Shown: positions 1 to 40,525 of the stretch, piece after piece
How positions within the stretch are numbered: the stretch's first letter is position 1
How the letters are laid out: each line of letters begins with the position of its first letter
IMG/VR virus record: IMGVR_UViG_2734482565_000012
Source of the DNA: a virus
Lineage: Duplodnaviria; Heunggongvirae; Uroviricota; Caudoviricetes
DNA: 40,525 bases
Reading direction: 5' to 3' (one strand)
The notes under the pieces: model-generated
What the model was told of the DNA's origin: nothing
Seen by the model: the letters and a program-made list of their open reading frames with translations, nothing else
Databases searched by the model: none
Position numbers and translations under genes: made by a program

Positions 1-63
1 CGTGGACTTCAGGTTGTCCTTCGCTTCGCGCGGGGTATGCCCCTTACTGCTGCCTTTACCCAT
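1..63 (-). CDS. J: tail tip / host-specificity protein J, first 21 codons only; gene continues beyond window start
   Basis: Minus-strand ATG at 61-63 translates MGKGSSKGHTPREAKDNLKST, matching the lambda J N-terminus as recalled; lies about 60 nt downstream of the I stop. Confidence 0.7.
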   Translation of the reverse strand, partial: MGKGSSKGHTPREAKDNLKST

Positions 64-123
64 TCCTCACGCTCCATAAACGACAAAACCGCCCGCAGGC
101 GGTTTCTCATAAAACATTTTGCA

Positions 124-646
124 TCAGCGACCAATCACCACAACCTGACCACCATCCCCTTCGTCTGCCGTGCTGATCTCCTGAGAAACCACACGTGACC
201 CCACGCGCATTTCCCCGTACAGAACAGGCAGAACATTACCCTGGGCAACCATGTTATCCAGTGACGAGAAATACGTGTTCTGTTTGCCGTTATCTGTACT
301 GGCTGCCGTGGGCGTCCTGGCTTTCGGTGCCAGCATCTGCGCCACACCACCCAGGATCATACTGGCCCCTGCTGCATACATACCCGATACAGCCGCGGCC
401 CCCAGCCAGCCCACAGGGTTCCACCATGCCACCGCAATCAGCGCCGCACCCAGCACCGCCTGAAACACACCGCCACTTTTGGCACCCGCCAGACGCGGAA
501 CGATGTGGATCACGGCACCATTTGCCAGCGGTTCATTAAGACGGGCAGATAATTCATTTTCGCCTGCATCACGCCCGGCAATGCGCACCTGATACCAGCC
601 GTCGCTCAGTTTCTGACGAAATGCCGGGAGCTGTGTGGCCAGTGCC
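124..646 (-). CDS. I: tail assembly protein I, 5' end lost in assembly gap
   Basis: ORF 124..588 has near-identity to lambda gpI C-terminal two-thirds as recalled. The frame stays open upstream of the listed GTG (..ALATQLPAFRQKLSDGWYQVRIAGRD..) up to the N-run at 647. Confidence 0.85.
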
Positions 647-1337
647 NNNNNNNNNNNNNNNNNNNNNNNNNNNNNNNNNNNNNNNNNNNNNNNNNNNNNN
701 NNNNNNNNNNNNNNNNNNNNNNNNNNNNNNNNNNNNNNNNNNNNNNNNNNNNNNNNNNNNNNNNNNNNNNNNNNNNNNNNNNNNNNNNNNNNNNNNNNNN
801 NNNNNNNNNNNNNNNNNNNNNNNNNNNNNNNNNNNNNNNNNNNNNNNNNNNNNNNNNNNNNNNNNNNNNNNNNNNNNNNNNNNNNNNNNNNNNNNNNNNN
901 NNNNNNNNNNNNNNNNNNNNNNNNNNNNNNNNNNNNNNNNNNNNNNNNNNNNAAGCGTCCCGGAACAGCGTGTAACAGTCCGTCACCCCGTGCTCAAAGC
1001 GCCGCCCGGTGAGATGCGGCACACAGCGGAACTTGTGAATCGCCCCGCGGCAGACCAGCCACCACGACAAATCACTCTGCACCTGCAGCCGCCGGTCGGC
1101 CTCACTCAGCCAGGGCAGACCACCGGGGTGGCTGTGGACCAGCGCCACAATCTCACCCTGCATCTCTGCCTGCAGCCAGTCCTCCGGAGCCATCCGGAAA
1201 TACTCCTCCGGCTCACCGGAAATATTCACGCAGGGAAAATATCTTTCCCCCTCCGGTGTTCTCACCACGAAGCCGCACGACTCCGCTGGCGCACATCGCC
1301 GGGCGTGCGCCAGAATCGCTGATTCTGTCTGTGTCAT
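606..1337 (-). CDS. K: tail assembly protein K (JAB/MPN plus NlpC/P60-type), interrupted by assembly gap
   Basis: N-terminal 128 aa (MTQTESAILAHARRCAPAESCGFVV..HSHPGG..) closely match lambda gpK as recalled. The C-terminal part is N-masked, so frame and length after the gap are not trustworthy. Confidence 0.8.
   Translation of the reverse strand: MTQTESAILAHARRCAPAESCGFVVRTPEGERYFPCVNISGEPEEYFRMAPEDWLQAEMQGEIVALVHSHPGGLPWLSEADRRLQVQSDLSWWLVCRGAIHKFRCVPHLTGRRFEHGVTDCYTLFRDAXXXXXXXXXXXXXXXXXXXXXXXXXXXXXXXXXXXXXXXXXXXXXXXXXXXXXXXXXXXXXXXXXXXXXXXXXXXXXXXXXXXXXXXXXXXXXXXXXXXXXXXHWPHSSRHFVRN
647..952. other. assembly gap (run of N)
   Basis: 306 consecutive N; interrupts K and the 5' end of I. Confidence 0.99.
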
Positions 1338-1342
1338 GGGAT

Positions 1343-2041
1343 TTACTGCGAAAGTTTGTTAATGGAAAGGAAGCCGCCAAAGTTGCCGACGTTATTGCGG
1401 AACTTACAACCGCTCAGGCATTTGCTGCATTTATCCTTCGTGATATCGGACGTTGGCTGGTCATATTCATCCGCGACAGCCGGACCGTGATAACCGCACT
1501 CATCACCGCGATAGGTCCAGGTGCAGGTATTAGCAAGCATGATGCGCCCCGGAAAAACAGCGCCGTCCGTTTCCGTCGGCGTGGACAGTACAAAGGAGGC
1601 ACTGACCGCGCTCAGTTCGCTGCACTGCTCAATACGCCAGCGGCTGATCACCTCCTGCTCCGGATCGGCGTCACTGTTTCCGTTGACGAAGTTCACCGCA
1701 TCCAGAAAACGGGCGTAAACCTTACGCCTGACCACCGTTCCGCCGACCAGACTCTGCAGGTCTTCCGCCATCCCGGTGACCATGCCGTGCAGATTAGAGA
1801 CTTTCAGCGTTGGCCTTGCACTGGCACCTTTGCCGTTCATCTCAAATCCACTCCCCTGAATGGGATAGGCCTGATACTGCCGACTCTGCCAGGTGACAGA
1901 CTCTCCTTTCTCGTTCTGCTCATTGCAGAAAAAGTAGCGATCCCCGCCTACCTCGGTCAGGTCGATTTCCCAGAGCACCACGCTGGCCGACTGCTCCGCA
2001 CGAATGCATTCATTCAGCGTTTCCTGTTGTATGTCCTGCAT
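1343..2041 (-). CDS. L: minor tail protein L
   Basis: 232 aa, near-identical to lambda gpL as recalled (MQDI.QETLNEC.RAEQSASVVLWEIDLTEVGG.RYFFCNEQNEKGE..GFLSINKLSQ). Confidence 0.92.
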   Translation of the reverse strand: MQDIQQETLNECIRAEQSASVVLWEIDLTEVGGDRYFFCNEQNEKGESVTWQSRQYQAYPIQGSGFEMNGKGASARPTLKVSNLHGMVTGMAEDLQSLVGGTVVRRKVYARFLDAVNFVNGNSDADPEQEVISRWRIEQCSELSAVSASFVLSTPTETDGAVFPGRIMLANTCTWTYRGDECGYHGPAVADEYDQPTSDITKDKCSKCLSGCKFRNNVGNFGGFLSINKLSQ

Positions 2042-2379
2042 CAGATCACCACTTCGTCAAACTGACACGAAAAATCGGTATAGGTGATATGTTCTGTCGC
2101 TGACCACGTTCGACACACCACTCTGATTTTTCTGTTAATACCCGGCGGGCGCCAAAAAAAAGATTTATAGCCTTCATGCCGGGCTAAAAATTTTTCAAAT
2201 GAATCACGTTCATTCGCCTCAACTTTGAAATCACAGGTGAAAACGCGCAGAGAATGATTAAGTCCATTTGGACTTCGTTGCTCATAACCATCACCAAATC
2301 TTACAGTTTTTATCGATGGTTTATTTTCTGTTTTCATTCCATCCTCTGGTAACCAGTGAAATTCTTCCGTATTAGCCAC
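2041..2379 (-). CDS. minor tail protein M
   Basis: 112 aa with lambda gpM-like motifs ([20 protein letters not shown]); sits between tape measure and L as in lambda. Confidence 0.8.
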
Positions 2380-5300
2380 TTAACATTCCCCCATCACGTC
2401 GCATATTTAACAGATTGCCCTGCACCCGCTGATCAACCATCCCCATAAGTGCTTTTATTGCCTGAGGGCCAATCTCTCCATTCTGGCCGTCATTTTGAAT
2501 AGTGATTTGGTATACAGGGGCATAGGTAATATCTCCGCCTCCATTACCACTTTTACTATTAATAGCTCTGACACCAAGAGAACCATCGGAAGTTCGTGTT
2601 AATGGCATAATGGCTTCCGGTCCAGCCTCACCAAAAACACCAGCCCCTTTTGCAAAAGCAAAAAATTGCGGGGAATCATAAATACCGTTCGAATACGTGC
2701 TCAATGACGGAGACTCATAAACACCGCCCTTTGCATTCGGAATAAATTTACTAATAGCACTCCCGATAGTTCCTAAAATCCCCCCAGAAGAACTGTTACT
2801 AATGCTGTCGAAAATCCCAGTAATTGAAGCCTTTAATGCTATTCGACTAAGATCCGAAATCACGGAAGTAGCGAAAGAACGAAAATTTGCCTTGCCTGTC
2901 GTGACAAAATCACCCAGCGCATCGGTCATCCCATCAAACATCTGAGTCGTGGTTGATTTTATCTGCTCACTGATATCCTTAGTGTCATCCAGCCAGTTAT
3001 TGAATCCCTGGGAGGCACCACTAACCCAGTCTCCTGCCTGAATATCGAGCTGCTCGTTTTTCTGTCTGACAATTTCTTTTTCCCGTTCCAGAGCATCATT
3101 CAGAGCCTGCATTTTCTCTTGAAAAACATGATCTGACATTCCACGGGATTTATCTGCATAGTCACGTTCAAGTTGCAGACGCTGATTGTTATATCCATGT
3201 TCAATCCGCAGTAATTCCTGCTGGCGTTGCTGATTTTTATCGCCAACCCCATAACCAGCAATCTGAATATCATACCCCTGCTGACGATTATCAATCGAAG
3301 CCTGCAATGAATCACGCCATGCTGTTATTTCGGCGGATTCCTTGATTAGCCTGTTATTTTTTTCAATCGCAACATTTTTCTCCATCAACGTGGTTATTTC
3401 TTCCCGGTGTAAGAGAAGCGATTTCTGATCCTGGGTTAATTTCGATGATGGTCGTGACTCTAGGTCGGCAATCCGCTGACGCCACTTAACCAGTTCCTGT
3501 TCAGAGGAACTTAATTTAACGGTCAACTCAGCTTGTGAACTTAGTAACGCATTCTGTTGATTCAGATGATCAATCATTCGTTGGGCTGCATCATCAGAAT
3601 AACCTTTCGCCTTTGGTTGCTTTGGATCTTTATAACGCTCATTTATTTGAGCGATAAGATTATTATATTCTTCCTTTGAATACTGATTCTTTAGCTTTTC
3701 CAGTTTTGCAAGTTCACTAGCTCTCTGCTGCTCCCGGGTCTGATATTGTTTTGAAAAGGCATCTGCTCTCTGTCTGAGTTCAATTCCTTCCTGTTGTCGC
3801 TTGTTGTAATCGTTTATTGATGAATTTAGTACGTCCTGAGCAATTTTTTCTGCTTGAAGTACGCCCAATTGCTGCTTTAATCGTGCCAGCCTTTTATTTT
3901 GAGCTCCGCCATCTCCAATGCCACCTAACCCGAAAACTCCGGGTCGGGTATTTTTTTCTATTTCATCAATTTGACGGAGAACATCTGAGATTTTTTGATC
4001 AAGGGAGGCCTCACGGCCAATATCCAGCATGGAATCCCATGCCCATTTTGCGGAGTCTGCGACAGCTTTCCATGCAGTCTCAAGATAACCAAGATTTTCT
4101 TTAATCTGGTTGGTGCGCTGGATCATTGAGGATGAGTATTCTTCTGTCGCAATGCGGGCGGCCTCCTGCTGGTTCCCTTCATCCTGTAGCGCCTTAATCT
4201 GGTTATAAGTCGCAAGTGTCAGAAAATGGTACTGATCATTAAGTTTTGATATGGCACTGACAGGATCCTTTGCAATTTCATTGAAGTCATTAACCAGTTG
4301 TTCGGTTGATATTCCTGTTACTTCGCTCGTTTTTACTATCGCTGTCGTCACTTGCTCCAGCGAACTGCTCGCTACCTTTCCCGAACGCACAAGCTGATTT
4401 AATACTGCCGCCGCAGCACCAGTTGTCGAATCAGCCGCATTCCCGGCACGTTGAGCTATATCGCCCAATTGCCCGCTGGTTGTCCCCAACTGATTTCCGG
4501 TAAGAATAAGAGATTTATTAAATTCGTCCTGCTCCTGAGAGCCTTTATAGTAAGCCAGTCCTAAGACCCCAACGGCTGCTGCGGCCAGGGTAAAAGGATT
4601 AATTAATCCCAGCACATAAGAACCTACACCTTTGATCGCCGGGCCAATCCCACCGAACATATCTTTTAGCTGGCCGCCCTGCTGCATTAACACCATAAAT
4701 GGCGACTGACCAGTGGACAACCCAACAACAATATCCGTCATTTGTACAGGCAACATGCGCATAGCAAAAGCCGTTTGTTTTGCCGACATTCCGGTTTTGC
4801 TTAATTGTGATTGAGTAACCTCAAGCTCACTCCGCATAGCACGAAGTTTTCCAGAAAGCTCCTCATACATTTCAGGAGAAAGCATCCCCTTAGCTTTTGC
4901 TTCATTGAGCTGTTTCTGTTGTTCTACCAGACGATTAAAAGCAGTTCCGACAGGATCAAGTTGAGCAATCAGACGTTGCAAAGCAACAACCTGTTCATCA
5001 TGCGCTTTTGCTGCTTCTCGCTCTGCCTGAGCCTCTCCGGTAAGCTCTCGCCGTGTTTCCTGTATTTTTCGGCTATAATTCTCAAACTGAGAACCATTTA
5101 TTTTCCCGGATGCAAACGCAGCATTAAGTTCATCATGCTGTTGTTCAAGATTTCTTAGCGCCGCAGCCAGAGGGTCGATCTTGTCCAGCATTCTTTGAAA
5201 GGCCTGAGCCTGCGCTTCCTGCTGGGCGGCAGCAAGTTTTCCGGCCTTCTCGGCTTCTCTCTGCGCTTGCGCAACCCCGCTCAATTCCTCTGTGGTTTCA

Positions 5301-5605
5301 TTAAGTTTACGGACAAGAAATTCATATTCTTCTTTATCAATAAGCCCTTTATCGAAAAATTTCTTTAATTCAGAATAGCGTCGACCGACAGTATCAATTG
5401 CGGCACCAACTGGATCAATAGCTGCTTTTAATTTTGCGAGCGCGTTCTTCTCATCTTCTGTTGCCTTAGTCACTTTCCCTGCGCTATTTGCAGCAGTTTC
5501 CCCAGCCTGCGTCATTTTGACTAATGAGGAGGTCAGATTGTCAGCATTATTTTTCGCTCCAGTGCTATCAATAATTATTGCGAGACGCGAGGTTTGCTCT
5601 GCCAT
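2372..5605 (-). CDS. tail tape measure protein
   Basis: 1077 aa, long coiled-coil-rich N-terminal two-thirds (repeated A/Q/E/K/L heptads), hydrophobic central segment, glycine-rich C-terminus; positioned between G-T and M. Confidence 0.9.
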
Positions 5606-5619
5606 TTATTAAAACTCCT

Positions 5620-5650
5620 GACAACAAAAAACCCACCGCGAAGTGGGTTT
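5620..5650 (-). terminator. intrinsic terminator-like hairpin between G-T and tape measure genes
   Basis: Plus strand aaacccac-cgcgaa-gtgggttt; on the minus strand the stem is followed by TTTTTGTTGT. Lies in a roughly 165-nt non-coding spacer. Confidence 0.4.
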
Positions 5651-5770
5651 CAGGCGACATAATAGTAGATATAGCGATTACGAGGCCACGCAATGCTTTT
5701 CTCCAGGAGCATCATCGATTTAATTAAAGACACCATCACATCTCTGTAACAGAGTGTACGTAATTAACAA

Positions 5771-6540
5771 CTACACACACTGCTCCTGAAAATACTGGTC
5801 ATCCAGTGCAAAGATCACTGCTTCAAATTCATCGCGCTCAATCAATACCGGATGAGTGGCTAAATATTCATTTATCTCTGTCAGAGATAAAGGCAAAGGC
5901 ACCCCAGCCATTCCAGCATAACGTCGGGCACGGGATATTACCGAATAGGCGTACAACAACTCCTTAAGCACCGGGTCTATTTCTGGTTCCGGTATCGGTG
6001 GCAACCTGAGTTTTTCTCGCTTCCATCTTGCCTTTTCCCCCCTTTCTCCCCCGAACTCCGATAACCACCGCTGGGCAGCTATGGCTTTTTTATCGTATCC
6101 TGCTTCTGCTGCTCTTTACCCTGGGCGATGCTGGCTGCTTCTGCAAGGATCTGCCAGTACAACTCTGGATTCTGCTTAAGCAGCGCGATCCCTCGTTCTG
6201 CCGTATATTCCAGTGCAACCTCAACACCATTAACCAGTTCACCAACCCCTTTCCAGTCTTTCAGCAGATAACGAGCGGCATTATCAATGAGTAAATCATC
6301 AACAGAATCCACCTCGGAAACCTTTGAAATATCAAACTCCTTCGTTCCGACGTGCAAACTGGCATCCATTTTCTCAATGTGGCGACGGATTAATGCATTA
6401 CGGGAGCGATACTGATCGTTATCGCTGCTTGCCACCAACAGTTTTAACCCGTCTACAGGTTTTAAGTCCTTCATTGGCGTAAACCAGCGTTCTCCACCAA
6501 TGATAATTTTCTGATTAAGAATAAACATCCATAACCTCAT
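5771..6540 (-). CDS. tail assembly chaperone G-T fusion made by programmed -1 frameshift
   Basis: Shifting -1 at the heptamer (plus 6085-6091) continues ..AIAAQRWLSEFGGERGEKARWKREKLRLPPIPEPEIDPVLKELL.. into ORF 5771..6004 with no stop. Same architecture as lambda G/G-T. Confidence 0.7.
6079..6540 (-). CDS. tail assembly chaperone G (zero-frame product)
   Basis: 153 aa acidic protein directly upstream of the tape measure gene; ends ..DTIKKP* at an A_AAA_AAG slippery heptamer. Confidence 0.75.
   Translation of the reverse strand: MRLWMFILNQKIIIGGERWFTPMKDLKPVDGLKLLVASSDNDQYRSRNALIRRHIEKMDASLHVGTKEFDISKVSEVDSVDDLLIDNAARYLLKDWKGVGELVNGVEVALEYTAERGIALLKQNPELYWQILAEAASIAQGKEQQKQDTIKKP
6085..6091 (-). 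other. slippery heptamer A_AAA_AAG for the G to G-T -1 frameshift
   Basis: Minus-strand codons AUA AAA AAG CCA UAG at the end of G; the -1 frame is open into the T segment. Confidence 0.65.
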
Positions 6541-6588
6541 TCAATGCGTCCCCCTGTAGGGCAGTACCACAGGAGGAATAACGGAAAA

Positions 6589-7551
6589 TCAACTAATCGC
6601 CTCAGCACTGGCTTTTGCGATCACGGCAGCCGGGGAATTTTTTTTTCTGGTTATCGTAGGTGCTTCATCTGCTGCGGTAATGCTCAATTGAACCTGGATA
6701 ATGTCGCTATTACCCCCATCAGGCCATTCACCTGACACCTGAACCTTCGGGAAACTGAAAGTGTATGCCCCCTCTCCATTCGAAAGCGTGAAGCTGAACG
6801 GAACTGTTTCTCCAGTCAGTGTTTTACTCCAGATTTCCCACGCGGCTTTAGACCATGAAAGCGTCACCGTACCGGACGGTGTAAAAGTAGTCGGAATATT
6901 TGCTCCTGCATAAGGCGAGCCAGTCCCGATACAACGCTGTGTCTGGAGTTTGTTATCGAACTGAATATCAAAACTGTCGATACAAAAACCGTTACCTCCG
7001 GCAACACCATTCAGGCTTACTGCTGAAACCTCCTTAAACGAATAACGTAGCTTTCCTGCACTATCCACAGGTTCGCCTTTGATAAAATTCGTATCATCGG
7101 CCTTTGATTCCCAGTCCAGTCCGGCAAAGGTTACGGTCGCTGTAATATCGCCGTCGTTAGGGATCTGCATTTTCCATGAGCCAACCTGCGCTCCTCTGAC
7201 GACAGAGGCAATTCCGACATCGGACGCATAGGTCGCCAGAGAAAATGTTATTCGCTCATTCCCCATTGTCAGAGAATCGCCTGACCATTCCGCGCCGAAA
7301 CAGGATGCAAGAAAATCATCATGTTGACCCCAGCGAAATTTGGTACCAACATCACCGCCGACATCCACAGTGCCAGGCGTCGCCCCCTGAGCCATCCGGG
7401 AGCCACCAATCTCATTATTTTCGCCTTTATTCTGGGTGGGTTTTACTCCCCAGCTTGTGCGTTTTAATAAACTCCAGTCACCACTTGCTGGCGTAGTGCC
7501 TGCAACCGTCTCCCGGATAAATGCCGAGATAACCTTTGCACCTGAACTCAC
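6589..7551 (-). CDS. major tail (tube) protein with C-terminal extension
   Basis: 320 aa, beta-rich and G/S/T-rich, immediately upstream of the chaperone gene; position and composition fit a lambda V-like tube protein. Confidence 0.75.
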   Translation of the reverse strand: MSSGAKVISAFIRETVAGTTPASGDWSLLKRTSWGVKPTQNKGENNEIGGSRMAQGATPGTVDVGGDVGTKFRWGQHDDFLASCFGAEWSGDSLTMGNERITFSLATYASDVGIASVVRGAQVGSWKMQIPNDGDITATVTFAGLDWESKADDTNFIKGEPVDSAGKLRYSFKEVSAVSLNGVAGGNGFCIDSFDIQFDNKLQTQRCIGTGSPYAGANIPTTFTPSGTVTLSWSKAAWEIWSKTLTGETVPFSFTLSNGEGAYTFSFPKVQVSGEWPDGGNSDIIQVQLSITAADEAPTITRKKNSPAAVIAKASAEAIS

Positions 7552-7577
7552 AGGAGCCTCCTATGTCATTAATTGCG

Positions 7578-7970
7578 CTAGAGCGCGCGATATGGAATTT
7601 GAAGATTAAGCTGGAACCAGCCATTCTTTTCGCCAACGGCTATTGAGGAAACAGCCTGGTAACTGAGACGATCGTCATCCTGAAACTCAAACAGTTCCCG
7701 CAATTTATCGGCTGTCTCAGTAATGAGTTTTGAACCAGAACCTGCGGGGACAAATAACTGAATAATGATTATCCCCGTGCGATAAACAACCGGCCCCGCG
7801 CCAATTTCATTAACTCCAGCCTGCCCGGGAATATTACTTAACCGCGCCCAGATTAACTTACCGGAAGGATCGAACGTTGGCCCGTTCGGATACAATACGT
7901 CTTTTCCATCAATAATCGTCTGTGCCGTCATTCTGGAAATAACCGTATTTCTGATTTCAGTAAACTTCAT
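7578..7970 (-). CDS. tail terminator protein (gpU-like)
   Basis: 130 aa, lies between the tail-completion and major tail genes; size and position match lambda U. Confidence 0.6.
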   Translation of the reverse strand: MKFTEIRNTVISRMTAQTIIDGKDVLYPNGPTFDPSGKLIWARLSNIPGQAGVNEIGAGPVVYRTGIIIIQLFVPAGSGSKLITETADKLRELFEFQDDDRLSYQAVSSIAVGEKNGWFQLNLQIPYRAL

Positions 7971-8347
7971 TTGTAAGCCTGTAAAACACCATGAAAAGCG
8001 TTGGCATACACGCCAGTTGGCGCTTGTTGTGAATGACCGTTTTCAAGAGCCTCTGCATAAGGAAGGTTATTCTGGATATAAATAACCCCGTAATTTGCAG
8101 CTTTCGAAATAACCCCGATCCCACGCTGAACAGCAATCGTACCGTTCGGATCCACGTTATCAGATATACCAAAATCGGGATGCTGTAACGACACCAGGTT
8201 GTTATTTCTGAAACGTCCGGTATCAACCGGAGCAGCAATATCAATAGCAGTAAGAATCTGCATAGCGATGTAGCGAATCTTCAGCCCTACATCTTCCTCA
8301 ATCATCCCGGCAAATATTGACGGTTCTATATCCCATGCCTTTGCCAT
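7967..8347 (-). CDS. tail completion / HK97 gp10-family protein
   Basis: 126 aa; 4-nt overlap with downstream gene; position in head-tail joining block. Confidence 0.5.
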   Translation of the reverse strand: MAKAWDIEPSIFAGMIEEDVGLKIRYIAMQILTAIDIAAPVDTGRFRNNNLVSLQHPDFGISDNVDPNGTIAVQRGIGVISKAANYGVIYIQNNLPYAEALENGHSQQAPTGVYANAFHGVLQAYK

Positions 8348-8731
8348 TTACGCTCTCCTTAACTGGATAGAGTAAACTGATGCGGAAGGATCTACACTTG
8401 CTGTAATTACCTCGTATCGTTGTAACTGCCTTGATACAGGATCATAAATCTCAATAATATGGTCGACAGCTGGTTTATCCGTAACCTCGCATACCAGAGC
8501 GGTTAATTTAAGGTCACCATGCAAAATATTAATCCCATCAATTCTGCCCAGCTTATAACGTGTCAACACGCCTCGCCCGGTATAGATTGCGGTTGATTCG
8601 CCGCCAGTTTCCGTCACAGGATCCCAGTGCCGGTGCGTAACGTAAGAACCAGAAAAATCACTCACGGCGTCCGCTAAATCCTCATCAAAAGCAGCGGCAA
8701 CCTCTGACTGAATCTCTTCACGAAGCCCCAT
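8348..8731 (-). CDS. head-tail adaptor / head closure protein
   Basis: 127 aa; synteny between connector and tail completion genes; start overlaps upstream stop. Confidence 0.5.
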   Translation of the reverse strand: MGLREEIQSEVAAAFDEDLADAVSDFSGSYVTHRHWDPVTETGGESTAIYTGRGVLTRYKLGRIDGINILHGDLKLTALVCEVTDKPAVDHIIEIYDPVSRQLQRYEVITASVDPSASVYSIQLRRA

Positions 8732-9126
8732 TATCCCCCCCTCACAACCCTGACTTGTGAGCGACTAAGTCCGTACGGTTTCAGCAGTGCTATCGCAAGC
8801 TGTAAATCGGGTTCAAGCAATGCAGTGCTGTTTGCTGGCAACTCAGAAAATGATTTCGATACACTGACCCCGTCAGCCGACACGGCTTTACTGATAACAA
8901 CGCCAGAATCATTTTTCTGCTGAAACAACTTACCGAATGAGGCAATTCTGGCTGCATATGCTCCCGCAAGTTTTACCTCTTCCGGAATACGGGATGGGTT
9001 AATTTTCAGGTTGAAGCCATTAAGCCAGGCATTAGCCATTAAAACAGCTTTATTTTTAGCGTTCTCACTCGTCCAGGCGTTCCCAAACGCATTATCAACG
9101 TCATCACAGGTCACGTAAGTGATCAT
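8731..9126 (-). CDS. head-tail connector protein
   Basis: 131 aa, first gene after the capsid block; product assigned by position only. Confidence 0.45.
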   Translation of the reverse strand: MITYVTCDDVDNAFGNAWTSENAKNKAVLMANAWLNGFNLKINPSRIPEEVKLAGAYAARIASFGKLFQQKNDSGVVISKAVSADGVSVSKSFSELPANSTALLEPDLQLAIALLKPYGLSRSQVRVVRGG

Positions 9127-9129
9127 GTG

Positions 9130-9306
9130 TTACTCCTGAGTTTTCCAGCCCATAGCCTTCCAGTTGTCAACTTCATCAGGATGAACATTAGCGATAGTTG
9201 GTGCGCCGGGAAACATCTGATAATCGGTCACCATAACCACTAACTCAATTTGCGTTTTTTGTGCGGCTTCACGCTGTGCTCTTTGCTCTTTAGTTAATCC
9301 GGCCAT
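9130..9306 (-). CDS. small hypothetical protein (58 aa) between capsid and connector genes
   Basis: Minus-strand ATG preceded by a G-rich SD-like run; MAGLTKEQRAQREAAQKTQIELVVMVTDYQMFPGAPTIANVHPDEVDNWKAMGWKTQE*; below the ORF-track length cutoff. Confidence 0.3.
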   Translation of the reverse strand: MAGLTKEQRAQREAAQKTQIELVVMVTDYQMFPGAPTIANVHPDEVDNWKAMGWKTQE

Positions 9307-9313
9307 ATGCCCC

Positions 9314-9338
9314 CCATTAAAAATGGGGCCGAAGCCCC
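9314..9338 (-). terminator. intrinsic terminator-like hairpin after the major capsid gene
   Basis: ggggc-cgaa-gcccc stem (plus 9325-9338); on the minus strand it is followed by AUUUUUAAUGG. Confidence 0.4.
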
Positions 9339-9348
9339 GTTTGAATGT

Positions 9349-10488
9349 TTAACCAAGAATCAGACAACCATGTGCCGGCTTCACTGATGAAACACCCCAT
9401 GCCAGTCCAACTTCATAGCGCACCTGGCGATACTGACGATACAGTGCAATCTGGAACGTAATCCCTGAAATCGGGTCCGTAACATTCATTACATCATCAG
9501 CATTATCGCCACCTTCCGGCATTGCCGGAGTACGGGATGCCAGCAGAAACGCGTTGCGATCAAACGCCATATTTGCAGTAAAGGCCCCAACAACTGTGAT
9601 GGCAGTATCATCGGCCAGATCCTGACGCAGTCCGGGCGCTGCAAGAGTAATCAGATTGCTGGTCGCTGCTGCCACAACATACTGATTCGGATCACCAGCG
9701 AACGTAACAATCTGACCTGCAGAAATACTCCCCGAACCAGTATCAATGGAAATAAGAACATCGCCTTCTTTTTTCTCTCCATTCACGAGATAACCAGTTG
9801 CAGCAACCTTTGGCGCTCGTTTCACACCTGCCGAACTGTGAATATTGAATCCCTCCAGACGCCCCAACACGCCCTCACGCAGTAGCTGTTCAGTGCCGGA
9901 TTCATTCACTTTAAACAATACAGACTGTTTTCCGCGCAAATTAGCAATGGCAGTGGAGCCAAGCACCATCTGCAGATCGGTTGTCGGTGCGCCGTTATCC
10001 TCCAGAACCTGACGAGCCAGAGCAGCATCAGAAAGATCATCTTTAACACCAAACGGCGTTGTCCCTGCGGTTCCCACGGCGCGGGAAGCACCGAAATACA
10101 ACGCACCAAGATCAGCCTCAACCTCGTTTGCAAGGGCGCGAAAAGCCTGCTTGAACTGATCAGCCAGAATGGTGTTGTAAGTCCCTGAAGGGCCAAGAGC
10201 CAGTTGTTCTTCACCATTCCATTTAACCGGTGCCATTTTGGATTTAGTAATTTTTACATCAACAGTGCCAATATTTTGATCACCGGTATTCGGAGCTGAC
10301 GGCCCCGGTACGATATCTTCGGTTTTCGCCTCAGGCGCAACTGGCGCGGTTACCGTCTGATCTTTTGCTGCGGCGTCAGCTTTTGCGTTTTTTGCTACCG
10401 CAGGGATAAAACCTACCTGCTCACGGGATACAACATCCAGGGCGGTATAAATAGTCGGGATCAACCCGGTCAGGGTATTTCCAGCCAT
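9349..10488 (-). CDS. major capsid protein
   Basis: ORF 9349..10581 trimmed to internal ATG at 10486-10488, which has an AGGAA SD (MAGNTLTGLIPTIY..). 380 aa, between scaffold and connector genes. Confidence 0.8.
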   Translation of the reverse strand: MAGNTLTGLIPTIYTALDVVSREQVGFIPAVAKNAKADAAAKDQTVTAPVAPEAKTEDIVPGPSAPNTGDQNIGTVDVKITKSKMAPVKWNGEEQLALGPSGTYNTILADQFKQAFRALANEVEADLGALYFGASRAVGTAGTTPFGVKDDLSDAALARQVLEDNGAPTTDLQMVLGSTAIANLRGKQSVLFKVNESGTEQLLREGVLGRLEGFNIHSSAGVKRAPKVAATGYLVNGEKKEGDVLISIDTGSGSISAGQIVTFAGDPNQYVVAAATSNLITLAAPGLRQDLADDTAITVVGAFTANMAFDRNAFLLASRTPAMPEGGDNADDVMNVTDPISGITFQIALYRQYRQVRYEVGLAWGVSSVKPAHGCLILG

Positions 10489-10586
10489 AATTAAATATTC
10501 CTTAAAAATTTGCGTAATTGTGAATAGATGGAGTAATGAGCTATCCAGCCCTGACACCAGCTCCCATCCGGAAGCTGACAAATGTG

Positions 10587-11351
10587 TTAATCAACGATTG
10601 TGATACCGTCTTTCAATGCGTTTTGCTTACCTGCAACATCCAGTGCATCAAAAGCAGAGCGTTTCATCGTTTTCTGACCAATATCATGCTGTGTCGGACG
10701 GGAGCCGCCGCCATTGTTGCCACTGGCTTTCAGGATGTAGTCTTTCTGAGGGTAATTTTCGACAAGGAACTCCAGCGCCTCATCAAACTGCGCCAGTTCG
10801 CCAGGCTTCGCGCGGGAATAAATTTTGTTGCCGGAAGCGTCATAAGCAACGATCCTCCCTTCTTCCACTTTGAATGCCTGCCCGAAGCGGGCTTGTAATA
10901 AATCTGCCGGGATCGCAATTTTATCGGCAATATATTTTGAACCCGCAAAACTACCGCCAATCATAGAATCGTAAAGCTGCTTCTCCAGCATCTGAGAGCG
11001 TTGCTTTTCTTCATCTAATTGCTGCTGAAAATTTTTCGTAATTTCTGCCTTAACCTGGTCAACCTGTCCCGCATCGAGCAGCTTTTTCTGGTCGATTTTT
11101 GACAGCATTTCCAGTGCCTCGATCGCCTTCTTCGGGTCTTCGATAGCGGCAAACTTAGCCAGTTTTTCCTCTGCAGCTTCTTTAGCCAGGCGATGATTTT
11201 TTGCCTCGCCATTAAGCTCTGTAATTTTTTTTGTCGCCAGCGGTGCATCGAAGCCAATTTCTTTACCATCGTCGTGCACATAAACTGGCAGGCCAGCAGT
11301 ATCAATTTCTGCGTATTGTTTTCCGTTAATCTCGACCGTTTTCAGTTTCAT
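10587..11351 (-). CDS. scaffolding protein
   Basis: Highly charged alpha-helical protein (EEKQRSQMLEKQLYD, AKEAAEEKLAKFAAIEDPKKAIEALE) directly upstream of capsid; start placed at MKLKTVEING (ORF-track start 11423 is an alternative). Confidence 0.6.
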   Translation of the reverse strand: MKLKTVEINGKQYAEIDTAGLPVYVHDDGKEIGFDAPLATKKITELNGEAKNHRLAKEAAEEKLAKFAAIEDPKKAIEALEMLSKIDQKKLLDAGQVDQVKAEITKNFQQQLDEEKQRSQMLEKQLYDSMIGGSFAGSKYIADKIAIPADLLQARFGQAFKVEEGRIVAYDASGNKIYSRAKPGELAQFDEALEFLVENYPQKDYILKASGNNGGGSRPTQHDIGQKTMKRSAFDALDVAGKQNALKDGITIVD

Positions 11352-11455
11352 ATTAGTACCTGGTTTAAGTCTTCCGACAGTTACGCTGCTCACCATCCGG
11401 ATCGCAGCAATAAAAAAGGCCACCCGAAGGTAGCCTGTTGTAATAAATGATTTAT

Positions 11456-12571
11456 TTAAATCCCTGCTTTTCTGAATACCTGTGCATCACGCTCACGGAG
11501 CTGCTTCAGCGTCAGCCATTCGCCTTTATCGGTGTAAAATTCATCTGGCGACATACCACCATCCCGAATCAGCTTTGCTCGGCTTTCCCCCACAATCTGT
11601 TTTTGTCTGGTGTAAGGCTGACGCAAAAACCATTCCCTGTAGGTTGTATCTCCGGCCACCACGCCATCCATGCTGGCCCGCTCAGCCGGGGAAATATCGC
11701 GAACATCAATACCCAGTTCCTTCGCTGATTTCAGAATGAACGTTTCCGTTGAGCGGCAGCAGAAATGAATTTTTCCCGGCCCCTGCAAATAAGGCACGCT
11801 GTGACCTACAGGTTTATTATTCAGCGTATATTTGAGGCGATCCCTGATTCGACATTGTGGCGTAGTACGATTATCAAGCGTTGATAACCATTGCTTACCC
11901 TTAATCAAATCATTATTCGCGCTGGCAAAACTCTCACGGGCAGTAGCAGCAAGATGTCCAACCGCTGTTTTTGCAATGCTGGCCGCATTAGCCCGGCTCA
12001 TCTGCAATGCACCATCCTGAAATCCCTTACTGACATGTCCCCGAATTTTTCTTGCGATCTGCTCATTGGTATCCCCCAGCAAAAAACCCTGACGCACTGT
12101 ATTTGTTATGCGTCTGAGCCGATCCGCCTCAAGATCTGAGGCCCACTCACTGAGCAGTCGTCCCTGGAATGGTCGCGCCATTGCAGCGGCATAAAGTGCA
12201 TCAGGAGAGATACCAACCAGAGGGTGAACATCAGCAACAAAATCAGGTAGCATAGAATCAAACAGACTTAACTGATAACCAGCCTCATAAATTGCCAGCT
12301 CGTTCAGCTCTCCGGAGAGACTGGTAAACATGCTGTTAATAGCAGTGCGGTTAACCTCTCTGACGCTCGCCAGAAGTGACTCCAGGCGCTTAACGGTAAA
12401 ACTACCTGGATCGAGGCTGTCCAGTGCTATCAGCAGGCGAGCAGTAAGTTCCGCATCGCTGTCATTCAGTATTTTCACCATTCTGGCAGCCACGCCAGTG
12501 CTATAGCGGGATATCCAGACTGCATGAGCAATTGATTCATCACGCAGCCGTTCATTCACGGTTTGCATCAT
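11456..12571 (-). CDS. head morphogenesis protein (phage Mu gpF / SPP1 gp7 family)
   Basis: 371 aa directly downstream of the portal gene with overlapping start and stop; typical minor head protein position. Confidence 0.75.
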   Translation of the reverse strand: MMQTVNERLRDESIAHAVWISRYSTGVAARMVKILNDSDAELTARLLIALDSLDPGSFTVKRLESLLASVREVNRTAINSMFTSLSGELNELAIYEAGYQLSLFDSMLPDFVADVHPLVGISPDALYAAAMARPFQGRLLSEWASDLEADRLRRITNTVRQGFLLGDTNEQIARKIRGHVSKGFQDGALQMSRANAASIAKTAVGHLAATARESFASANNDLIKGKQWLSTLDNRTTPQCRIRDRLKYTLNNKPVGHSVPYLQGPGKIHFCCRSTETFILKSAKELGIDVRDISPAERASMDGVVAGDTTYREWFLRQPYTRQKQIVGESRAKLIRDGGMSPDEFYTDKGEWLTLKQLRERDAQVFRKAGI

Positions 12572-13958
12572 TGATTTCCATCAGCATTACACTCTGATTT
12601 TTTAATTCATCGATCACTTCCTCTGGACGGGAATCCTGATCGATAAATTTCAACGCCTGCAACACCCGAACCGCATCAATCTGACGTATATCACCGCCCT
12701 GACGCAATGACTGAACAGCCAGCGCGGAGGATGAGTCAAACACCTGGGCAGATACATCCAGTTCAGTGCGCACATCCACATTGCCACCGCAACTCTCTCC
12801 GATCCATTCCGCCATTATCTGGAGAATATTATCGAGGGCATCTTCGAGGGAGTTCGCCATTGTATAAAGCGGCGAGTTTTCCTGCATTCGCTCTTCATTA
12901 GTCTGATCAACAGATTTGGTGGATGTATTTTCAGCACGCAGAAGTTTAGCGCCGGCATGACGCATCTGATTTTCCAGCTTCTCAAGTGATGTTTCGCCAG
13001 ATTCTATCGCTGCGCCACTATGTTCAACATATTCGAGGCCATTTTTTGTTCTGTCCTCAAAAATCGTAGCGGTGGATGCACCAACCGTCAGTTCTTCATT
13101 CCTGTCCAGCCCGTAGGCCACCAGCAATGGAACGCGGGCAACATGAAGAATATTGTCCTGCTCGCTCTGGCTTTGCCAGTGCTTGATATTCAGCAAGCCA
13201 AGATTAAGCAATGGCGGTGTACCACGCATAAATCCTGTTTTCTTCGTGTACAGTGTTACCAGAGGAATATCATCACGGCTGGTATTCCATGACTCATGAA
13301 GCGTCCAGACAGATTCGCCATTAGTGCCTTCGCTACGTCGATAAATTTCAACTCGACGGGGCATAATATGGCGGATCTGCTCCACCTTCTTCTGCCCGAA
13401 ATCATCACCATCAATAATGATGACCTCTTTTATACGCAAATCAGTGAGAACAACTTTCCCTTTTTCAACTTTCGATTTCCATCCAATAACCTGGCGTGGA
13501 TTCAGCATCGTAACGTACGGACGACCACCGGTCGCGTTTTCATCGGCTTTTGTCCGAATCTCTTTCATATCCGTTCGTGGATAGTCCACCAGCGCATGTG
13601 CCACACCATACTGAAATGCGAGGCTGAAAAATTGCTGCGCCCACACATCCAGTCGGCTCCCCTCCATGTCGATATTTTCTGCATATTCCCTGATTTTTGC
13701 CGGCGTTTCCTCACTCAATACTGTCGGCTCTGCAAATATGCGCCCAATATTTTGCTTGATGCTTTCTTCATACACAGGAAGTAGCGTAGCCACAGACAGG
13801 CGTTTTTTATAAGCGTCTTCATCTTCGTTAGGCCATTTTGGGAGATAATTTTCCCCCTGCCTGCGCATTTCAAGCGTACCGCCCATCAGTGCGTCGTTAA
13901 TATCCCACGCCTCCAGCATATCGTTATAGTCGAGGTTGGGTGTTGATATATCAGCCAT
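12552..13958 (-). CDS. portal protein
   Basis: 468 aa immediately downstream of TerL; acidic C-terminus; size and synteny. Confidence 0.85.
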   Translation of the reverse strand: MADISTPNLDYNDMLEAWDINDALMGGTLEMRRQGENYLPKWPNEDEDAYKKRLSVATLLPVYEESIKQNIGRIFAEPTVLSEETPAKIREYAENIDMEGSRLDVWAQQFFSLAFQYGVAHALVDYPRTDMKEIRTKADENATGGRPYVTMLNPRQVIGWKSKVEKGKVVLTDLRIKEVIIIDGDDFGQKKVEQIRHIMPRRVEIYRRSEGTNGESVWTLHESWNTSRDDIPLVTLYTKKTGFMRGTPPLLNLGLLNIKHWQSQSEQDNILHVARVPLLVAYGLDRNEELTVGASTATIFEDRTKNGLEYVEHSGAAIESGETSLEKLENQMRHAGAKLLRAENTSTKSVDQTNEERMQENSPLYTMANSLEDALDNILQIMAEWIGESCGGNVDVRTELDVSAQVFDSSSALAVQSLRQGGDIRQIDAVRVLQALKFIDQDSRPEEVIDELKNQSVMLMEINDANRE

Positions 13959-13960
13959 AA

Positions 13961-15271
13961 TTAAATCCGAAGTGATGTGACTCTTCCGGTCGGTTTGACA
14001 ATAGGGAATTGCTTAACGATGAAATAACCTCCGGCATCATTCGGGTGATCATTGCCAGATTTTTTATCAGGCTCCCCCTTCTCATCCCAGACCTGTTGCT
14101 CCAGAGATTCGGCATATAACGGGCAACGCTTCACATTAACTTTATAGCGACGCTCACCATTGGCATTGCAGAACATTGCATTCATTGAGTTAACGCGATC
14201 TTTTACTGGCGGGTTCGAGCTGTTCACCACAACGTTAAAACCAGCCTGCTTAAGCTGGGCTATATCCGTCGTACTTGCGTTACTTGATTTTCTGGAATCC
14301 CCGGAAGCATCTGGATAAATATAAATTTCCCTCACTTTCCGGTAATCATTCCCATCATACAGCCAGAAGCGTTCTTTAATGATGCGGATCATATCCGGCG
14401 TATCGTAGGCATTGATGATTTCAGTTACCGCACATGGAAGCCCCAAACGCAGCACATGGACGATTCCCGCCATCTTTCCAACGTTAAAATCCATCCCAAT
14501 ATAAATCGGCTCCCCTGGCTGCTCCACTTCTTCGCAATTATTCAGTTTCCGGTCAAACTGATGGTAAACAGTACCACTTGTCAGGTTAGTAAACTGTCCT
14601 CGAAGATAGGCTTTAATCAGCTCTGGAGGGTATGATTCAAGAAGCGAAGGAATGTAATCTGCTGGCAGGTTCTTTTCATTATCGAAAGTAGATGCCTGCA
14701 CCAGACCATACAGTGAGGCCAGCTCTGTTTTTTCACGCACGGCTTTAACAAACTGCTCGTAGACAAATTTGAATCCTTCCGGCGTGGTTGTAACGTCAAT
14801 ACCGTTGCGAAGTCCATCAATCTTATAACGCATACGTGCAATTATCTTGCGCCACGCCGTTCTGGCTTTTTCCTTCGGCAAAATGTCCAGTTCATCCACC
14901 AACGCATTACCAATTTTGAAACCGACGATCGTTTGTGGCTTCTCCATCGATCTGCAGATAGTGGTTCCCCGATACTGGCGTCCGTAATAAAAGTGAACCT
15001 CTTTATTTCCCTCATTAATTTTTACGTTCAATCCCCAGTCAGCAGCAACTTCTTCCACTGTAGGGTAAAAAATATCGCGAATTTGGGGATACGTTGGCGC
15101 AAAATATCCCTGATTTATACCTGGATGCTCCCAAATCCCCTTGCATATGCCGCCACACCCAACCCATGTTTTGCCCGAGCCAAAACCAGCAATATAGGCT
15201 TTAAATTTATGGGGCATTGAAAGAAATCGCGCCTGAGGCACATTAAGCGTCGGAGAGATCATCTTCATCAC
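13961..15271 (-). CDS. terminase large subunit
   Basis: 436 aa; Walker A-like AGFGSGKTW near the N-terminus; acidic nuclease-type C-terminal half; overlaps TerS stop. Confidence 0.9.
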   Translation of the reverse strand: MMKMISPTLNVPQARFLSMPHKFKAYIAGFGSGKTWVGCGGICKGIWEHPGINQGYFAPTYPQIRDIFYPTVEEVAADWGLNVKINEGNKEVHFYYGRQYRGTTICRSMEKPQTIVGFKIGNALVDELDILPKEKARTAWRKIIARMRYKIDGLRNGIDVTTTPEGFKFVYEQFVKAVREKTELASLYGLVQASTFDNEKNLPADYIPSLLESYPPELIKAYLRGQFTNLTSGTVYHQFDRKLNNCEEVEQPGEPIYIGMDFNVGKMAGIVHVLRLGLPCAVTEIINAYDTPDMIRIIKERFWLYDGNDYRKVREIYIYPDASGDSRKSSNASTTDIAQLKQAGFNVVVNSSNPPVKDRVNSMNAMFCNANGERRYKVNVKRCPLYAESLEQQVWDEKGEPDKKSGNDHPNDAGGYFIVKQFPIVKPTGRVTSLRI

Positions 15272-16337
15272 TCCTTACTCTGGCATCAACCACATTAATA
15301 TTGATCGCCACAGGCTGGGGATGTTCATTATCTTCCACCGTTTCGATCTCTTTGCGCAGCTTCTGGTTTTCCATTCTGCGCCGTTCAATTTCCAGTTCCC
15401 GTAGCCGCTTATCTGCACATAAAGCCCCGCCAGCAGAAAACAAACGCAACAATTCACGCCGGGCGGCAGCCTTATCCTCCAGCAGGATCTCAACGCCGAA
15501 TTTTCCGAATTTTGCCCCTGCATATAATTGCCGCGCATCCCCATCAAGCAGAGTGGTATCAGCCATATAAAGCTGTCCCGTTCCCTCACCGCAGCACTTC
15601 GGGCAGTCCGGATTGGGTATGGCGTTATCAACAAAGCCGAGGCCTCCATATTCCGGTTCGGGTTTGCCATCTCTGGAAGCCTGCGCCGCTGCCTTGTCGA
15701 ATTCTGCTATATCGCGCCACTGGTAGAGATGATTCTCGCCCCAGCAATAACGGCAGTTAACACGGCGAAATTGTGCAAGCTGATTGGGGTCGGCCAGGAC
15801 AATAGCCATCAACTGACTCACTAGTAAATCCAGGTCTGCGGTATAGCGTTTCTGGTACTGATTGCGGAAGTAGCTGATAGCGCGAAAAACCCTGGCATTT
15901 CTAAGCATACGACTGGCGTTGCTGTTAGCTGTCGCACCTTGCCCCTCATAACCGGCTAGTCGGTACGCCTCTGTCGGCTTTTTACCCTGAGCAACAAGCA
16001 TCGCAAACTTAGCCTGCTGGTCAGAAATGCCGAATTCATCGGGACAGAACGAAAATTCCTCCGCGTCGCCCTCATTCAGGCCCGCATCGAATACTGGCTT
16101 TTTTTCCTGAGATTTTTCGTTCCGCTTTTGTGCAGTCTGCGCAGATTTTTTCTGCGCACTTTTTTGCGCAGTTTTGCACATTTCTGTCTGCGCATTTTTC
16201 GGAGTTTTTTTGATGTAACGACGGGCTGTTGCGTAATTCAGTCCCCTTGCTTCACACCATGCCACCGGAGATATACCGGAGCGGGTGTATTCAGCAATAT
16301 ACTCCTGCTGCAACGCCCCCCAGTCCGGTCTGCTCAT
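15243..16337 (-). CDS. terminase small subunit (HTH N-terminus, Terminase_2-like core, Cys-rich C-terminus)
   Basis: 364 aa; segment KFAMLVAQGKKPTEAYRLAGYEGQGATANSNASRMLRNARV resembles the TerS family signature as recalled; directly upstream of TerL. Confidence 0.7.
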   Translation of the reverse strand: MSRPDWGALQQEYIAEYTRSGISPVAWCEARGLNYATARRYIKKTPKNAQTEMCKTAQKSAQKKSAQTAQKRNEKSQEKKPVFDAGLNEGDAEEFSFCPDEFGISDQQAKFAMLVAQGKKPTEAYRLAGYEGQGATANSNASRMLRNARVFRAISYFRNQYQKRYTADLDLLVSQLMAIVLADPNQLAQFRRVNCRYCWGENHLYQWRDIAEFDKAAAQASRDGKPEPEYGGLGFVDNAIPNPDCPKCCGEGTGQLYMADTTLLDGDARQLYAGAKFGKFGVEILLEDKAAARRELLRLFSAGGALCADKRLRELEIERRRMENQKLRKEIETVEDNEHPQPVAININVVDARVRSDEDDLSDA

Positions 16338-16340
16338 CAG

Positions 16341-16592
16341 TTAGTCCTGATTTTTATCCACCCTGAGTAGTTCGCGCAGAGCAAAGGCATCCCCTTTTCT
16401 GGCAAGCTTAAACAATGCCGCTCGTAACTCGGCTTCACCTTTCGCTCTGCCCTTACGGATGGCCGCATAAAAATCTGTCATTGCTTCCCGATTTTCTTTC
16501 AGTCGGTTCAGATCAACATCCAGAACGTCAGCGATTTGTTGTGCAGTCATCCGGCACGCTGCCAGAGACTCGACTTTCGAATACGGAATCAT
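16341..16592 (-). CDS. small HTH-like protein upstream of terminase (function unknown)
   Basis: 83 aa (..MTAQQIADVLDVDLNRLKENREAMTDFYAAIRKGRAKGEAELRAAL..); overlaps the end of the upstream ORF, so the true start may be internal. Confidence 0.4.
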   Translation of the reverse strand: MIPYSKVESLAACRMTAQQIADVLDVDLNRLKENREAMTDFYAAIRKGRAKGEAELRAALFKLARKGDAFALRELLRVDKNQD

Positions 16593-17478
16593 TTGTCACC
16601 CCCATTGATATGCAGGGTGTCTTCTTCCTGTATTTTTCGTGAAGGATTTTTACTGCAGCGTTGTTCCAGGTGACCTGATGGTGAATGCGTTTATGACTGG
16701 CACCCATAAGTGAGATTTTTACGCACGACGGCGCATACATGACGGAGTAAAAACTTTTAACGTAGGTTCCGGAATCCAGATACAGCTCGGTCATTCCGCC
16801 GCTGTTTTTCTGCGTCTGTTTCTGCCCTAACTGGACAGCACCGATCGTCATAAACAATTCACCACAGCGACCGAGATTCGTGTACGTATTCACATCCTCG
16901 TTAATGCGCCCCATGAATGAGAACGGTCGATCAACCGAACAGATAAAGCTGTTCATTGCCTTGCGTTTCACCCACGAAGCATGGCCGCCATTGTCACCAA
17001 GAAAATCCCCGCCCTGCGACATAGCGATGGAAAGAGCAGGTATTGATTCGTAGTACGCAAGCATTTCAGAAAGGATCTCATCCAGTTTCCTTATCGGGAA
17101 ATAGGCCTGGTCATAGTTGCGATCCACCCGAAACTGGAACTCGTGATAATCATCATCGAGCTGAATGAAGTATTTACACCCGACCAGTTTTGCCTGGTCG
17201 AAACAGGCATTACGGGCGTAAAAAATTGAGCGGCGGTCACTAAAATTATCGGCTTCGTCAAAACGACTAGCAATATCGGCTTTGGAAAATACCAGCACCT
17301 GTTCACCAAATTCAGCCATGTACTGATGCCGTGTCTTATCTTCATCATCAACAACGATAAAAATTTTCCCGGTATAGCCAGCACGACGCAACGTCCGGTA
17401 AGTCAGAACTTTGTCCGGTCGCCCGTGAGTCAGAATAAAGGCGCAAAAATCATCACGCATATTCCTCCTCCCCGCCAT
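16528..17478 (-). CDS. hypothetical protein with GT-A-fold glycosyltransferase-like motifs
   Basis: 316 aa; N-terminal FCAFILTHGRPD, then IFIVVDDEDKT, then QLDDDY (DxD-like) at GT2-like spacing; no predicted TM segment. Assignment is by motif only. Confidence 0.45.
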   Translation of the reverse strand: MAGRRNMRDDFCAFILTHGRPDKVLTYRTLRRAGYTGKIFIVVDDEDKTRHQYMAEFGEQVLVFSKADIASRFDEADNFSDRRSIFYARNACFDQAKLVGCKYFIQLDDDYHEFQFRVDRNYDQAYFPIRKLDEILSEMLAYYESIPALSIAMSQGGDFLGDNGGHASWVKRKAMNSFICSVDRPFSFMGRINEDVNTYTNLGRCGELFMTIGAVQLGQKQTQKNSGGMTELYLDSGTYVKSFYSVMYAPSCVKISLMGASHKRIHHQVTWNNAAVKILHEKYRKKTPCISMGVTNDSVFESRVSGSVPDDCTTNR

Positions 17479-18241
17479 GCATGATCTCCACCATGCGCTG
17501 CGTCATTCGGACAAATCCATTTTCAATAGCCTGCTGATAATCAATGATCACCAGCGCCGACTCCTCGAAAAGGCACTGAATTTCAGCGGGGGCATGAGCG
17601 TAATAGTCCGCAATTCTGCTGAAATTAAACACCGTGTGACGTTCTGCTGCACACAGGAGGAATTTCTCAATATCAGGATCAAGGGACGCCGAACGTATCC
17701 GGCTGATCAGCTCCTGAGTTTTCGTATCGTCGTACAGTTCACTGATATCCGGTTTACCGCCTGACGGCTCATAAACAGGCGTATCAATTTTCGTCGTATA
17801 CGGCTCCTCCTCATTTCCTGTACCGGGCAAAACATCCGTCAACAGTTCATCAATTTCTGCCGGGATGAAGCCTGTCAGGGAGACATCAAAATCAGCATTG
17901 ATTAGGTCCGACAGCTCCATCCGCAACAGATCTTCATCCCAGCCAGCATTCATCGGCAGGCGATTATCTGCCAGGCGGTACGCCTTTTTCTGCTCATCCG
18001 TCAGGCCAGACAGAACAATGACCGGAACAGAATCCATTTTGAGCATTTCAGCCGCCATAACACGACCGTGACCCGCAATAATTTCGCCCTTTTCGTCAAT
18101 CAGCACCGGATTAGTCCAGCCGAATTGCTTAATACTTTCTACCAGTTGTGCCACCTGCTCAGTACTGTGCGTCCTGGCGTTGTGCGCATACGGTGACAAT
18201 TCTTGTAATGGGCGATAGACTATCTTTAATTTCTCGCTCAT
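17453..18241 (-). CDS. ParB N-terminal (ParB/Srx nuclease-like) domain protein
   Basis: 262 aa; KIVYRPLQELSPYAHNARTHS..NPVLID..GEIIAGHGRVMAA is the ParB-like nuclease-domain signature; acidic C-terminal half. Confidence 0.85.
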   Translation of the reverse strand: MSEKLKIVYRPLQELSPYAHNARTHSTEQVAQLVESIKQFGWTNPVLIDEKGEIIAGHGRVMAAEMLKMDSVPVIVLSGLTDEQKKAYRLADNRLPMNAGWDEDLLRMELSDLINADFDVSLTGFIPAEIDELLTDVLPGTGNEEEPYTTKIDTPVYEPSGGKPDISELYDDTKTQELISRIRSASLDPDIEKFLLCAAERHTVFNFSRIADYYAHAPAEIQCLFEESALVIIDYQQAIENGFVRMTQRMVEIMHGGEEEYA

Positions 18242-18378
18242 ACAGCCTTGCTTTATGAATAAAACGCACCCCAGCAGCCAGTGCTACTGGGGGCGGAGGT
18301 GTTGCTGGTAAAGTTAGGTATTGGATCAATGAGTGAGTCAACATAATATTAAACTCACAATTATAAATCAGCCATATA

Positions 18379-19836
18379 TTAGGAGCGCCAAAAAAAACCT
18401 GAAAACAATATAATAACAGGATAAATTTCAAGGCGACCAAGAATCATAGCTATGCACATTAAATATTTTGCAATGTCATTAAGCACTCCGAATGACGATG
18501 CAGTAGCCCCAAAACCTAATCCCATATTATTAATACATGCAGCCACTGTTGCAAATGATGTAAGAAAATCATATCCCATACCATTTAACACCAGTATAAA
18601 AAACACCGTGAAGAGAGTATAAAGAAAAAAGAAACTCCATACAGACCTCATTACACGATCTGTAACTATCTTCCCTCCTACATTTACACTCAACAACGCT
18701 CTGGGATGAGAAAGCTGATTTATCTCGTGTTTGCTTTGTTTGAAAAGTATAAGAAATCGAAGTGACTTAATTCCACCACAGGTTGAACCTATACATCCCC
18801 CAAAGAAACTTGACAACAGCAAAAACACTATCGTGTGCGTGGGCCAGTTTGCATAATCCTGCGTAGCTAAACCATTATCAGTGAGCATGGAGCTGGCAAG
18901 AAAAAACGAATGAATAAAACTTCCATGCAAGTCATACATACCTATATGCCAGACCTGGAAAGAGGTAACAATGATCACCCCTAAGGCTATTAACAGAAAG
19001 AAACGAAGTTCAATATCTCTGATTAAAGGTTTTATCGTTTTTCTGCTAATAACAATATACCAAAGAGTGAAGTTGAAAGCCGATAGCAGGGAAAAAGAAC
19101 CAGCCACCAGCTCAACCAAATAGTTATTAAAATATCCGATACTCTCGCTATGAGTTGAGAAACCACCAAGCGAAACTGTGGAAATCCCGTGACAAATAGC
19201 ATCAAACAAAGGCATTCCTGCAAGTCTATAACAGACAATACAAGCAATACCTAATAAAGAATAAGTTATCCACAGTGTCCGTGACGTATCGGCCAGGCGG
19301 GGAGTGAGTTTGTCATCCTTAAATGGCCCCGGCATTTCTGACTGATAAAGCTTTGCACCACCAATACCCAATAATGGCAATACTGCAACCGCCAGAACAA
19401 TAACTCCTAAACCACCTATAAAATTTAACTGTGACCGATAGTACAAATATGCCCGAGGTAATGAACTAACATCATCAATTACAGTTGCTCCTGTTGTTGT
19501 TATTCCAGAAACCCCTTCAAACAGAGCATCAATGAACGTTAAATTAAGTTCTGAGTCAATCCATAAAGGGAATGCACTAATAACAGAAAACAAAATCCAA
19601 AACATTACAATTATAATAAACCCATCACGGGTACGTAATTGAATGCCAGATTTCTTAGTTGTATACCACGCTCCGCCACCAATGCAAAAAAATATAACGA
19701 AAGTTATAAAGAAAACGAACAGGCTTTTTTCTTTATAAAACAATGCTACAACCATTGGTGGCAACATTGAAAGACTATAGAGCCAAACCAGGAACCCACA
19801 CATATGAGTAACAACTCTTACATGAGATGTATTCAT
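18379..19836 (-). CDS. trkG: TrkG potassium uptake protein (Trk/Ktr family membrane subunit)
   Basis: 485 aa from MNTSHVRVVTHMCGFLVWLYSL.. (ORF track starts 6 codons earlier); near-identical to Rac-encoded TrkG of E. coli as recalled; AT-rich codon usage; multi-pass membrane protein. Confidence 0.9.
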   Translation of the reverse strand: MNTSHVRVVTHMCGFLVWLYSLSMLPPMVVALFYKEKSLFVFFITFVIFFCIGGGAWYTTKKSGIQLRTRDGFIIIVMFWILFSVISAFPLWIDSELNLTFIDALFEGVSGITTTGATVIDDVSSLPRAYLYYRSQLNFIGGLGVIVLAVAVLPLLGIGGAKLYQSEMPGPFKDDKLTPRLADTSRTLWITYSLLGIACIVCYRLAGMPLFDAICHGISTVSLGGFSTHSESIGYFNNYLVELVAGSFSLLSAFNFTLWYIVISRKTIKPLIRDIELRFFLLIALGVIIVTSFQVWHIGMYDLHGSFIHSFFLASSMLTDNGLATQDYANWPTHTIVFLLLSSFFGGCIGSTCGGIKSLRFLILFKQSKHEINQLSHPRALLSVNVGGKIVTDRVMRSVWSFFFLYTLFTVFFILVLNGMGYDFLTSFATVAACINNMGLGFGATASSFGVLNDIAKYLMCIAMILGRLEIYPVIILFSGFFWRS

Positions 19837-19973
19837 ATCTAAATATTCTTTCAATTATAACCACCTTGCTGCAATATTATGATTATACTGTATAAAATTT
19901 AACTCCTCTTAGATCTTACTTCACTGTTCCTTATGAAACAATCATCAAAATGAATCATATTGTAGTTAAGATT

Positions 19974-20438
19974 TTACTTTAAACACTGCTCGGTTATGTA
20001 TTGCTGAGCACCTTCAAGTTGGGCCTGCATCATTACCAGTCGTTCCCGGAGGGTGAAATAATCCCGTTCAGCGGTGTCTGCCAGTCGGGGGGAGGCTGCA
20101 TTATCCACGCCGGAGGCGGTGGTGGCTTCACGCACTGACTGACAGACTGCTTTGATGTGCAACCGACGACGACCAGCGGCAACATCATCACGCAGAGCAT
20201 CATTTTCAGCTTTCGCATCAGCTAACTCCTTCGTGTATTTTGCATCGAGCGCAGCAACATCACGCTGACGCATCTGCATGTCAGTAATTGCCGCGTTCGC
20301 CAGCTTCAGTTCTCTGGCATTTTTGTCGCGCTGGGCTTTGTAGGTAATGGCGTTATCACGGTAATGATTAACAGCCCATGACAGGCAGACGATGATGCAG
20401 ATAACCAGAGCGGAGATAATCGCGGTTACTCTGTTCAT
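19974..20438 (-). CDS. rzpR: i-spanin Rz
   Basis: N-terminal TM ([18 protein letters not shown]) followed by coiled-coil; immediately after the endolysin gene; start placed at MNRVTAII. Confidence 0.8.
20033..20218 (-). CDS. rzoR: o-spanin Rz1, embedded in Rz in the +1 frame
   Basis: 61 aa; lipobox LVVVGC; proline-rich ([15 protein letters not shown]); fully nested within Rz. Confidence 0.75.
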
Positions 20439-20932
20439 TGCTGACCCCACAAACAGATTTCACGCTCAATCTCACGACGAGTCATGAGACCTTTCCATTG
20501 CTTACCGCCAGCATATGTCCAGCGACGTAGCTGATCACATGCGCCTTTGATATCGCCCTGGTTTATTTTGCGAAGAAGCGTCGATGTTCTGAAATTGCCA
20601 GCGCCCACGTTGTAAACGAACGAGTAAAGAGCGCCGCGCGTTGTTTCCGGTATATCGACTTTGATGTACGGGTTAATTTGTCTGGCGACAGTGGCAAGGT
20701 CTTTATTCAAGAGTGTTTTGCATTCTGCTTTGGTATACGTTTTACCGAGCATGATGTCTTTTCCTGTATGCCCGTGACATACAGTCCATACACCAACAAT
20801 ATCTTTGTATGGTATGTAGCTGACACCTTCCAGACCATCGTTACCACTTGGGCCAGTGATTAACACTGATGCTATAGCAATTGCTCCGCCACCAATAGCA
20901 GCAGCAACGACTTTTCGTAATGATGGAGGCAT
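20435..20932 (-). CDS. SAR endolysin (lysozyme R, phage 21 type)
   Basis: 165 aa; N-terminal SAR segment [21 protein letters not shown] followed by catalytic region [21 protein letters not shown]; near-identical to P21 R as recalled. Confidence 0.88.
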
Positions 20933-21147
20933 TATTCACCTCTCGCAGCCTTGCGCTTATCTTCTTTAATCTTGAAATAAAGGTTTGTCAGGTACGTCAG
21001 CAGGCCAAATACCAGACTACCCAGCACACCGATTGCAGCCCACTGTGACGGAGTTACTCTATCGAGCAACTGTAAAAACCAGTAGCCAGCACTGCCTGCG
21101 GAGGTGCCGTAGGCAATGCCTGTTGAAATTTTGTCCATGGATTTCAT
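20932..21147 (-). CDS. pinholin (S21-type, dual-start motif MKSM)
   Basis: 71 aa from [25 protein letters not shown].. with GGAGGTGAGG SD upstream; two TM segments; highly basic C-terminus; stop abuts the endolysin start. Confidence 0.85.
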
Positions 21148-21249
21148 AGCCTCACCTCCGCACGGAACGGATGGCATAGTTATTATGTGTAGGCTTTCAG
21201 ACACATCAATCAGAGCCTTAATTGATATATATGCTGGAGACGATGCAAT

Positions 21250-21273
21250 ATAAAAAGCTCGCCGTAGCGAGCT
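21250..21273 (-). terminator. intrinsic terminator-like hairpin between lipoprotein genes and lysis cassette
   Basis: agctcgc-cgta-gcgagct stem (plus 21256-21273); on the minus strand it is followed by UUUUUA. Confidence 0.4.
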
Positions 21274-21398
21274 AATAAAATGTATTTCTCTGATATTATG
21301 TTTATTTGTATTAGCTCAGACTTGACATCACAGGTTTCGTATATAGAACATCATCAAATCTGTCAGTTTGCTATGAATGAGATATAGTAATTGAAGAG

Positions 21399-21794
21399 CT
21401 AACCTCGCATGTCAAAGCCAGATTTCTGAAAATCTCTGTAGACTTCCGGATTGTTGAAGGCCGGAAATTTGGCTTTATGAGCTGCGGACTTTATCGCTTC
21501 GCAATAGGCTTTATCACCGTTACTGGTAGATATTTTTAACGCCGTGCCATCCTGAGAGAATTCCATATGCAACCTGCATTTTTTCCCTTTCCAGTTATGC
21601 GGCTCATCAAGTTTGGCATTAATTGCAGCTCTGATTCCCCGCGCTTGCGCCCCCCATTCATCCTGATCATCCCAGCGTCCTGAACTGCAACTACCTGTAG
21701 CAGTAGTTTTGTGGCAATCTGAAGGGTGTAAAGGTGTGCATCCCGCAACAAAACCGACCCAAAAAGTCAACATAACGATTTTCTTTAATCCCAC
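21399..21794 (-). CDS. lipoprotein with TolA C-terminal (domain III)-like domain, paralog 1
   Basis: 131 aa; signal peptide plus lipobox FVAGC, +2 Thr; C-terminal ..KGKKCRLHMEFSQDGTALKISTSNGDKAYCEAIKSAAHKAKFPAFNNPEVYRDFQ.. matches the TolA C-terminal pattern. Confidence 0.7.
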   Translation of the reverse strand: MGLKKIVMLTFWVGFVAGCTPLHPSDCHKTTATGSCSSGRWDDQDEWGAQARGIRAAINAKLDEPHNWKGKKCRLHMEFSQDGTALKISTSNGDKAYCEAIKSAAHKAKFPAFNNPEVYRDFQKSGFDMRG

Positions 21795-21944
21795 TTCTTG
21801 CTCCTCAATCCATTAAAATCTCAGCAATAGTAGTTGTTACGTCCGCCACTGGCTCAGAGCTGACTATCCGCTAAATTTAGCTCAGTGCCGTAGCTGTGTC
21901 AGAACAAACCTAAGCCGAAACCGTTTATTACAAAACAATAAATA

Positions 21945-22373
21945 TCAGGGTTTAAAATCCAGCACCCCATTTTGAAATACTTTATATACTTCCGGCGAAG
22001 GGGGGGCAGGTATATCAGCATTCTTTATCGCATTCATCGCTTCACGACATAAATCGAGGTCTCCACTTTCTCTTTTAACCTCCAGTAGAAGGCCATTCGG
22101 GGCCATATGCATTCTCAGTGTACACTCTTTTCCTGAATACTTACTCGCATCCCCGAACTGTTTTTCGATGGCGCTCTTGATTTGATGGGCATACAGACGG
22201 ATATCCTCACTAACATCAGAAGTACGTTCAGATGAACTCACATACTGTGTCTCTATTGCTTTATCGGAGTAATATGATGTACGGTCATGATAATTTGTCG
22301 ATACAGCATCAGTGCACCCGATAATAATCCCACTAATAATCAACGTAAGAATTGATGCGCTACGAAAACCCAT
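21945..22373 (-). CDS. lipoprotein with TolA C-terminal (domain III)-like domain, paralog 2
   Basis: 142 aa; lipobox IIIGC, +2 Thr; C-terminal ..YAHQIKSAIEKQFGDASKYSGKECTLRMHMAPNGLLLEVKRESGDLDLCREAMNAIKNADIPAPPSPEVYKVFQNGVLDFKP closely parallels the E. coli TolA C-terminus as recalled (..AGQIKSAIESKFYDASSYAGKTCTLRIKLAPDGMLLDIKPEGGDPALC..VYEVFKNAPLDFKP). Confidence 0.75.
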   Translation of the reverse strand: MGFRSASILTLIISGIIIGCTDAVSTNYHDRTSYYSDKAIETQYVSSSERTSDVSEDIRLYAHQIKSAIEKQFGDASKYSGKECTLRMHMAPNGLLLEVKRESGDLDLCREAMNAIKNADIPAPPSPEVYKVFQNGVLDFKP

Positions 22374-22537
22374 TTTTCCTCACATATGTCATATAGTAAA
22401 GGATTATATATACCGTTGTTTTGGACGCTCAAACAGCGAATCAGATCAAATAAAACGCACATTTGTTAACATTTACACAAAGTCTGCGTGGGATATTCTG
22501 AAAGAATATCCATAATGTGGAGAGAATCTATTGAAGT

Positions 22538-22640
22538 GCATGGTGCCGGGTGCCTCCCGGTGAACAAAATGTTCGTGATACCTGTCGGCGACAGAAAAGG
22601 TTAATGGTATCACCCCACCGCACAGGGGGATTCACCATGC
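22538..22640. repeat. dense cluster of nested inverted repeats in the leader of the late operon
   Basis: gcatggtg(22538)...caccatgc(22640) outer arms; ccggg-tgcct-cccgg; gaaca-aaa-tgttc; gtgatacc...ggtatcac enclosing palindrome ctgtcgGcgacag. Confidence 0.4.
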
Positions 22641-22960
22641 AGGAGTTTTCTTAGCAAACTCACTGCGCGCCCGGCAACTCCCAACCACATAAAATGCGGA
22701 GTTTGTGGCATTTATGCATATAACTCGCAGGAATTATCTTAAAAAACTGATGTCGATCCGGATTAAAAAGAAGCAGGTCATCATCAGATGACTGGAAAAA
22801 AGGAAAACAAAAAATACTCATCATACAGTTTTGATTGCAGGGATGAGCCTGCTATGCACAATATGCAGAATATAAGCAAGATAAAAATATGCAGGCATAT
22901 TATTTCGGATCTTGTTATTAACACAACCTTTTTAATAATCATTTGGCATACAATAAACCA

Positions 22961-22990
22961 GCCCAAAAAGAACCGCCTAAACAGGCGGTT
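22961..22990 (-). terminator. intrinsic terminator-like hairpin in the Q to late-operon interval
   Basis: aaccgcc-taaaca-ggcggtt stem; on the minus strand it is followed by UCUUUUUGGG. Confidence 0.4.
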
Positions 22991-23310
22991 GGTCAATACA
23001 AAGGATGCTTCGTCTTTATTATAGTAATCTGAGGCGTCGGGTGTCTTGTATCAGACAACATATTGTCCCGCTAAACAGCGAATTACAAACCACCCTGCAA
23101 TGATCTCTCATCTCATTTTATATGAGTTGACGACATCAGGATAACGCATCATCAGCCCCTGCCAAGAAATATCAAAACTCCCGCCAGCAATGTGTTATCA
23201 CAATATTGTAAAAAAAACACAGCACCGAAACTATAACTGGTCTCTGTTATAATTTGGAGCAGAAAGACCAGTTGCCCAACTAGCAGCATTCTCCCCTGCT
23301 TTCCTGACGT

Positions 23311-23337
23311 AAAAAAACCGCATTAAGCGGTTTTTTT
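23311..23337. terminator. bidirectional intrinsic terminator-like hairpin just downstream of the Q-like gene
   Basis: aaaaaaa-ccgc-attaa-gcgg-ttttttt: perfect stem flanked by an A-run and a T-run, so terminator-competent on both strands. Confidence 0.55.
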
Positions 23338-23417
23338 ACGATGTCCATGTCTGCAATCCGCCTCGCGATACAGCTTTGCGAAGCATAGCAAAATTGAAGC
23401 AGTTTATACGTAAGAAA

Positions 23418-23960
23418 TCAAGCCATTTTCTCAGCAAATGATTCACGCATGGGAATATATAGGGCATACTCAGCAACAGCTAACCAATTAGCAATCCGTT
23501 TTTCGCATGTGCTAAAACACCACTCTGGGTGTGCATCATTTAGCAATTCAGCCATTTTGCGCTTAGTCATCCCCCGCCCTTCATAGCGTTGCCGGAGAAT
23601 GCAAATCAATCCTGGATGCTCTGCCAGCACCTCACTTATGACTCGATCAATACATAACGCCTCTGCATCAGTACAATGCGCCAGCCAGCTCTTTTGCTTG
23701 CCGTTGATCATCTCTCGCAAAAACGCTTCCAGCTCAGCTTTCTCTATTCCCGCTTTTTTCATTCTGCGCAGGGCTTCATTAATGGCTGTTTTCGTCAGTT
23801 TTTTGGATGCCAACAACTGATTGAACATATTCCCTGACCTGCCACCGCCAATATACGACCAGCGCCCCCACATACGTAGTTTTCCCTGAATCCAGACACT
23901 TTCCAGCGTGGTGAGGCGAAGGTGTTCTCCGCTTTTTCCTGTATTCGTTGGGTAAATCAT
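23418..23960 (-). CDS. putative late antiterminator (Q-like)
   Basis: 180 aa; last gene before the terminator-rich interval preceding the lysis genes; basic protein with Cys/His residues. Called by position; family not verified. Confidence 0.45.
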   Translation of the reverse strand: MIYPTNTGKSGEHLRLTTLESVWIQGKLRMWGRWSYIGGGRSGNMFNQLLASKKLTKTAINEALRRMKKAGIEKAELEAFLREMINGKQKSWLAHCTDAEALCIDRVISEVLAEHPGLICILRQRYEGRGMTKRKMAELLNDAHPEWCFSTCEKRIANWLAVAEYALYIPMRESFAEKMA

Positions 23961-24247
23961 AAATGACCTTTCTTTCTCCAGATTTCTTGTGTGCGAAAAA
24001 CCCCTTCAGCATGCATCAGGCGCAATTCTTCTTTGGTGTAATCGCTGGTTTTTACCCGCCCGTCGATTAGATCGTGGCATGAGCTACAGGCTATCGCCGC
24101 CTGCATATCATGTGGTTTTGTCGCTGTTCCGCACGTCCCCGCCAGCCTGTAATGCGCCAGCACAGAGGTTTCGGGATTGTGATTGCAGTAGCCAGGGATT
24201 CTGATCTGGCACATCTGGCCTTTAGCCGCTTTACGTAAATTCACCAT
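23957..24247 (-). CDS. DUF1364-type nin-region protein (YbcO-like, Cys-rich putative metal-binding)
   Basis: 96 aa; CQIRIPGYCNHNPETSVLAH..TCGTATKP..IACSSCHDLIDGR matches the YbcO-like pattern of lambdoid prophages as recalled. Confidence 0.6.
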   Translation of the reverse strand: MVNLRKAAKGQMCQIRIPGYCNHNPETSVLAHYRLAGTCGTATKPHDMQAAIACSSCHDLIDGRVKTSDYTKEELRLMHAEGVFRTQEIWRKKGHL

Positions 24248-24846
24248 TACGCAAACTCCAGTAGTTGTGCGGCCACATTTTCAACTTCCTCCTGAGAGGA
24301 GAATTTACGGAACAGAATCCAGTTCCACAGCACATTCAGTACAGATTTATAAACCTGCTGAAACTCGACTTCGTCCATATTCGCAAAAGCGATGGATTTT
24401 GCCCGACGCCCACGGCTACCGTCCGGATAAATATGCTCGGTGTAAAATCCGGCCTGAATGGTTACCCACTCGCGGAAAGCCTCAAACGACTTTAGCAACG
24501 CCGTATCCCGGGTTCTACGAGTCGCAACGGTGTTAAGGTATTGCTCTGCGGCATCACTCAGGGCTGGCGTGTGTTCCCGACCAACTGATTCGCACAGGTA
24601 ATCAACGAAACCAGACAGCAGTTCTCGTTCGCGAGGCGTGATCGCCCCACCGACCGGAGTCCAGTAATCGAATCCCAGTTGCAGGAGTTTGAAAAAACGC
24701 TTGTGGAATGCGTAGTTACGCACACGCTTAAAGTCTGCGTGTATCCACTCACCTATTTTGATTTGATGCAGAAAATCGCAACTCTCCGGCGTCGCCGGGA
24801 GAAGTAAACCAGAAGAGGTTTGTTTGACCAGTTGTATATGCGCCAT
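24247..24846 (-). CDS. conserved lambdoid nin-region protein (DUF1367-like), function unknown
   Basis: 199 aa; stop overlaps the downstream start; family name from memory only. Confidence 0.45.
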   Translation of the reverse strand: MAHIQLVKQTSSGLLLPATPESCDFLHQIKIGEWIHADFKRVRNYAFHKRFFKLLQLGFDYWTPVGGAITPRERELLSGFVDYLCESVGREHTPALSDAAEQYLNTVATRRTRDTALLKSFEAFREWVTIQAGFYTEHIYPDGSRGRRAKSIAFANMDEVEFQQVYKSVLNVLWNWILFRKFSSQEEVENVAAQLLEFA

Positions 24847-25126
24847 TTCTCAATCTCTCGATGGCGCAGCGCAGCAGATGCCAGTTGTTCAGGCTGACGA
24901 ATAAAGTATAAATAAACTGGCTATGGTGTAAAGCCCCACATAGCATGAACAAACACTACATATCAAATAGCTGGTACAAGGATAGAAATACGACACTTAT
25001 TATTAAAAACGATTAGATAAATTACATTTTAATGTTATGCAAAAGTTCTTTTTTATCATAACATTTCAATAAAAGCATTACAGATGCAATCATCCCGTCA
25101 TCATCAATTATTTAAGGTGGTTAAAC

Positions 25127-25213
25127 ATGGAAAATAACAAGTTCGCACATCTCGCTCCTTTTTTATCCGTAATCCTTTTCGCTTGTTGTTTTATATGGGC
25201 ATTATTTTTATAA
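25127..25213 (+). CDS. 28-codon hydrophobic small ORF (candidate small membrane protein or type I toxin-like peptide)
   Basis: AAGGTGG SD 6 nt upstream of ATG; MENNKFAHLAPFLSVILFACCFIWALFL*; single predicted TM; sits in an approximately 800-bp AT-rich tract with no other ORFs. Confidence 0.3.
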   Translation: MENNKFAHLAPFLSVILFACCFIWALFL

Positions 25214-25604
25214 AGTAGCCACATGATAAGTTGCTGGAATCATATTTCCCACTCAAGTCATTAACATTTGATAAGATATATCTAAAAGGACGCCTTTACA
25301 TTATTTATGCGTATATAATTTATTTATATACACAGTAAAGGTATCCTGGGAAAATATTTATCGTTAAAAAATACATCATAAATAATTAAGCTGAAATTTC
25401 AGAACACAACTAATACACACAATAAGGTTCAGTAACAGTAATCTATGTGGACTACATCGAGATTTTTTGATTAAACTTTAATAACTTATTCCTAACACAC
25501 AGAATGCATAAACTAAAAGTAAAACAAATAGTTATACGAAAAACAACCATATTTATTCTATCTTCTCCTCTAATCAACATATCAATTATGTGTTTCATAA
25601 CAGC

Positions 25605-25644
25605 TTGACATAACCCTCCAAAAGATGCATTTTTAATGCATGTT
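25605..25644 (+). promoter_or_regulatory. candidate sigma70 -35 (TTGACA) plus NsrR-type operator upstream of the yeaR-like gene
   Basis: TTGACA at 25605-25610; AAGATGCATTT-T-TAATGCATGTT (25622-25644) is an imperfect 11-1-11 inverted repeat matching the NsrR box AAGATGCATTT-N-AAATGCATCTT as recalled. Confidence 0.4.
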
Positions 25645-25659
25645 TTGGAGGAGGTGGTT

Positions 25660-25998
25660 ATGACACACAAGAGAATTCCTAAAGATTGGGTAATCAAACG
25701 CTCAACTCCGTTCTTCACAAAAGAGAACGTACCTTCAGCGTTATTAACACATCATAATACAGCAGCAGGTGTTTTTGGGCAGTTGTGCGTAATGGAAGGC
25801 ACTGTAACATATTATGGTTTTACTGATGAGAATGCTACTGAACCGGAGATAAAAGTAGTCATTAATGCTGGCGCTTTTGCAACAAGCCCACCACAATACT
25901 GGCACCGTGTTGAACTAAGCGATGATGCTCAGTTTAATATTAACTTTTGGGTCGCTCCAGACTTTTCGGGCGAAAAAGTCTATAGCACCAAAAAATAG
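25660..25998 (+). CDS. YeaR-like protein (DUF1971)
   Basis: 112 aa from MTHKRIPKDW with GGAGGAGG SD; RSTPFFTKENVPSALL..HNTAAGVFGQLCVMEGTVTYYGF..EPE..INAGAFATSPPQYWHRVE..FNINFWVAP parallels E. coli YeaR as recalled. Confidence 0.8.
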   Translation: MTHKRIPKDWVIKRSTPFFTKENVPSALLTHHNTAAGVFGQLCVMEGTVTYYGFTDENATEPEIKVVINAGAFATSPPQYWHRVELSDDAQFNINFWVAPDFSGEKVYSTKK

Positions 25999-26027
25999 AT
26001 GATCATATTAAAAATGCTTTAACAGTC

Positions 26028-26065
26028 AGACCCGGCAGGGCTATCCCCGACGGGTCTCATTTTTG
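26028..26065 (+). terminator. intrinsic terminator after the yeaR-like gene
   Basis: agacccg...cgggtct stem followed by CAUUUUUG. Confidence 0.5.
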
Positions 26066-26618
26066 TAAATATATTGGTTCTACATTGACAGGAGACTTCA
26101 ACCATAAGAAGTAATCTGAATACTTGAGCAATAAATTTACTTAAGATTAATGAGCGCACCTTGCCGGACAAAGATAAACCAAGGTAACACCTTTTTTCTA
26201 GCCAGTATGTAATCAATCAGAAAGCCGCTCCATAAGAACAACAGCAAGACAATAAATTGCCATTACAGCCGCAATAGCCAGCGCACATTTGAGAACCAGC
26301 ACGACAACCCCCTGTATTAGACGCACACCAGTCCTGATAAATATGAGGCTGTCTCGTCAGTGATTCAATACAACTATTGGGTATAGTTTCTGTGATTTTA
26401 TTCTGTAGAAATGGAACACAACAACCAGTCACCACCAGCACTTCCTTAAATGCTCTAAGTCAGAAACAAGCCAACATTTTAGTCCGCTTTGAGCGATCTG
26501 CAGACATTGCTAGCAGCCTTCTGTGTGAATTCTCAGGGAGCAGGTCGGCATAGCATCACGTTGAGGCTCTTACCCTACTTGTTCACACCAACCCTAACTC
26601 CACAGACTGATTCATAAA

Positions 26619-27620
26619 TTAGTAATCTGCGTGTTTCGCACTTTTCAGAAATGCTTTCATATTTTCATTAGGTCGCTCAATTTCGAAGTTACTTCCATAT
26701 AACTCTTGTAATTTTGGCCATAACTTACTTAATAACCCTCTCCTGCGATAAAATGGATGTATCCAAACGGTAGATAGGTACGGAGAATTTGCATTTGAAT
26801 TGTTTATTGTGACCAGCCCAACTAAACATTGTCGATAACCACTATTATCCATTGATTGTATTTCTTCGACGAATGGATACGCGATTACATCAGTCCAACC
26901 ATGATCGGTTGTATCCCATTGCATTCCGTCATGACATTCCTTCGACTGATAGCGGCGTAAAGCTACACACGCGAGCTTTTGCCAATCTGGAGAATTAATT
27001 GTGATCTCTTCATCGTATGACGCGCCTATTGGAGCGGGTATTGGTCTGATTAATCCAGCATGGCATTCATCATAGAACTTCATGTTTCCCTCAGAAACGT
27101 TGTGTACGTTGGGTTGCTCCATGTGTGCGCCATTCAAAAATAGCTCTGATAGTAGTGTATCTACACTGTAATCTTTATTGATTATTGTCGGCTTAGAGTT
27201 TTTCTTATTAAGGCCGCGAGTAACGATTTTTTGATCAATGTTAACAACATGGAATAATCCGTCGGGGAGGCTAGCGAACCACGATGGGGCATCGGACCAG
27301 AATAGCATGCCTTTTGTACTTCTTAAGAGTTTAATTAAGTTAATACAAGCTTCTTCACTAGTCTTGCCGTTGATGCGAAGTATGTTAGGACTAAAGTAAT
27401 ATTCATCCATATCAGGGAATGCAGCTTCGCAAAACTCCTGTACATAATTTAGCACCTGGATTCTACAGAGATCATCATAGCTGGTAATAACTAAGGGGGT
27501 ATCTTCATTACTATTATGATTATCAATAATGCAATCTATAGCGAGACTTACTGCTTTGCGTATCACTTCAGTTGAATCTAACGACTCTAAAAATTTTGTC
27601 TTTCGTGTGCGAATATCCAT
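26619..27620 (-). CDS. hypothetical protein B of AT-rich two-gene cassette (C-terminal GNAT-like motif)
   Basis: 333 aa; start 15 nt after the stop of gene A; C-terminal ..GYRQCLVGLVTIN..YLSTVWIHPFYRRRGLLSKLWPKLQEL.. resembles GNAT motif A; AT-rich codon usage; no resemblance to core lambdoid genes. Confidence 0.65.
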   Translation of the reverse strand: MDIRTRKTKFLESLDSTEVIRKAVSLAIDCIIDNHNSNEDTPLVITSYDDLCRIQVLNYVQEFCEAAFPDMDEYYFSPNILRINGKTSEEACINLIKLLRSTKGMLFWSDAPSWFASLPDGLFHVVNIDQKIVTRGLNKKNSKPTIINKDYSVDTLLSELFLNGAHMEQPNVHNVSEGNMKFYDECHAGLIRPIPAPIGASYDEEITINSPDWQKLACVALRRYQSKECHDGMQWDTTDHGWTDVIAYPFVEEIQSMDNSGYRQCLVGLVTINNSNANSPYLSTVWIHPFYRRRGLLSKLWPKLQELYGSNFEIERPNENMKAFLKSAKHADY

Positions 27621-27635
27621 GTATGACCTGCGCTA

Positions 27636-28658
27636 TTAAAATTCATGAATGAACGGTTTGTCATCTGGTTGCAAAATGGTGGTTTTATTCGTTGCTACAT
27701 TTAAACTGTTGTAGAGCATAATTGCCAGGTTCGATGCATTTTCAATCAGCGTTTCAAGATCCTGGTCTGTAATCACTACGAGGTTCCCTTCTTTATCCTT
27801 TCCACCACGATGCACTAAGTGATTTCGATTGAGGGTTGCCAATTCAATAGCTTCTATCGGACAGTCTTTTTGTACTTTTATATCGAATGTAGCTTCATAG
27901 CGGTCGATTACCTTTTTAGTGCTATGCCAGCTTGCACTGATCAAGTGTTCCTTGATTGACCTGATTAGCTCTCCCCTAATTTTCTCGATGGGTTCACCCT
28001 TGAAAGGCAACGCAGCAATATCTTTGCTTACTTTAAATTCAGTCTTACCTTTTTCTATACAATTGGCTATGTAGACATCATCTTTCTCTATAGAATTAAT
28101 GAATAGCTCAACATAAAGCGTTTCCAAAGCTGTAATAACATTCGTGTAGAGCAAACTAAGCAAGTGGTTTTTTTGCTGTTGTTCAGTTTTATCTTTTGCA
28201 AGTTTTTTTATTTTATCGATATTATCAATGAATTTTAAATACGGATTACCGGAAGACGTTACAGCGTCGTAGATATCATCATCGTACCAATCATCTATAT
28301 TATTTGAGTTTCCAGACCAGTCAAAACATTGTGTTTGTAATTCATCTACTAATTCCTCAATATACTCAGATTTAACATATTGACCGAAGATGGATTGTAG
28401 TTCTTCGCTCGCATCATACGGCCCGCCATATATGTAAGCATAGCCACCTTCTCTACTTTCATACGGACAAGCATTTGCCGGATCTTCAAAGTTTTCAAAG
28501 AACCAGTTTTTCATTACTTCGAGTTGATCTTTTTTGCTTATGTATTTTAAAGATTTTAGTGGAACTTTCTTTCCATTAACCTCGAAAACAATTTTCACGA
28601 TGTAACGCTCCCTTGTATCAATTGCGCAACTATTATACCACAGCGAAATACAGGGCAT
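27636..28658 (-). CDS. hypothetical protein A of AT-rich two-gene cassette (C-terminal HEPN-like R-x4-H motif)
   Basis: 340 aa from MPCISLWYNS with AAGGAGG SD (ORF track start 28727 is upstream of the SD); C-terminal ..AIELATLNRNHLVHRGGKD.. has RN-x3-H spacing; acidic N-terminal region. Confidence 0.65.
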   Translation of the reverse strand: MPCISLWYNSCAIDTRERYIVKIVFEVNGKKVPLKSLKYISKKDQLEVMKNWFFENFEDPANACPYESREGGYAYIYGGPYDASEELQSIFGQYVKSEYIEELVDELQTQCFDWSGNSNNIDDWYDDDIYDAVTSSGNPYLKFIDNIDKIKKLAKDKTEQQQKNHLLSLLYTNVITALETLYVELFINSIEKDDVYIANCIEKGKTEFKVSKDIAALPFKGEPIEKIRGELIRSIKEHLISASWHSTKKVIDRYEATFDIKVQKDCPIEAIELATLNRNHLVHRGGKDKEGNLVVITDQDLETLIENASNLAIMLYNSLNVATNKTTILQPDDKPFIHEF

Positions 28659-28688
28659 AACCTGCCTCCTTAAACTAACATACCATGA

Positions 28689-28712
28689 GCCAGCAATGTC
28701 CGCTATTGGCAC
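28689..28712. promoter_or_regulatory. perfect 7-bp inverted repeat immediately upstream of cassette gene A
   Basis: gtccgct-attggcacaa-agcggac about 30 nt upstream of the SD of gene A; a TTGACA hexamer lies a further about 40 nt upstream on the minus strand. Confidence 0.3.
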
Positions 28713-28796
28713 AAAGCGGACAACCACGCTAGCTCTCCCCTGTGCCAGAAAAATGTCAATTTACATATGAACTAATGCTCTTTGATCTAGTAACGT

Positions 28797-29228
28797 CTAT
28801 AAATACCGAAGATTTCCTTGATAAAATGCCAGTACACGTTTCATAACTTCACTCTTCCGGCACTCGCGACAGATTATGTTCTGACGCCTGTCATAGCGGC
28901 GTATTTCTCCGTCTGGTAATGACCAGATAAGGTCAGGATCAACCACAACCGTTTTTTTCACCTTTGCCCTGGATAGTTTTTTGCGGGCGTTTTTCCAATC
29001 CTTACGAGCCTGTTCAGACGGGAATAACCCATAGCCAGAGTTGTATACATCGCCACTGGCAACCAACTCTCTGGCAAGAATGCTCATCAGATATCTTGTC
29101 GCACCTGTCTTGGCCTCCAGTTGCCTTAACGTCTCGCGCCCACTCTGGCGTACCAACTCAACAACCTGCTCCTTAATTTTTTCACGCTCTTCCTGTGTAA
29201 AAACTTTTGCCATAAGCGCCTCCGGCAA
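28797..29228 (-). CDS. hypothetical early-region protein
   Basis: 143 aa ORF; basic; contains CRECRKSE; co-oriented with the replication operon. Confidence 0.55.
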   Translation of the reverse strand: MPEALMAKVFTQEEREKIKEQVVELVRQSGRETLRQLEAKTGATRYLMSILARELVASGDVYNSGYGLFPSEQARKDWKNARKKLSRAKVKKTVVVDPDLIWSLPDGEIRRYDRRQNIICRECRKSEVMKRVLAFYQGNLRYL

Positions 29229-29990
29229 TCACTTTTCCGACACAATACGACTGGAGGAATCGACAATCTGTCGGACAATATCCCGGTGCTTGTTCAGCTC
29301 CCGCAGCGCGGCGCAGACTCGCTCCCACTTCTGGACATGATTTTTCGCCCGACGCAGTTCGCGGTTTGCCATATGCAGCGATGGTAAAACTAGGTCATCC
29401 GCTTGCGTTTCAGTAAACGATGGCAGCGACTGCACAATGTCCGCCACAGTTTCTGTTTTAATATCTTCCTGTGTTGCCGCTTCCTGTACTGGTAACGCAA
29501 CACCGGCTGGCTGAGGAAAGGCTTTACCATCAGTTTCCGCTACCGATGCAGCTTTCGGCTCTGCTGGTAAATTATCGCCCGGCATGCAGTAACGAAATTT
29601 ACTGTTCTGGTTTACGCGAATCAGGCGTCCTTTGCTGATTGCCATTGCCAGCGTTGAAGCAACTTTGCGGGATGTTGTACCGAACAGCGTAGCCAGTTCA
29701 TCCGCCGTTTGTGGTCCGCGTTGTTCAATCGTCGCGGTTAAATCGCACTCTGAGATTTTCACTACAGTTGCCGTGGTGGTTTCTTCCGGCAGTTCTGCCT
29801 GCATTGGCTGTTCCTGCTGAACGTTGTTATCAGCCACACGCCAGGTGTACGCGCTTTTATCAACGAAACCAGCTTTTTTCAGTTCCCATAGTTCGTTCAG
29901 CACTTCTTCACGACTGATATCAAGTCGCGCAGCAAGTTCTATGGATGTGGCTTTTCCCATTGCTTTCAGTGCGTCAAAAACAGTCTCCAT
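29229..29990 (-). CDS. hypothetical protein with N-terminal winged-helix-like domain
   Basis: 253 aa from [43 protein letters not shown] with GGGAGG SD; a second similar helix-turn segment mid-protein ([29 protein letters not shown]). Confidence 0.6.
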
Positions 29991-30061
29991 AAAAATTTCC
30001 TCCCGGTAAAAATTACTTCTCAATTCCTGGCTGGACGACATTCGGACGCCAGCTCTCCCAG

Positions 30062-30730
30062 TTAAAATTCACCCATCGCCNNNNNNNNNNNNNNNNNNNN
30101 NNNNNNNNNNNNNNNNNNNNNNNNNNNNNNNNNNNNNNNNNNNNNNNNNNNNNNNNNNNNNNNNNNNNNNNNNNNNNNNNNNNNNNNNNNNNNNNNNNNN
30201 NNNNNNNNNNNNNNNNNNNNNNNNNNNNNNNNNNNNNNNNNNNNNNNNNNNNNNNNNNNNNNNNNNNNNNNNNNNNNNNNNNNNNNNNNNNNNNNNNNNN
30301 NNNNNNNNNNNNNNNNNNNNNNNNNNNNNNNNNNNNNNNNNNNNNNNNNNNNNNNNNNNNNNNNNNNGATAGCTGCCGCTAAGTGGTTCTTCCCGGTACC
30401 AGGTTTTCCGCTGAACGCAAAATTTGTACACCCGGTCATCAGTTCATCAGCGATGGATTTCGCCTGACTCAACGCGTATCGCTGCGCTTCGTTCTGCACC
30501 TGGTAATTCGAAAACGAGCATTTGCGGTGCAATGGCTGGATGCCAGAGCGATTCAGAATTTTTTCCACCCGCAACTGACGATTCTGACGGTTGATCTCCT
30601 CACAACGTTTCTGGCCTTCGGAAAGTTGCCACTCGCGCCACTCCGCTACCGTCTTGAATGGCGCGGTTACATGTGACGGGGCCAGTCTGCGGATACGTTC
30701 AAGAACGTCGCCTGTCGCAATATTTTTCAT
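30062..30730 (-). CDS. ydaV: DnaC/IstB-like replication ATPase, interrupted by assembly gap
   Basis: Walker [15 protein letters not shown]; matches Rac YdaV as recalled; C-terminal part replaced by N-run. Confidence 0.8.
30081..30367. other. assembly gap (run of N)
   Basis: 287 consecutive N within the ydaV-like gene. Confidence 0.99.
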
Positions 30731-30736
30731 GGTCAG

Positions 30737-31594
30737 TTACCCCCTGAAGCCTGGCGGGATCGCACTATCCGGTAACGAGACGGTGTTAACCTGTCGGAGT
30801 AACGTCTCAGGTCGAACACCTTTCGGCGCGAACAAGCCCTGGTATTCATTGGCGATGCTGTGTCGAATCACCTGCTCAGGTGAAAAACCCTGCTGGCGGA
30901 ATTTTTCCAGCTCCCGTATCGCCCCGTTAGCGCCCTGCTCCGTTCGAATCGGTTTTCGCAATGCCTGGCGAAATTCAACCCACTCACGCCAAAGCGAGAC
31001 AGAAATCCAGTTCGGCAAAGCAATATCCAGAGGGTCAAACTTTTTGACACCTCGATTCCCCCGGGGGGGATTTAGGGGGGGATCTGTTTTTAGATCTTTA
31101 TCTGTATCTTTATTAGTTGCCTTTGTGTTGACATCATGTTCAAACACCACTTCAACATCTGTTTGAACACCTGTTAAATTTCTCTCTTGTTTTGTTTGAA
31201 CATCTGCTTCCTTTCTGCTTCTTCTGGCCTGAACAGATGCTTTTCCTGCGGCTGATTTTTTGGTTAATTTTTCCCTGACTGATGCCAGATCTTCCTCAAT
31301 CCGAAGATGCACCCATTCCTCGCCGTTATCGCAAAAAAACTCCTGCAAGGATGGTTCAACATCAGCCCATCGCTCGTTAGTCAGACGGGCAATTTTTGCC
31401 AGCCTGTTTTTAGGTATTGGCTTTCCTGTTTGCCAGTAATTGAACATCAGCAACAAATACGCACCATGCTCCTCTGCTGACAAATGCATGGTGTCAGCCA
31501 GGTAATCAGCTATGTACAGTTGCATGTATGGTAATGCGGCCATAATTGCCCCGTATGATGCTGCCCGGTGGCTTAGAATAAGCACAAACAGCAT
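30737..31594 (-). CDS. ydaU: replication initiation-associated protein YdaU (DUF1376)
   Basis: 285 aa; ..MAALPYMQLYIADYLADTMHLSAEEHGAYLLLMFNYWQTGKPIP.. ; sits between ydaT and the dnaC-like gene. True start may be the internal Met at codon 18. Confidence 0.75.
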   Translation of the reverse strand: MLFVLILSHRAASYGAIMAALPYMQLYIADYLADTMHLSAEEHGAYLLLMFNYWQTGKPIPKNRLAKIARLTNERWADVEPSLQEFFCDNGEEWVHLRIEEDLASVREKLTKKSAAGKASVQARRSRKEADVQTKQERNLTGVQTDVEVVFEHDVNTKATNKDTDKDLKTDPPLNPPRGNRGVKKFDPLDIALPNWISVSLWREWVEFRQALRKPIRTEQGANGAIRELEKFRQQGFSPEQVIRHSIANEYQGLFAPKGVRPETLLRQVNTVSLPDSAIPPGFRG

Positions 31595-31606
31595 GGAAAC
31601 TTTTGC

Positions 31607-32029
31607 TTAATGAACAATGACAGAATCGTCGGAAGACCCGCCGCCGCTGAAATGCGCTTTCCGGTAAACGGCTTGGACTGCATCATCATGCGCATCAATT
31701 GCCGTACTTAACGCTTCCTGCGCCGCCAGTAATGCACGGCGTTCCAGGGTATCGAAGATGCAGAGTCGGTGACGCAGCTCGCGCGGAAGGATTGCCAGAA
31801 TTGCTGGGATCAGCTTCTGAATTTTTTCTCTTTGCGTTTTCGTTTCACCTTTCAACCAACGGTGATAGATATTCTGCTGATTATTCCAGTCCTTGCCTGG
31901 TACCAGGGGCAATTCGCCGCCCCCCTGGCGCAGATATTCTTCAGTAATGGCATTGGCTACCCATGCCTGCCCTTTTTCGGCTGCCAGGGCTAACAACACT
32001 GACTCGATGTGCTCATGCTTGATTTTCAT
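31607..32029 (-). CDS. ydaT: YdaT (CII-position regulator of Rac-type switch)
   Basis: 140 aa, immediately downstream of ydaS with overlapping stop/start; matches Rac YdaT length. Confidence 0.8.
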   Translation of the reverse strand: MKIKHEHIESVLLALAAEKGQAWVANAITEEYLRQGGGELPLVPGKDWNNQQNIYHRWLKGETKTQREKIQKLIPAILAILPRELRHRLCIFDTLERRALLAAQEALSTAIDAHDDAVQAVYRKAHFSGGGSSDDSVIVH

Positions 32030-32280
32030 GAATCAACTCCCATCAGCTTTTTCGTAGTAGTTTTATTTCTGCCAATAGTTAAAATTACATCAGCAGAAAA
32101 TAATCCGTTTGATGCATGAGCGATTTTTTCAGCGTAATTTGTTTCGCCGGTATATTCTGTGCGAGGCAATTTTCCGTTATCCATCCATTTGTAGATTGCT
32201 CTTTGGCTGACACCACAAACGTCGGCCACAACAGAAACGCGAACAGTTTTGATTACATCTTCAAGTGTTTTCTGGTTCAT
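32026..32280 (-). CDS. ydaS: Cro-like HTH regulator YdaS
   Basis: Start placed at MNQKTLEDVIKTVRVSVVADVCGVSQRAIYKWMDNGKLP (HTH); divergent from racR (ORF track extends to 32352). Confidence 0.8.
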   Translation of the reverse strand: MNQKTLEDVIKTVRVSVVADVCGVSQRAIYKWMDNGKLPRTEYTGETNYAEKIAHASNGLFSADVILTIGRNKTTTKKLMGVDS

Positions 32281-32341
32281 ATCACCCTCACAATGTGAAC
32301 TTTGAGTACATGCTATAACAGAACTGACAGTACATTCAAGA
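32281..32341. promoter_or_regulatory. divergent racR / ydaS control region with repeated AGTACAT motifs and tcaca-a-tgtga palindrome
   Basis: Two direct AGTACAT heptamers about 24 nt apart plus a short palindrome in the 61-bp spacer between the divergent repressor and cro-like genes. Confidence 0.45.
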
Positions 32342-32779
32342 GTGAATATCATTGAACTTATGGTTCATGAAGATAAAGCGCGTAAAGAGTTCGCCAGTAG
32401 GCTTGCGCTAGCCTGTGAAAACGCTGGTTATGAACAACATGGAAGGCAGGCAGAAATTGCCCGTCGAATGAAATTAACACCAAAAGCGGTTAGCAAATGG
32501 TTTAATGGCGAAACAATTCCTCGCCGAGAGAAATTAAGGGAATTAGCAACACTCATTGGAACAACACCAACCTATCTTTTGGGAGAGGATACAGAAGAAA
32601 GTGGACAGGTACGTTTCTATCAGGAGTTAAATCCAAGACAAAAAATCATCATTGACCTTCTGGACGAGCTCCCTGACAGTGAGACAGATGAACTTTTAAA
32701 AACTCTTGAGGAGAAAAAACAGAAGTACAATGCAATTTACGAAGAGCTAGCACGAAAGAAAAAACAAAAAGCCTCTTAA
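32342..32779 (+). CDS. racR: prophage repressor RacR (XRE-family HTH)
   Basis: ..MVHEDKARKEFASRLALACENAGYEQHGRQAEIARRMKLTPKAVSKWFNGETIP.. ; divergent from ydaS. Start ambiguous (GTG 32342 or ATG 32360). Confidence 0.85.
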   Translation: MNIIELMVHEDKARKEFASRLALACENAGYEQHGRQAEIARRMKLTPKAVSKWFNGETIPRREKLRELATLIGTTPTYLLGEDTEESGQVRFYQELNPRQKIIIDLLDELPDSETDELLKTLEEKKQKYNAIYEELARKKKQKAS

Positions 32780-32849
32780 ACCAGCATAAATCCGGTAGCG
32801 TCCCCCTCCGGGTTTGTGCTTCACTTTATCCCATCTCATTTTTTTACAC

Positions 32850-32900
32850 ACAAAATGTACTTATAGTACTTTACATCAATGAACACAAAGTACATTATAT
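32850..32900. promoter_or_regulatory. candidate early-left promoter/operator region with AGTACAT-type repeats
   Basis: ATGTACT-TAT-AGTACT palindrome followed by AAGTACATTAT; same heptamer as in the racR-ydaS spacer; TTTACA...CATTAT promoter-like hexamers. Confidence 0.35.
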
Positions 32901-33069
32901 ACCTACCAACCCACCCCGCCCCACAGAACGCAGGGCAATACTTCGAGTTACCAGGCAGTGGTCAGGGGTTAAGTAGCCAGCCCGAGGCGTATGAACATGA
33001 CGGCAGGGTTCAGATTTTGCAGTGCAGCAGGTTTCAGTTCCGCCACCCGGCGTTAAGGGGAGAGATAAG

Positions 33070-33204
33070 ATGGTGCATTACGAAGTAGTTCAGTATTTGA
33101 TGGATTGTTGCGGTATCACTTACAACCAGGCTGTGCAGGCTTTACGCAGCAACGACTGGGATCTCTGGCAGGCAGAAGTCGCTATACACAGCAACAAGAT
33201 GTGA
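33070..33204 (+). CDS. ydaG: small protein YdaG-like (44 aa)
   Basis: MVHYEVVQYLMDCCGITYNQAVQALRSNDWDLWQAEVAIHSNKM within ORF 33022..33204; GGGGAG SD-like sequence upstream. Confidence 0.55.
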   Translation: MVHYEVVQYLMDCCGITYNQAVQALRSNDWDLWQAEVAIHSNKM

Positions 33205-33214
33205 GATTCGCAAA

Positions 33215-33370
33215 ATGCAAAAAATCGACCTCGGCAACAACGAATCCCTGGTGTGCGGCGTGTTCCCCAACCAGGATGGAACGTTCACTGCCATGACGTA
33301 TACCAAAAGCAAAACATTTAAAACCGAAACTGGTGCGCGCCGATGGTTGGAGAAGCACACAGTAAGCTAA
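33215..33370 (+). CDS. ydaF: small protein YdaF-like (51 aa)
   Basis: MQKIDLGNNESLVCGVFPNQDGTFTAMTYTKSKTFKTETGARRWLEKHTVS*; below ORF-track cutoff; convergent with sieB. Confidence 0.55.
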   Translation: MQKIDLGNNESLVCGVFPNQDGTFTAMTYTKSKTFKTETGARRWLEKHTVS

Positions 33371-33855
33371 CGATTAAAACGTCTACTCCTGCTGTTCCAG
33401 AATAACTTCATAAAATGGGAGTATTTTTCGGTGACGAGATAATAAGAACAGTTTGCGCTATCACTCTGATGTTGAATGATGCCCTTCCGTTCTAATTTTT
33501 TCATAACCGGGTTACGGCAAGGAGAAGTGATAATAAGATTTCCTGTTTTAAGGAAATCTTTAAATACAGCGATTTCTTTCTCAGATAAACGAAGCAATAC
33601 TCGTTGCTCTGGTAGTAATGAATAATGCTTTTGAATATGTGCTCGCAATCTTGAGAAGGAAATGGCGACCACGAAAGAAAAGGCAAAAACGATAATCTGA
33701 AAGAGCCAAGGTATTTCAGTATAAGCATTGAATGCGACAGTAAACTCTTTCGGTATCAGCCAGAGAGTGAGACCAAAAATGATAATCGTATACATAAGTA
33801 TTTCGAGTGGCTCGTTAGCAAAAAGTTTCAACAATGGAGTAAATACATCCAACAT
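33367..33855 (-). CDS. sieB: superinfection exclusion protein SieB
   Basis: 162 aa from MLDVFTPLLKLFANEPLEILMYTIIIFGLTLWLIPKEF..; two TM segments; matches Rac SieB as recalled. Confidence 0.8.
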   Translation of the reverse strand: MLDVFTPLLKLFANEPLEILMYTIIIFGLTLWLIPKEFTVAFNAYTEIPWLFQIIVFAFSFVVAISFSRLRAHIQKHYSLLPEQRVLLRLSEKEIAVFKDFLKTGNLIITSPCRNPVMKKLERKGIIQHQSDSANCSYYLVTEKYSHFMKLFWNSRSRRFNR

Positions 33856-34296
33856 ATCAATAACTCTCAACTGTAAGGGTATTGAAATGTTAACACAAGC
33901 TCTCGCTGTAGGGGTATAGCCGAGACCACCGAAGCCCGGAGGTGGTGAAATAAAACCGGGCACAACACGAAGGCGCATTTCCGATATCCATAAAGAGTCG
34001 GTCTTGTCTGTTAAATTTAAATGGTGGGAGTGCGCCTCCGGTTGTAAATAACGACATTGCTGTGTGTAGTCCTGGCGGCATCAGTTTTTTTCTTGAAGTT
34101 CGGCTGATGTCCGCCCTTTTTAAAGTGAATTTTGTGATGCGGTGAATGCGGCTAAGCGCACGTGGCACAGTTAAAAGTCATGTTAGTCCTTATTGGTTTG
34201 GGTGGGAAAGCCGACTGTAATTGTTAACTGGTTGCAGTCACCTGGAGGCACCAGGCACCGCATCAACAAAGTTCATTTGTAAAAATGGAGATAATT

Positions 34297-34518
34297 ATGA
34301 TTGCACATCACTTCGGAACTGATGAAATACCACGTCAGTGTGTGACTCCTGGCGATTATGTTCTTCATGAAGGCCGGACATATATTGCCTCGGCAAACAA
34401 TATTAAAAAGCGAAAACTATATATTCGTAACCTGACCACAAAAACATGCATTACTGACCGCATGATTAAAGTCTTCCTCGGTCGTGATGGTTTACCTGTA
34501 AAGGCGGAGTCATGGTGA
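34297..34518 (+). CDS. kilR: FtsZ inhibitor KilR
   Basis: 73 aa [73 protein letters not shown], matches Rac KilR as recalled. Confidence 0.85.
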
Positions 34519-34688
34519 TGACTAAGAAAATAAAATGTGCTTACCACCTTTGCAAAAAAGACGTTGAAGAAAGCAAAGCTATTGAAAGAATGCTTCACTT
34601 CATGCACGGGATTTTATCAAAAGACGAACCGAGAAAATATTGCAGTGAAGCTTGTGCCGAAAAAGACCAGATGGCACATGAACTTTAA
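34518..34688 (+). CDS. ydaE: small Cys-rich protein YdaE-like (56 aa)
   Basis: ATG overlaps kilR stop (TGATG); [56 protein letters not shown]. Confidence 0.55.
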   Translation: MTKKIKCAYHLCKKDVEESKAIERMLHFMHGILSKDEPRKYCSEACAEKDQMAHEL

Positions 34689-34762
34689 TTAATTGACTAT
34701 TCGAAACTGAATTTATGCCAGAAATGGCAGGTATTCGCTCAACCTTAATTAAGGAGAAAAAC

Positions 34763-35038
34763 ATGATTACCAATTATGAAGCCACTGTTGTAACTACCGA
34801 TGACATTGTTCACGAGGTGAATCTGGAAGGAAAGCGCATTGGCTACGTAATTAAAACAGAAAATAAAGAAACCCCATTCACTGTGGTTGATATCGATGGT
34901 CCATCAGGCAACGTAAAAACACTTGATGAAGGTGTCAAAAAAATGTGCCTGGTGCATATCGGAAAGAATCTGCCCGCAGAAAAAAAAGCCGAATTTCTGG
35001 CAACTCTAATTGCAATGAAATTAAAAGGTGAAATCTGA
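34763..35038 (+). CDS. racC: RacC
   Basis: 91 aa from MITNYEATVVTTDDIVHEVNLEGKRIGYVIKTENKETPF.. with AAGGAGA SD. Confidence 0.8.
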   Translation: MITNYEATVVTTDDIVHEVNLEGKRIGYVIKTENKETPFTVVDIDGPSGNVKTLDEGVKKMCLVHIGKNLPAEKKAEFLATLIAMKLKGEI

Positions 35039-35043
35039 AAGAA

Positions 35044-35068
35044 ATAGCCTGCGTATGGCGCAGGCTAT
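35044..35068 (+). promoter_or_regulatory. perfect 10-bp inverted repeat between racC and recE
   Basis: atagcctgcg-tatgg-cgcaggctat; no following T-run, so it is not a canonical intrinsic terminator. Confidence 0.4.
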
Positions 35069-35139
35069 GAACAGTGTGTATCCGGCAAGATCATTCACTG
35101 AACAAAACGAATTTTAATCTGAGTTGAGGTTAAAAAACA

Positions 35140-37740
35140 ATGAGCACAAAACCACTCTTCCTGTTACGGAAAGCGAAAAAATCATCCGGTGAACCTGACG
35201 TCGTCCTGTGGGCAAGCAACGATTTTGAATCGACCTGTGCCACTCTGGACTACCTGATCGTTAAGTCAGGTAAAAAACTGAGCAGCTATTTTAAAGCTGT
35301 TGCCACGAATTTTCCTGTCGTTAATGACCTGCCCGCTGAAGGTGAGATCGATTTTACCTGGAGTGAACGCTATCAACTCAGCAAAGACTCCATGACATGG
35401 GAACTAAAACCGGGAGCAGCACCAGACAACGCTCACTATCAAGGCAATACCAACGTCAACGGCGAAGACATGACTGAGATTGAGGAGAATATGCTACTCC
35501 CAATTTCTGGCCAGGAACTGCCCATTCGTTGGCTTGCTCAACACGGCAGCGAAAAACCGGTAACGCACGTTTCACGCGACGGACTCCAGGCATTACACAT
35601 TGCTCGGGCTGAAGAACTACCGGCTGTTACTGCCCTGGCTGTTTCCCACAAAACCAGCCTGCTCGACCCGCTGGAAATTCGCGAACTCCACAAACTGGTT
35701 CGTGACACTGACAAAGTTTTCCCTAATCCTGGTAATTCAAACCTGGGACTGATAACTGCTTTTTTCGAAGCATACCTGAACGCTGACTACACCGATCGAG
35801 GACTGCTGACAAAAGAGTGGATGAAGGGTAATCGTGTTTCACACATCACTCGCACGGCTTCCGGTGCTAATGCTGGCGGCGGAAACCTCACCGATCGCGG
35901 CGAAGGTTTCGTACACGATCTGACGTCACTGGCGCGGGACGTAGCCACTGGCGTACTGGCCCGTTCAATGGATCTGGACATCTATAACCTTCATCCGGCA
36001 CACGCTAAACGCATTGAGGAAATTATCGCTGAAAATAAACCGCCCTTTTCTGTTTTCCGCGACAAATTCATCACCATGCCTGGCGGGCTGGATTATTCCC
36101 GCGCCATCGTGGTTGCGTCCGTAAAAGAAGCACCAATTGGGATCGAGGTCATCCCCGCGCACGTCACTGAATATCTGAACAAAGTACTGACTGAAACCGA
36201 TCATGCCAACCCTGATCCGGAAATCGTGGATATTGCCTGCGGTCGCTCCTCTGCCCCGATGCCGCAGCGAGTAACAGAAGAAGGAAAACAGGATGATGAA
36301 GAAAAACCGCAACCATCTGGAACAACGGCAGTTGAACAGGGAGAGGCTGAAACAATGGAACCGGACGCAACTGAACATCATCAGGACACGCAGCCGCTGG
36401 ATGCTCAGTCACAGGTAAATTCTGTTGATGCGAAATATCAGGAACTGCGGGCAGAACTCCATGAAGCCCGGAAAAACATTCCATCAAAAAATCCTGTCGA
36501 TGCCGATAAATTGCTTGCTGCATCACGTGGTGAATTTGTTGACGGAATTAGCGACCCGAACGATCCGAAATGGGTAAAGGGGATCCAGACTCGCGATTGT
36601 GTGTACCAGAACCAGCCAGAAACGGAAAAAACCAGCCCGGATATGAATCAACCTGAGCCAGTAGTGCAACAGGAACCGGAAATAGCCTGCAATGCCTGCG
36701 GCCAGACTGGCGGGGATAACTGCCCTGACTGTGGTGCGGTGATGGGCGACGCAACATACCAGGAAACATTCGATGAAGAGAGTCAGGTTGAAGCTAAGGA
36801 AAATGATCCGGAGGAAATGGAAGGCGCTGAACATCCGCACAATGAGAATGCTGGCAGCGATCCGCATCGCGATTGCAGTGATGAAACTGGCGAAGTCGCA
36901 GATCCCGTAATCGTAGAAGACATAGAGCCAGGTATTTATTACGGAATTTCGAATGAGAATTACCACGCGGGTCCCGGTGTCAGTAAGTCTCAGCTCGATG
37001 ACATTGCTGATACTCCGGCACTGTATTTGTGGCGTAAAAATGCCCCCGTGGACACCACAAAGACAAAAACGCTCGATTTAGGAACCGCTTTCCACTGCCG
37101 GGTACTTGAGCCGGAAGAATTCAGTAACCGCTTTATCGTAGCACCTGAATTTAACCGCCGGACAAACTCCGGAAAAGAAGAAGAGAAAGCGTTTCTGAGG
37201 GAATGCGCAAGCACAGGAAAAACGGTTATCACTGCCGAAGAAGGCCGGAAAATTGAACTCATGTATCAGAGCGTTATGGCTTTGCCGCTGGGGCAATGGC
37301 TTGTTGAAAGCGCCGGACACGCTGAATCATCAATTTACTGGGAAGATCCTGAAACAGCAATTTTGTGTCGGTGCCGTCCGGACAAAATTATCCCTGAATT
37401 TCACTGGATCATGGACGTGAAAACTACGGCGGATATTCAACGATTCAAAACCGCTTATTACGACTACCGCTATCACGTTCAGGATGCATTCTACAGTGAC
37501 GGTTATGAAGCACAGTTTGGAGTGCAGCCAACTTTCGTTTTTCTGGTTGCCAGCACAACTATTGAATGCGGACGTTATCCGGTTGAAATTTTCATGATGG
37601 GCGAAGAAGCAAAACTGGCAGGTCAGCTGGAATATCACCGCAATCTGCGAACCCTGGCTGACTGCCTCAATACCGATGAATGGCCAGCTATTAAGACGTT
37701 ATCACTGCCCCGCTGGGCTAAGGAATATGCAAATGACTAA
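35140..37740 (+). CDS. recE: exonuclease VIII (RecE)
   Basis: 866 aa; matches RecE of Rac as recalled, including C-terminal nuclease region ..[23 protein letters not shown]..; stop overlaps the recT start. Confidence 0.95.
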
Positions 37741-38542
37741 GCAACCACCAATCGCAAAAGCCGATCTGCAAAAAACTCAGGGAAACCGTGCACCAGCAGC
37801 AATTAAAAATAACGACGTGATTAGTTTTATTAACCAGCCATCAATGAAAGAGCAACTGGCAGCAGCTCTTCCACGCCATATGACGGCTGAACGTATGATC
37901 CGTATCGCCACCACAGAAATTCGTAAAGTTCCGGCGTTAGGAAACTGTGACACTATGAGTTTTGTCAGTGCAATCGTACAGTGTTCACAGCTCGGACTTG
38001 AGCCCGGTAGCGCCCTCGGTCATGCATATTTACTGCCTTTTGGTAATAAAAACGAAAAGAGCGGTAAAAAAAACGTTCAGCTAATCATTGGCTATCGCGG
38101 CATGATTGATCTGGCTCGCCGTTCAGGTCAAATCGCCAGCCTGTCAGCCCGTGTTGTCCGTGAAGGTGACGAGTTTAATTTCGAATTTGGCCTTGATGAA
38201 AAGTTAATACACCGCCCAGGAGAAAACGAAGATGCCCCTGTTACCCACGTCTATGCTGTCGCAAGACTGAAAGACGGAGGTACTCAGTTTGAAGTTATGA
38301 CGCGCAAACAGATTGAGCTGGTGCGCAGCCAGAGTAAAGCTGGTAATAACGGGCCGTGGGTAACTCACTGGGAAGAAATGGCAAAGAAAACGGCTATTCG
38401 TCGCCTGTTCAAATATCTGCCCGTATCAATTGAGATCCAGCGTGCAGTATCAATGGATGAAAAGGAACCACTGACAATCGATCCTGCAGATTCCTCTGTA
38501 TTAACCGGGGAATACAGTGTAATCGATAATTCAGAGGAATAA
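37733..38542 (+). CDS. recT: recombinase RecT (single-strand annealing protein)
   Basis: 269 aa from [26 protein letters not shown]..; ATG at 37733 overlaps the recE stop (ATGACTAA). Confidence 0.95.
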
Positions 38543-38597
38543 TTCAGCCTGGCGGTGTAATGCACCGCCAACTTGAAATATTTTTATGAGAAAAATT

Positions 38598-38792
38598 ATG
38601 AGATATGACAATGTTAAACCATGTCCATTTTGTGGTTGTCCATCAGTAACGGTGAAAGCCATTTCAGGATATTACCGAGCGAAGTGTAACGGATGCGAAT
38701 CCCGAACCGGTTATGGTGGAAGTGAAAAAGAAGCACTCGAACGATGAAATAAACGAACCACTGGAAATAATAATGGAGGTGTTCATGTATAA
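38598..38792 (+). pseudogene. ralR: ralR (restriction-alleviation / type I toxin) frame with in-frame TGA at codon 50
   Basis: ATG 38598: MRYDNVKPCPFCGCPSVTVKAISGYYRAKCNGCESRTGYGGSEKEALER then TGA (38745-38747); the same frame stays open 14 more codons (NKRTTGNNNGGVHV) to TAA at 38790-38792. Confidence 0.5.
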
Positions 38793-38973
38793 AATTACCG
38801 CCACTATTGAAAAGGAAGGTGGCACTCCTACTAACTGGACAAGATATTCAAAATCTAAACTAACGAAATCAGAATGCGAAAAAATGCTCTCAGGTAAAAA
38901 AGAAGCAGGCGTTTCCAGAGAGCAGAAAGTAAAACTGATAAATTTTAATTGCGAGAAACTTCAGTCCTCGTGA
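38785..38973 (+). CDS. ydaC: YdaC-like small protein
   Basis: GGAGG SD then ATG at 38785; MYKITATIEKEGGTPTNWTRYSKSKLTKSECEKMLSGKKEAGVSREQKVKLINFNCEKLQSS. Confidence 0.65.
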   Translation: MYKITATIEKEGGTPTNWTRYSKSKLTKSECEKMLSGKKEAGVSREQKVKLINFNCEKLQSS

Positions 38974-39072
38974 ATTGCATTGTATTCAAATTAAAACTTC
39001 ATAGCTGATTATTAATAATCAACATCGGGCGTCAATTTAAGTCTAACATTGGCGCCTGCCAGAGGTGATGCG

Positions 39073-39288
39073 ATGGCACAAGTAATCTTTAATGAAGAGT
39101 GGATGGTTGAATACGGCCTGATGCTTCGCACTGGTCTGGGGGCCAGACAAATTGAAGCATACCGCCAGAACTGTTGGGTGGAAGGCTTCCACTTCAAACG
39201 AGTATCTCCTTTAGGGAAGCCAGACAGTAAGCGAGGGATTATCTGGTATAACTATCCAAAGATAAATCAGTTTATCAAAGACTCATGA
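39073..39288 (+). CDS. xisR: excisionase
   Basis: 71 aa from [46 protein letters not shown]..; immediately upstream of int. Confidence 0.85.
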
Positions 39289-39289
39289 T

Positions 39290-40525
39290 ATGTCTAAATT
39301 ACCAACAGGTGTCGAGATTCGAGGTAAATACATTCGCATCTGGTTCATGTTTCGAGGAAAACGATGTCGGGAAACATTGAAAGGCTGGGAGGTTACTAAC
39401 AGTAACATTAAAAAAGCCGGGAATTTAAGAGCGTTGATAGTTCATGAAATCAATTCCGGTGAGTTTGAGTATTTAAGACGTTTTCCCCAGTCCAGCACTG
39501 GGGCAAAAATGGTGACAACGAGGGTCATAAAAACGTTCGGGGAGCTTTGTGATATCTGGACAAAAATTAAAGAAACAGAGTTAACAACAAACACAATGAA
39601 GAAAACGAAATCACAATTAAAAACACTCAGGATAATAATTTGTGAGAGTACTCCGATATCGCATATTCGTTATAGCGATATCTTAAACTACCGGAATGAA
39701 CTGCTGCATGGAGAAACGCTTTACCTGGATAATCCAAGATCCAACAAAAAAGGAAGAACCGTGCGCACAGTTGATAACTATATCGCCCTGCTCTGTTCGT
39801 TGTTACGTTTTGCGTATCAGTCGGGATTTATATCAACCAAACCATTTGAAGGAGTAAAGAAATTACAGAGAAACAGAATAAAGCCTGACCCGTTATCTAA
39901 AACAGAATTCAATGCATTAATGGAAAGTGAAAAAGGACAGAGCCAGAACTTGTGGAAATTTGCCGTATACTCCGGGCTTCGTCACGGGGAACTGGCTGCT
40001 CTGGCGTGGGAGGATGTGGATTTCGAGAAGGGAGTTGTGAATGTCAGAAGAAACCTGACGATACTGGATATGTTCGGTCCCCCAAAAACAAATGCGGGGA
40101 TCCGGACGGTAACACTACTGCAGCCTGCTCTTGAAGCACTGAAGGAGCAATACAAACTGACCGGGCATCATCGCAAAAGCGAAATCACTTTTTATCATCG
40201 GGAGTACGGCAGAACCGAAAAGCAAAAACTGCATTTTGTTTTCATGCCCAGAGTGTGTAACGGAAAACAGAAACCTTATTACTCGGTAAGCAGTTTGGGT
40301 GCGAGATGGAATGCAGCAGTAAAACGTGCTGGTATTCGCCGCCGTAATCCGTACCATACGCGGCATACTTTTGCCTGCTGGCTGTTGACGGCAGGAGCGA
40401 ACCCGGCGTTTATAGCCAGCCAGATGGGGCATGAAACTGCGCAGATGGTGTATGAAATTTACGGTATGTGGATTGATGACATGAACGACGAACAGGTAGC
40501 CATGTTGAATGCGCGGTTATCGTAG
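39290..40525 (+). CDS. intR: tyrosine integrase (Rac-type)
   Basis: 411 aa; C-terminal catalytic region with ..HTRHTFACWLLTAGANPAFIASQMGHETAQMVYEIYG.. (R-H-R-Y family pattern); stop is the last codon of the window. Confidence 0.95.
   Translation: MSKLPTGVEIRGKYIRIWFMFRGKRCRETLKGWEVTNSNIKKAGNLRALIVHEINSGEFEYLRRFPQSSTGAKMVTTRVIKTFGELCDIWTKIKETELTTNTMKKTKSQLKTLRIIICESTPISHIRYSDILNYRNELLHGETLYLDNPRSNKKGRTVRTVDNYIALLCSLLRFAYQSGFISTKPFEGVKKLQRNRIKPDPLSKTEFNALMESEKGQSQNLWKFAVYSGLRHGELAALAWEDVDFEKGVVNVRRNLTILDMFGPPKTNAGIRTVTLLQPALEALKEQYKLTGHHRKSEITFYHREYGRTEKQKLHFVFMPRVCNGKQKPYYSVSSLGARWNAAVKRAGIRRRNPYHTRHTFACWLLTAGANPAFIASQMGHETAQMVYEIYGMWIDDMNDEQVAMLNARLS

Follow-up and report, generated by a model that had tools for sequence, protein, structure and literature searches.

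A near-obligate pair of the ParB/Srx-fold protein YnaK and a TAGT-family glycosyltransferase, a candidate partner-activated DNA glycosyltransferase of phages

What does a phage glycosyltransferase act on when its gene is accompanied by a ParB-like gene? To our knowledge, phage DNA glycosylation is known solely as the final step after pathways that first equip a pyrimidine with a hydroxyl group. Many "solitary" phage glycosyltransferases, encoded without a hydroxyl-making pathway, are described and left unexplained in two recent surveys (PMC13216743; 10.1101/2023.12.21.572611). The window analyzed here (the whole 40,525-nucleotide stretch, IMG/VR record IMGVR_UViG_2734482565_000012) is an intact Rac-family lambdoid prophage of the E. 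coli Rac type. Two of its late genes, ynaK and a gene for a TAGT-family glycosyltransferase, lie on the minus strand with an overlap of 8 nt (Table 1). The 2-kb region that holds this pair has matches in 1600 of 5426 complete E. coli genomes (~29%), and at least 80% of the 2-kb query is present in 16% of complete E. coli genomes.

Both open reading frames had been pointed out in an earlier reading made without database searches (the sequence-only reading), and both proved to be real, at the positions and on the strand that had been given. The length of 316 amino acids assigned to the transferase is that of the longest open reading frame. The more likely start is the ATG at 17460, yielding a protein of 310 amino acids, because GGAGGAGG is found ahead of this ATG, the start overlaps the ynaK stop as ATGCGTGA, and homologues of the transferase begin at MRDDFCAF. 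The same reading located the pair just upstream of the terminase genes; these genes do follow downstream, but an 83-residue open reading frame lies in between. This frame, annotated as 69 residues in RefSeq, resembles the middle part of the TerS family phrog_309 and, as judged from neighbourhood clustering, is no conserved part of the YnaK–TAGT module. The order of the late genes is a Q-like antiterminator, the lysis cassette, the trkG moron, ynaK, the TAGT gene, terS and terL; these would be co-transcribed, with late expression of the pair. The hairpin between trkG and ynaK is probably the end of the moron transcript, and an antiterminated late transcript would read through it.

Table 1. Positions in the window of the features of the YnaK–TAGT locus.
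Feature	Position	Strand	Basis or remark
ynaK	17453..18241	-	ORF; 262 aa; Pfam ParB_N, PHROG 620; RefSeq name ynaK
TAGT-family GT-A glycosyltransferase	16528..17460	-	310 aa from likely start; Pfam PF20691, PHROG 842, AF2 and Foldseek
Longest transferase ORF	16528-17478	-	start at 17478, 316 aa
DDD, the GT-A DxD motif for metal and nucleotide-sugar binding	17149..17157	-	residues 108-110 in 316-aa numbering; sequence read directly
YnaK N-terminal ParB-CTPase/Srx-fold domain	17831..18241	-	residues 1-137
YnaK linker motif PYTTKIDTPVYEPS	17762..17803	-	residues 147-160; low pLDDT and conservation
YnaK C-terminal acidic helical domain	17492..17761	-	residues about 161-250
83-aa ORF between transferase and TerS	16341..16592	-	RefSeq annotates 69 aa
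Terminase genes, immediate downstream context of the module	13961..16337	-	
TerS, terminase small subunit	15243-16337	-	Pfam Terminase_2/Terminase_6N/Terminase_6C set and PHROGs
TerL, terminase large subunit	13961-15271	-	Pfam Terminase_2/Terminase_6N/Terminase_6C set and PHROGs
Terminator-like G+C-rich hairpin with T-run, between trkG moron and ynaK	18269..18292	-	

The identity of the transferase has been probed by profile, fold and conservation. The protein scores 118.8 bits (cut-off 27.5, E 4.1e-34) with Pfam PF20691 (TAGT), residues 14–228 aligning to positions 4–205 of the 205-position profile, and it matches PHROG 842, which carries the label beta-glucosyl-HMC alpha-glucosyltransferase, at 8e-104. 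The sequence-only reading had suggested a GT-A enzyme from three strings that are indeed present in the 316-residue frame (FILTHGRPD at residue 14, IVVDDEDKT at 41 and QLDDDY at 106), and had named placement in a non-glycosyltransferase family as one outcome that would count against it; the profile searches returned TAGT. All Foldseek matches of the AF2 model with E <= 0.001 are GT-A-fold glycosyltransferases (e.g., GalS1, COLGALT1, LARGE1 and SpsA), an assignment that carries the same caveat as the model itself, which was built from a shallow alignment (pLDDT 66.7) and falls below 50 for much of residues 160–316, the low-confidence C-terminal half containing the acceptor-site region. Weaker matches include ADP-glucose and UDP-GlcNAc pyrophosphorylases, RmlA and a cytidylyltransferase. 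A sequence search of the transferase against PDB chains gave no match.

The R…DDD…ED catalytic motifs of the transferase (R20, D108–D110 and E194–D195) are intact. The residues R20 and D108 are invariant in both transferase alignments, down to 39% identity; D109 and D110 do not vary among the 33 sequences of the closer alignment, and their conservation among the 34 of the wider alignment is at least 90%. N193 and D195 as well as H266 and H267 are invariant in both alignments. E194 reaches at least 90% conservation among the closer sequences and is the consensus among the wider ones. The same R…DDD…ED arrangement has been described at the active sites of phage DNA GT-A enzymes and of JGT, the trypanosome base-J glucosyltransferase (10.1101/2023.12.21.572611). 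The transferase is also soluble, with a maximum Kyte-Doolittle 19-residue mean of 1.08 and no TM-like segment, and there are no gtrA/gtrC neighbours, which bears out the earlier statement that it is not a GtrB-type membrane enzyme. True TAGT fusions among its relatives join the domain to a SAM methyltransferase, a sulfotransferase or a second TAGT. Natural ParB–TAGT fusions were also sought as Rosetta-stone evidence, and just two doubtful chimeras (P0081 and P0364) were found. Neither the transferase nor YnaK was placed in a known defence or anti-defence family by PADLOC and NCBIfam.

YnaK, named in RefSeq as a "ParB/Srx family N-terminal domain-containing protein", strongly matches PHROG 620 ("ParB-like partition protein", 1.7e-90) and lies barely above threshold for Pfam ParB_N (PF02195; 29.3 bits, cut-off 26.3, E 8.7e-7, residues 23–90). 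These matches agree with the ParB N-terminal signature proposed from the sequence; the accompanying label of "nuclease" is merely the old Pfam name of the ParB domain, and nothing points to nuclease activity. Based on profile and fold (AF2 model, pLDDT 81.8, low over residues 138–153), YnaK is a member of the ParB-CTPase/Srx fold superfamily. Among 51 partners, down to 28% identity, G57 of Box II (AGHGR) and N21 are invariant, and R60 of Box II and N93 (in ADN) are at least 90% conserved. A search of YnaK against PDB chains returned ParB N domains only. Residues 3–144 align with the N-terminal ParB domain of DNA methyltransferases (E 6e-51 for phrog_498 and 1.5e-38 for PADLOC MTase_II), and the best non-self phage matches are annotated DNA methyltransferases with 50–56% identity; judged from these alignments, the ParB domain of YnaK is most like the N-termini of phage DNA methyltransferases. 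A role as partition ParB (ParABS) was considered and rejected, as TIGR00180 gives 38.1 bits against a cut-off of 58.45, there is no HTH, and the prophage has no ParA.

The remainder of YnaK is distinctive. The C-terminal domain has no Pfam, PDB-sequence or fold match, and residues 140–262 have no HTH-like match. YnaK as a whole has a pI of 4.5 and a net charge of -24, and the pI of the C domain ranges across the family from 4.05 to 5.02. Because the protein is strongly acidic in both domains and has no HTH, it is unlikely to bind DNA directly. The two domains are connected by a predicted flexible segment with the family consensus YTxKIxxPxYEP, in which Y148, P155 and Y157 are retained in 97% of 150 distinct partner proteins.

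The association between the two genes extends far beyond E. coli. Of 164 loci encoding a TAGT protein at least 40% identical to this transferase, 162 have a YnaK-like gene directly upstream, with order and strand as in the window, and the remaining two start at a contig edge where the upstream side is cut off. The genes usually overlap by 4–41 nt. Hosts of these loci include Proteobacteria, Bacteroidota, Firmicutes, Verrucomicrobiota, CPR and archaea, and the loci are present in isolated phages as well; the pair is found in halovirus HHTV-2, Lactobacillus phages c5 and phi jlb1, Nocardia phage NTR1 and, at only 27% identity, a Porphyromonas phage. In the reverse direction, searches from YnaK homologues again place TAGT adjacent. 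Furthermore, the YnaK and TAGT distances are correlated (Mantel r 0.49, reached by 0 of 999 permutations). The adjacency of ynaK and TAGT is far beyond chance. The module precedes at least four TerL families and also occurs away from terminase genes: in small phages it sits between RusA or HNH genes and terminase, and a T4-like Vibrio phage has it amid genes for primase, exonuclease and helicase. It is carried by virulent phages too (e.g., c5 and T4-like Vibrio phages).

The constant partner of TAGT is the acidic C-terminal part of YnaK, consisting of YTxKIxxPxYEP and the helical domain, and not the ParB domain. Some phages retain this C-terminal part alone, and the ParB domain is therefore not essential; the YnaK-type C domain is seen only alongside TAGT. 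The enzyme of Aeromonas phage 65, from the nearest T4-like clade, is 23% identical and has no partner gene. As far as gene neighbourhoods can tell, a large conserved clade of "solitary" phage glycosyltransferases appears never to be truly solitary, as a YnaK-type partner is always present. While the enzyme family already had its names (TAGT in Pfam, "GREB1-related protein" in RefSeq), the near-obligate YnaK–TAGT pairing is new here. The TAGT family was reportedly defined by Iyer et al. 2013 (NAR 41:7635), who, according to later papers, are said to have proposed that ParB proteins direct modification enzymes. The literature search found no functional study of ynaK, of TAGT with ParB or of HHTV-2 with ParB; Iyer et al. 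2013 lay outside that coverage and may already describe a ParB–TAGT pair.

The association with a TET/JBP (5mYOX) dioxygenase, from which the TAGT family takes its name, is unnecessary for membership. Pfam searches on ten other open reading frames together with RefSeq annotation show no TET/5mYOX, ThyA-like hydroxymethylase, dCMP/dUMP hydroxymethylase, C5-methyltransferase or alpha/beta-GT in the window. Likewise, no TET/5mYOX, hydroxymethylase, C5-methyltransferase or alpha/beta-GT is encoded in the complete 31.8-kb genome of phage c5 or in seven Pfam-annotated neighbourhoods of 16–21 kb; in Vibrio phage pv27 no hydroxymethylase is annotated in 163 kb of the 191-kb annotation. Since no enzyme making a 5-hydroxymethyl pyrimidine is found in the prophage or the small complete phages, the acceptor, if it is DNA, would be a canonical or host-modified base or some other DNA group. 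A tblastn search of the transferase against 50,697 phage records (E <= 1e-3) retrieved 40 records, none of them T2, T4 or T6-like Escherichia phages, and a further search, started from the homologue in Aeromonas phage 65, again did not retrieve the T-even phages.

ParB-like proteins are known to assist DNA-modifying enzymes. In the DpdA/DpdB modification of DNA with 7-deazaguanine, the ParB-like NTPase DpdB is needed for the base-modifying DpdA to act on DNA; this is a bacterial defence-type system that operates by transglycosylation with preQ0, and in these respects it differs from YnaK–TAGT. In the 5mYOX176/ParB176 system (O'Toole et al., PNAS 2026, PMC13229309), a cognate ParB-like gene adjoins the gene of a phage DNA-modifying enzyme, an arrangement shared by YnaK–TAGT. 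In ParB176, an NTP-binding N domain is joined to a C-terminal domain and no DNA-binding domain can be recognised; 5mYOX176 needs this protein to oxidize thymine in dsDNA (PMC13229309). The conserved cognate ParB-like neighbour that marks such ParB-dependent systems is also a feature of YnaK–TAGT (162 of 164 loci), and the partner-dependent and partner-independent clades of 5mYOX have counterparts in the TAGT clade linked to YnaK and in the type without a partner seen in Aeromonas phage 65. YnaK–TAGT resembles that system and is not a member of it: 5mYOX176 is an Fe/2OG 5-methylpyrimidine dioxygenase, whereas TAGT is a GT-A glycosyltransferase; the C-terminal domain of YnaK differs from that of ParB176 in being acidic and helical, with a Tyr-rich motif, and in its ability to occur without the ParB domain; and the YnaK–TAGT locus, unlike 5mYOX176 systems, has no downstream hypermodification genes (kinase, AADT). 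The ParB–methyltransferase fusions of phages and prophages (phrog_498; PADLOC MTase_II; PMC12704722) likewise have an N-terminal ParB domain that aligns with that of YnaK, but their catalyst is fused and is a methyltransferase, whereas here the glycosyltransferase is separate and ParB carries a different C-terminal domain.

By analogy with the ParB-dependent thymine dioxygenases, YnaK–TAGT may be a partner-activated, post-replicative DNA glycosyltransferase. We favor this reading tentatively, rating it a little short of probable. The two proteins would be the subunits of a single enzyme, and their genes would be transcribed together with the late genes. TAGT would be the catalyst, a DxD-type GT-A enzyme drawing its nucleotide-sugar from the host pool. 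YnaK would be the obligate partner, using its acidic C-terminal domain and Tyr-rich linker to bind the transferase and to activate or position it, while its N-terminal ParB/Srx domain, of the kind fused to phage DNA methyltransferases, may serve as an NTP-binding module that couples the enzyme to double-stranded DNA. The predicted product is phage DNA that receives its sugar once it has been replicated and no later than during packaging; the modified genome would be protected against host nucleases. The possibility of DNA or nucleotide glycosylation as anti-restriction cargo, raised by the sequence-only reading, is strengthened by the near-obligate pairing, the methyltransferase-like ParB domain and the precedent of a ParB activator (PMC13229309). 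The characterized TAGT/GT-A relatives act on DNA, namely the T2/T6 TAGT (PMC13216743, PMC13390438) and the 5mYOX-linked phage GT-A enzymes and JGT (10.1101/2023.12.21.572611). Furthermore, an acceptor common to E. coli, Lactobacillus and Haloarcula hosts at 40–60% enzyme identity argues for a universal polymer.

All characterized DNA glycosyltransferases known to us transfer the sugar onto a hydroxyl (5hmC, 5hmU, 5-hydroxy-C or an already attached sugar); we know of none that uses an unmodified base, which counts against DNA as the acceptor. Also counting against it are the acidity of YnaK and its lack of an HTH, the dispensable ParB domain, and the reported glycosylation of a protein by GREB1 (PMC7968844). 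The phage GT-A enzymes associated with 5mYOX/TET, JGT and GREB1 are like this transferase in GT-A fold, R…DDD…ED motifs, solubility and phage origin (10.1101/2023.12.21.572611; PMC7968844), but the 5mYOX/TET-associated enzymes use 5hmC/5hmU from a neighbouring dioxygenase (10.1101/2023.12.21.572611), and no dioxygenase is present here. The bolder proposal, that YnaK–TAGT places a sugar directly on DNA without a hydroxymethylated pyrimidine, the acceptor being a canonical base, a host-methylated base or some other DNA group, is rated as somewhat unlikely; the YnaK C-terminal domain would then act as specificity or activation subunit.

The main rival to a DNA target is glycosylation of a protein, which we consider unlikely. 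The acceptor would be the Tyr or Thr of the partner's own YTxKIxxPxYEP, as in glycogenin, or another phage protein, and extra glycosyltransferases, methyltransferases or sulfotransferases would elaborate the glycan. The near-invariant tyrosines of the flexible linker could be an acceptor site instead of a docking motif, although a docking or activating role accounts for the motif equally well. If the module encodes its own acceptor, its conservation among such dissimilar hosts would be explained, and this reading would be consistent with an acidic partner that does not look like a DNA-binding protein and whose C-terminal part accompanies the enzyme even where the ParB domain is missing. Also consistent are the fusions of TAGT relatives to SAM methyltransferase, sulfotransferase or a second TAGT, the GT2 genes nearby (in one case behind a capsid gene), the presence of glycogenin among the weaker Foldseek matches, and the report that GREB1, a eukaryotic TAGT-domain protein, is a protein O-GlcNAc transferase (PMC7968844). 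However, a glycosylated ParB-like protein would have no obvious use, the closest relatives of the N domain are DNA methyltransferase fusions, the neighbours of the module are DNA-handling and not virion genes, and the characterized phage TAGT/GT-A enzymes all act on DNA.

A small-molecule target is less plausible again, and we regard it as improbable. A nucleotide or signalling molecule would be glycosylated, for example to blunt a host defence, and the ParB/Srx domain would bind or phosphorylate the substrate like Srx, SerK and SbnI of the same fold. The conserved NTP-binding Arg of Box II fits this proposal, as does the ability of the fold to bind CTP, ATP or GTP by lineage (PMC12704722), but partners consisting of the C domain only show that the NTP-binding domain is dispensable, no precedent is known within the TAGT family, and PADLOC gives nothing except a methyltransferase-type ParB domain.

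Modification of the cell envelope, whereby a sugar would be added to LPS, teichoic acid or another surface glycan for lysogenic conversion or superinfection exclusion in the manner of TarP or GtrB, is highly improbable. While a GT-A enzyme borne by a prophage invites this comparison, and TarP is the PDB entry that other phage GT-A enzymes reportedly match best (10.1101/2023.12.21.572611), the GtrB/GtrABC seroconversion type is marked by membrane association, gtrA/gtrC partners and expression from the lysogen; this transferase has no TM segment and no gtr neighbours, and its gene follows the lysis genes within the late operon instead of belonging to a lysogeny-expressed moron. Moreover, enzymes 40–60% identical to it are encoded by viruses that infect Gram-negatives, Gram-positives, CPR and haloarchaea, hosts with no common surface polymer, the enzyme occurs in virulent phages too, and the obligate ParB-type partner would be left unexplained.

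The chance that the database label is correct is very slight. According to the PHROG 842 name and to a Pfam family named for its TET association, the transferase would be a beta-glucosyl-HMC alpha-glucosyltransferase or another 5hmC/5hmU enzyme, T2/T6-like or downstream of TET/5mYOX. The T2/T6 enzyme does share PF20691, the GT-A fold and post-replicative glycosylation of phage DNA (PMC13216743, PMC13390438), but it adds a second glucose to glucosyl-5hmC made by the dCMP hydroxymethylase and alpha-GT pathway, whose genes are absent from the window, c5 and the sampled neighbourhoods; it has no ParB-type partner, and T2/T6 are missing among the 40 phage records retrieved by tblastn, where the Aeromonas phage 65 enzyme is also partner-less. 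Finally, that the genes are unrelated, with the glycosyltransferase as independent cargo beside a YnaK that serves in partition, as a packaging accessory ParB or as a nuclease, is scarcely credible: ParB-like genes without a TAGT neighbour do precede terminase genes in other phages (e.g., Vibrio phage phi 2), but this reading is already contradicted by the co-occurrence data, including the overlapping frames, the variety of TerL families and of settings away from terminase, the correlated divergence of both proteins and the restriction of the partner C domain to TAGT loci, and YnaK falls below the partition-ParB threshold.

As a unit of two defined genes, the YnaK–TAGT pair is open to cloning and direct testing in E. 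coli, its native host. If the target is DNA, the pair would stand for a previously unseen modification and would add a further layer to the conflict of phages with restriction systems; type IV enzymes and sequencing chemistries would then read lambdoid prophage DNA differently, and a new tool for DNA labelling could follow. If the sugar is placed on DNA without a hydroxymethylated pyrimidine, this would be a new DNA-modification chemistry; matches to the region occur in ~29% of complete E. coli genomes, and viruses of archaea and of many bacterial phyla carry the pair as well. If the partner protein is the target, the pair would represent a new kind of phage glycoprotein system. With either target, the so far unexplained ynaK of the Rac prophage in E. 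coli K-12 would gain a function, and the newly recognised role of the ParB fold as a cofactor for DNA-modifying enzymes would be extended.

The window corresponds to an intact lambdoid prophage of the Rac family in E. coli, and its minus strand carries all of the genes from the Q-like gene through the tail genes. The RefSeq annotation of an identical copy gives the gene order as recE, recT, kilR, sieB, ydaS-V, and a Q-like DUF1133 gene, continuing with the lysis genes essD, rrrD, and rzpD, then trkG, ynaK, a gene for a 'GREB1-related protein' (here the transferase), a small ORF, terS, terL, the portal gene, and onward to tail gene J. The 2-kb stretch at 16300-18300 is 100% identical in several complete genomes; in a comparison with 5426 complete E. 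coli genomes it was matched in 1600, with at least 80% of the stretch matched in 867. The position before the terminase genes described in the sequence-only reading stands, with the amendment that an 83-aa ORF lies in between. This ORF matches only the middle of the 319-position TerS family phrog_309 (8e-23) and is followed by a full TerS; a TerS remnant and a small accessory protein for packaging are both possible identities.

Features of the prophage around and beyond the ynaK-transferase pair
Feature	Coordinates	Strand	Description
83-aa ORF	16341-16592	-	Overlaps 3' end of transferase gene; between transferase and TerS
Transferase ORF	16528-17478	-	316 aa; next after ynaK
ynaK	17453-18241	-	ORF, 262 aa
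Terminator-like hairpin	18269-18292		After trkG
trkG potassium-transporter gene	18379-19854	-	Pfam TrkH, 1e-144; GC 0.36-0.41
Two small genes directly upstream of holin	21399-21794, 21945-22373	-	RefSeq copies (identical prophage): 'TolA C-terminal domain-containing protein', tolA fragment
Low-GC gene pair, 333 + 363 aa	26619-27620, 27636-28727	-	Sub-threshold Pfam matches only: GNAT; HEPN/RES N-terminal domain 1

Several other features of the prophage deserve mention. The trkG gene is a low-GC moron between the lysis cassette and ynaK. The two small tolA-like genes may represent TolA mimicry, potentially relevant to the exclusion of Tol-dependent phages or colicins, while the 333/363-aa gene pair of the early region, which is frameshifted in some genomes, may be defense or toxin cargo. 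In the RefSeq record NZ_CP058571, ynaK (locus L001, 21685-21942) is called a 258-nt pseudogene 'missing C-terminus'; identical DNA has an intact 262-aa ORF, and the call is probably an artifact arising from the K-12 reference protein, which is truncated at 87 aa. Among the E. coli database entries, many (proteins P0004-P0080 and P0342-P0379) are chimeras in which an N-terminal portion of either the transferase or YnaK is joined to Lom, tail-fiber, peptidase, or terminase fragments; they reflect Rac prophages in decay, the K-12 copy being one example.

The transferase matches the Pfam family PF20691 'TET-associated glycosyltransferase' (TAGT) at 118.8 bits (cut-off 27.5) and PHROG 842 at 8e-104. 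Its AF2 model has a mean pLDDT of 66.7 (N-terminal half >90, C-terminal half poor), and a Foldseek search of this model against the PDB returned exclusively GT-A glycosyltransferases at E <= 0.001 (GalS1, COLGALT1, LARGE1, LH3, SpsA), with SunS and glycogenin just outside this line and other nucleotide-sugar enzymes, e.g., ADP-glucose pyrophosphorylase and RmlA, ranked lower. The family and fold matches bear out the GT-A-like identity first proposed from three strings that are indeed present at residues 14, 41, and 106, and no hydrophobic segment was found in the protein, in agreement with the proposed lack of a TM segment. The residues Arg20, Asp47, Asp108, Asn193, Asp195, and His266-His267 are invariant, and Asp109, Asp110, and a GGMT motif are at least 90% conserved, in alignments down to 39% identity. 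These residues form the R…DDD…ED pattern known from phage GT-A enzymes that act on DNA and from the base-J glucosyltransferase (10.1101/2023.12.21.572611). The observation is thus confirmed, with a probable revision of the 316-aa length: the ATG at 17460 is preceded by GGAGGAGG, its overlap with the ynaK stop is ATGCGTGA, and homologues begin MRDDFCAF, such that the true start is likely this ATG, yielding a protein of 310 aa. Some relatives are fused to a class-I SAM methyltransferase, a sulfotransferase_2, or a second TAGT domain (proteins P0128, P0132, P0165, P0170, P0146, P0148), which points to glycans that are methylated, sulfated, or built of two sugars in some viruses.

The ParB N-terminal signature claimed for YnaK was recovered by profile searches, with a Pfam ParB_N score just above threshold (29.3 bits, threshold 26.3) and a match to PHROG 620 at 1.7e-90. 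Over residues 3-144, YnaK aligns with the ParB domain found at the N-terminus of phage DNA methyltransferases (phrog_498, 6e-51) and with the PADLOC 'Type II methyltransferase' (1.5e-38). Similarly, tblastn with YnaK matched 496 phage records, in which the best non-self matches (50-56% identity) are annotated as DNA methyltransferases, as is the majority of the matches listed. Box II (AGHGR), Asn21, and Asn93 are conserved, making NTP binding by YnaK plausible. Assignment of YnaK as a partition ParB was rejected, as the TIGR00180 score is under cut-off, an HTH was not found, and ParA is absent.

The pairing of these two genes extends well beyond E. coli. With the transferase as tblastn query, 40 of 50,697 phage records were matched, including Lactobacillus gasseri phage phi jlb1 (43% identity), L. 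delbrueckii phages c5, LL-Ku, and phiLdb (40%), Haloarcula archaeal virus HHTV-2 (43%), Nocardia phage NTR1 (46%), 191-kb T4-like Vibrio phages (44%), and Porphyromonas phages (27%). A ParB-like gene lies directly before the transferase gene, with overlapping frames, in phi jlb1, c5, HHTV-2, NTR1, and the Porphyromonas phage, and terminase genes follow the pair in the bacterial phages among these. Loci were also fetched from viral contigs (80) and species-representative genomes (80), the genomes being those of Proteobacteria, Bacteroidota, Firmicutes, Verrucomicrobiota, Kiritimatiellia, Acidobacteriota, Planctomycetota, CPR, Methanosphaera, and an uncultured archaeon; the census covered 164 loci. 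A YnaK-like ORF is upstream on the same strand in 162 of the 164, mostly overlapping by 4-41 nt, and in the other two the transferase starts within 62 nt of a contig end. Reverse searches with YnaK homologues as queries again found an adjoining TAGT gene, and the pairwise divergences of the two proteins are correlated (Mantel r 0.49; reached by 0 of 999 permutations). The pairing of the TAGT with a YnaK-type partner is therefore near-obligate. Since the TerL downstream belongs to at least four families (Terminase_6N, T7-type, GpA-type, TerL_ATPase) and the pair of the Vibrio phage sits amid primase, exonuclease, and helicase genes, the unit is the pair itself and not the terminase context. In several L. 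delbrueckii phages (Ld17, LL-Ku, and Ld25A; matches H44-H47, H54-H55), the transferase match is in two pieces or just 14-63% of it is left, indicating that loss or inactivation of the module is compatible with phage viability. Gut-phage loci (L165-L168) contain an extra 350-aa GT2 glycosyltransferase gene ~1.4-1.8 kb upstream of the pair, and one metagenomic phage (L180, 17837-20316) has three or four small GT2 genes in a row directly behind the capsid gene.

The AF2 model of YnaK (pLDDT 81.8) has three parts: the ParB domain, a linker of low model confidence (residues 138-160) that holds the motif YTxKIxxPxYEP, and a confidently modelled helical domain (residues 165-240). Of 150 distinct partners, 97% retain Tyr148, Pro155, and Tyr157. 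A census with domain-specific HMMs found the N and C domains fused at 146 loci, the C part only at 12, the two as separate ORFs at 2, the N part only at 2, and no partner at the 2 contig-edge loci. At least 5 of the 12 C-only loci have ample DNA upstream and are therefore not truncation artifacts. Furthermore, T4-like Vibrio phages encode a 139-aa protein consisting of the C part only before the transferase (E 2e-47). Together, these C-only partners indicate that the constant companion of the TAGT clade is the motif plus C domain, and the ParB domain is a frequent yet dispensable addition. The partner is very acidic (pI 4.5; C domain 4.05-5.02 across the family), and the transferase is mildly basic (median pI 8.7). 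In the T4-like Vibrio phage pv27 (OR413349, 191 kb; L169 5489-6918, L172 30930-32042), the C-domain-only protein precedes the transferase among replication genes, and annotation of a PurZ-like '2-aminooxy adenylosuccinate synthetase' in this genome is a hint of 2-aminoadenine DNA.

No TET/5mYOX, C5-methyltransferase, ThyA-like hydroxymethylase, or alpha/beta-glucosyltransferase was found in the window, in the complete 31.8-kb phage c5 genome, or in seven Pfam-annotated neighborhoods (16-21 kb). ORF clustering within 6 kb at 105 diverse loci identified only terminase genes, SSB, and small unknown proteins as recurrent neighbors. Consequently, 'beta-glucosyl-HMC-alpha-glucosyltransferase' as a PHROG label over-annotates this clade. 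T2 and T6 were not retrieved by the tblastn search of the phage records or by a second search, and the nearest T4-like clade, that of Aeromonas phage 65, has 23% identity to the transferase and lacks a partner gene.

The closest experimentally grounded analogue of YnaK-TAGT is found among phage thymine dioxygenases, in the ParB-dependent subclass, whose action on dsDNA requires a ParB-like protein that lacks a DNA-binding domain; the subclass also has partner-independent relatives (PMC13229309). Both PMC8256090 and PMC13229309 credit Iyer et al. 2013 with the proposal that, during packaging, modification enzymes are guided to DNA by ParB proteins. By analogy, YnaK-TAGT is tentatively proposed, at somewhat short of an even chance, to be a partner-activated DNA glycosyltransferase acting late: YnaK would activate the TAGT, which would glycosylate DNA before or during packaging. 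This reading is drawn because characterized phage TAGT and GT-A enzymes are all DNA-acting (PMC13216743, PMC13390438, 10.1101/2023.12.21.572611), the YnaK ParB domain belongs to the type associated with methyltransferases, the neighbors of the module handle DNA, and an enzyme that retains 40-60% identity among viruses whose hosts are E. coli, Lactobacillus, Bacteroides, and Haloarcula needs an acceptor that these hosts share. The weak point is the chemistry. As a hydroxymethyl pyrimidine is absent, only a canonical base, a host-modified base, or another DNA group could serve as the acceptor, and we know of no precedent for a sugar on any of these. A sugar on DNA without a hydroxymethyl handle is the more radical outcome, and is considered rather unlikely.

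The strongest rival, an unlikely but serious one, is that the partner protein is itself the acceptor. The invariant tyrosines lie within its flexible acidic linker, a self-encoded acceptor would also account for host-independence, and the TAGT-domain protein GREB1 is reported to glycosylate a protein (PMC7968844); the fusions to sugar-tailoring domains and the additional GT2 genes nearby also favor this possibility. A nucleotide or small-molecule target is improbable. Modification of the cell envelope is highly improbable and action on 5hmC or 5hmU scarcely credible, both being contradicted by specific results of the analysis. The same is true of chance adjacency of unrelated genes, to which we assign a negligible probability.

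The gene families concerned are already named, ParB-type cofactors of DNA-modifying enzymes are established, and earlier work has noted orphan phage GT-A/TAGT genes. Judging from the searchable literature, what is new is a TAGT clade that is tied to a partner of the YnaK type in practically all genomes, an invariant element that is not the ParB domain but a novel C-terminal domain, acidic and bearing a Tyr-rich motif, and the occurrence of the module alone, without any hydroxymethylation pathway. The YnaK-TAGT module is a common one whose conservation spans domains of life; it is native to E. coli and open to direct testing.

Follow-up and report, generated by a model that had tools for sequence, protein, structure and literature searches.

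What two small lipoprotein genes, each ending in a TolA-like domain, contribute to the Rac-like E. coli prophage that carries them is the question raised by this locus. The window, the whole stretch of 40,525 nucleotides in IMG/VR virus record IMGVR_UViG_2734482565_000012, contains both genes within 21399–22373, where the original prediction had placed two open reading frames; both lie on the minus strand with coordinates exactly as predicted. The lysis genes next to them were identified from Pfam matches and from the RefSeq annotation of a near-identical counterpart (locus L002), which is 99.3% identical over a 21.5-kb segment spanning the lipoprotein and lysis region. The layout is as follows.

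23418–23960, minus strand: Q-position gene, encoding a 180-aa DUF1133 protein (PF06576, E = 2.5e-107)
22484–22670, minus strand: STnc100 sRNA-like element (Rfam, 86.6 bits; gathering score 47)
21945–22373, minus strand: 142-aa lipoprotein gene, an ORF with an intact frame
21399–21794, minus strand: 131-aa lipoprotein gene, also an intact ORF
19974–21204, minus strand: lysis cassette, directly downstream of the lipoprotein pair
20932–21147, minus strand: P21-type holin in RefSeq's reading, within the ORF 20932–21204
20435–20932, minus strand: lysozyme
19974–20450, minus strand: Rz
20033–20218, minus strand: Rz1

The lipoprotein genes share a strand with Q and S, stand immediately upstream of the holin gene, and are flanked by the Q-position gene and the holin, such that they fall between conserved modules, as had been proposed. 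The STnc100-like element occupies the untranslated stretch separating the Q-position gene from the 142-aa gene. The match of the 180-aa DUF1133 protein to Phage_antitermQ is borderline (26.1 bits, cut-off 26), and a lambda-type Q occupies this position in other prophages with the 142-aa gene. The same slot was said to be used by stx and bor elsewhere; the comparison with stx stands, but that with bor does not, as lambda bor is located downstream of Rz and not in the Q–S interval. No tRNA genes of the kind known from the stx slot were detected, and there were no matches to the PADLOC defence-system models.

TolA transduces force, and its domain III (TolAIII) forms the globular tip; domain I is a membrane helix through which TolA couples to the proton-driven TolQR motor, and domain II is a long helix spanning the periplasm. 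The two lipoprotein genes are divided as follows.

22314–22373, minus strand: 142-aa gene, signal peptide and lipid-bearing Cys20
22215–22313, minus strand: 142-aa gene, disordered linker rich in Ser, Thr and Tyr, aa 21–53
21948–22214, minus strand: 142-aa gene, TolA domain III, aa 54–142
21945–21947, minus strand: 142-aa gene, stop codon
21738–21794, minus strand: 131-aa gene, signal peptide and lipid-bearing Cys19
21666–21737, minus strand: 131-aa gene, segment aa 20–43 with conserved Cys27 and Cys36 and the acidic sequence GRWDDQDEWG
21402–21665, minus strand: 131-aa gene, TolA domain III, aa 44–131
21399–21401, minus strand: 131-aa gene, stop codon

The 142-aa protein matches the Pfam TolA C-terminal family PF06519 with E = 2.4e-23 (82.6 bits, gathering cut-off 25) and the E. 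coli TolAIII chains 1S62, 3QDP, 2X9A and 1TOL with E of about 1e-27 to 1e-28, and it is identical to E. coli TolA 334–421 at 52 of 88 positions in an ungapped alignment (59%), in agreement with the predicted parallel to the TolA C-terminus. Its AF2 model has pLDDT above 90 over aa 54–142 and below 50 over aa 1–50, and Foldseek aligns this predicted, not solved, structure to 2x9a_B with an rmsd of 0.6 Å and a TM score of 0.96. The 131-aa protein is also above the PF06519 cut-off of 25 (E = 1.3e-14, 54.6 bits), although its domain is only about 31–32% identical to E. coli TolAIII, and its AF2 model, again a prediction and not a solved structure, has pLDDT above 90 over aa 44–131 and aligns to 3qdp at 1.3 Å with a TM score of 0.89. 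The profile and structure comparisons suggested as a check on the original prediction therefore favour it for both proteins. Cys84 and Cys109 of the 142-aa protein, and Cys73 and Cys98 of the 131-aa protein, align with the TolA disulfide Cys363–Cys388 and are invariant in their respective families, so that both lipoproteins share with E. coli TolAIII (residues about 330–421) its disulfide and its alpha/beta fold, in which a three-stranded sheet packs against helices. The TolAIII domain itself is already annotated in databases; the 131-aa protein additionally matches phrog_5772, the annotation of PHROG 5772 being 'unknown function'. The acidic motif GRWDDQDEWG of the 131-aa protein decays in relatives at 30–57% identity, while the N-terminal cysteine pair stays invariant. 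The colicin TolB box is DGSGW...W, and mimicry of it by the acidic motif finds no support, given the different tryptophan spacing and the decay in relatives.

Both N-termini are lipoprotein signal peptides, MGLKKIVMLTFWVGFVAG and MGFRSASILTLIISGIIIG, each running up to the lipid-bearing cysteine, with a positive n-region, a hydrophobic h-region and a lipobox of the pattern [LVI][ASTVI][GAS]C. The lipoboxes read FVAG-C19 in the 131-aa protein and IIIG-C20 in the 142-aa protein, with Thr at +2 in both, as was originally noted. The strict pattern is satisfied by 111 of 120 relatives of the 131-aa protein, the nine that it misses having lipoboxes of the LTAGC or LTVGC type and one reading AARC, and the 142-aa lipobox is retained in relatives down to 65% identity. 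An exhaustive profile search returned 59 short TolAIII lipoproteins, none with Asp at +2. With Thr at +2 and without the Lol-avoidance Asp, both proteins fit the rule for sorting to the outer membrane, to which they would be predicted to go. No SHLS motif of TolA domain I is present at either N-terminus, and in the place of domain II, a long helix rich in Ala, Lys and Glu, each protein has a short spacer of 24–33 residues between the cysteine and the domain that is predicted to be disordered. Consistent with this, both proteins match only the C-terminal ends of the full-length TolA models: against TIGR02794 (cut-off 59.45) the 142-aa protein scores 75.6 bits and the 131-aa protein 47.2 bits, and against PRK09510 (cut-off 213) they score 107.8 and 53.7 bits respectively, the 142-aa match to a full-length model being confined to positions 293–386 of 387. 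Compared with full TolA, domains I and II are thus replaced by a signal peptide and a short tether, and TolAIII should therefore hang from the outer membrane and be unable to transmit force.

Signals for expression of the pair were located as follows.

22403–22432, minus strand: sigma-70 promoter-like site TTGAGC-18-TATAAT (consensus scan, 10 of 12 matches)
22377–22381, minus strand: Shine-Dalgarno sequence GAGGA, upstream of the 142-aa gene's ATG (22373)
21801–21806, minus strand: Shine-Dalgarno sequence GAGGAG, 6 nt 5' of the 131-aa gene's GTG (21794)
21246–21273, minus strand: intrinsic terminator separating the 131-aa gene from the gene for the holin

The promoter-like site lies some 30 nt 5' of the 142-aa gene and is mostly kept (TGTAAT for TATAAT) 5' of a 91%-identical variant, but is absent 5' of a 66%-identical one; since such sites are not enriched in the region (11, against 7.9 +/- 2.6 in shuffles), it may be regarded as a weak candidate for a promoter belonging to the lipoprotein genes themselves. 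The terminator is a more substantial feature. A hairpin had been predicted at 21250–21273 downstream of the genes, and we find a 7-bp stem (AGCUCGC/GCGAGCU, 21273–21256) closed by a UACG loop and followed by a U tract, with a folding energy of -13 kcal/mol and z = -2.67, which makes a convincing terminator. The pair resembles a moron in its variable presence between modules and in this terminator, the promoter-like site being a putative further point of resemblance, and it is probably transcribed from its own promoter into a transcript ending at 21256–21273. During lytic growth, Q-modified polymerase would read through this terminator, and with both modes of transcription the proteins could be made by the lysogen as well as at a late stage of infection; given their location in the late operon, the genes could nonetheless be expressed mainly in the lytic phase.

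The two genes had been described as tandem paralogs. Both do carry TolAIII, but the proteins are just 29% identical and belong to different lineages, such that 'paralogs' overstates their relationship, and a recent tandem duplication is ruled out by this low identity together with differing distributions and contexts. The 142-aa family is confined to the Q-to-S slot of E. coli and Shigella lambdoid prophages, where it accompanies various Q types, occurs with or without the 131-aa gene, and is sometimes found alongside nanS-p-like esterase genes. The 131-aa family is mainly not a phage family and is mostly represented by a chromosomal gene of other Enterobacteriaceae, syntenic in Enterobacter, with neighbours that vary between the genera examined; in Serratia it is beside GmrSD and HEPN genes. 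It is also present on about 600 plasmids, adjoining a relaxase gene: on conjugative I-complex plasmids it directly follows nikA-nikB, and on a pO157-like plasmid it is positioned after a relaxase remnant and before toxB-like ORFs with TcdA/TcdB domains. No homologues of this window's holin, lysozyme, Rz or Q-position gene were found near the 131-aa gene in 23 other species' genomes, and either lipoprotein gene is present in only 1 of 50,697 phage records, which together rule out a phage-specific role for the 131-aa family. Phage mEp460_ev081 shares the cassette alone (about 1.6 kb), and a scan of viral contigs returned near-identical copies only. The tandem locus is nonetheless common in E. 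coli, where 774 of 5426 complete genomes carry it at >=80% coverage, almost always with >=99% identity. Both proteins belong to a large family, so far unstudied, of short lipoproteins with a TolAIII domain.

TolAIII is an entry point shared by group A colicins, by related klebicins and cloacins, and by filamentous phages, and its partners bind by beta-strand addition at two edges. The colicin A (ColA) site consists of Leu375–Pro380 in beta2 together with Lys368, Lys379 and Lys396 (PMC3365938), and TolB, ColN and g3p use beta3, with Asp418 and Lys420 (PMC4339652; PMC7391070). The 142-aa protein keeps the beta3 strand, A415–P421 in TolA, that pairs with TolB, ColN and g3p (GVLDFKP for APLDFKP in TolA, LDFKP being identical) and most of beta2, which reads LLEVKR where TolA has LLDIKP, with the equivalents of Lys379 and Lys396 retained. 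The 131-aa beta3 has diverged to SGFDMRG, with only the Asp418 equivalent kept, and all three ColA-site lysines are lost. With both edges nearly intact, the 142-aa protein would be the better candidate for a broad decoy, whereas the 131-aa protein is diverged at both, so its ligand may differ or be narrower; given this unequal retention, the two proteins need not share one role. Binding is predicted here from conserved residues, and because beta3 appears to lie within the sheet, its conservation may reflect folding constraints instead of ligand binding.

As the most likely function, we propose that these proteins act as outer-membrane-tethered decoys, uncoupled from TolQR, with the g3p of filamentous phages, group A colicins or the TolB N-terminus as the ligands intercepted, a reading that we nevertheless regard as evenly poised between right and wrong. 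A tethered, motor-less TolAIII would sit where Tol-dependent invaders first reach the periplasm, and would also neighbour TolB–Pal; the candidate ligands would be the domains through which group A colicins and related bacteriocins are translocated, together with the N1 domain of filamentous-phage g3p. A copy able to bind yet unable to pull would trap these ligands unproductively, and the lysogen would be expected to be tolerant to Tol-dependent bacteriocins and filamentous phages. Competition for the TolB N-terminus would also be expected of the decoy, which might therefore carry a cost, with some interference between TolA and TolB as the price if it were made in excess. Action as a decoy, in exclusion or in modulating Tol-Pal is something we infer, in keeping with how the proteins are built and with what has been published on TolAIII. 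The relatives on mobile elements, on Klebsiella bacteriocin plasmids and on I-complex plasmids, likewise point to a role in competition or defence. Phage IF1 has I pili as its receptor. Its g3p uses TolAIII as a co-receptor (PDB 2X9A). Searches of the full-text literature for functional work on TolA-like proteins encoded by phages or plasmids found none, papers that name a prophage or plasmid 'TolA' doing so as annotation only.

A quite different account is implied by the RefSeq (PGAP) annotation, which tags the 142-aa gene as a tolA pseudogene, 'incomplete; missing N-terminus', and would make these genes dead tolA fragments acquired by a phage and devoid of function. The tag arises because the TIGR02794 cut-off is exceeded by the C-terminal end of the 142-aa protein alone, and RefSeq starts the 131-aa gene at an internal Met, such that the lipoprotein nature of both genes is hidden. 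We favour the GTG at 21794, as it is the start with GAGGAG 6 nt upstream, and it yields a Lys-Lys n-region. Both genes have intact frames and good ribosome-binding sites, the lipoprotein signal peptide is foreign to TolA and conserved down to 65% identity, the tandem locus is widespread in E. coli, and dN/dS is well below 1 (0.26–0.39 in the 142-aa family and 0.07–0.17 in the 131-aa family), purifying selection that argues against tolA fragments; a domain only 59% identical to host TolA also cannot be a recent one. The pseudogene account is therefore already contradicted by the evidence, and we consider it highly improbable.

Two further explanations accept that the genes are functional. One is that they help lysis and release, being expressed mainly from the late promoter with holin, endolysin and spanin and titrating the TolB N-terminus so as to switch Tol-Pal off; the loosened outer membrane would then rupture faster at lysis or release more vesicles. 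The position in the late operon, on the strand of Q and S and immediately 5' of the holin, which is repeated in every other prophage of the 142-aa family, is as expected for such a helper, as is the intact TolB-binding beta3 edge of the 142-aa protein, and point mutations that block TolA–TolB pairing do give a full tol, leaky phenotype (PMC4339652). However, an intrinsic terminator before the holin gene is the layout of an independent unit, outer-membrane disruption is already accomplished by the spanins present here, and the 131-aa family occurs on plasmids and in the 23 other species' genomes with no holin, lysozyme or Rz homologue nearby, so that we think a lysis function unlikely. The other is a physiological envelope factor that acts by strand addition to a host partner (TolB, CpoB, a porin or another protein) and would tune Tol-Pal, outer-membrane stability or stress resistance, much as Bor and Lom alter the host surface. 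This is doubtful, though it deserves some weight: the 131-aa family is syntenic in Enterobacter and widespread in other Enterobacteriaceae with dN/dS of about 0.1, its TolA-type binding edges have diverged, and its invariant N-terminal cysteine pair and conserved acidic motif would be superfluous in a mere tether. Against it, the host partner remains hypothetical, neighbours vary by genus in the manner of accessory and not core envelope genes, the Serratia copy adjoins GmrSD and HEPN genes, and other relatives adjoin bacteriocin operons and conjugation genes. The stable syntenic Enterobacter gene by itself fits a housekeeping envelope role and a defensive one equally.

The tethered decoy has partial precedents. 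Levengood-Freyermuth, Click and Webster reportedly observed in 1993 (J Bacteriol 175:222) that E. coli exporting soluble TolAIII to the periplasm became colicin-tolerant and leaky; that domain was likewise isolated and uncoupled from the motor, and its tolerance and leakage are the phenotype predicted here, although it was artificial and overproduced, whereas the prophage proteins are natural, lipid-anchored and encoded by mobile-element genes under selection. In the converse block, g3p or its N1 domain occupies TolA in the periplasm, and the cell then resists both filamentous phage and colicin A (PMC10424213); this Ff g3p exclusion involves the same TolAIII–ligand interaction, but there the ligand blocks the receptor, and here a spare receptor would soak up the ligand. 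T5 Llp, Cor of phi80, N15 and mEp phages, and TraT of F are also small outer-membrane lipoproteins encoded in accessory positions of mobile elements, and they shield the cell that carries them against phage or DNA entering from outside. The target inactivated by Llp and Cor is the receptor FhuA, whereas the TolAIII lipoproteins would imitate a periplasmic import hub, and we saw no sequence kinship with Llp, Cor or TraT, the only Pfam families above threshold being the TolA and TonB_2 C-terminal families.

A close parallel in architecture is on 10-kb Klebsiella bacteriocin plasmids of the ColRNAI type, where genes for a TolAIII lipoprotein and for a TonB C-terminal domain with a signal peptide lie next to a bacteriocin-immunity-lysis operon; these genes have been noticed, without interpretation (PMC10269471). 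The Klebsiella lipoprotein has the same arrangement of lipobox, tether and TolAIII, ends in APLDFRP, and is 39% identical over the domain (142-aa protein residues 51–142), but unlike the prophage genes it is plasmid-borne, adjoins a bacteriocin operon, and has a TonB-type domain as its partner. Tentatively, and with rather less than even confidence, we suggest that motor-less copies of periplasmic import hubs (outer-membrane-tethered TolAIII, joined on some plasmids by a secreted TonB C-terminal domain) represent a general, unrecognised defence strategy of enterobacterial mobile elements, including prophages, conjugative and bacteriocin plasmids, and chromosomal islands, which would confer on the host broad tolerance to Tol- and Ton-dependent bacteriocins and to pilus-specific filamentous phages, with the two prophage copies covering different sets of ligands. 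Receptor loss, tol mutations and immunity proteins are the usual explanations for resistance to the agents that enter through TolAIII, and a transferable decoy, if real, would be a fourth route, one that spares Tol-Pal function. The tandem locus occurs in roughly one out of every seven complete E. coli genomes, and some 600 plasmids have the 131-aa gene, a prevalence that bears on bacteriocin therapeutics and on hosts for phage display, and is also relevant to why many natural isolates are colicin-tolerant. For researchers working on Tol-Pal, these natural TolAIII variants with diverged binding edges are a resource.

The original prediction had placed two lipoprotein genes with a TolA domain III (TolAIII)-like C-terminus between the position of the late antiterminator Q and the lysis genes. 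Both open reading frames are present on the minus strand, and the hairpin proposed to lie beyond them is, on the coding strand, an intrinsic terminator. The features of the region are as follows:

23418-23960, minus strand: gene in the position of Q, upstream of the pair, encoding a 180-aa DUF1133 protein
22484-22670, minus strand: STnc100-like element (Rfam; 86.6 bits against a gathering score of 47)
21945-22373, minus strand: 142-aa gene, with an ATG start preceded by the Shine-Dalgarno sequence GAGGA
21399-21794, minus strand: 131-aa gene, with a GTG start and the Shine-Dalgarno sequence GAGGAG 6 nt before it
21273-21256, minus (coding) strand: terminator with a 7-bp stem, UACG loop and T tract (-13 kcal/mol, z = -2.67)

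The N-termini of both proteins are lipoprotein signal peptides (MGFRSASILTLIISGIIIG/C-T and MGLKKIVMLTFWVGFVAG/C-T) with the predicted Thr after the lipid Cys, and the lipobox is conserved among the relatives compared in each family. The +2 rule predicts that both proteins are anchored in the inner leaflet of the outer membrane. Neither has TolA domain I, the TolQR-coupled membrane helix, or domain II, the long periplasm-spanning helix, and a tether of 24-33 residues joins the lipid Cys to TolAIII. In the 131-aa protein this segment (aa 20-43; window 21666-21737, minus strand) is predicted by AF2 to be disordered but is more than a simple tether: Cys27 and Cys36 do not vary even in relatives at 30% identity, and closer relatives also conserve an acidic-aromatic motif, GRWDDQDEWG.

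The TolAIII assignment is borne out by profile and structure comparisons. Pfam PF06519 (TolA C-terminal) matches the 142-aa and 131-aa proteins with E-values of 2.4e-23 and 1.3e-14, both well over the gathering score, and the 142-aa protein aligns without gaps to the solved E. coli TolA 334-421 (1S62, 3QDP, 2X9A, 1TOL; E ~1e-28), with 52 of 88 residues identical. AlphaFold models of both proteins have a confident domain (pLDDT >90) after a disordered N-terminal stretch, and the predicted structures superpose at 0.6 Å on 2X9A chain B (142-aa protein) and at 1.3 Å on 3QDP (131-aa protein). TolA homology itself is not new, the domain being already annotated by Pfam, PGAP and RAST. What seems unrecognised so far is the lipoprotein of TolAIII alone, its occurrence across prophages, plasmids and chromosomes, and the decoy hypothesis developed below. 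Full-text literature searches turned up no functional study of phage- or plasmid-encoded TolA-like proteins, the entry for PHROG 5772 reads 'unknown function', and no PADLOC model covers this case.

At the near-identical prophage locus L002 (NZ_CP033250.1, 20200-21006), RefSeq/PGAP annotates the 142-aa gene as a 261-nt tolA pseudogene, incomplete at the N-terminus, and places the start of the 131-aa gene at an internal ATG, which leaves 124 aa and removes the Lys-Lys n-region. Both are annotation artefacts that hide the lipoprotein signal peptides, and arise because a full-length TolA model was matched over its C-terminal end only. dN/dS is 0.07-0.17 in the 131-aa family and 0.26-0.39 in the 142-aa family, where change falls mostly in the signal peptide and tether. 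These low values and the conserved lipobox indicate that both genes are functional, and contradict the idea that they are dead tolA fragments.

The two proteins differ at the edges through which TolAIII takes its ligands. In E. coli, two edges accept partners by strand addition. Beta3 (A415-P421, with D418 and K420) binds colicin N, g3p-N1 and the N-terminus of TolB, and replacing its residues with proline produces a complete tol phenotype (PMC4339652, PMC7391070); beta2 (L375-P380, with K368, K379 and K396) binds colicin A (PMC3365938). The 142-aa protein (TolA number = protein number + 279) retains LDFKP of beta3 exactly and has LLEVKR for LLDIKP in beta2, with K379 and K396 kept and K368 replaced by His. 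The 131-aa protein retains the fold and the disulfide, but its beta3 is FDMRG and all three lysines of the colicin A site are gone.

Although the genes had been taken for tandem paralogs, the proteins share just 29% identity and their families differ in distribution and context; they have separate histories and are not a duplicated pair. With 46 clusters at 90% identity, the 142-aa family is narrow; its full-length relatives are at 65% identity or more, and its named members come from E. coli or Shigella. In every context examined it lies in a lambdoid prophage between the holin and a Q gene of lambda Antiterm or DUF1133 type; the 131-aa gene is often missing and other cargo is sometimes there. 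The 131-aa family is broad (370 clusters), being a syntenic chromosomal gene amid metabolic genes in Enterobacter and a lone gene in different chromosomal neighbourhoods in Citrobacter and Serratia, where the Serratia copy adjoins GmrSD and HEPN genes. When one genome per species was scanned, it turned up in 23 more named Enterobacterales genomes (including Leclercia, Kluyvera, Lelliottia, Raoultella, Klebsiella, Pantoea and Yokenella), with homologues of the window's lysis or Q-position genes nearby in 0/23. A copy at 87% DNA identity is present on about 600 plasmids of E. coli and Shigella. The gene follows the relaxase operon nikA-nikB in conjugative I-complex plasmids and a relaxase remnant in a pO157-like plasmid:

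L130 and L131 (IncK2/Z plasmids), 5004-5435 in each: 131-aa family gene directly downstream of nikA-nikB
L004 (pO157-like plasmid), 5815-6246: 131-aa family gene after a relaxase remnant and before toxB-like ORFs

The species scan also recovered an 88%-identical copy of the 131-aa gene on two 8-kb contigs from metagenome-assembled genomes labelled Lachnospiraceae and Treponemataceae, probably enterobacterial plasmid contamination binned into unrelated genomes. The tandem locus (≥80% coverage) occurs in 774 of 5426 complete E. coli genomes. Among 50,697 sequenced phage records only mEp460_ev081 has it, and this phage has the 1.6-kb cassette alone in common with the window.

An exhaustive profile search of 1.84 billion representatives gave 582 clusters at 50% identity, and 80 of the 149 best matches among these are 100-170 aa long. 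At least 59 of the 80 short proteins have a lipobox; Asp is at +2 in none of these, and the majority end in a [LIM]-D-F-[KR]-x strand; named members come from Klebsiella, Serratia, Kosakonia and Dryocola. On Klebsiella 10-kb ColRNAI plasmids, such a gene (lipobox LLTA/C, C-terminus APLDFRP) lies near a bacteriocin-immunity-lysis operon and has a 4-nt overlap with a gene whose product is a TonB C-terminal domain bearing a signal peptide. On one of these (NZ_CP028788.2) the pair occupies 4908-5641, ~0.85 kb from the operon with one small ORF in between. These genes were noticed previously without interpretation (PMC10269471), and look like a 'hub decoy' module that pairs Tol with Ton.

Within the window, the pair is followed by a P21-type holin, lysozyme, Rz and Rz1. 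The likening of its location to those of other lambdoid cargo genes holds for stx, which shares the Q-to-lysis slot, but not for bor, which in lambda lies beyond Rz. The DUF1133 protein is a borderline match to Phage_antitermQ (26.1 bits, cut-off 26) and could be a little-studied Q type. A strong hairpin with a T-run, AAAAAAACCGC-TTAAT-GCGGTTTTTTT, lies directly after its gene (23310-23340). The STnc100 match falls within the untranslated stretch from this gene to the 142-aa gene, in which no tRNA genes were found; the same sequence precedes a 91%-identical variant of the 142-aa gene in other prophages, and the element may be part of a late leader transcript. A promoter-like TTGAGC-18-TATAAT lies ~30 nt before the 142-aa gene, but is weak evidence for a promoter of its own because such matches are not enriched in the region.

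We infer, with about even confidence, that the two proteins act as a motor-less decoy giving the carrier tolerance to Tol-dependent invaders. TolAIII of this kind would capture such invaders, or colicin-primed TolB, at the outer membrane, and a captured ligand would receive no force transmission, leaving the carrier tolerant. The decoy reading agrees with the colicin tolerance and leakiness that Levengood-Freyermuth et al. reportedly obtained with periplasmic TolAIII in 1993. It also fits the places where relatives are found, on bacteriocin plasmids and on conjugative plasmids of the I complex; the pili of the latter attract phage IF1. IF1 is a TolAIII user (PDB 2X9A). TolAIII binds colicin N (~1 μM) far more tightly than it binds TolB (~40 μM; PMC4339652), and therefore a modest amount of decoy could be selective.

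An alternative favoured by the operon position is a late-expressed helper that would switch off Tol-Pal and ease lysis or vesicle release, although the terminator and the presence of the 131-aa family outside phages speak against such a role. A physiological envelope factor with a host partner is a further alternative, favoured in the case of the 131-aa family by its chromosomal synteny and strong constraint, its diverged edges, and the conserved Cys pair and acidic segment.

The prophage is of Rac type: intR, xisR, ralR/RalA, recET, kilR and sieB are followed by genes for replication, nin genes, the lysis cassette, trkG, and genes for head and tail. It matches a chromosomal region of E. coli ECCHD184 at 99.3% identity over 21.5 kb and 98.7% over a further 7.8 kb. 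L002 diverges at ~25.2-32.0 kb of the window, carrying MFS, gamma-glutamylcyclotransferase, LysR and BCCT cargo instead. The window has there a minus-strand two-gene cassette (26619-28727) encoding proteins of 363 aa (weak HEPN_RES_NTD1 match) and 333 aa (weak GNAT match); it has no PADLOC match, and may represent a so far uncharacterised pair of defence or toxin genes occupying a variable slot.

What the first reader, a model, noticed from the sequence alone, without database searches (positions are those of the whole stretch)
22538..22640. Compact cluster of nested inverted repeats in the leader of the late operon
Within about 100 nt there are four inverted-repeat elements: outer arms gcatggtg/caccatgc, ccggg-tgcct-cccgg, gaaca-aaa-tgttc, and gtgatacc/ggtatcac enclosing the palindrome ctgtcgGcgacag. 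It lies between the terminator-like hairpins downstream of the Q-like gene and the first late gene. Such density suggests a structured RNA element (Q-utilisation or pause site, processing site) or a protein-binding DNA site. I found no tRNA-like T-loop motif.
Basis: seen in the sequence. Interest (0 to 1): 0.45.

Follow-up and report, generated by a model that had tools for sequence, protein, structure and literature searches.

The report
Prophage STnc100 small-RNA structured core
The cluster of inverted repeats is the folded core of a known prophage small RNA family (Rfam STnc100, related to PasD and EcOnc27) lying between the Q-like gene and the lysis genes, so it is a genuine structured RNA but not a new kind of element or a Q-utilisation site.

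Summary
Window 22538-22640 holds nested inverted repeats that fold better than every shuffle tested. On the minus strand, which also carries the Q-like and lysis genes, this interval is the core of an Rfam STnc100 (RF02076) match at 22484-22670, scoring 86.6 bits against a gathering score of 47.

I parsed 181 distinct relatives from viral contigs and Enterobacterales genomes. The core is a five-way junction: P1, P2, P3, P4 and P5. Covariation is strong: 97.4% of cells are paired versus 86% in shuffles, and 15 pairs carry compensatory changes. Most members add a pseudoknot between the strand after P3 and the P4 loop. Many carry a sigma-70-like -10/-35 signal that would start transcription at P1. 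About 56% have an intrinsic terminator 17-30 nt downstream.

The window copy differs in three ways. P3 is lengthened to 8 bp, there is no pseudoknot, and the terminator module is replaced.

Published work shows that family members are expressed in lysogens and bind Hfq; their function is unresolved.

The element is about 780 nt from the Q-like gene. The family occurs with three different Q families, and a divergent copy sits upstream of kilR in this window. A Q-utilisation or pause role is therefore not supported. Verdict: an already known family, of modest interest.

The parts
22484..22670 (-). Full match to Rfam RF02076 STnc100, model positions 1-206
   Evidence: cmscan scores 86.6 bits against a gathering score of 47, E = 2.3e-17. 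It folds with z = -4.08.
22538..22640 (-). Five-way-junction core (P1-P5); this is the interval of the finding
   Evidence: The MFE is a closed five-way junction, -43.3 kcal/mol, z = -3.3. The family consensus and covariation agree with it.
22633..22640 (-). P1 5' strand (GCAUGGUG). It pairs with 22538-22545 (CACCAUGC).
   Evidence: Seven of the 8 P1 pairs show changes on both sides among 46 relatives. Across 130 distinct 5'/3' halves, pairs 3-8 are 98-100% canonical with 2 to 5 pair types each.
22613..22629 (-). P2 hairpin (CCCCC-UGUGC-GG-U-GGGG), preceded by the invariant linker AAU at 22630-22632
   Evidence: P2 is 99.6% paired in the register with one bulged base. AAU is 94-100% conserved in the genome set, which was not selected on this half.
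22575..22613 (-). P3, an 8-bp helix here: G + UGAUACC (22606-22613) pairs with GGUAUCA + C (22575-22582). It encloses an AU-rich loop and the palindrome at 22582-22594.
   Evidence: The family P3 closing helix (G-C, C-G, N-N') covaries; the third pair has GC 19, AU 10, CG 7 and UA 5. The close relative H92 carries a compensatory C-G to U-A change in the extended helix. The inner palindrome is not kept in relatives.
22562..22574 (-). P4 mini-hairpin (GAAC-AUUUU-GUUC, or 5 bp with a 3-nt loop). The loop is too short for the family pseudoknot.
   Evidence: All 5 family P4 pairs show changes on both sides. In 80% of 181 members the P4 loop pairs with the strand after P3 over at least 6 bp. This copy cannot form that pairing.
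22546..22560 (-). P5 hairpin CCGGG-AGGCA-CCCGG, joined directly to the P1 3' strand
   Evidence: Positions are 95-100% conserved in the viral set, which was selected only on the 5' half. Compensatory CCUGG/CCAGG occurs in window copy 2 and in L104.
22648..22677 (-). Weak promoter-like sequence in the family-typical register: -35 TTGCCG (22672-22677), 18-nt spacer, TG (22655-22656), -10 TAAGAA (22648-22653)
   Evidence: Read from the sequence. Across 114 dereplicated upstream regions, TAnnnT peaks at -13 and -10, and TTG[AT]C at -37 to -33, relative to the first base of P1. This copy lacks the -7 T and fails the consensus scan.
22491..22511 (-). 3' AU-rich hairpin (GGAUAUUCU-UUC-AGAAUAUCC) with no U tract. 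It occupies the model position of the family terminator.
   Evidence: cmscan alignment. No terminator-like site lies within 80 nt downstream of P1 in this copy, whereas 120 of 215 family contexts have one.
23418..23960 (-). Q-like gene (DUF1133, weak Phage_antitermQ match) upstream in the same orientation
   Evidence: Pfam: PF06576 at 356 bits; PF06530 at 26.1 bits against a cut-off of 26. RefSeq annotates it as a DUF1133 family protein.
23305..23335 (-). Strong hairpin with a U run just downstream of the Q-like gene. This is the expected place of the late-promoter-proximal terminator.
   Evidence: Sequence AAAAAAACCGCUUAAUGCGGUUUUUUU. Several terminator-containing Rfam models align here weakly.
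21945..22373 (-). First downstream gene, a TolA C-terminal-domain lipoprotein (moron) with its own promoter-like site at 22403-22432. A second one follows at 21399-21794, then holin, lysozyme and Rz.

Best explanation
The interval is the structured core of a copy of the prophage small-RNA family STnc100 (Rfam RF02076). This family includes or is related to EcOnc27/sRNA103 and PasD. The RNA is read on the minus strand, in the same direction as the Q-like and lysis genes.

The RNA folds into a five-way junction: P1 closes it, and P2, P3, P4 and P5 branch from it.

In most members the gene is a self-contained unit with four parts:
- a sigma-70-like promoter that would start transcription at the base of P1;
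- the roughly 100-nt core, usually stiffened by a pseudoknot between the strand after P3 and the P4 loop;
- a 17-30-nt linker;
- an intrinsic terminator.

According to the literature, members are expressed from resident prophages, depend on and bind Hfq, and contact mRNAs in trans. I infer that the compact core serves as a nuclease-resistant scaffold or recognition domain, and that Hfq-dependent pairing uses the linker or variable parts.

In this window copy the core is intact, with P3 lengthened to 8 bp in place of the pseudoknot. The promoter-like sequence is weak and the terminator module has been replaced. The core is therefore most likely made as the 5' part of a longer transcript that runs into the TolA-like moron and lysis genes, or as part of the Q-dependent late transcript. 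A discrete terminated sRNA is less likely.

Shown here: family membership, strand, fold, covariation and genomic context. Taken from papers on other copies: expression and Hfq binding. Inferred: what the core does, and the transcript form in this copy.
For: - Rfam match well above the gathering score.
- Five helices confirmed on 46 diverse relatives: 97.4% of cells paired versus 86.0% in shuffles and 40-46% with slid partners; 15 pairs with double changes; covariation score 0.406 versus 0.170; 0 of 500 shuffles reach the observed value. P1 covaries across 130 distinct halves.
- Strand: G-U pairs are frequent, for example 24 of 46 at one P4 pair, while the A-C combinations that the opposite strand would need are rare.
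- Pseudoknot: at least 6 contiguous bp in 80% of 181 members, versus 24%, 15% and 13% in three controls, with 110 distinct arm pairs of 5 bp or more.
- Positional -10/-35 signal just upstream of P1.
- Terminator-like site after 56% of members versus 5% of shuffles.
- Same-strand neighbours: Q genes upstream; holin, lysozyme, Rz, NanS-p and porin genes downstream.
- Not coding: no frame stays open in most members and lengths are spread evenly modulo 3.
- Literature: 11 STnc100 copies are transcribed in EDL933 and one is confirmed by Northern blot (PMC5331693). EcOnc27/sRNA103 is an Hfq-bound sRNA downstream of stx2B that partially overlaps the STnc100 prediction (PMC12711010; PMC7873438). PasD is Hfq-dependent and was reported as a structural homologue of STnc100 (PMC8550237; bioRxiv 10.64898/2026.05.13.724894).
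Against: - No expression, end-mapping or Hfq data exist for this copy or for its pseudoknot-less variant.
- Its promoter-like sequence lacks the -7 T and fails a consensus scan, and it has no intrinsic terminator. It may not make a discrete sRNA at all.
- P2 and P5 and several unpaired bases (AAU, the AGGCA loop) are nearly invariant. That pattern is unusual for a mere base-pairing sRNA and hints at a different role for the core.
- No trans target is validated for any family member. Published effects of sRNA103 on fimZ and espA have no established mechanism.
- I found no above-background complementarity to the start regions of the genes downstream of each copy.
Confidence: 0.72

Rival explanations
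1. The core is a complex-fold RNA whose main job is not base pairing. It could be a scaffold that binds a conserved host or phage protein or a small ligand, or a tRNA-like mimic. Its topology has five arms, with an 8-bp closing stem stacked on a 5-bp arm, as in class II or selenocysteine tRNAs. The variable parts would then only maintain the architecture.
For: - A five-way junction plus pseudoknot, with near-invariant unpaired bases (AAU linker, A before P5, AGGCA loop, GCG before P4) and near-invariant P2 and P5 stems across many Enterobacterales genera.
- The variable region keeps its structure while its sequence turns over completely; there are 110 distinct pseudoknot arm pairs.
- Two architectures, pseudoknot or long P3 with a mini P4, appear in different hosts, for example L143 from Enterobacter asburiae.
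- Ribosome-footprint signal was reported on several copies.
Against: - No Rfam riboswitch, ribozyme or tRNA model matches, even at E up to 10, and ARAGORN finds nothing.
- There is no conserved CCA or T-loop.
- No particular protein gene is always adjacent.
- Published data already tie members to Hfq and to RNA-RNA chimeras.
Confidence: 0.2
2. The element acts in cis on late transcription. It would be a Q-utilisation or pause site, a put-like antitermination RNA, or a processing or stability element of the late mRNA.
For: - It lies in the untranslated stretch between the Q-like gene and the lysis cassette, co-oriented with them.
- This copy has no terminator of its own, so it must be part of any read-through transcript.
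- A stable 5' or internal structure could affect mRNA decay or processing.
Against: - It is about 780 nt from the Q-like stop codon and beyond two terminator-like hairpins, whereas qut sites overlap the late promoter (established for lambda, 82 and 21; my own knowledge).
- The family sits behind three different Q families and in an early operon upstream of kilR.
- Most members are followed at once by a terminator, at which discrete sRNAs are reported to end. That is the opposite of what an antitermination RNA would give.
Confidence: 0.08
3. At this locus the element is a decaying remnant. Its conserved arms matter mainly as DNA, serving as short islands of homology where lambdoid prophages recombine and exchange the cargo genes carried between Q and the lysis genes.
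For: - Homology with Stx1 phages is limited to a 42-nt island covering P1 and P2.
- The commonest core type is joined to 7 different 3' flanks and 8 different 5' flanks, and the commonest 3' flank to 4 core types.
- In this copy the family linker and terminator are replaced exactly after P1 by the flank that leads to the TolA-like genes, and the same flank follows pseudoknot-type cores in L049 and L010.
- Weak promoter and no terminator.
Against: - The core keeps every helix, and close relatives show a compensatory change in P3. That argues for continued selection on the RNA.
- Family-wide covariation cannot be explained by DNA homology alone.
- Recombination at conserved sequence is a consequence that is compatible with an RNA function.
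Confidence: 0.15
4. The interval encodes a small protein, the 46-aa GTG ORF at 22473-22613 on the minus strand.
For: An ORF of 46 codons overlaps the element on the transcribed strand. Ribosome footprints were reported on some family copies.
Against: - No Pfam match.
- No reading frame stays open in more than a third of 181 members, and element lengths are spread over all three residues modulo 3.
- Variation follows base pairing, not codons.
Confidence: 0.02

Closest known systems
Rfam RF02076 STnc100 (Gammaproteobacterial sRNA STnc100)
   Same: Direct match at 86.6 bits against a gathering score of 47. It shares the conserved 5' (AUGGUGAAUCCCCC..GCGG.GGGG) and 3' (CACCGGGAGGCACCCGGCACCAU) halves, the P1, P2, P4 and P5 helices, and the prophage location between Q and the lysis genes.
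   Different: The middle domain differs. P3 is an 8-bp helix, P4 is a mini-hairpin, and the pseudoknot seen in about 80% of members is absent. The terminator hairpin of the model is replaced by an AU-rich hairpin with no U tract. The first 30 or so model positions coincide with promoter-like DNA rather than a conserved RNA leader.
EcOnc27 / sRNA103 of E. coli O157 (Hfq-bound sRNA just downstream of stx2B)
   Same: It partially overlaps an STnc100-model prediction in the late region of lambdoid prophages. It was detected by Northern blot and Hfq cross-linking. It sits between the late promoter and the lysis genes.
   Different: It lies after stx2B and has a canonical terminator. It forms a dyad with AsxR, and no AsxR or AgvB homologue was detected near the window copy. 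The window prophage is Rac-like and carries TolA-like cargo genes instead of stx.
PasD1/PasD2 of enteropathogenic E. coli
   Same: A prophage sRNA near a Q gene, Hfq-dependent, reported as a structural homologue of STnc100.
   Different: The authors state that BLAST with PasD does not find STnc100. I did not have the PasD sequence and could not compare it with either window copy.
Lambdoid qut sites and HK022 put RNAs (cis-acting antitermination signals)
   Same: They are non-coding signals in the leader of phage operons. put RNAs are also folded nascent RNAs.
   Different: qut sites overlap the late promoter and are specific to one Q family. put RNAs are two stem-loops directly after a promoter that make polymerase ignore terminators (my own knowledge). 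This element is far from the Q gene, occurs with three Q families and in an early operon, and is usually followed by a terminator where family sRNAs are reported to end.
Class II / selenocysteine-type tRNA cloverleaf
   Same: The topology is the only shared feature: five arms, an 8-bp closing stem continuous with a 5-bp arm, a short linker to a D-arm-like hairpin, and a variable-length arm.
   Different: There is no T-loop, no anticodon-loop geometry and no CCA. ARAGORN and the Rfam tRNA and tmRNA models do not match. The resemblance is a lead, not a test.

Membership tests
Rfam RF02076 STnc100 | Covariance-model score at or above the curated gathering score | tested here: met
   86.6 bits against 47, E = 2.3e-17, full model 1-206, minus strand 22484-22670.
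Rfam RF02076 STnc100 | Closing stem P1 with conserved flanking halves (GGUGAAUCCCC... and CACCGGGAGGCACCCGGCACC) | tested here: met
   The window copy carries both halves exactly. P1 covaries across the family.
Rfam RF02076 STnc100 | Internal hairpins P2, P4 and P5 of the model | tested here: met
   All are present in the MFE fold and in the model alignment. The cmscan alignment marks six non-canonical pairs in two short stems of the model's middle region. I regard those stems as spurious, because the family consensus there is P3 plus a pseudoknot.
Rfam RF02076 STnc100 | 3' intrinsic terminator (GC-rich hairpin plus U run) ending the sRNA | tested here: not met
   The model's last hairpin aligns to GGAUAUUCU-UUC-AGAAUAUCC followed by CACGCAG. 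No terminator-like site lies within 80 nt. 44% of the parsed family contexts also lack one by my scan, so this is not universal in the family.
Rfam RF02076 STnc100 | Location in lambdoid prophages between the Q gene and the lysis cassette, co-oriented with them | tested here: met
   for the window; for relatives.
Rfam RF02076 STnc100 | Expressed, Hfq-associated small RNA | not testable with these tools
   Shown for other copies only (PMC5331693, PMC7873438, PMC8550237).
Q-utilisation (qut) / Q-dependent pause site | Overlaps or directly follows the late promoter adjacent to the Q gene | tested here: not met
   The element starts about 780 nt after the Q-like stop codon (23418) and lies beyond terminator-like hairpins at 23305-23335 and 22971-22990.
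Q-utilisation (qut) / Q-dependent pause site | Specific to one Q protein family | tested here: not met
   The same conserved core is found downstream of PF03589, PF06530 and DUF1133 Q-type genes. A divergent copy lies upstream of kilR in the early region.
HK022 put-like antitermination RNA | Nascent RNA that makes polymerase read through downstream terminators | not tested
   There is indirect evidence against it. 56% of members are followed within 17-30 nt by a terminator, and discrete sRNAs of about 160-210 nt are reported.
tRNA / tmRNA | Recognised by tRNA or tmRNA detectors (cloverleaf with T-loop and anticodon loop) | tested here: not met
   ARAGORN finds 0 genes in the window. There is no tRNA or tmRNA hit in the Rfam E-value scan of 22300-23500.
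Known riboswitch or self-cleaving ribozyme classes | Match to a curated model | tested here: not met
   No such family appears among 20 matches at E up to 10.

The most novel reading that the evidence does not exclude
The STnc100/PasD core may not simply be the body of a base-pairing sRNA. It could be a widespread, conserved complex-fold RNA module: a five-way junction with a pseudoknot, invariant unpaired bases and a class II tRNA-like arm arrangement. Such a module could bind a specific host or phage factor or ligand. Lambdoid prophages of Enterobacterales place it upstream of host-killing functions, both the lysis genes and kilR. Neither the pseudoknot nor the second architecture (long P3, no pseudoknot) is mentioned in the one preprint I text-searched for 'pseudoknot', and neither is in the consensus structure line that cmscan printed for the Rfam model.
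Probability: 0.2. Interest if true: 0.65.

Novelty: already known. Interest (0 to 1): 0.3.

Why it matters
The main result is a correct label. An unannotated 1-kb gap in a Rac-like prophage contains a copy of a known prophage sRNA family. The identical or near-identical core is present in 564 of 5426 complete E. coli genomes.

The family matters because its members sit beside Shiga-toxin and lysis genes, bind Hfq, and have been linked statistically to clinical outcome, while their function is still unknown.

The comparative work here adds a sharper structural model: five helices with strong covariation, a pseudoknot, promoter and terminator registers, and a pseudoknot-less variant. It also shows a sub-threshold second subtype upstream of kilR, with matches in most E. 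coli genomes. Both results would help design probing and mutagenesis experiments and improve the Rfam model.

Tried and rejected
- tRNA or tmRNA: ARAGORN finds none.
- Other Rfam families in 22300-23500 at E up to 10: only weak, terminator-driven matches near 23305-23395.
- Solved-structure search with the Q-like protein: no hits.
- Antitoxin-like pairing of either window copy with the start regions of the genes downstream of it: not above shuffled controls. Copy 1 against the TolA-like, holin and lysozyme genes, and copy 2 against kilR and ydaE, give z between -0.55 and +1.23. The only low z-scores were copy 1 against the distant kilR and ydaE (-1.96 and -1.80) (one search timed out).
- Riboswitch-like alternative pairing between P2 and the common terminator GCCCCUCUCCGGAGGGGC. 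The similarity exists in E. coli Stx-type copies, but P2 variants do not co-vary with it, and other lineages use unrelated terminators (read sequences). Dropped.
- CsrA-type GGA motifs. The P2 GGA is not conserved (A, C or U at that position), and the P5 GGA straddles the stem. Dropped.
- Testing the pseudoknot with one fixed column register on the MAFFT alignment. The best register gives only 54% paired against a 39% median, because the register shifts between lineages. I replaced this with a per-sequence best-helix test and three controls.
- A strict consensus promoter scan finds sites in only 16 of 215 contexts. The positional analysis was more informative.
- Small ORF: rejected.
- The preprint on a CsrA-guiding sRNA that mentions PasD could not be opened.

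Full report
**Observation**

The 103 nt fold into one closed multi-branch structure: -43.3 kcal/mol, z = -3.3, with no shuffle of 200 as stable. The 187-nt stretch around it gives z = -4.1. ARAGORN finds no tRNA or tmRNA.

**Orientation and setting**

The local genes are all on the minus strand:
- DUF1367, YbcO-like and a Q-like DUF1133 protein (23418-23960);
- a gap of about 1 kb with no annotated gene;
- two TolA C-terminal-domain lipoproteins (21945-22373 and 21399-21794);
- P21-type holin, lysozyme, Rz and trkG.

The same arrangement is annotated in E. coli 13E0767, where nothing is annotated in the gap. This is a Rac-like prophage; a RalA sRNA lies at 38791-38969.

Reading the minus strand downstream of the Q-like stop codon, the features are:
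- a strong hairpin with a U run at 23305-23335;
- a promoter-like site followed by a terminator at 23047 to 22965;
- the element;
- a promoter-like site for the first TolA-like gene at 22403-22432.

**Identity**

The only Rfam families reaching their gathering scores in the window are RalA and STnc100 (RF02076). STnc100 matches at 22484-22670 on the minus strand, at 86.6 bits against 47, over the full model length. The finding is the core of that match.

**Relatives**

A 14-nt pattern from the 5' half recovered 120 viral contigs. An 18-nt pattern from the 3' half recovered 120 stretches from species-representative genomes. The genome hits span Escherichia, Salmonella, Citrobacter, Enterobacter, Klebsiella, Raoultella, Kosakonia, Pantoea, Erwinia, Rahnella, Cedecea and others, plus a few chance hits in GC-rich genomes.

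A parser that requires the 3' core and P1 pairing gave 181 distinct elements of 91-150 nt. Each collection was selected on only one half of the element, so it gives an unbiased view of the other half:
- In the genome set, the 5' GGUGAAUCCCCCU..GCGG.GGGGC is mostly 78-100% conserved. Only the two variable P2-loop bases, the bulged base and two of the C/G pairing positions fall lower (49-77%).
- In the viral set, the 3' UCACCGGGAGGCACCCGGCACCA is 85-100% conserved.

**Fold**

RNAalifold on 46 diverse members predicts five helices around one junction:
- P1, 8 bp;
- an AAU linker;
- P2, CCC-CC/GG-N-GGG with one bulged base;
- P3, a short closing helix (G-C, C-G, N-N') that encloses a variable hairpin;
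- P4, 5 bp or more;
- a single A;
- P5, CCGGG-AGGCA-CCCGG, running straight into the 3' strand of P1.

Pair counting on that alignment gives 97.4% of cells paired. The comparison values are 86.0% in column shuffles and 40-46% when partners are slid by 1-3 columns. Fifteen pairs show changes on both sides, and the covariation score is 0.406 against 0.170; no shuffle of 500 reaches the observed values. P1 and P4 carry most of the compensatory changes. P2 and P5 are nearly invariant, although CCUGG/CCAGG occurs in P5.

Frequent G-U pairs and rare A-C combinations fix the transcribed strand as the window's minus strand.

**Pseudoknot**

In most members the 6-9 nt that follow P3 on the 5' side are complementary to the loop of P4. 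Examples are AUCAGC/GCUGGU, CUGGUG/CACCGG, AAUGAC/GUCAUU, ACUGGC/GCCAGU and CCAGUC/GACUGG.

I used a per-sequence best-helix search. At least 6 contiguous pairs occur in 80% of the 181 elements. The three controls give:
- 24% when the loop of a different element is used;
- 15% with shuffles of the element's own loop;
- 13% with the reversed loop.

There are 110 distinct arm pairs of at least 5 bp.

This search is fitted per sequence, and a single fixed register on the MAFFT alignment was uninformative. The pseudoknot is therefore well supported but not proven. It is absent from the consensus structure line that cmscan printed for the Rfam model. The preprint that compares PasD with STnc100 does not contain the word.

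**The window copy**

It has P1, P2 and P5 in consensus form. P3 is lengthened to 8 bp (G-UGAUACC with GGUAUCA-C). P4 is reduced to GAAC-AUUUU-GUUC, so the pseudoknot cannot form.

Close relatives in other E. coli genomes keep this design and show a compensatory C-G to U-A change in P3. The inner palindrome CUGUCGCCGACAG is not conserved among them. A similar design, long P3 with a mini P4, appears in an Enterobacter asburiae element, L143 (sequence).

This variant occurs in 564 of 5426 complete E. coli genomes, 452 of them at 99% identity or more. No feature is annotated under the match in any of the 30 records listed.

**Flanks**

Across 114 dereplicated upstream regions, TAnnnT hexamers pile up at -13 and -10, and TTG[AT]C at -37 to -33, relative to the first base of P1. 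This would place the transcription start at the base of P1. It also suggests that the first 30 or so positions of the Rfam model are promoter DNA.

A terminator-like hairpin with a U run follows within 80 nt, mostly 17-30 nt after P1, in 120 of 215 contexts against 5% of shuffles.

The window copy has TTGCCG, an 18-nt spacer and TG-n-TAAGAA in the same register. It lacks the -7 T and has no terminator. After P1, the family linker and terminator are replaced by the flank that leads to the TolA-like genes. Relatives H90 and H92, which have the same core design, do carry canonical terminators.

**Context and the Q hypothesis**

I clustered the ORFs within 3.5 kb of 244 element contexts. The real genes are co-oriented with the element. 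Upstream lie RusA, a methylase and Q proteins. Downstream lie holin, lysozyme, Rz, NanS-p esterase and KdgM-type porins.

The upstream Q proteins belong to three Pfam families: PF03589, PF06530 and DUF1133. Taken with the 780-nt distance from the Q-like gene and the intervening terminators, this rules against a Q-utilisation or pause site.

The elements are not coding. Neither window copy shows above-background complementarity to the start regions of the genes downstream of it.

**Mosaicism**

Homology with Stx1 phages is confined to a 42-nt island over P1 and P2. The same core type is joined to up to 7-8 different flanks, and the same flank to several core types. The conserved arms are evidently frequent recombination junctions between prophages. 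I regard this as a consequence of their conservation, not their purpose.

**Literature**

- EDL933 carries 11 STnc100 predictions, all with RNA-seq reads. One was confirmed by Northern blot, and some carry ribosome-footprint signal (PMC5331693).
- EcOnc27/sRNA103, an Hfq-bound sRNA, lies just downstream of stx2B and partially overlaps the STnc100 prediction. Pairs of Hfq-binding sRNAs sit between the late promoter and the lysis genes of at least eight Sakai prophages, for reasons the authors call unclear. Overexpression of sRNA103 raises fimZ and espA transcript levels by an unknown mechanism (PMC7873438, PMC12711010).
- PasD1 and PasD2 of EPEC are Hfq-dependent, abundant in RIL-seq, and reported as structural homologues of STnc100 (PMC8550237; bioRxiv 10.64898/2026.05.13.724894).
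- STnc100 RNA was detected in outer-membrane vesicles (PMC12370729).
- No paper I could read assigns a mechanism.

**Conclusion**

The finding is a real structured RNA element and a member of a known, experimentally detected prophage sRNA family.

This particular copy is a pseudoknot-less, terminator-less variant. It is most likely transcribed as part of a longer RNA that leads into the cargo and lysis genes.

What the conserved five-way junction actually does remains open. Its invariance leaves room for a role beyond base pairing, which I put at about 0.2.

Noticed in passing
window 34137-34263 (+); Rfam sub-threshold match 34118-34304: There is a second, divergent copy of the same fold. P1 is AUGCGGUG/CACCGCAU, and P5 is CCUGG-AGGCA-CCAGG, compensatory relative to the usual CCGGG/CCCGG. 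P2 has a different shape (GAAUGCGGCUAAGCGCACGUGG), and the AGUUAA/UUAACU pseudoknot arms are present. It scores only 35.5 bits against STnc100 (gathering score 47), so standard annotation misses it. It lies 22 nt upstream of the kilR-like ORF in the early region. The 261-nt stretch that contains it has matches in 4405 of 5426 complete E. coli genomes, and matches covering at least 80% of the stretch in 1838. The same subtype occurs in many Enterobacterales loci, for example L122, L125, L140, L189 and L219.
   Followed up: partly
window 34061-34116 (+): A DicF-like RNA (39.1 bits, below the gathering score of 48) with a terminator hairpin lies immediately before the second STnc100-like element and kilR. 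The arrangement parallels dicF-dicB in Qin: an sRNA followed by a cell-division inhibitor. SieB is encoded on the opposite strand at 33367-33978.
   Followed up: no
window 22965-23047 (-): A possible very small transcription unit: a promoter-like AAGACA-18-TATAAT (10 of 12 matches), followed about 25 nt later by the terminator AACCGCCUGUUUAGGCGGUU plus a U run. It would give an RNA of roughly 45-50 nt with a single-stranded 5' part, a typical Hfq-sRNA shape. No Rfam family matches it convincingly. It could be the partner in the 'dyads' of sRNAs described between late promoters and lysis genes.
   Followed up: no
window 23305-23417 (-): The stretch right after the Q-like gene ends in a strong, symmetric terminator (AAAAAAACCGCUUAAUGCGGUUUUUUU). 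It aligns weakly to IsrK and to leader or terminator models. This is the expected place of the late promoter and its short terminated transcript, analogous to lambda 6S RNA or StxS.
   Followed up: no
window 21399-22373 (-): Two tandem lipoprotein genes with TolA C-terminal domains (142 and 131 aa) sit as cargo genes between the sRNA element and the holin gene. The first has its own promoter-like site, TTGAGC-18-TATAAT, at 22403-22432. As phage-borne TolA-domain decoys they might interfere with Tol-dependent phage or colicin entry; I did not examine this.
   Followed up: no
L004:2735-3350 (viral contig IMGVR_UViG_2861053794_000003); also L173, L174, L209, L212, L227, L229: Family members occur in tandem arrays of 3-4 copies, spaced about 230-570 nt apart and carrying different variable domains. 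L004 holds a window-type (pseudoknot-less) copy next to pseudoknot-type copies.
   Followed up: partly
family alignment A2, columns 12-28 (window 22613-22629): P2 carries a conserved irregularity. In one register it is a bulged base; in the other it is a C-A, C-C or C-U mismatch, present in 119 of 130 distinct sequences. A minority of lineages replace it with a perfect 6-bp helix, for example CCCAUC/GAUGGG, CCUUUC/GAAAGG and CCUACC/GGUAGG.
   Followed up: partly
window 38791-38969 (-): A full-length RalA antitoxin sRNA (225 bits), confirming the Rac-type identity of the prophage.
   Followed up: no

Follow-up and report, generated by a model that had tools for sequence, protein, structure and literature searches.

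A putative 28-residue membrane microprotein gene at the edge of a cargo slot in Rac-type prophages of Escherichia coli

The known bacterial proteins of about 30 residues act in the membrane as accessory subunits or modulators of larger membrane proteins, and a class of small enterobacterial inner-membrane proteins has been found through ribosome-binding-site models combined with comparative genomics. Proteins such as KdpF, AcrZ, MgtS, PmrR and CydX have about 30 residues, a single transmembrane (TM) segment and a strong Shine-Dalgarno (SD) sequence, are conserved in close relatives only, with a constraint on hydrophobicity and a few invariant polar residues, and are overlooked by annotation pipelines. 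Type I toxins (Ibs, ShoB, TisB, DinQ, ZorO and Ldr) have 18–35 residues and one hydrophobic helix, and their genes are located in intergenic regions or prophages and show a good ribosome-binding site and a structured leader. ShoB also ends in hydrophobic residues, and control by antisense RNA is found in the Ibs/Sib, ShoB/OhsC and Hok/Sok systems. Proteins of the Hok/Gef family are longer, at about 50 aa, possess a periplasmic domain and come with the mok/sok gene architecture. The morons of lambdoid phages, such as bor and lom, are autonomous units of low GC content that lie opposite to the surrounding lytic operon and are often expressed in the lysogen.

The window (the whole stretch of DNA that was analysed, 40,525 nt) contains an ORF of 28 codons that can be compared with all of these. 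It resembles the small inner-membrane proteins in staying within the limit of 50 codons, in the strength of its ribosome-binding site and in the prediction of a single TM helix, and it shares the other properties named for them above, but it is prophage-borne and not chromosomal and has no homology to any of them. It also shares the listed properties of the type I toxins, but has no sequence relationship to them, and neither an antitoxin RNA gene, a sequestered ribosome-binding site nor multiple copies were found. Like Hok/Gef it is a membrane peptide gene with conserved Cys residues, in the same prophage slot, but it differs in the length and architecture given above, is located on the strand opposite to the neighbouring hok, and is present with or without hok. 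The likeness to morons lies in the putatively independent unit opposite to the lytic operon, the low GC content and, in two genomic contexts, a terminator directly after the gene; unlike a moron, the ORF belongs to a conserved flank and stays constant within the Escherichia Rac-like modules while the adjacent cargo changes. The gene joins the known class of bacterial and prophage membrane microproteins, with a membership that goes by features only, and is not a new kind of system.

Prophage setting and the 28-codon ORF

The region 24700–25750 of the window is matched at 100% in several complete E. coli genomes, including NCTC9066 and LD39-1. In LD39-1, tfaR, trkG, the lysis genes and the genes for DUF1133 (Q-like), DUF1364 and DUF1367 are located on one side and sieB, kilR, racC, recE, recT, ralR, xisR and intR on the other. 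Judged by these Rac genes near the matching locus, together with a RalA match at 38791–38969 in an Rfam search, the host element is a Rac-type prophage of E. coli. The same search placed STnc100 at 22484–22670, and no Rfam match was obtained inside the tract, either at gathering or at permissive thresholds.

An earlier note on this DNA had described a strongly AT-rich tract free of long ORFs between the nin-type genes and the yeaR-like gene, and this tract is real (Table 1). Its GC content compares with 45.1% for the whole window, no other stretch of this length has a lower one, so that it ranks in the bottom 0.5% of all 813-bp segments, and no ORF of 60 aa or more is located wholly within it.

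Table 1. Features of the AT-rich tract and its surroundings, with positions in the window.
Feature	Position	Strand	Remarks
DUF1367 gene	24247–24846	-	5' side borders the tract
AT-rich intergenic tract	24847–25659		813 bp, 31.0% GC, between DUF1367 gene (-) and DUF1971/yeaR-like gene (+)
DUF1367 operon leader hairpin	24880–24898	-	GUCAG-CCUGAACAA-CUGGC; conserved loop, covarying stem
σ70-type promoter-like site	24905–24932	-	TTTACA-16-TATACT; DUF1367-DUF1364-DUF1133 (Q-like) operon
Conserved block	24994–25045		84% between clades, flanks 52–57%; presumed promoter/regulatory region of the small ORF
Small-ORF leader hairpin	25031–25065	+	lower stem AAUGUUAUG/CAUAACAUU, apical stem AAAAG/CUUUU
Shine-Dalgarno sequence	25114–25120	+	AAGGTGG, 6 nt ahead of ATG
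28-codon gene	25127–25213	+	ATG at 25127, stop ends at 25213; peptide MENNKFAHLAPFLSVILFACCFIWALFL
Non-coding AT-rich DNA	25215–25604		occurs only with the DUF1971 cargo cassette
DUF1971 promoter region	25605–25659	+	TTGACA at 25605–25610; NsrR-type palindrome; GGAGG ribosome-binding site
DUF1971/yeaR-like gene	25660–25998	+	borders the tract on the right
Second hydrophobic micro-ORF, unannotated	26213–26302	-	MLVLKCALAIAAVMAIYCLAVVLMERLSD; other side of the cargo

The same note had proposed an SD-led hydrophobic ORF and a peptide with one TM segment that would match type I toxins and small membrane regulators in size, and both points were likewise borne out. The N-terminus of the peptide is short and polar (MENNK..H), and the remaining 20 or so residues (9–28) are hydrophobic up to the C-terminus. 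Such an arrangement is rarely obtained by chance: when the tract was shuffled 3000 times with its dinucleotides preserved, 2.6% of the shuffles had an ATG-started ORF with a 6-nt SD core and a length of 25 codons or more, and 0.17% had an SD-led ORF that also encodes a hydrophobic 18-mer. AAGGTG of the SD sequence is retained in all variants except one. The residues M1, E2, N3, N4, H8, P11, F12, S14, I16, L17, F18, W24, A25, F27 and L28 are invariant, C21 is almost invariant, and a second Cys is found at position 20 or 22. One TM helix is predicted, and since the few charges of the peptide are located at the N-terminus, an N-in/C-out insertion is suggested as the most likely one.

Profile searches with the peptide against Pfam, NCBIfam, PHROGs, PADLOC and PDB gave noise only and no homologue of known function, and there was no match to Hok/Gef in Pfam or NCBIfam at E-values up to 10. 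An exact-sequence look-up of the peptide had no match, and a literature search for the peptide, DUF1367 and small proteins of Rac gave nothing relevant, with the peptide string present in no searchable paper. A lipoprotein signal was rejected; the lipobox is not conserved (LFAC in clade A, FVLC and VFCC in clades B and C) and lipoprotein models in the family libraries matched marginally, with E-values of 0.05–0.24. A leader peptide of the attenuator type was also rejected, there being no regulatory codon runs and different downstream genes among the clades, as was an antisense ORF at 25108–25224, the start and stop of which are not conserved in clade B.

Prevalence, selection and the edge of the cargo slot

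A 109-nt query spanning the ribosome-binding site and the ORF was compared with 5426 complete E. coli genomes, and 1175 of these (21.7%) contain the sequence, 1172 with at least 80% of the query covered, in 1–2 copies per genome (median 1). No annotated feature was found under the ORF among the matches listed for this query, and tblastn against phage and plasmid records gave only the same Escherichia element, unannotated there. An ORF carried by about 22% of the complete E. coli genomes, which no annotation pipeline or family library lists, is a concrete example of the hidden prophage microproteome. All copies are from Escherichia and Shigella, including E. ruysiae, and from human-gut and food metagenomes. 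No counterpart of the small ORF was found ahead of the DUF1367 gene of Salmonella, Citrobacter, Pantoea or Serratia, and at the DUF1367 loci of other genera the upstream DNA is unrelated. The ORF is also present in four E. coli phages obtained by induction, and the module therefore belongs to phages that are still inducible.

Conservation in related Rac-like prophages had been set beforehand as a check on the ORF, and the genome counts above agree with it, as does the length of the frame, which is exactly 28 codons in all copies of a 183-copy sample (15 peptide variants, 18 DNA variants) collected from IMG/VR and metagenome scans and from genome and phage loci. These copies were located by ribosome-binding site and ATG, and because such a probe partly selects intact copies, the sampling was repeated with an outside probe, 33 nt in the DUF1367 promoter beyond the ORF. 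Among the 87 full-length modules obtained, the ORF is intact in 85 and an IS insertion is located further upstream in the other two, giving an intact ORF in 85 of 85 uninterrupted modules. The diversity is low, with three clades all within Escherichia/Shigella, and the number of independent evolutionary events is therefore small.

Between clades A and B, 18 of the 87 nucleotides of the ORF differ, without any indel and with start, stop and AAGGTG retained; six codons are changed synonymously and seven with an amino-acid change, corresponding to a pN/pS of 0.35. The probability that 18 random substitutions would leave an intact ORF with seven replacements or fewer is 0.002, or 0.006 with the observed transition bias. 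The between-clade identity is 79% for the ORF without gaps, 52% with gaps for the leader just upstream of it, and 57% with gaps for the spacer further upstream; the DUF1367 promoter and leader (92%) and the block 24995–25045 (84%) are also free of gaps. When the 18 DNA variants are joined in a minimum-spanning tree, about 23 codon changes are non-synonymous and 11 synonymous, and selection on the exact sequence is therefore moderate. None of the 16 non-synonymous changes in codons 9–28 leads to a stop, to Pro or to a charged or strongly polar residue, when about 22–26% would be expected to be disruptive in this way (P about 0.01–0.02, as counted from the haplotype tree). By this comparison the frame is conserved with a coding-type substitution pattern and is under selection for a hydrophobic peptide, and we regard the ORF as very likely a protein-coding gene.

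A sensitive blastn search with the tract against the 5426 genomes matched 80% or more of it in 463, and about 700 further genomes match 24850–25214 only, with 74–77% identity. The short matches stop at the stop codon of the small ORF and the DNA beyond differs; between clades the homology ends 1–2 nt past the stop codon. As read from these matches, the left 368 bp (24847–25214) is a conserved phage module, with the presumed promoter and the leader of the DUF1367-DUF1364-Q operon on its minus strand and, divergent from these on its plus strand, the small ORF preceded by a leader hairpin, and the right part of about 445 bp is the non-coding part of a DUF1971/yeaR-like cargo cassette. The idea of the earlier note that the tract could be an acquisition scar does not hold for the tract as a whole, given this division. 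In the right part, close relatives differ by 1-nt indels, and the window is without a 57-nt segment flanked by CCTGG repeats. Two ORFs there were rejected as genes: 25231–25338, where relatives have a 1-nt indel that disrupts the frame, and 25504–25608, which has neither an SD sequence nor conservation to support it. Positions 25622–25644 in the DUF1971 promoter form an 11-1-11 palindrome of the NsrR type, AAGATGCATTT-T-TAATGCATGTT, which is close to the consensus.

Among 164 copies with enough downstream sequence, 70 are followed by a convergent hok 110 nt past the stop of the ORF, as in clade B where the hok gene ends at this distance, 55 by a co-directional DUF1971 gene 447 nt past the stop, and 39 by other sequence. 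Nineteen of these 39 open with AAACCCGCTACAGCGGGTTT, which carries a strong two-way terminator. At one locus (L003) a Hok/Gef gene is located on the opposite strand beyond the small ORF. The contexts place the small ORF exactly at the edge of a slot in which DUF1971/yeaR-like, hok or other cargo is exchanged.

Predicted transcription and RNA signals on the two strands

In promoter scans of the tract the site TTTACA-16-TATACT scores best on either strand in both clades, with the hexamers retained and a varying spacer, and is the only one that is strong in both; it should constitute the promoter of the DUF1367-DUF1364-Q operon. The leader of this operon is predicted to form a hairpin with a conserved 9-nt loop, CCUGAACAA, and a stem that covaries in the Salmonella, Citrobacter, Pantoea and Serratia relatives, with compensatory changes in three of the four predicted pairs.

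On the plus strand, the scans did not place a convincing σ70 promoter upstream of the small ORF in both clades; weak candidates are TTATTA-17-TACATT and ATGCCA-18-TAAAGT. No box for YdaT (CII-like) is found in the tract with up to two mismatches; elsewhere in the window a perfect YdaT box is located at the start of ydaT, 32019–32036. The lower stem AAUGUUAUG/CAUAACAUU of the leader hairpin is almost invariant and the apical stem is exchanged: the window has AAAAG/CUUUU, and clade B has AUCUG/CAGAU in its place and, closer to the ribosome-binding site, a second hairpin with C-G to U-A exchanges. Counted over the leader hairpins 94% of the cells are paired, compared with 29–42% when the partners are slid, and the many G-U pairs fit the plus strand only, which supports a plus-strand transcript starting at or before about position 25030, on few independent events.

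The translation-initiation region is weakly folded in all three clades (-5 to -7 kcal/mol, z 0.2 to 1.2), and the putative 266-nt mRNA of the window is as stable as its shuffles (z -0.07). In clade C the stop of the ORF is followed, after about 20 nt, by a 15-bp terminator with a U-tract, and in clade B the 3' hairpin of hok is located downstream, giving a terminator-like hairpin within about 20–40 nt of the ORF in two of the three genomic contexts. A good terminator was not found downstream of the ORF in the window, where a weak hairpin with a T-rich run is located at 25285–25308.

Probable role of the peptide and competing readings

Our best explanation, to which we give an even chance, is that the ORF is a translated gene with its own transcription unit, encoding a non-lethal, single-pass inner-membrane microprotein of 28 residues, where translation is predicted from sequence features. 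The gene would be part of the conserved backbone of the Escherichia Rac-like prophages, on the strand opposite to the DUF1367-DUF1364-Q late-regulator operon, and its small unit would comprise, ahead of the ORF, the conserved upstream block, the 5' leader hairpin and a ribosome-binding site that is both strong and exposed. Since the ORF points away from the lytic operon, its expression is probably independent of lytic transcription and would take place in the lysogen. The peptide would probably not be a pore-forming toxin but, without lethal effect, an accessory subunit of some larger membrane protein or a modulator of it; beyond an action in the inner membrane, its mode of action is proposed by analogy with the small membrane proteins above.

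A different role for the same peptide would be that of a type I toxin, a membrane-damaging product whose synthesis is restrained by an antisense RNA, encoded in cis or divergently, and which serves in prophage stabilisation or abortive infection. Size, C-terminal hydrophobicity, the strong SD sequence and the AT-rich intergenic site in a prophage all fit, as do a leader of about 100 nt or more with one or more conserved hairpins and the hok locus that adjoins the ORF in the same slot of clade B. On the minus strand of clade B a weak promoter-like candidate, TTTCCA-16-TATGAT, lies across the start codon and might drive a Sok-like RNA antisense to the leader; as read from the sequences, the same site is present in clade C and a weaker one, TTTCCA-15-AATAAT, in the window. 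Nevertheless, no pair of antisense promoter and terminator is conserved across the three clades, and with the clade C terminator so close behind the stop there is no room for a downstream antisense promoter. The candidate TTATCA-17-AATAAT at the 3' end of the ORF was rejected as a general feature, with its -35 region in non-homologous DNA and missing in clade C. The G-U pairs of the leader hairpins also disfavour a structured minus-strand RNA, and neither the promoter and terminator scans of the three clades nor Rfam identified an antisense RNA gene at the ORF, contrary to the suggestion in the earlier note that the tract could hold one. The ribosome-binding site is not sequestered, judging from the folding values above, there is one copy per prophage, curated Pfam and NCBIfam families give neither Hok/Gef nor any other match, and the invariant polar residues E2, N3, N4, H8 and S14 suggest a specific contact instead of generic pore formation. 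The likeness to type I toxins pointed out earlier stands for size and hydrophobicity; since neither an antisense RNA gene, a sequestered ribosome-binding site nor a multicopy pattern was found, a toxin role is possible but unsupported, and we consider it unlikely.

Two other readings would take the peptide out of the account. The conserved sequence could be an RNA or DNA signal in which the ORF is incidental, acting as a transcriptional insulator, as a buffer for convergent transcription between the cargo and the Q operon, or as a recombination anchor for cargo exchange. This would be in line with the position of the ORF exactly at the homology breakpoint of the slot, with a last 14 nt and CCTTTTTTATC that are highly invariant at the nucleotide level, with a within-family ratio of non-synonymous to synonymous changes that is not low, and with a leader hairpin and a conserved block that exist apart from coding. 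Yet the frame of 28 codons, its ATG, stop and SD sequence survive 21% divergence without an indel where the flanks gain them, the replacements are limited to hydrophobic or small residues, and five of the six codons that differ synonymously between clades lie in the most conserved stretches of the peptide, making a signal of this kind rather improbable. Still less probable is that the whole tract is an H-NS-silenced scar from the insertion of the yeaR-like cassette with an ORF that is never expressed. The low GC content, a right-hand part that is confined to the DUF1971 cassette and in which 1-nt indels and the 57-nt deletion are tolerated, and a 9/10 match to the H-NS nucleation motif at 25014–25023 would be expected of a scar, but the left 368 bp with the ORF is common to prophages that have hok or other cargo in place of DUF1971 and is therefore not part of the DUF1971 acquisition. 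Moreover, the ORF is under selection, the nine H-NS motifs against 4.4 expected are not above chance (7 of 100 shuffles reach nine), and H-NS binding and function can coexist.

Returning to the reading as a membrane microprotein gene, the ORF adjoins both the operon of the late-gene antiterminator and a slot whose cargo may be hok, a nitric-oxide-responsive yeaR-like gene or other genes, and because of this location a membrane phenotype, be it toxicity, exclusion or modulation of a transporter, would bear on prophage maintenance and lysogenic conversion. If the ORF is inert, the smaller value would be a corrected annotation and a mapped boundary of the cargo slot. A bolder version, which we find doubtful, is that the ORF founds a new family of prophage membrane microproteins with a defined job at the membrane of the lysogen and, together with the micro-ORF at 26213–26302, brackets the slot in the Rac-like prophages of about a fifth of E. 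coli; the job could be that of a new type I-like toxin, an abortive-infection effector, superinfection exclusion or modulation of a host transporter.

The micro-ORF encoding MLVLKCALAIAAVMAIYCLAVVLMERLSD was found in 62 of 140 loci, and it is conserved in DUF1971 and hok contexts alike. Further along the window, a GNAT-like gene and a HEPN/RES-NTD-like gene are located at 26619–28727.

A second micro-ORF at the cargo slot

The exchange site beyond the stop codon of the first ORF, the 28-codon hydrophobic ORF, is flanked by that ORF on one side and on the other by a second hydrophobic micro-ORF, which is unannotated and has a GTG start preceded by GGGGG with a gap of 5 nt. In 62 of 140 loci this micro-ORF, encoded on the minus strand, follows the first ORF at a distance of 400-1000 nt; its nucleotide conservation is above 90% between the window, where the slot holds a DUF1971/yeaR-like gene, and a related locus with hok as cargo (L003:5832-5921). 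A charged C-terminal [ED][RH]LSD is kept, and the product has no match in Pfam or NCBIfam.

Features in and around the cargo slot, with window positions unless a related locus is named
Feature	Position	Strand	Remarks
-10 region and hairpin of the DUF1367-DUF1364-Q operon	24880-24932; about 2940-2990 in loci L006-L020	minus (window)	
DUF1971/yeaR-like gene, upstream region	25605-25659		TTGACA at 25605-25610
Second hydrophobic micro-ORF	26213-26302	minus	MLVLKCALAIAAVMAIYCLAVVLMERLSD; unannotated; alternative GTG start at 26326
Two cargo genes	26619-28727	minus	333-aa and 363-aa proteins

Operon leader and interrupted modules

The DUF1367-DUF1364-Q operon, which is transcribed away from the first ORF, has a hairpin directly after its conserved -10 region. 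In prophages of Escherichia, Salmonella, Citrobacter, Pantoea and Serratia the stem covaries and the 9-nt loop, C(C/U)UGAACA(A/C), is kept; by eye this loop could be boxB-like. Only two of the 87 sampled modules of operon promoter and first ORF are disrupted, those of the viral contigs L142 and L145 from IMG/VR. In both, an insertion that by eye looks like an IS end separates the DUF1367 promoter from the small ORF, at about 85 nt past the promoter probe.

Cargo genes and non-coding cargo DNA

Upstream of the DUF1971/yeaR-like gene there is a near-consensus NsrR-type 11-1-11 palindrome, AAGATGCATTT-T-TAATGCATGTT (25622-25644); the NsrR site of ytfE reads AAGATGCATTTAAAATGCATCTT (PMC5320621, Table 4). 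Together with the TTGACA, the palindrome suggests that the gene is a nitric-oxide-responsive prophage cargo. At about 25349 the window lacks 57 nt that are present in close relatives (L004:3500-3557, and L002), and as the missing segment is bounded by short CCTGG direct repeats, its absence looks like a slippage-type deletion within non-coding cargo DNA. The 333-aa cargo protein has a weak match to a GNAT acetyltransferase and the 363-aa protein to a HEPN/RES N-terminal domain; neither matches a PADLOC defence system, and the two genes may constitute an uncharacterised toxin or defence pair.

YdaT boxes and STnc100 elsewhere in the window

A perfect YdaT box, TTGATTTTCATGAATCAA (32019-32036), lies where the ydaT-like gene begins, the placement described for K-12 Rac (PMC11879457), and a copy with one mismatch (39005-39022) adjoins the RalA/ralR locus. 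Downstream of the Q-like gene, on the minus strand, there is a match to the STnc100 sRNA (22484-22670; Rfam, 86.6 bits), and this position suggests a putative short promoter-proximal late transcript.

Follow-up and report, generated by a model that had tools for sequence, protein, structure and literature searches.

NsrR is an Fe-S repressor of the Rrf2 family that is inactivated by NO. Both gut and extraintestinal E. coli face NO, a major stress, from host immunity and from nitrate/nitrite respiration. Lambdoid phages carry morons that answer to host regulators, such as lambda bor and lom, Gifsy-2 sodCI and the Fur-regulated stx1. Among the closest described relatives of the gene analyzed here is STM1808 of Salmonella enterica serovar Typhimurium, which is reported to aid growth of Salmonella under NO; its product is also said to bind zinc, with H32 and H82 reportedly needed for both zinc binding and NO resistance. 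A passage in PMC7527575 counts STM1808 among the NsrR-regulated genes and assigns it a role in virulence, crediting both statements to Karlinsey 2012. In E. coli, the yeaR-yoaG promoter contains an NsrR box, and both nitrate and NO induce the operon (PMC5320621); tehB homologs were predicted to belong to the NsrR regulon in all enterobacteria and in Photobacterium profundum (Rodionov 2005; PMC1274295). NsrR control of the gene family has been known or predicted from such work (2005, 2012), and the literature searched describes neither a prophage gene with an NsrR operator nor the present locus, so that a phage-borne E. coli member with its own operator appears to be unreported. Here we describe a self-contained cargo cassette in a Rac-type prophage which, judging from its promoter region, is probably controlled by host NsrR.

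The stretch of DNA analyzed, hereafter the window (40,525 nucleotides), is a Rac-type lambdoid prophage of E. coli. The RefSeq chromosome of E. coli LD39-1 is 100% identical to the 801 nt that were queried and to most of positions 19001-26530 of the window, and the element in LD39-1 adjoins ttcA and includes intR, xisR, recET, ralR, kilR, sieB and trkG. Masked sequence appears in the window as runs of N at 647-952 and 30081-30367. From position 124 to about 32350, the phage-gene ORFs of at least 100 aa that match annotated genes are all on the minus strand, and the sole plus-strand gene within these ~32 kb encodes a 112-aa DUF1971 protein of the STM1808 family (CDS 25660-25998, plus strand; Pfam match, orthologs and purifying selection). 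The first ATG of this ORF, at 25636, falls within the operator described below, and it was ruled out as the start codon, as the RefSeq annotation and all orthologs begin at 25660.

Upstream of the gene, a -35 hexamer TTGACA can be read at 25605-25610 (plus strand); it aligns with a conserved TTTACA in chromosomal orthologs and is invariant in all prophage alleles. The best sigma-70 combination joins it, at 17-bp spacing, to CATTTT (25628-25633, plus strand) in the left half of the operator as the predicted -10, so that 9 of the 12 promoter positions are matched, although the -10 itself is weak (3/6). An alternative -10, TTTAAT (25632-25637, plus strand), lies four nt to the right of CATTTT, also inside the box, and reads TATAAT in the alleles designated V2 and V3, which is a perfect match at the center of the box. 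The position of the transcription start is predicted from these hexamers. The Shine-Dalgarno region GGAGGAGGTGG (25647-25657, plus strand), read from the sequence, is kept in orthologs, and its GGAGG ends 5 nt 5' of the ATG at 25660. Directly 3' of the gene there is an intrinsic-terminator-like hairpin followed by a T-run (26028-26066, plus strand), with a 7-bp GC-rich stem formed by 26028-26034 and 26051-26057 and then CATTTTTGT; folding gave a dG of -17.4 kcal/mol (z -2.65), and one allele (L123) keeps the inner stem through a compensatory two-sided change, GGG/CCC to GAG/CTC. No further plus-strand ORF lies downstream of the gene. A strict promoter and terminator scan of the plus strand called neither element of the cassette, because the -10 matches at only 3/6 positions and the terminator loop is long; both were instead established by direct reading, folding and ortholog alignment. 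Thus, the features listed in a preliminary description of the locus, namely a gene on the strand opposite to the phage genes with its own TTGACA, strong Shine-Dalgarno site and terminator, are all present.

The protein matches Pfam DUF1971 (PF09313) over the entire model (positions 1-80 of 80), with an E-value of 2.3e-26 and a score of 92 bits, where the cut-off is 23.1. It is 79% identical, over its full length, to a 113-aa Salmonella protein that is encoded directly downstream of fadR-nhaB-dsbB, and 41% identical to YeaR of E. coli K-12. We take the position just downstream of dsbB in Salmonella to be the STM1808 locus. Judged by these alignments, the window protein is an ortholog of STM1808 and a paralog of YeaR. 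Hence, of the designation yeaR-like in the preliminary description, the DUF1971 membership stands, while the YeaR-type identity does not, given the two identity values and the lack of both yoaG (DUF1869) and a NarL site. His31, His32 and His82 are the same as in STM1808, and together with C43 they are invariant in the subfamily alignment (A1), in which mean column identity is 82%. Among solved structures the closest match is PDB 3DL3 ('tellurite resistance protein B', 119 aa; E=3.5e-59, residues 1-111), followed by YeaR (PDB 3BB6), and both represent the same domain as the window protein, as does the N-terminal domain of TehB. Unlike TehB, the window protein lacks a methyltransferase domain: of the 289 positions in the NCBIfam TehB model it covers only 11-106, with 49 bits against a cut-off of 303. 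A TehB methyltransferase was ruled out on these grounds, the SAM-dependent methyltransferase domain being absent and the match N-terminal only, and sequence comparison indicates that the 'TehB family' annotations of this gene are misleading. PADLOC returned zero matches for the DUF1971 protein and two neighboring cargo proteins.

The putative operator is the palindrome AAGATGCATTTTTAATGCATGTT at 25622-25644, an 11-1-11 inverted repeat (AAGATGCATTT-T-TAATGCATGTT) with 2 mismatches to a perfect ytfE-type box. It is the only match to the ytfE-type box within 3 mismatches in the window, and there was none in 100 shuffles; as an 11-1-11 repeat matching the AAGATGCATTT consensus it belongs with the E. 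coli-type NsrR operators. To score it formally, we used a palindromic weight matrix built from 18 published NsrR sites of E. coli CFT073 (PMC5320621 Table 4), comprising 16 ChIP-seq-positive sites plus yeaR and ygbA and excluding the window site. On this matrix the window operator scores 26.9 bits, corresponding to P of about 2.6e-10 per position from the exact score distribution, and sites this strong are expected ~1e-5 times per 40.5-kb window and ~1e-3 times per 5-Mb genome. Among the sites of the published table only ytfE (31.2 bits) scores higher, with hcp at 25.3, yeaR at 24.4, ygbA at 23.5 and hmp at 21.1 bits, and ChIP-positive sites reach as low as 12.6 bits. What had been described as a near match to the NsrR inverted-repeat box is therefore, on a formal motif scan, unique in the window and far above threshold, second only to ytfE.

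Both candidate -10 hexamers fall inside the box, and this layout is conserved in orthologs. A bound dimer would therefore cover the -10 and the start whichever hexamer is used. Motif scans of 260 nt upstream found no NarL, FNR, CRP, Fur or IscR-like sites, so the unit resembles a constitutive promoter that NsrR alone would gate. Co-activation by NarL in the style of yeaR was likewise dropped, there being no NarL heptamer or 7-2-7 site upstream. Many phage operators are palindromic, and the prophage location could suggest that the palindrome is the operator of a phage-encoded regulator of CI/Cro type, or of some other regulator such as Fur, IscR, NarL or FNR. We regard this as highly improbable. 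The palindrome has no second copy in the 40.5-kb prophage, where the next best matrix match reaches 14.4 bits and lies within a CDS, and a phage-repressor operator was rejected on this count; the negative scans speak against the other regulators; and the same box precedes orthologs in non-phage settings, both dsbB-linked (29 genomes) and murQP-linked (Kluyvera).

These orthologs also reveal how closely the putative NsrR operator is tied to the gene. We took 80 loci from species-representative genomes and scored 200 nt upstream with the same NsrR matrix. A box of at least 15 bits was found in 55 of 82 upstream regions; for comparison, the 99th percentile lies at 11.6 bits in a background set of 2949 205-nt windows drawn from these loci. 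Within Enterobacteriaceae, 52 of 53 regions have a box of 19.8-30.6 bits (mostly 24-30) placed 15-27 nt before the ATG, the lone exception being a Leclercia locus (L012) in which the box is shifted by a 1-bp indel. The genera with a box number 14: Kluyvera, Leclercia, Pantoea, Enterobacter, Silvania, Pseudescherichia, Buttiauxella, Citrobacter, Klebsiella, Raoultella, Salmonella, Yokenella, Phytobacter and Shigella. Since nearly all Enterobacteriaceae orthologs have the box, gene and operator travel together. In Vibrionaceae, Shewanella and Oceanospirillales (Vibrio, Aliivibrio, Shewanella, Neptunomonas) the box is mostly absent within 200 nt upstream, so the linkage is enterobacterial rather than universal. 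Two Photobacterium orthologs do have the box, which, together with the enterobacterial pattern, fits the prediction of Rodionov 2005 (PMC1274295).

In the closest promoters, alignment shows a conserved TTTACA-17-TATTTT with the -10 at the end of the left half-site, and the TTGACA-17-CATTTT of the prophage occupies the same columns. The closest proteins (80-82% identity) come from orthologs of Kluyvera, Leclercia, Pantoea and Enterobacter pasteurii type, which share the promoter-operator layout (AAGATGTATTTTAAATGCATGTT, 17 nt from box to ATG) but, unlike the prophage copy, have a housekeeping, non-phage setting, with murQ/murP/murR-like and fimbrial genes around the closest chromosomal relatives (82%) in Kluyvera. 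They also differ in a Fur-box-like element, GATAATGAGATTYATTATC, which is missing from the prophage copy. This element has 13-17 of 19 matches and lies beside the -35, at approximately -85 to -65 from the ATG, in Kluyvera/Leclercia/Pantoea/Buttiauxella-type orthologs (L006, L007, L009, L010, L013, L016, L018, L022, L026 and L027), which suggests dual control of those chromosomal copies by Fur and NsrR. It was not found in the prophage, Salmonella, Citrobacter or Klebsiella copies, where 10-12 of 19 matches correspond to chance level. STM1808 resembles the window gene in being a single gene with an 11-1-11 NsrR box over the -10 (AAGGTGTATATTAAATACACCTT, 26.3 bits) within a longer palindrome. 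The Salmonella gene is core chromosomal and downstream of dsbB, with 27 nt from box to ATG, whereas the window copy has 15 nt and is prophage cargo on the strand opposite to the phage genes; rather than following nhaB-dsbB, the ancestral site, it adjoins the DUF1367/DUF1364/Q module, a position inessential to function. E. coli yeaR-yoaG likewise combines a DUF1971 protein with an NsrR box in the promoter; its box lies ~67 nt before the ATG and is weaker than that of the window.

The NsrR box is itself the core of a longer, near-perfect palindrome of 37 bp, CCTCCAAAAG...CATGTTTTGGAGG (25615-25651), the right arm of which holds the first GGAGG. Longer palindromes of 37-41 bp around the NsrR box also occur in Citrobacter, Salmonella and Yokenella (L028-L062), in L003 and in L075. 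The 7 bp on each side exceed what NsrR needs, and this, with the GGAGG in the right arm, raises the alternative that the palindrome acts mainly as a nucleic-acid hairpin, either a stem in the 5'-UTR that hides the Shine-Dalgarno site or stabilizes the mRNA, or a DNA cruciform, and not as a protein operator. As RNA the palindrome folds with -25.1 kcal/mol (z -5.7). Moreover, in the outer rings (12-20) of 59 distinct operators 56.5% of cells are complementary, whereas controls with a slid partner column reach no more than 41.6%; the outer-arm covariation score is 0.344 compared to at most 0.186 in these controls. These rings use several pair types, and the arm sequence varies by lineage while complementarity is kept; two-sided pair changes are seen in Citrobacter (arms GGCATCTAT, GGCATTTAT and GGCACCTAT, each with its matching partner arm), in Salmonella and in the V2 allele. 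The inner 23 bp, on the other hand, show sequence conservation, each ring having essentially a single pair type, and fit the NsrR matrix, as contact with a protein predicts, and Kluyvera- and Leclercia-type orthologs keep the box without the outer arms. Since both -10 candidates are inside the palindrome, the transcript should start in the right arm, which would make an RNA stem impossible, and a second GGAGG (25650-25654) is largely outside the stem. The covariation of the outer arms may stem from selection on a hairpin, but it could also arise without selection, by template-switch correction of a quasi-palindrome. Taken together, we find it rather implausible that the hairpin is the main function, and consider an NsrR operator the better reading of the palindrome.

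Every prophage allele retains TTGACA, the Shine-Dalgarno site and a box of 18-27.7 bits. Roughly, the window allele (V1) accounts for ~6% of carriers, V2 for ~60% and V3-type alleles for ~30%; box strengths are 19.8 bits for V2 (L122 and L086), with other alleles at 25-26 and 26.7-27.7 bits, L123 and L124 being of V3 type. The low score of V2 reflects a degraded left half-site with two changes (AACACGCATTT), and is near that of hmp. Over 1.7 kb, V1 and V2 differ at ~12 positions, 5 of which lie within the 37-bp palindrome (Poisson P ~8e-6), one of the five being a compensatory outer-arm pair (25619 and 25647), whereas the CDS shows a single synonymous change. The operator is thus a substitution hotspot between otherwise near-identical prophage alleles, and, if NsrR control holds, the natural variants would offer a ready-made series for relating operator strength to NO responsiveness. 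This hotspot, the degraded half-site of the commonest allele and the 26-31% GC of the surrounding DNA might be taken to mean that the box is an inherited relic, the cassette being constitutive or silenced, for instance by H-NS, with NsrR having no meaningful effect. Indeed, H-NS silencing could dominate expression in such AT-rich flanking DNA. Yet no allele falls below 18 bits, far from the low end of the ChIP-positive sites, the alleles keep the right half-site as well as the key ATGCAT cores, and the CDS is under purifying selection. A relic is therefore unlikely in our view, if marginally less so than a hairpin, though conceivable for the commonest allele.

A sensitive blastn search found the gene in 458 of 5426 complete E. 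coli genomes (~8%), in all cases at 95% identity or more, the carriers originating from poultry, pigs, cattle, wastewater and human samples. The same method picks up relatives of 75-78% identity, so that a chromosomal ortholog in E. coli would have been detected; no chromosomal copy of the STM1808 subfamily was found among the 5426 complete genomes. All inspected E. coli copies sit in Rac-type prophages, and the gene is also present in three phage genomes of the phage collection and in 35 viral contigs of E. coli prophage type. The left flank is always linked, with a Q-like DUF1133 gene, DUF1364, DUF1367 and an AT-rich block of 26-31% GC (24940-25604) that accompanies every E. coli and viral copy, and the homology of cassette-less phages to the window ends near 24939. 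To the right, homology stops at one of three points: the stop codon, 26372 or ~26500. The related phages vB_EcoS-683R6 and Rac-SA53 share the Q module and have other cargo in the slot, an S8 peptidase plus an FtsH-like gene in the former (L125, 5361-8540) and rem with hok/mok in the latter (L126). Near its lysis module, Rac-SA53 also has genes for LT-IIa and pertussis-like toxins.

The slot is thus a general cargo hotspot in Rac-type phages, and the label moron, already proposed for the cassette, is borne out by this alternative cargo. Having its own promoter and terminator, and being present in some but not all related phages, the cassette is a moron. It resembles the classical lambdoid morons in this respect as well as in its location between phage modules, the expected expression in the lysogen and the input from a host transcription factor, and differs from them in that this input would come from the NO sensor NsrR. 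Prophage alleles compared with one another give a pN/pS of 0.03-0.21, and comparison with chromosomal orthologs gives 0.12-0.14; the gene is therefore functional and under purifying selection. Synonymous sites are saturated relative to Kluyvera, Enterobacter and Salmonella (pS ~0.9), which rules out recent capture from a sampled chromosome; the capture is either old or from an unsampled lineage.

Several other elements near the cassette deserve mention. GC content is very low, 26-31% compared to 45% window-wide, throughout 24950-25700, which spans the spacer and the cassette promoter; this region is likely an H-NS target, adding a possible second layer of silencing. Within the AT-rich block there is an unannotated ORF for a hydrophobic 28-aa peptide, MENNKFAHLAPFLSVILFACCFIWALFL (25127-25213, plus strand), with AAGGTGG as a good Shine-Dalgarno sequence; none of the alleles checked disrupts it, and V3 differs at three amino acids. 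Another short hydrophobic ORF (...VLVLKCALAIAAVMAIYCLAVVLMERLSD), at ~26213-26302 (minus strand), has a GGGGG Shine-Dalgarno-like element and is unannotated in RefSeq. V3 prophages have a Hok/Gef gene at the same position, which may be a slot for type I toxins. Beyond it, a variable cargo slot (26619-28727, minus strand) encodes two hypothetical proteins of 333 and 363 aa with weak matches to GNAT (E=9e-4) and to a HEPN/RES N-terminal domain (E=2e-4) and none in PADLOC, which could be an uncharacterized defense or toxin pair; other alleles have QueH, KilA-N or other genes there. In a search of 24800-26650, Rfam returned nothing but a meaningless miRNA match (E=0.12). Above the gathering score, Rfam identified the STnc100 sRNA (22484-22670, minus strand; 86.6 bits), which lies downstream of the Q module, as well as the RalR antitoxin RalA (38791-38969, minus strand; 225 bits).

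Based on the biology of NsrR and on STM1808, we propose the following scheme. In the lysogen, host NsrR would bind the 11-1-11 operator over the -10 and the probable start of transcription, and would thereby exclude RNA polymerase and keep the gene repressed. NO would nitrosylate the NsrR cluster and release NsrR from the DNA, whereupon the TTGACA promoter would fire with no need for an activator. The small cupin-like protein would then aid growth under nitrosative stress, as STM1808 does in Salmonella; we hold such a protective role with somewhat less confidence than the control by NsrR. Because E. coli has no chromosomal copy of the subfamily, the prophage would add a member to the host NsrR regulon, amounting to lysogenic conversion for NO tolerance, and lysogens probably gain an NO-inducible stress gene otherwise missing from E. 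coli.

A more speculative idea, which we consider unlikely, is that through the cassette NO also acts on the development of the phage itself. The cassette is always directly upstream of the DUF1367-DUF1364-Q module in the early rightward (pR-type) sense, and points against that transcription. Removal of NsrR by NO could set off convergent antisense transcription (25640-26066) that collides or pairs with the early transcript, which has to traverse the cassette on its way to Q. In lambda, the antisense promoter paQ lowers Q, and by analogy such antisense transcription could delay the late genes under nitrosative stress. A related possibility is that, in lytic growth, phage replication multiplies this very strong operator so far that the scarce NsrR is titrated away and the NO-defense regulon of the host is derepressed.

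If the proposed control by NsrR is correct, the database labels of this gene would need correction, as it is neither 'TehB' nor yeaR. Approximately 8% of complete E. coli genomes would gain an NO function through a Rac-type prophage, and the prophage would be wired into the NsrR regulon of its host, representing a clean case of lysogenic conversion under a host redox sensor.

Follow-up and report, generated by a model that had tools for sequence, protein, structure and literature searches.

The window, the whole analysed stretch of 40,525 nucleotides, carries two co-oriented genes on its minus strand, with open reading frame B at 26619..27620 (333 aa) and open reading frame A at 27636..28658/28727, 15 nt apart, as the initial annotation had described. 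The cassette is indeed AT-rich, with GC contents of 0.361 (A) and 0.391 (B) versus 0.48–0.50 in the flanking phage genes and 0.458 in the window. It occupies the proposed accessory slot in a Rac-like prophage, between replication genes (ydaU/ydaV-like, DUF1627, and DUF977) on one side and DUF1367/DUF1364/DUF1133 on the other. No tRNA or Rfam family was found in 24000–29000, and the cassette was not found in INPHARED phages, where the sole match was the flanking DUF977 end. The features of the locus are listed below.

28697..28722, minus strand: left boundary hairpin GTCCGCTTTGTGCCAATAGCGGAC (arms of 8 bp around a loop of 10 nt), from which point cassette relatives are conserved
28632..28640, minus strand: extended -10-like element TGGTATAAT, a pattern match lying within the 340-aa version of open reading frame A
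28608..28614, minus strand: Shine-Dalgarno sequence AAGGGAG for the GTG of A; AAGGGAG, AAGGAGG, or AAGGAAG in most of 15 relatives checked
27636..28598, minus strand: gene A, identical to DS-33A (WP_014639476.1), 320 aa, GTG start; HEPN/RES-NTD1 followed by HEPN; defence effector
28254..28598, minus strand: HEPN/RES-NTD1 domain of A (about aa 1–115), from family-level PF18870 matches and a conserved block
27675..28244, minus strand: HEPN domain of A (about aa 119–308), an all-helical bundle
27807..27827, minus strand: HEPN Rx4H catalytic motif R258-N-H-L-V-H263-R264, from its invariance and the published R258A mutant
27621..27635, minus strand: A–B spacer of 15 nt, unchanged in about two dozen paired loci
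26619..27620, minus strand: gene B, DS-33B-like (WP_000354966.1), 333 aa; family-specific N-domain followed by a C-terminal GNAT fold
27036..27620, minus strand: N-terminal alpha/beta domain of B (aa 1–195), matching no known family
26718..26759, minus strand: GNAT motif-A-like segment of B, H288-P-F-Y-R292-R-R-G295-L-L-S-K-L-W301
26482..26505, plus strand: right boundary hairpin GTCCGCTTTGAGCGATCTGCAGAC, an inverted counterpart of the left hairpin; conservation in most cassette relatives stops here

Gene A was confirmed, but its start, originally placed at an ATG at 28658, is almost certainly the GTG at 28598. MKIVF forms the N-terminus in all A homologues, and the PGAP call is likewise 320 aa. 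The frame upstream of the GTG is closed or startless in relatives L092–094, L098, and L101–105, and the 340-aa form was rejected because many relatives lack an open frame across its extension. A conserved Shine-Dalgarno sequence precedes the GTG at 28598, and the initial annotation was off on this detail too.

The N-terminal part of A scored 22.2 bits (E 1.9e-4) against PF18870 (HEPN_RES_NTD1), compared with a gathering score of 27.4, and 51 of the 54 A homologues matched this model at E <= 0.01. It contains the conserved block WFxxNFEDP...PYESREGGYxYIYGGPYDA and probably serves as a sensor or regulatory domain. The HEPN/RES-NTD1 domain was defined by Anantharaman et al. (2013, PMC3710099). 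The remainder of the protein adopts the all-helical HEPN fold; PF18735 (RiboL-PSP-HEPN) did not match A of the window, while 29 of 54 homologues matched it (best E 7e-11). The peptide LNRNHLVHRGG, in which an RN-x3-H HEPN motif had been suspected, is present, and R258, H263, and R264 are invariant across the 54 A-family sequences, at identities down to 26%. Together with the family-level Pfam matches and the loss of protection in the published R258A mutant, this invariance upholds the motif assignment. Members of the HEPN superfamily have metal-independent RNase activity, usually as dimers. The C-terminal HEPN domain would carry the toxic activity of A, most likely as an RNase.

Regarding gene B, its N-domain had no match in Pfam, NCBIfam, or PDB, and only 21 matches among 1.84 billion representatives, none of which placed it in another architecture; the full-length matches share an architecture of ~330–346 aa, and the remaining ones are fragments. 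The C-terminal segment WIHPFYRRRGLLSKLWPKL, initially likened to GNAT motif A, was also found. The GNAT fold of this half and the invariance of R292 support that assignment, although the last position of the motif-A consensus (Q/R-x-x-G-x-G/A, the acetyl-CoA pyrophosphate loop) is Leu in B (R292-R-R-G295-L-L). P289 is present in at least 90% of family sequences, whereas G295 varies and is replaced in several members. Against PF00583, B of the window scored 19.9 bits (gathering threshold 20.7), and 17 of 45 homologues matched (best E 6e-6). In the structure model, the fold seems to end after helix alpha4 with no strand beyond, so that B may lack the canonical C-terminal strands. A BFVD fold search matched the GNAT half alone, with phage-encoded small GNATs as common structural matches.

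Both proteins correspond to DS-33 (working name 'GNAT'), a defence system validated in the DefensePredictor study (Science 2026, doi 10.1126/science.adv7924, PMC13092281, Tables S6–S8; bioRxiv January 2025), and the suspected defence module is thus real. Protein A is identical to DS-33A (WP_014639476.1) at 320 of 320 positions and B to DS-33B (WP_000354965.1) at 332 of 333, the sole difference being P289 in the window versus L289 in the tested clone; gene order and the 15-nt spacer are also the same (published coordinates 6922–7884 and 7900–8901). Codon 289 is CCA (26754–26756) in the window, and all 209 E. coli genomes with the codon-289 stretch of B match the window exactly. Since the tested B carries Leu at a family-conserved Pro, the contribution of B may have been under-estimated. 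The function of DS-33 is already published and the cassette is not new; its description as being of unknown function was outdated, because the preprint had appeared in January 2025. In the main text of PMC13092281, DS-33 is not named, and the study gives no mechanism, genomic-context analysis, or comment on the dispensable GNAT gene. A main-text literature search by accession or PHROG id returned nothing, and the match was found in the supplementary tables only.

The phenotype described here is taken from Tables S6 and S7 and applies to the near-identical L289 clone, not to the window sequence itself. The source of the DS-33 clone was an E. coli strain from a largely ECOR set, and the system protects MG1655 by 10^2–10^6-fold overall against T7, T3, Bas67, and Bas26 (PMC13092281). 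In the first screen, which used low-copy plasmids with each unit under its predicted native promoter, protection was likewise seen, at 4.7 (Bas26), 3.0 (T7), 3.5 (T3), and 2.3 (Bas67). Table S7 reports log10 protection in two replicates without statistics, and wild-type DS-33 reached 3.78 and 2.60 against T7, 3.30 and 2.40 against T3, 4.0 and 1.98 against Bas67, and 5.0 and 5.90 against Bas26. Protection was lost in the deltaHEPN and R258A constructs (-0.5 to 0.8 log10), while deltaGNAT gave 4.78 and 4.30 (T7), 3.30 and 3.30 (T3), 4.0 and 3.30 (Bas67), and 5.0 and 4.90 (Bas26), which is ~10-fold above wild type in several comparisons. Gene B is accessory, as the published protection does not need it. 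Both genes of the proposed two-gene module are real, but they do not form an obligate pair: the published deletions and the gene neighbourhoods described below agree that HEPN alone suffices for the measured protection, which can do without the GNAT gene.

Searches of other resources yielded little for either protein. PADLOC, a check recommended in the initial annotation, gave no meaningful match for A, B, or any of the 54 A-family members; NCBIfam contained nothing for A or B; PDB sequence profiles built from the A and B families returned chance matches only; and PHROGs placed the proteins in unannotated families only (phrog_17908 and phrog_16994).

The two genes differ in their distribution. 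Gene A was found without B within 6 kb, and without a recurrent neighbour, at 55 loci from many phyla, and full-length A without B was found in 15 viral contigs; its neighbours include integrases, transposases, Fic/SoFic, DUF4238, type I and III R-M genes, and PD-T7-5. Gene B occurred without A at about 10 loci among those with enough flank to judge. These solitary copies (39–86% identity) adjoin a resolvase and a XamI restriction-modification pair, with SAVED/2TM, AAA_13, T5orf172, a Tse2-like ADP-ribosyltransferase, RelA_SpoT, integrases, and IS elements among the other neighbours. The A–B pair is confined to close relatives, and its loci include one outside any prophage, flanked by a ROK regulator and PTS genes. 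The gap counted with the stop codon is 18 nt in nearly all pairs, and paired loci keep the 15-nt spacer even where identity has fallen to 84% in A and 73% in B, which argues for some functional coupling. All-against-all neighbour clustering revealed no conserved partner at the 55 loci of A or the 17 of B, and the idea of swappable cognate partners was therefore rejected. This comparative evidence shows independently that the HEPN gene acts as a module on its own and is widespread, with the GNAT gene accompanying it in a particular lineage.

Upstream of A, the inverted repeat had been recognised correctly as a feature, but it lies at 28697–28722 rather than at 28689–28712, and its arms, 10 nt apart, measure 8 bp instead of 7 bp; none of 100 shuffles matched it, even with up to 3 mismatches. 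The TTGACA hexamer is present at 28754–28759, but the promoter scan paired it with no -10 element, and it falls outside the upstream part that cassette relatives conserve. Upstream of A, that scan gave no promoter-like site; its overall number of sites did not exceed that in shuffles, and intrinsic terminators were absent. The TGGTATAAT pattern by itself is no commoner in the window than chance would give; most aligned cassette relatives carry TGGTAYAAT as the extended -10, which is altered in L092 and L104, and we regard TGGTATAAT as a candidate cassette promoter.

The 2,240-bp unit at 26482–28721 has the same ends in six viral contigs, and the same hairpin pair brackets other cargos, including the validated system DS-3. 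Non-defence cargos in this slot include NUDIX plus HAD genes and ChaC-like and other genes, and a further cargo combines a putative BCCT-like transporter, assigned by reading the sequence, with DUF2254. In viral contigs, B-only copies lie behind the left hairpin, the one found ahead of A in the window. As a pair, the 24-nt hairpins (GTCCGCTTTGTGCC... and, inverted, GTCCGCTTTGAGCGA...) may serve as cassette-hotspot exchange sites in Rac-like prophages, and such a hotspot may swap defence systems (DS-33 and DS-3) as well as other cargo.

Solo HEPN defence proteins are known in prophages, including HepS (PMC13043305) and Tha (PMC11087260). HepS of the Salmonella Gifsy-1 prophage (Nature 2026) resembles A as a solo HEPN protein in a lambdoid replication/late-regulatory accessory slot; it is partnerless and requires its Rx4-6H motif (PMC13043305). 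A profile search of PDB sequences with the A family detected no sequence relationship to HepS, whose motif is R100-H105 and which has no NTD1 domain, in contrast to R258-H263 and the NTD1 of A. Tail tip protein J as the trigger and tRNA anticodon loops as the targets are established for HepS only, and HepS restricts siphoviruses, whereas the DS-33 protection values are strong against T7, T3, Bas67, and Bas26. Among remote HHblits matches, DS-33A came closest to PD-T4-2 (probability 96.1, coverage 0.55; PMC13092281 tables), whose B protein is labelled RiboL-PSP-HEPN domain-containing (Vassallo et al. 2022, PMC9519451); however, the similarity is limited to the HEPN half, the partner genes and target phages differ, and the PADLOC PD-T4-2 models matched none of the 54 A-family members. 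The NTD1-HEPN fusion of the MAE_28990/MAE_18760 group has the same architecture as A, and a conflict or defence role was predicted for it by computation alone, with no mention of a GNAT partner (PMC3710099). In type VII HEPN-MNT systems (HepT/MntA), the antitoxin is an essential MNT nucleotidyltransferase, whereas the neighbour here has a GNAT fold and is dispensable, and deltaGNAT cells survive. Small mobile-element GNATs also take part in conflicts as the toxins of toxin-antitoxin systems (TacT, AtaT, and ItaT) and as the anti-CRISPR protein AcrVA5. B differs from these in its length (333 aa), its unique N-domain, a fold apparently ending after alpha4, and the lack of an RHH antitoxin partner.

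Taken together, we consider it probable (about 0.8) that the cassette is DS-33 carried as exchangeable cargo in a Rac-like accessory slot, with A acting as a single-protein sensor and effector and B as a non-essential GNAT-like protein. A would be held inactive in the uninfected cell and switched on by infection with T7-like and some other phages, after which it would halt translation and block phage growth, abortive infection being the probable route; regulation or sensing likely falls to the HEPN/RES-NTD1 domain. B, a two-domain acyltransferase-like protein of GNAT fold that in Enterobacterales is inherited together with A and appears to share its transcript, is neither the effector nor an essential antitoxin, and at most modulates A or has a separate job. 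That the cassette is ordinary metabolic or structural phage cargo has a negligible chance of being true: clearly non-defence genes do occur elsewhere in the same hairpin-bounded slot, but the published 10^2–10^6-fold protection depends on A and R258 and already refutes this reading, and profile and structure searches assign neither protein to a metabolic or structural family.

The role of B is where the alternatives diverge. B could be an independent passenger, either a second defence gene against phages outside the panel or a counter-defence or host-modifying acetyltransferase, which is possible but doubtful. Its solitary copies at defence-island-like loci (XamI R-M, SAVED/2TM, and RelA_SpoT among the neighbours) and behind the same left hairpin in viral contigs fit this idea, as do the constant association of its N-domain and GNAT domain in a narrow gammaproteobacterial family and the frequency of phage-encoded small GNATs among its structural matches. 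However, B alone (deltaHEPN) protected against none of the five phages in the panel, DefensePredictor scored it as non-defensive, and the constant A–B spacing suggests co-expression rather than chance adjacency. That spacing, kept even at the ROK/PTS site, instead favours a true two-component system, in which B would acylate A or its target and thereby restrain or tune the HEPN nuclease, possibly in a toxin-antitoxin-like or self-immunity arrangement that guards the prophage's own lytic cycle, by analogy with MNT AMPylating HEPN in type VII systems. The higher protection of deltaGNAT against T7 (by 1.0 and 1.7 logs) and, in several comparisons, against T5, T3, or Bas67 points the same way, and L289 at the conserved Pro beside motif A means that a weakened B allele may have been assayed. 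We nevertheless find a two-component system quite improbable: cells with deltaGNAT survive and keep full protection, and therefore B is not an essential antitoxin; A is solitary at 55 diverse loci without a recurrent partner, and B lacks A at about 10 loci with enough flank; the glycine position G295 is not conserved; the DefensePredictor log-odds are 1.08 for B versus 9.45 for A (PMC13092281); and the plaque data comprise two replicates without statistics. Unlikely as a combination is the proposal that B is a functional acyltransferase gating or tuning the HEPN effector and, separately, that the 24-nt hairpins are hotspot exchange sites. Such an acyltransferase might, for example, tone down the effector or protect the carrier prophage while the latter goes through its lytic cycle, and, on the same unlikely premise, the L289 clone, with Leu at the family-conserved Pro beside the acetyl-CoA loop, would have led to an under-estimate of this gating role.

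A reader working from sequence alone had correctly picked out a real, already published defence system and both of its domains. The atypical published clone (P289L) matters to anyone dissecting the role of B. The hairpin-bounded Rac-like slot also holds DS-3 and several unstudied nuclease-like cargos, and it offers a practical handle for finding further prophage defence genes.

The cassette lies in a lambdoid, Rac-like E. coli prophage. Annotated copies that are nearly identical to this prophage carry intR/xisR, recET, kilR, sieB, ydaS/T-like genes, ydaU, ydaV, DUF1627, and DUF977, followed by the A/B pair, DUF1971, DUF1367, DUF1364, DUF1133, the lysis genes, and trkG. As proposed in the initial annotation, it comprises two co-oriented open reading frames (ORFs) with a 15-nt gap, and their GC content (0.361 in A and 0.391 in B) is lower than that of the adjoining phage genes (0.48–0.50).

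27636..28598, minus strand: gene A, ORF with its 3' end at 27636, encoding the HEPN protein
26619..27620, minus strand: gene B, ORF encoding the GNAT-like protein of 333 aa

The cassette was carried by 205 of the 5,426 complete E. coli genomes, where both genes are annotated as 'hypothetical protein', and was not found in the deposited phage genomes searched. No tRNA genes or Rfam families were found in window positions 24000-29000. The approximately 800 nt between the DUF1367 and DUF1971 genes (24847-25635) had a very low GC content (0.27–0.35), with no gene annotated there in the RefSeq copies. Masked sequence (N runs) was present at 647-952 and 30081-30367, the latter breaking into the ydaV/DnaC-like replication gene.

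The cassette is already known as DS-33, an anti-phage system that is validated but not explained mechanistically. It was not found by accession searches of main texts, and the name DS-33 is absent from the main text of PMC13092281; it is present in the supplementary tables of that paper, which describes DefensePredictor (Science 2026, PMC13092281; preprint January 2025). Table S6 lists the working id 'GNAT' as DS-33, with genes WP_014639476.1 and WP_000354965.1 and defensive = TRUE (PMC13092281). The window proteins were identical to those of DS-33 at 320/320 (A) and 332/333 (B) residues. In that study, each transcription unit was cloned into a low-copy plasmid together with the native promoter predicted for it and tested in MG1655 against 24 phages, and the DefensePredictor log-odds were 9.45 for A and 1.08 for B (PMC13092281).

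Plaque protection by DS-33 (log10; Table S7 of PMC13092281; replicates 1 / 2; deltaGNAT lacks B)
T7: first screen 3.0; wild type 3.78 / 2.60; deltaGNAT 4.78 / 4.30
T3: first screen 3.5; wild type 3.30 / 2.40; deltaGNAT 3.30 / 3.30
Bas67: first screen 2.3; wild type 4.0 / 1.98; deltaGNAT 4.0 / 3.30
Bas26: first screen 4.7; wild type 5.0 / 5.90; deltaGNAT 5.0 / 4.90
T5: wild type 0.77 / 0.08; deltaGNAT 1.73 / 0.55

Every value for deltaHEPN, which lacks A, and for R258A fell between -0.5 and 0.8 (log10 protection; PMC13092281); protection thus requires the HEPN gene with its catalytic arginine. The deltaGNAT values indicate that the GNAT gene is dispensable and that A is tolerated by cells without B. 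The earlier proposal of a candidate defence module therefore holds, with plaque protection dependent on A and R258.

Protein A matched the Pfam family HEPN_RES_NTD1 (PF18870) weakly (22.2 bits; threshold 27.4); this profile was matched by 51 of 54 A homologues, down to 26% identity, and PF18735 (RiboL-PSP-HEPN) by 29 of the 54, with a best E-value of 7e-11. These family matches, together with the invariance of R258, H263, and R264 (RNHLVHR) among homologues, bear out the HEPN motif first read from a short signature. E159 and W224-H225 were also invariant, and the N-terminal block WFxxNFEDP...PYESREGGYxYIYGGPYDA was nearly so. A computational study of 2013 had already described the NTD1-HEPN architecture (PMC3710099), and A had no sequence relative among solved structures. 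NTD1, the N-terminal domain of A, was also found by itself joined to different C-terminal regions in numerous alphaproteobacterial genomes (L062-L083) and viral contigs (L191-L207), with profile scores of 70–130 bits over the N-terminal third only, which fits its description as an N-terminal module common to different effectors.

The start of A had initially been placed at ATG 28658, behind a strong Shine-Dalgarno sequence; the conserved start is instead GTG 28598. The MKIVF position was the start in all A homologues, PGAP begins the 320-aa protein at this GTG, the frame 5' of it was closed or lacked a start codon in nine relatives (L092-094, L098, and L101-105), and a Shine-Dalgarno sequence, AAGGGAG or AAGGAGG, was conserved ahead of it. 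The reported upstream inverted repeat exists, but at 28697-28722 rather than 28689-28712, with 8-bp arms and a 10-nt loop. The TTGACA hexamer is likewise present (28754-28759), but it had no -10 partner in the promoter scan and lies outside the cassette-conserved stretch. One candidate element was located within that stretch and is kept in most aligned relatives; by itself, the pattern was not above chance in the window.

28632-28640: candidate extended -10-like element, TGGTAYAAT

A second 7-bp inverted repeat, TGGCACA / TGTGCCA, was observed at 28707-28713 and 28741-28747; because it shares bases with the loop of the left boundary hairpin, only one of the two hairpins could form at a time.

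Loci from genomes (80, for A), metagenomes (45, for B), and viral contigs (78) were scanned with both family profiles. The A-B pair was found only in close relatives (84–100% identity for A and 73–100% for B), nearly always with an identical 15-nt spacer; one pair occupied a chromosomal site with a ROK regulator on one side and PTS genes on the other. A occurred without B within 6 kb at 55 loci, from Acidobacteriota, Chloroflexota, cyanobacteria, Desulfobacterota, Legionella, and others; across these no recurrent neighbour was detected, and a tightly coupled gene was usually absent. Full-length A stood alone in 15 viral contigs, and B without A (39–86% identity) at approximately 10 loci with enough flank to judge. 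Solitary A was surrounded by integrases, transposases, Peptidase_M78, Fic/SoFic, DUF4238, type I and III restriction-modification genes, and PD-T7-5, and solitary B by a XamI restriction-modification pair, a resolvase, SAVED with a 2TM effector, AAA_13, T5orf172, a Tse2-like ADP-ribosyltransferase, and RelA_SpoT. These neighbourhoods give qualitative evidence for a mobile, defence-island setting. Overall, A appears to be an autonomous single-gene module and B a lineage-specific companion, which matches the published deletions.

At one solitary B homologue (L149; 86% identity), three adjoining genes had motifs read by eye and, together with IS fragments, give the setting the look of a defence island.

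L149:3736-7329: protein of 1,197 aa, in which GLSGVGKT resembles Walker A
L149:10909-11697: GIY-YIG-like protein, 262 aa
L149:11898-12527: protein of 209 aa carrying RHAFGH, an Rx4H motif

Protein B scored 19.9 bits against Pfam GNAT, just under the 20.7 threshold; 17 of 45 B homologues matched the profile, and some carry the GNAT name at NCBI. The GNAT motif A initially suggested was partly upheld: the segment HPFYRRxGKLxxLW was found with R292 invariant, but G295 was not conserved. A motif-B-like PNxxMxxF was conserved in the family. The model of B has no strand after helix alpha4, and the GNAT fold may therefore be short at its C-terminus. The N-terminal 195 residues matched no known family, and this region had only 21 hits among 1.84 billion representative proteins, the full-length ones sharing the same ~330–346-aa architecture and the rest being fragments. 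The family is small, and gammaproteobacterial wherever the organism is named.

The sole difference between B of the window and of the tested clone is residue 289 (codon 26754-26756), Pro in the window and Leu in the clone. P289, the residue immediately before motif A, is shared by at least 90% of the family, and the 61-nt stretch around the codon matched the window exactly in 209/209 complete E. coli genomes carrying it; judging from this conservation, the clone may carry a weakened B. deltaGNAT was approximately 10-fold more protective in several comparisons, from two replicates and without statistics. Given L289 and these published values, B may have a modulatory role.

In the best-supported model, A would act as a single-protein HEPN sensor and effector; we infer that A acts as an RNase on some substrate, that protection works by abortive infection, and that NTD1 has a sensing function. 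This model resembles HepS (PMC13043305) and Tha (PMC11087260), both prophage-encoded solo HEPN defences. None of PADLOC's PD-T4-2 models hit A; a remote HHblits similarity of PD-T4-2_B to the HEPN half of A is recorded in the DefensePredictor tables (PMC13092281).

Among most cassette relatives, conservation begins and ends at a 24-nt hairpin, GTCCGC-N12-GCGGAC, and the two ends, inverted relative to each other, enclose a conserved 2,240-bp cassette.

28698-28721: left hairpin GTCCGCTTTGTGCCAATAGCGGAC, 99 nt upstream of A
26482-26505: right hairpin GTCCGCTTTGAGCGATCTGCAGAC, inverted and related to the left, 113 nt downstream of B

The left type contains TTTGTGCCA and the right type TTTGAGCGA, and neither is followed by a T-run. 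Copies were also found in L102 (134, 3183, 5447, and 6650), L149 (7817 and 11760), and L209-L327, and hairpins occur in other contexts too. A scan of IMG/VR viral contigs for the shared pattern matched at least 120 contigs; among the matches listed, facing L-type/R-type pairs occurred in at least 28 places with at least 8 cargo sizes.

Cargos between facing hairpins ('own reading' marks our reading)
1,032 bp: one 269-aa protein, no Pfam hit
1,490 bp: NUDIX and HAD
1,731 bp: one protein including the full 340-aa WP_022645725.1, i.e., DS-3, likewise validated in PMC13092281
2,240 bp: DS-33, the window cassette
2,513 bp: 484-aa protein with a D...ECK motif (own reading)
5,303 bp: BCCT-like transporter (own reading), DUF2254, and a 447-aa protein without Pfam hit
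5,916 bp: Mrr_cat nuclease and RNKIVH-motif protein (own reading), among others
6,763 bp: transporter, DUF2254, ChaC-like genes, LysR-like regulator and MFS-like transporter (own reading)

One such slot, in L230, holds a 317-aa RNKIVH (Rx4H, HEPN-like) protein without Pfam hit (7457-8410, minus strand) and an adjoining Mrr_cat restriction-endonuclease-fold protein (6326-7162, minus strand); the two may form an uncharacterised defence pair. Among the matches listed, the flanks outside the hairpins fell into 40 clusters, mainly one L cluster (59 flanks) and one R cluster (50). Given the facing pairs, varied cargos, and clustered flanks, the site of DS-33 looks like a variable slot, a cassette hotspot in Rac-like prophages that is edged by conserved hairpins.
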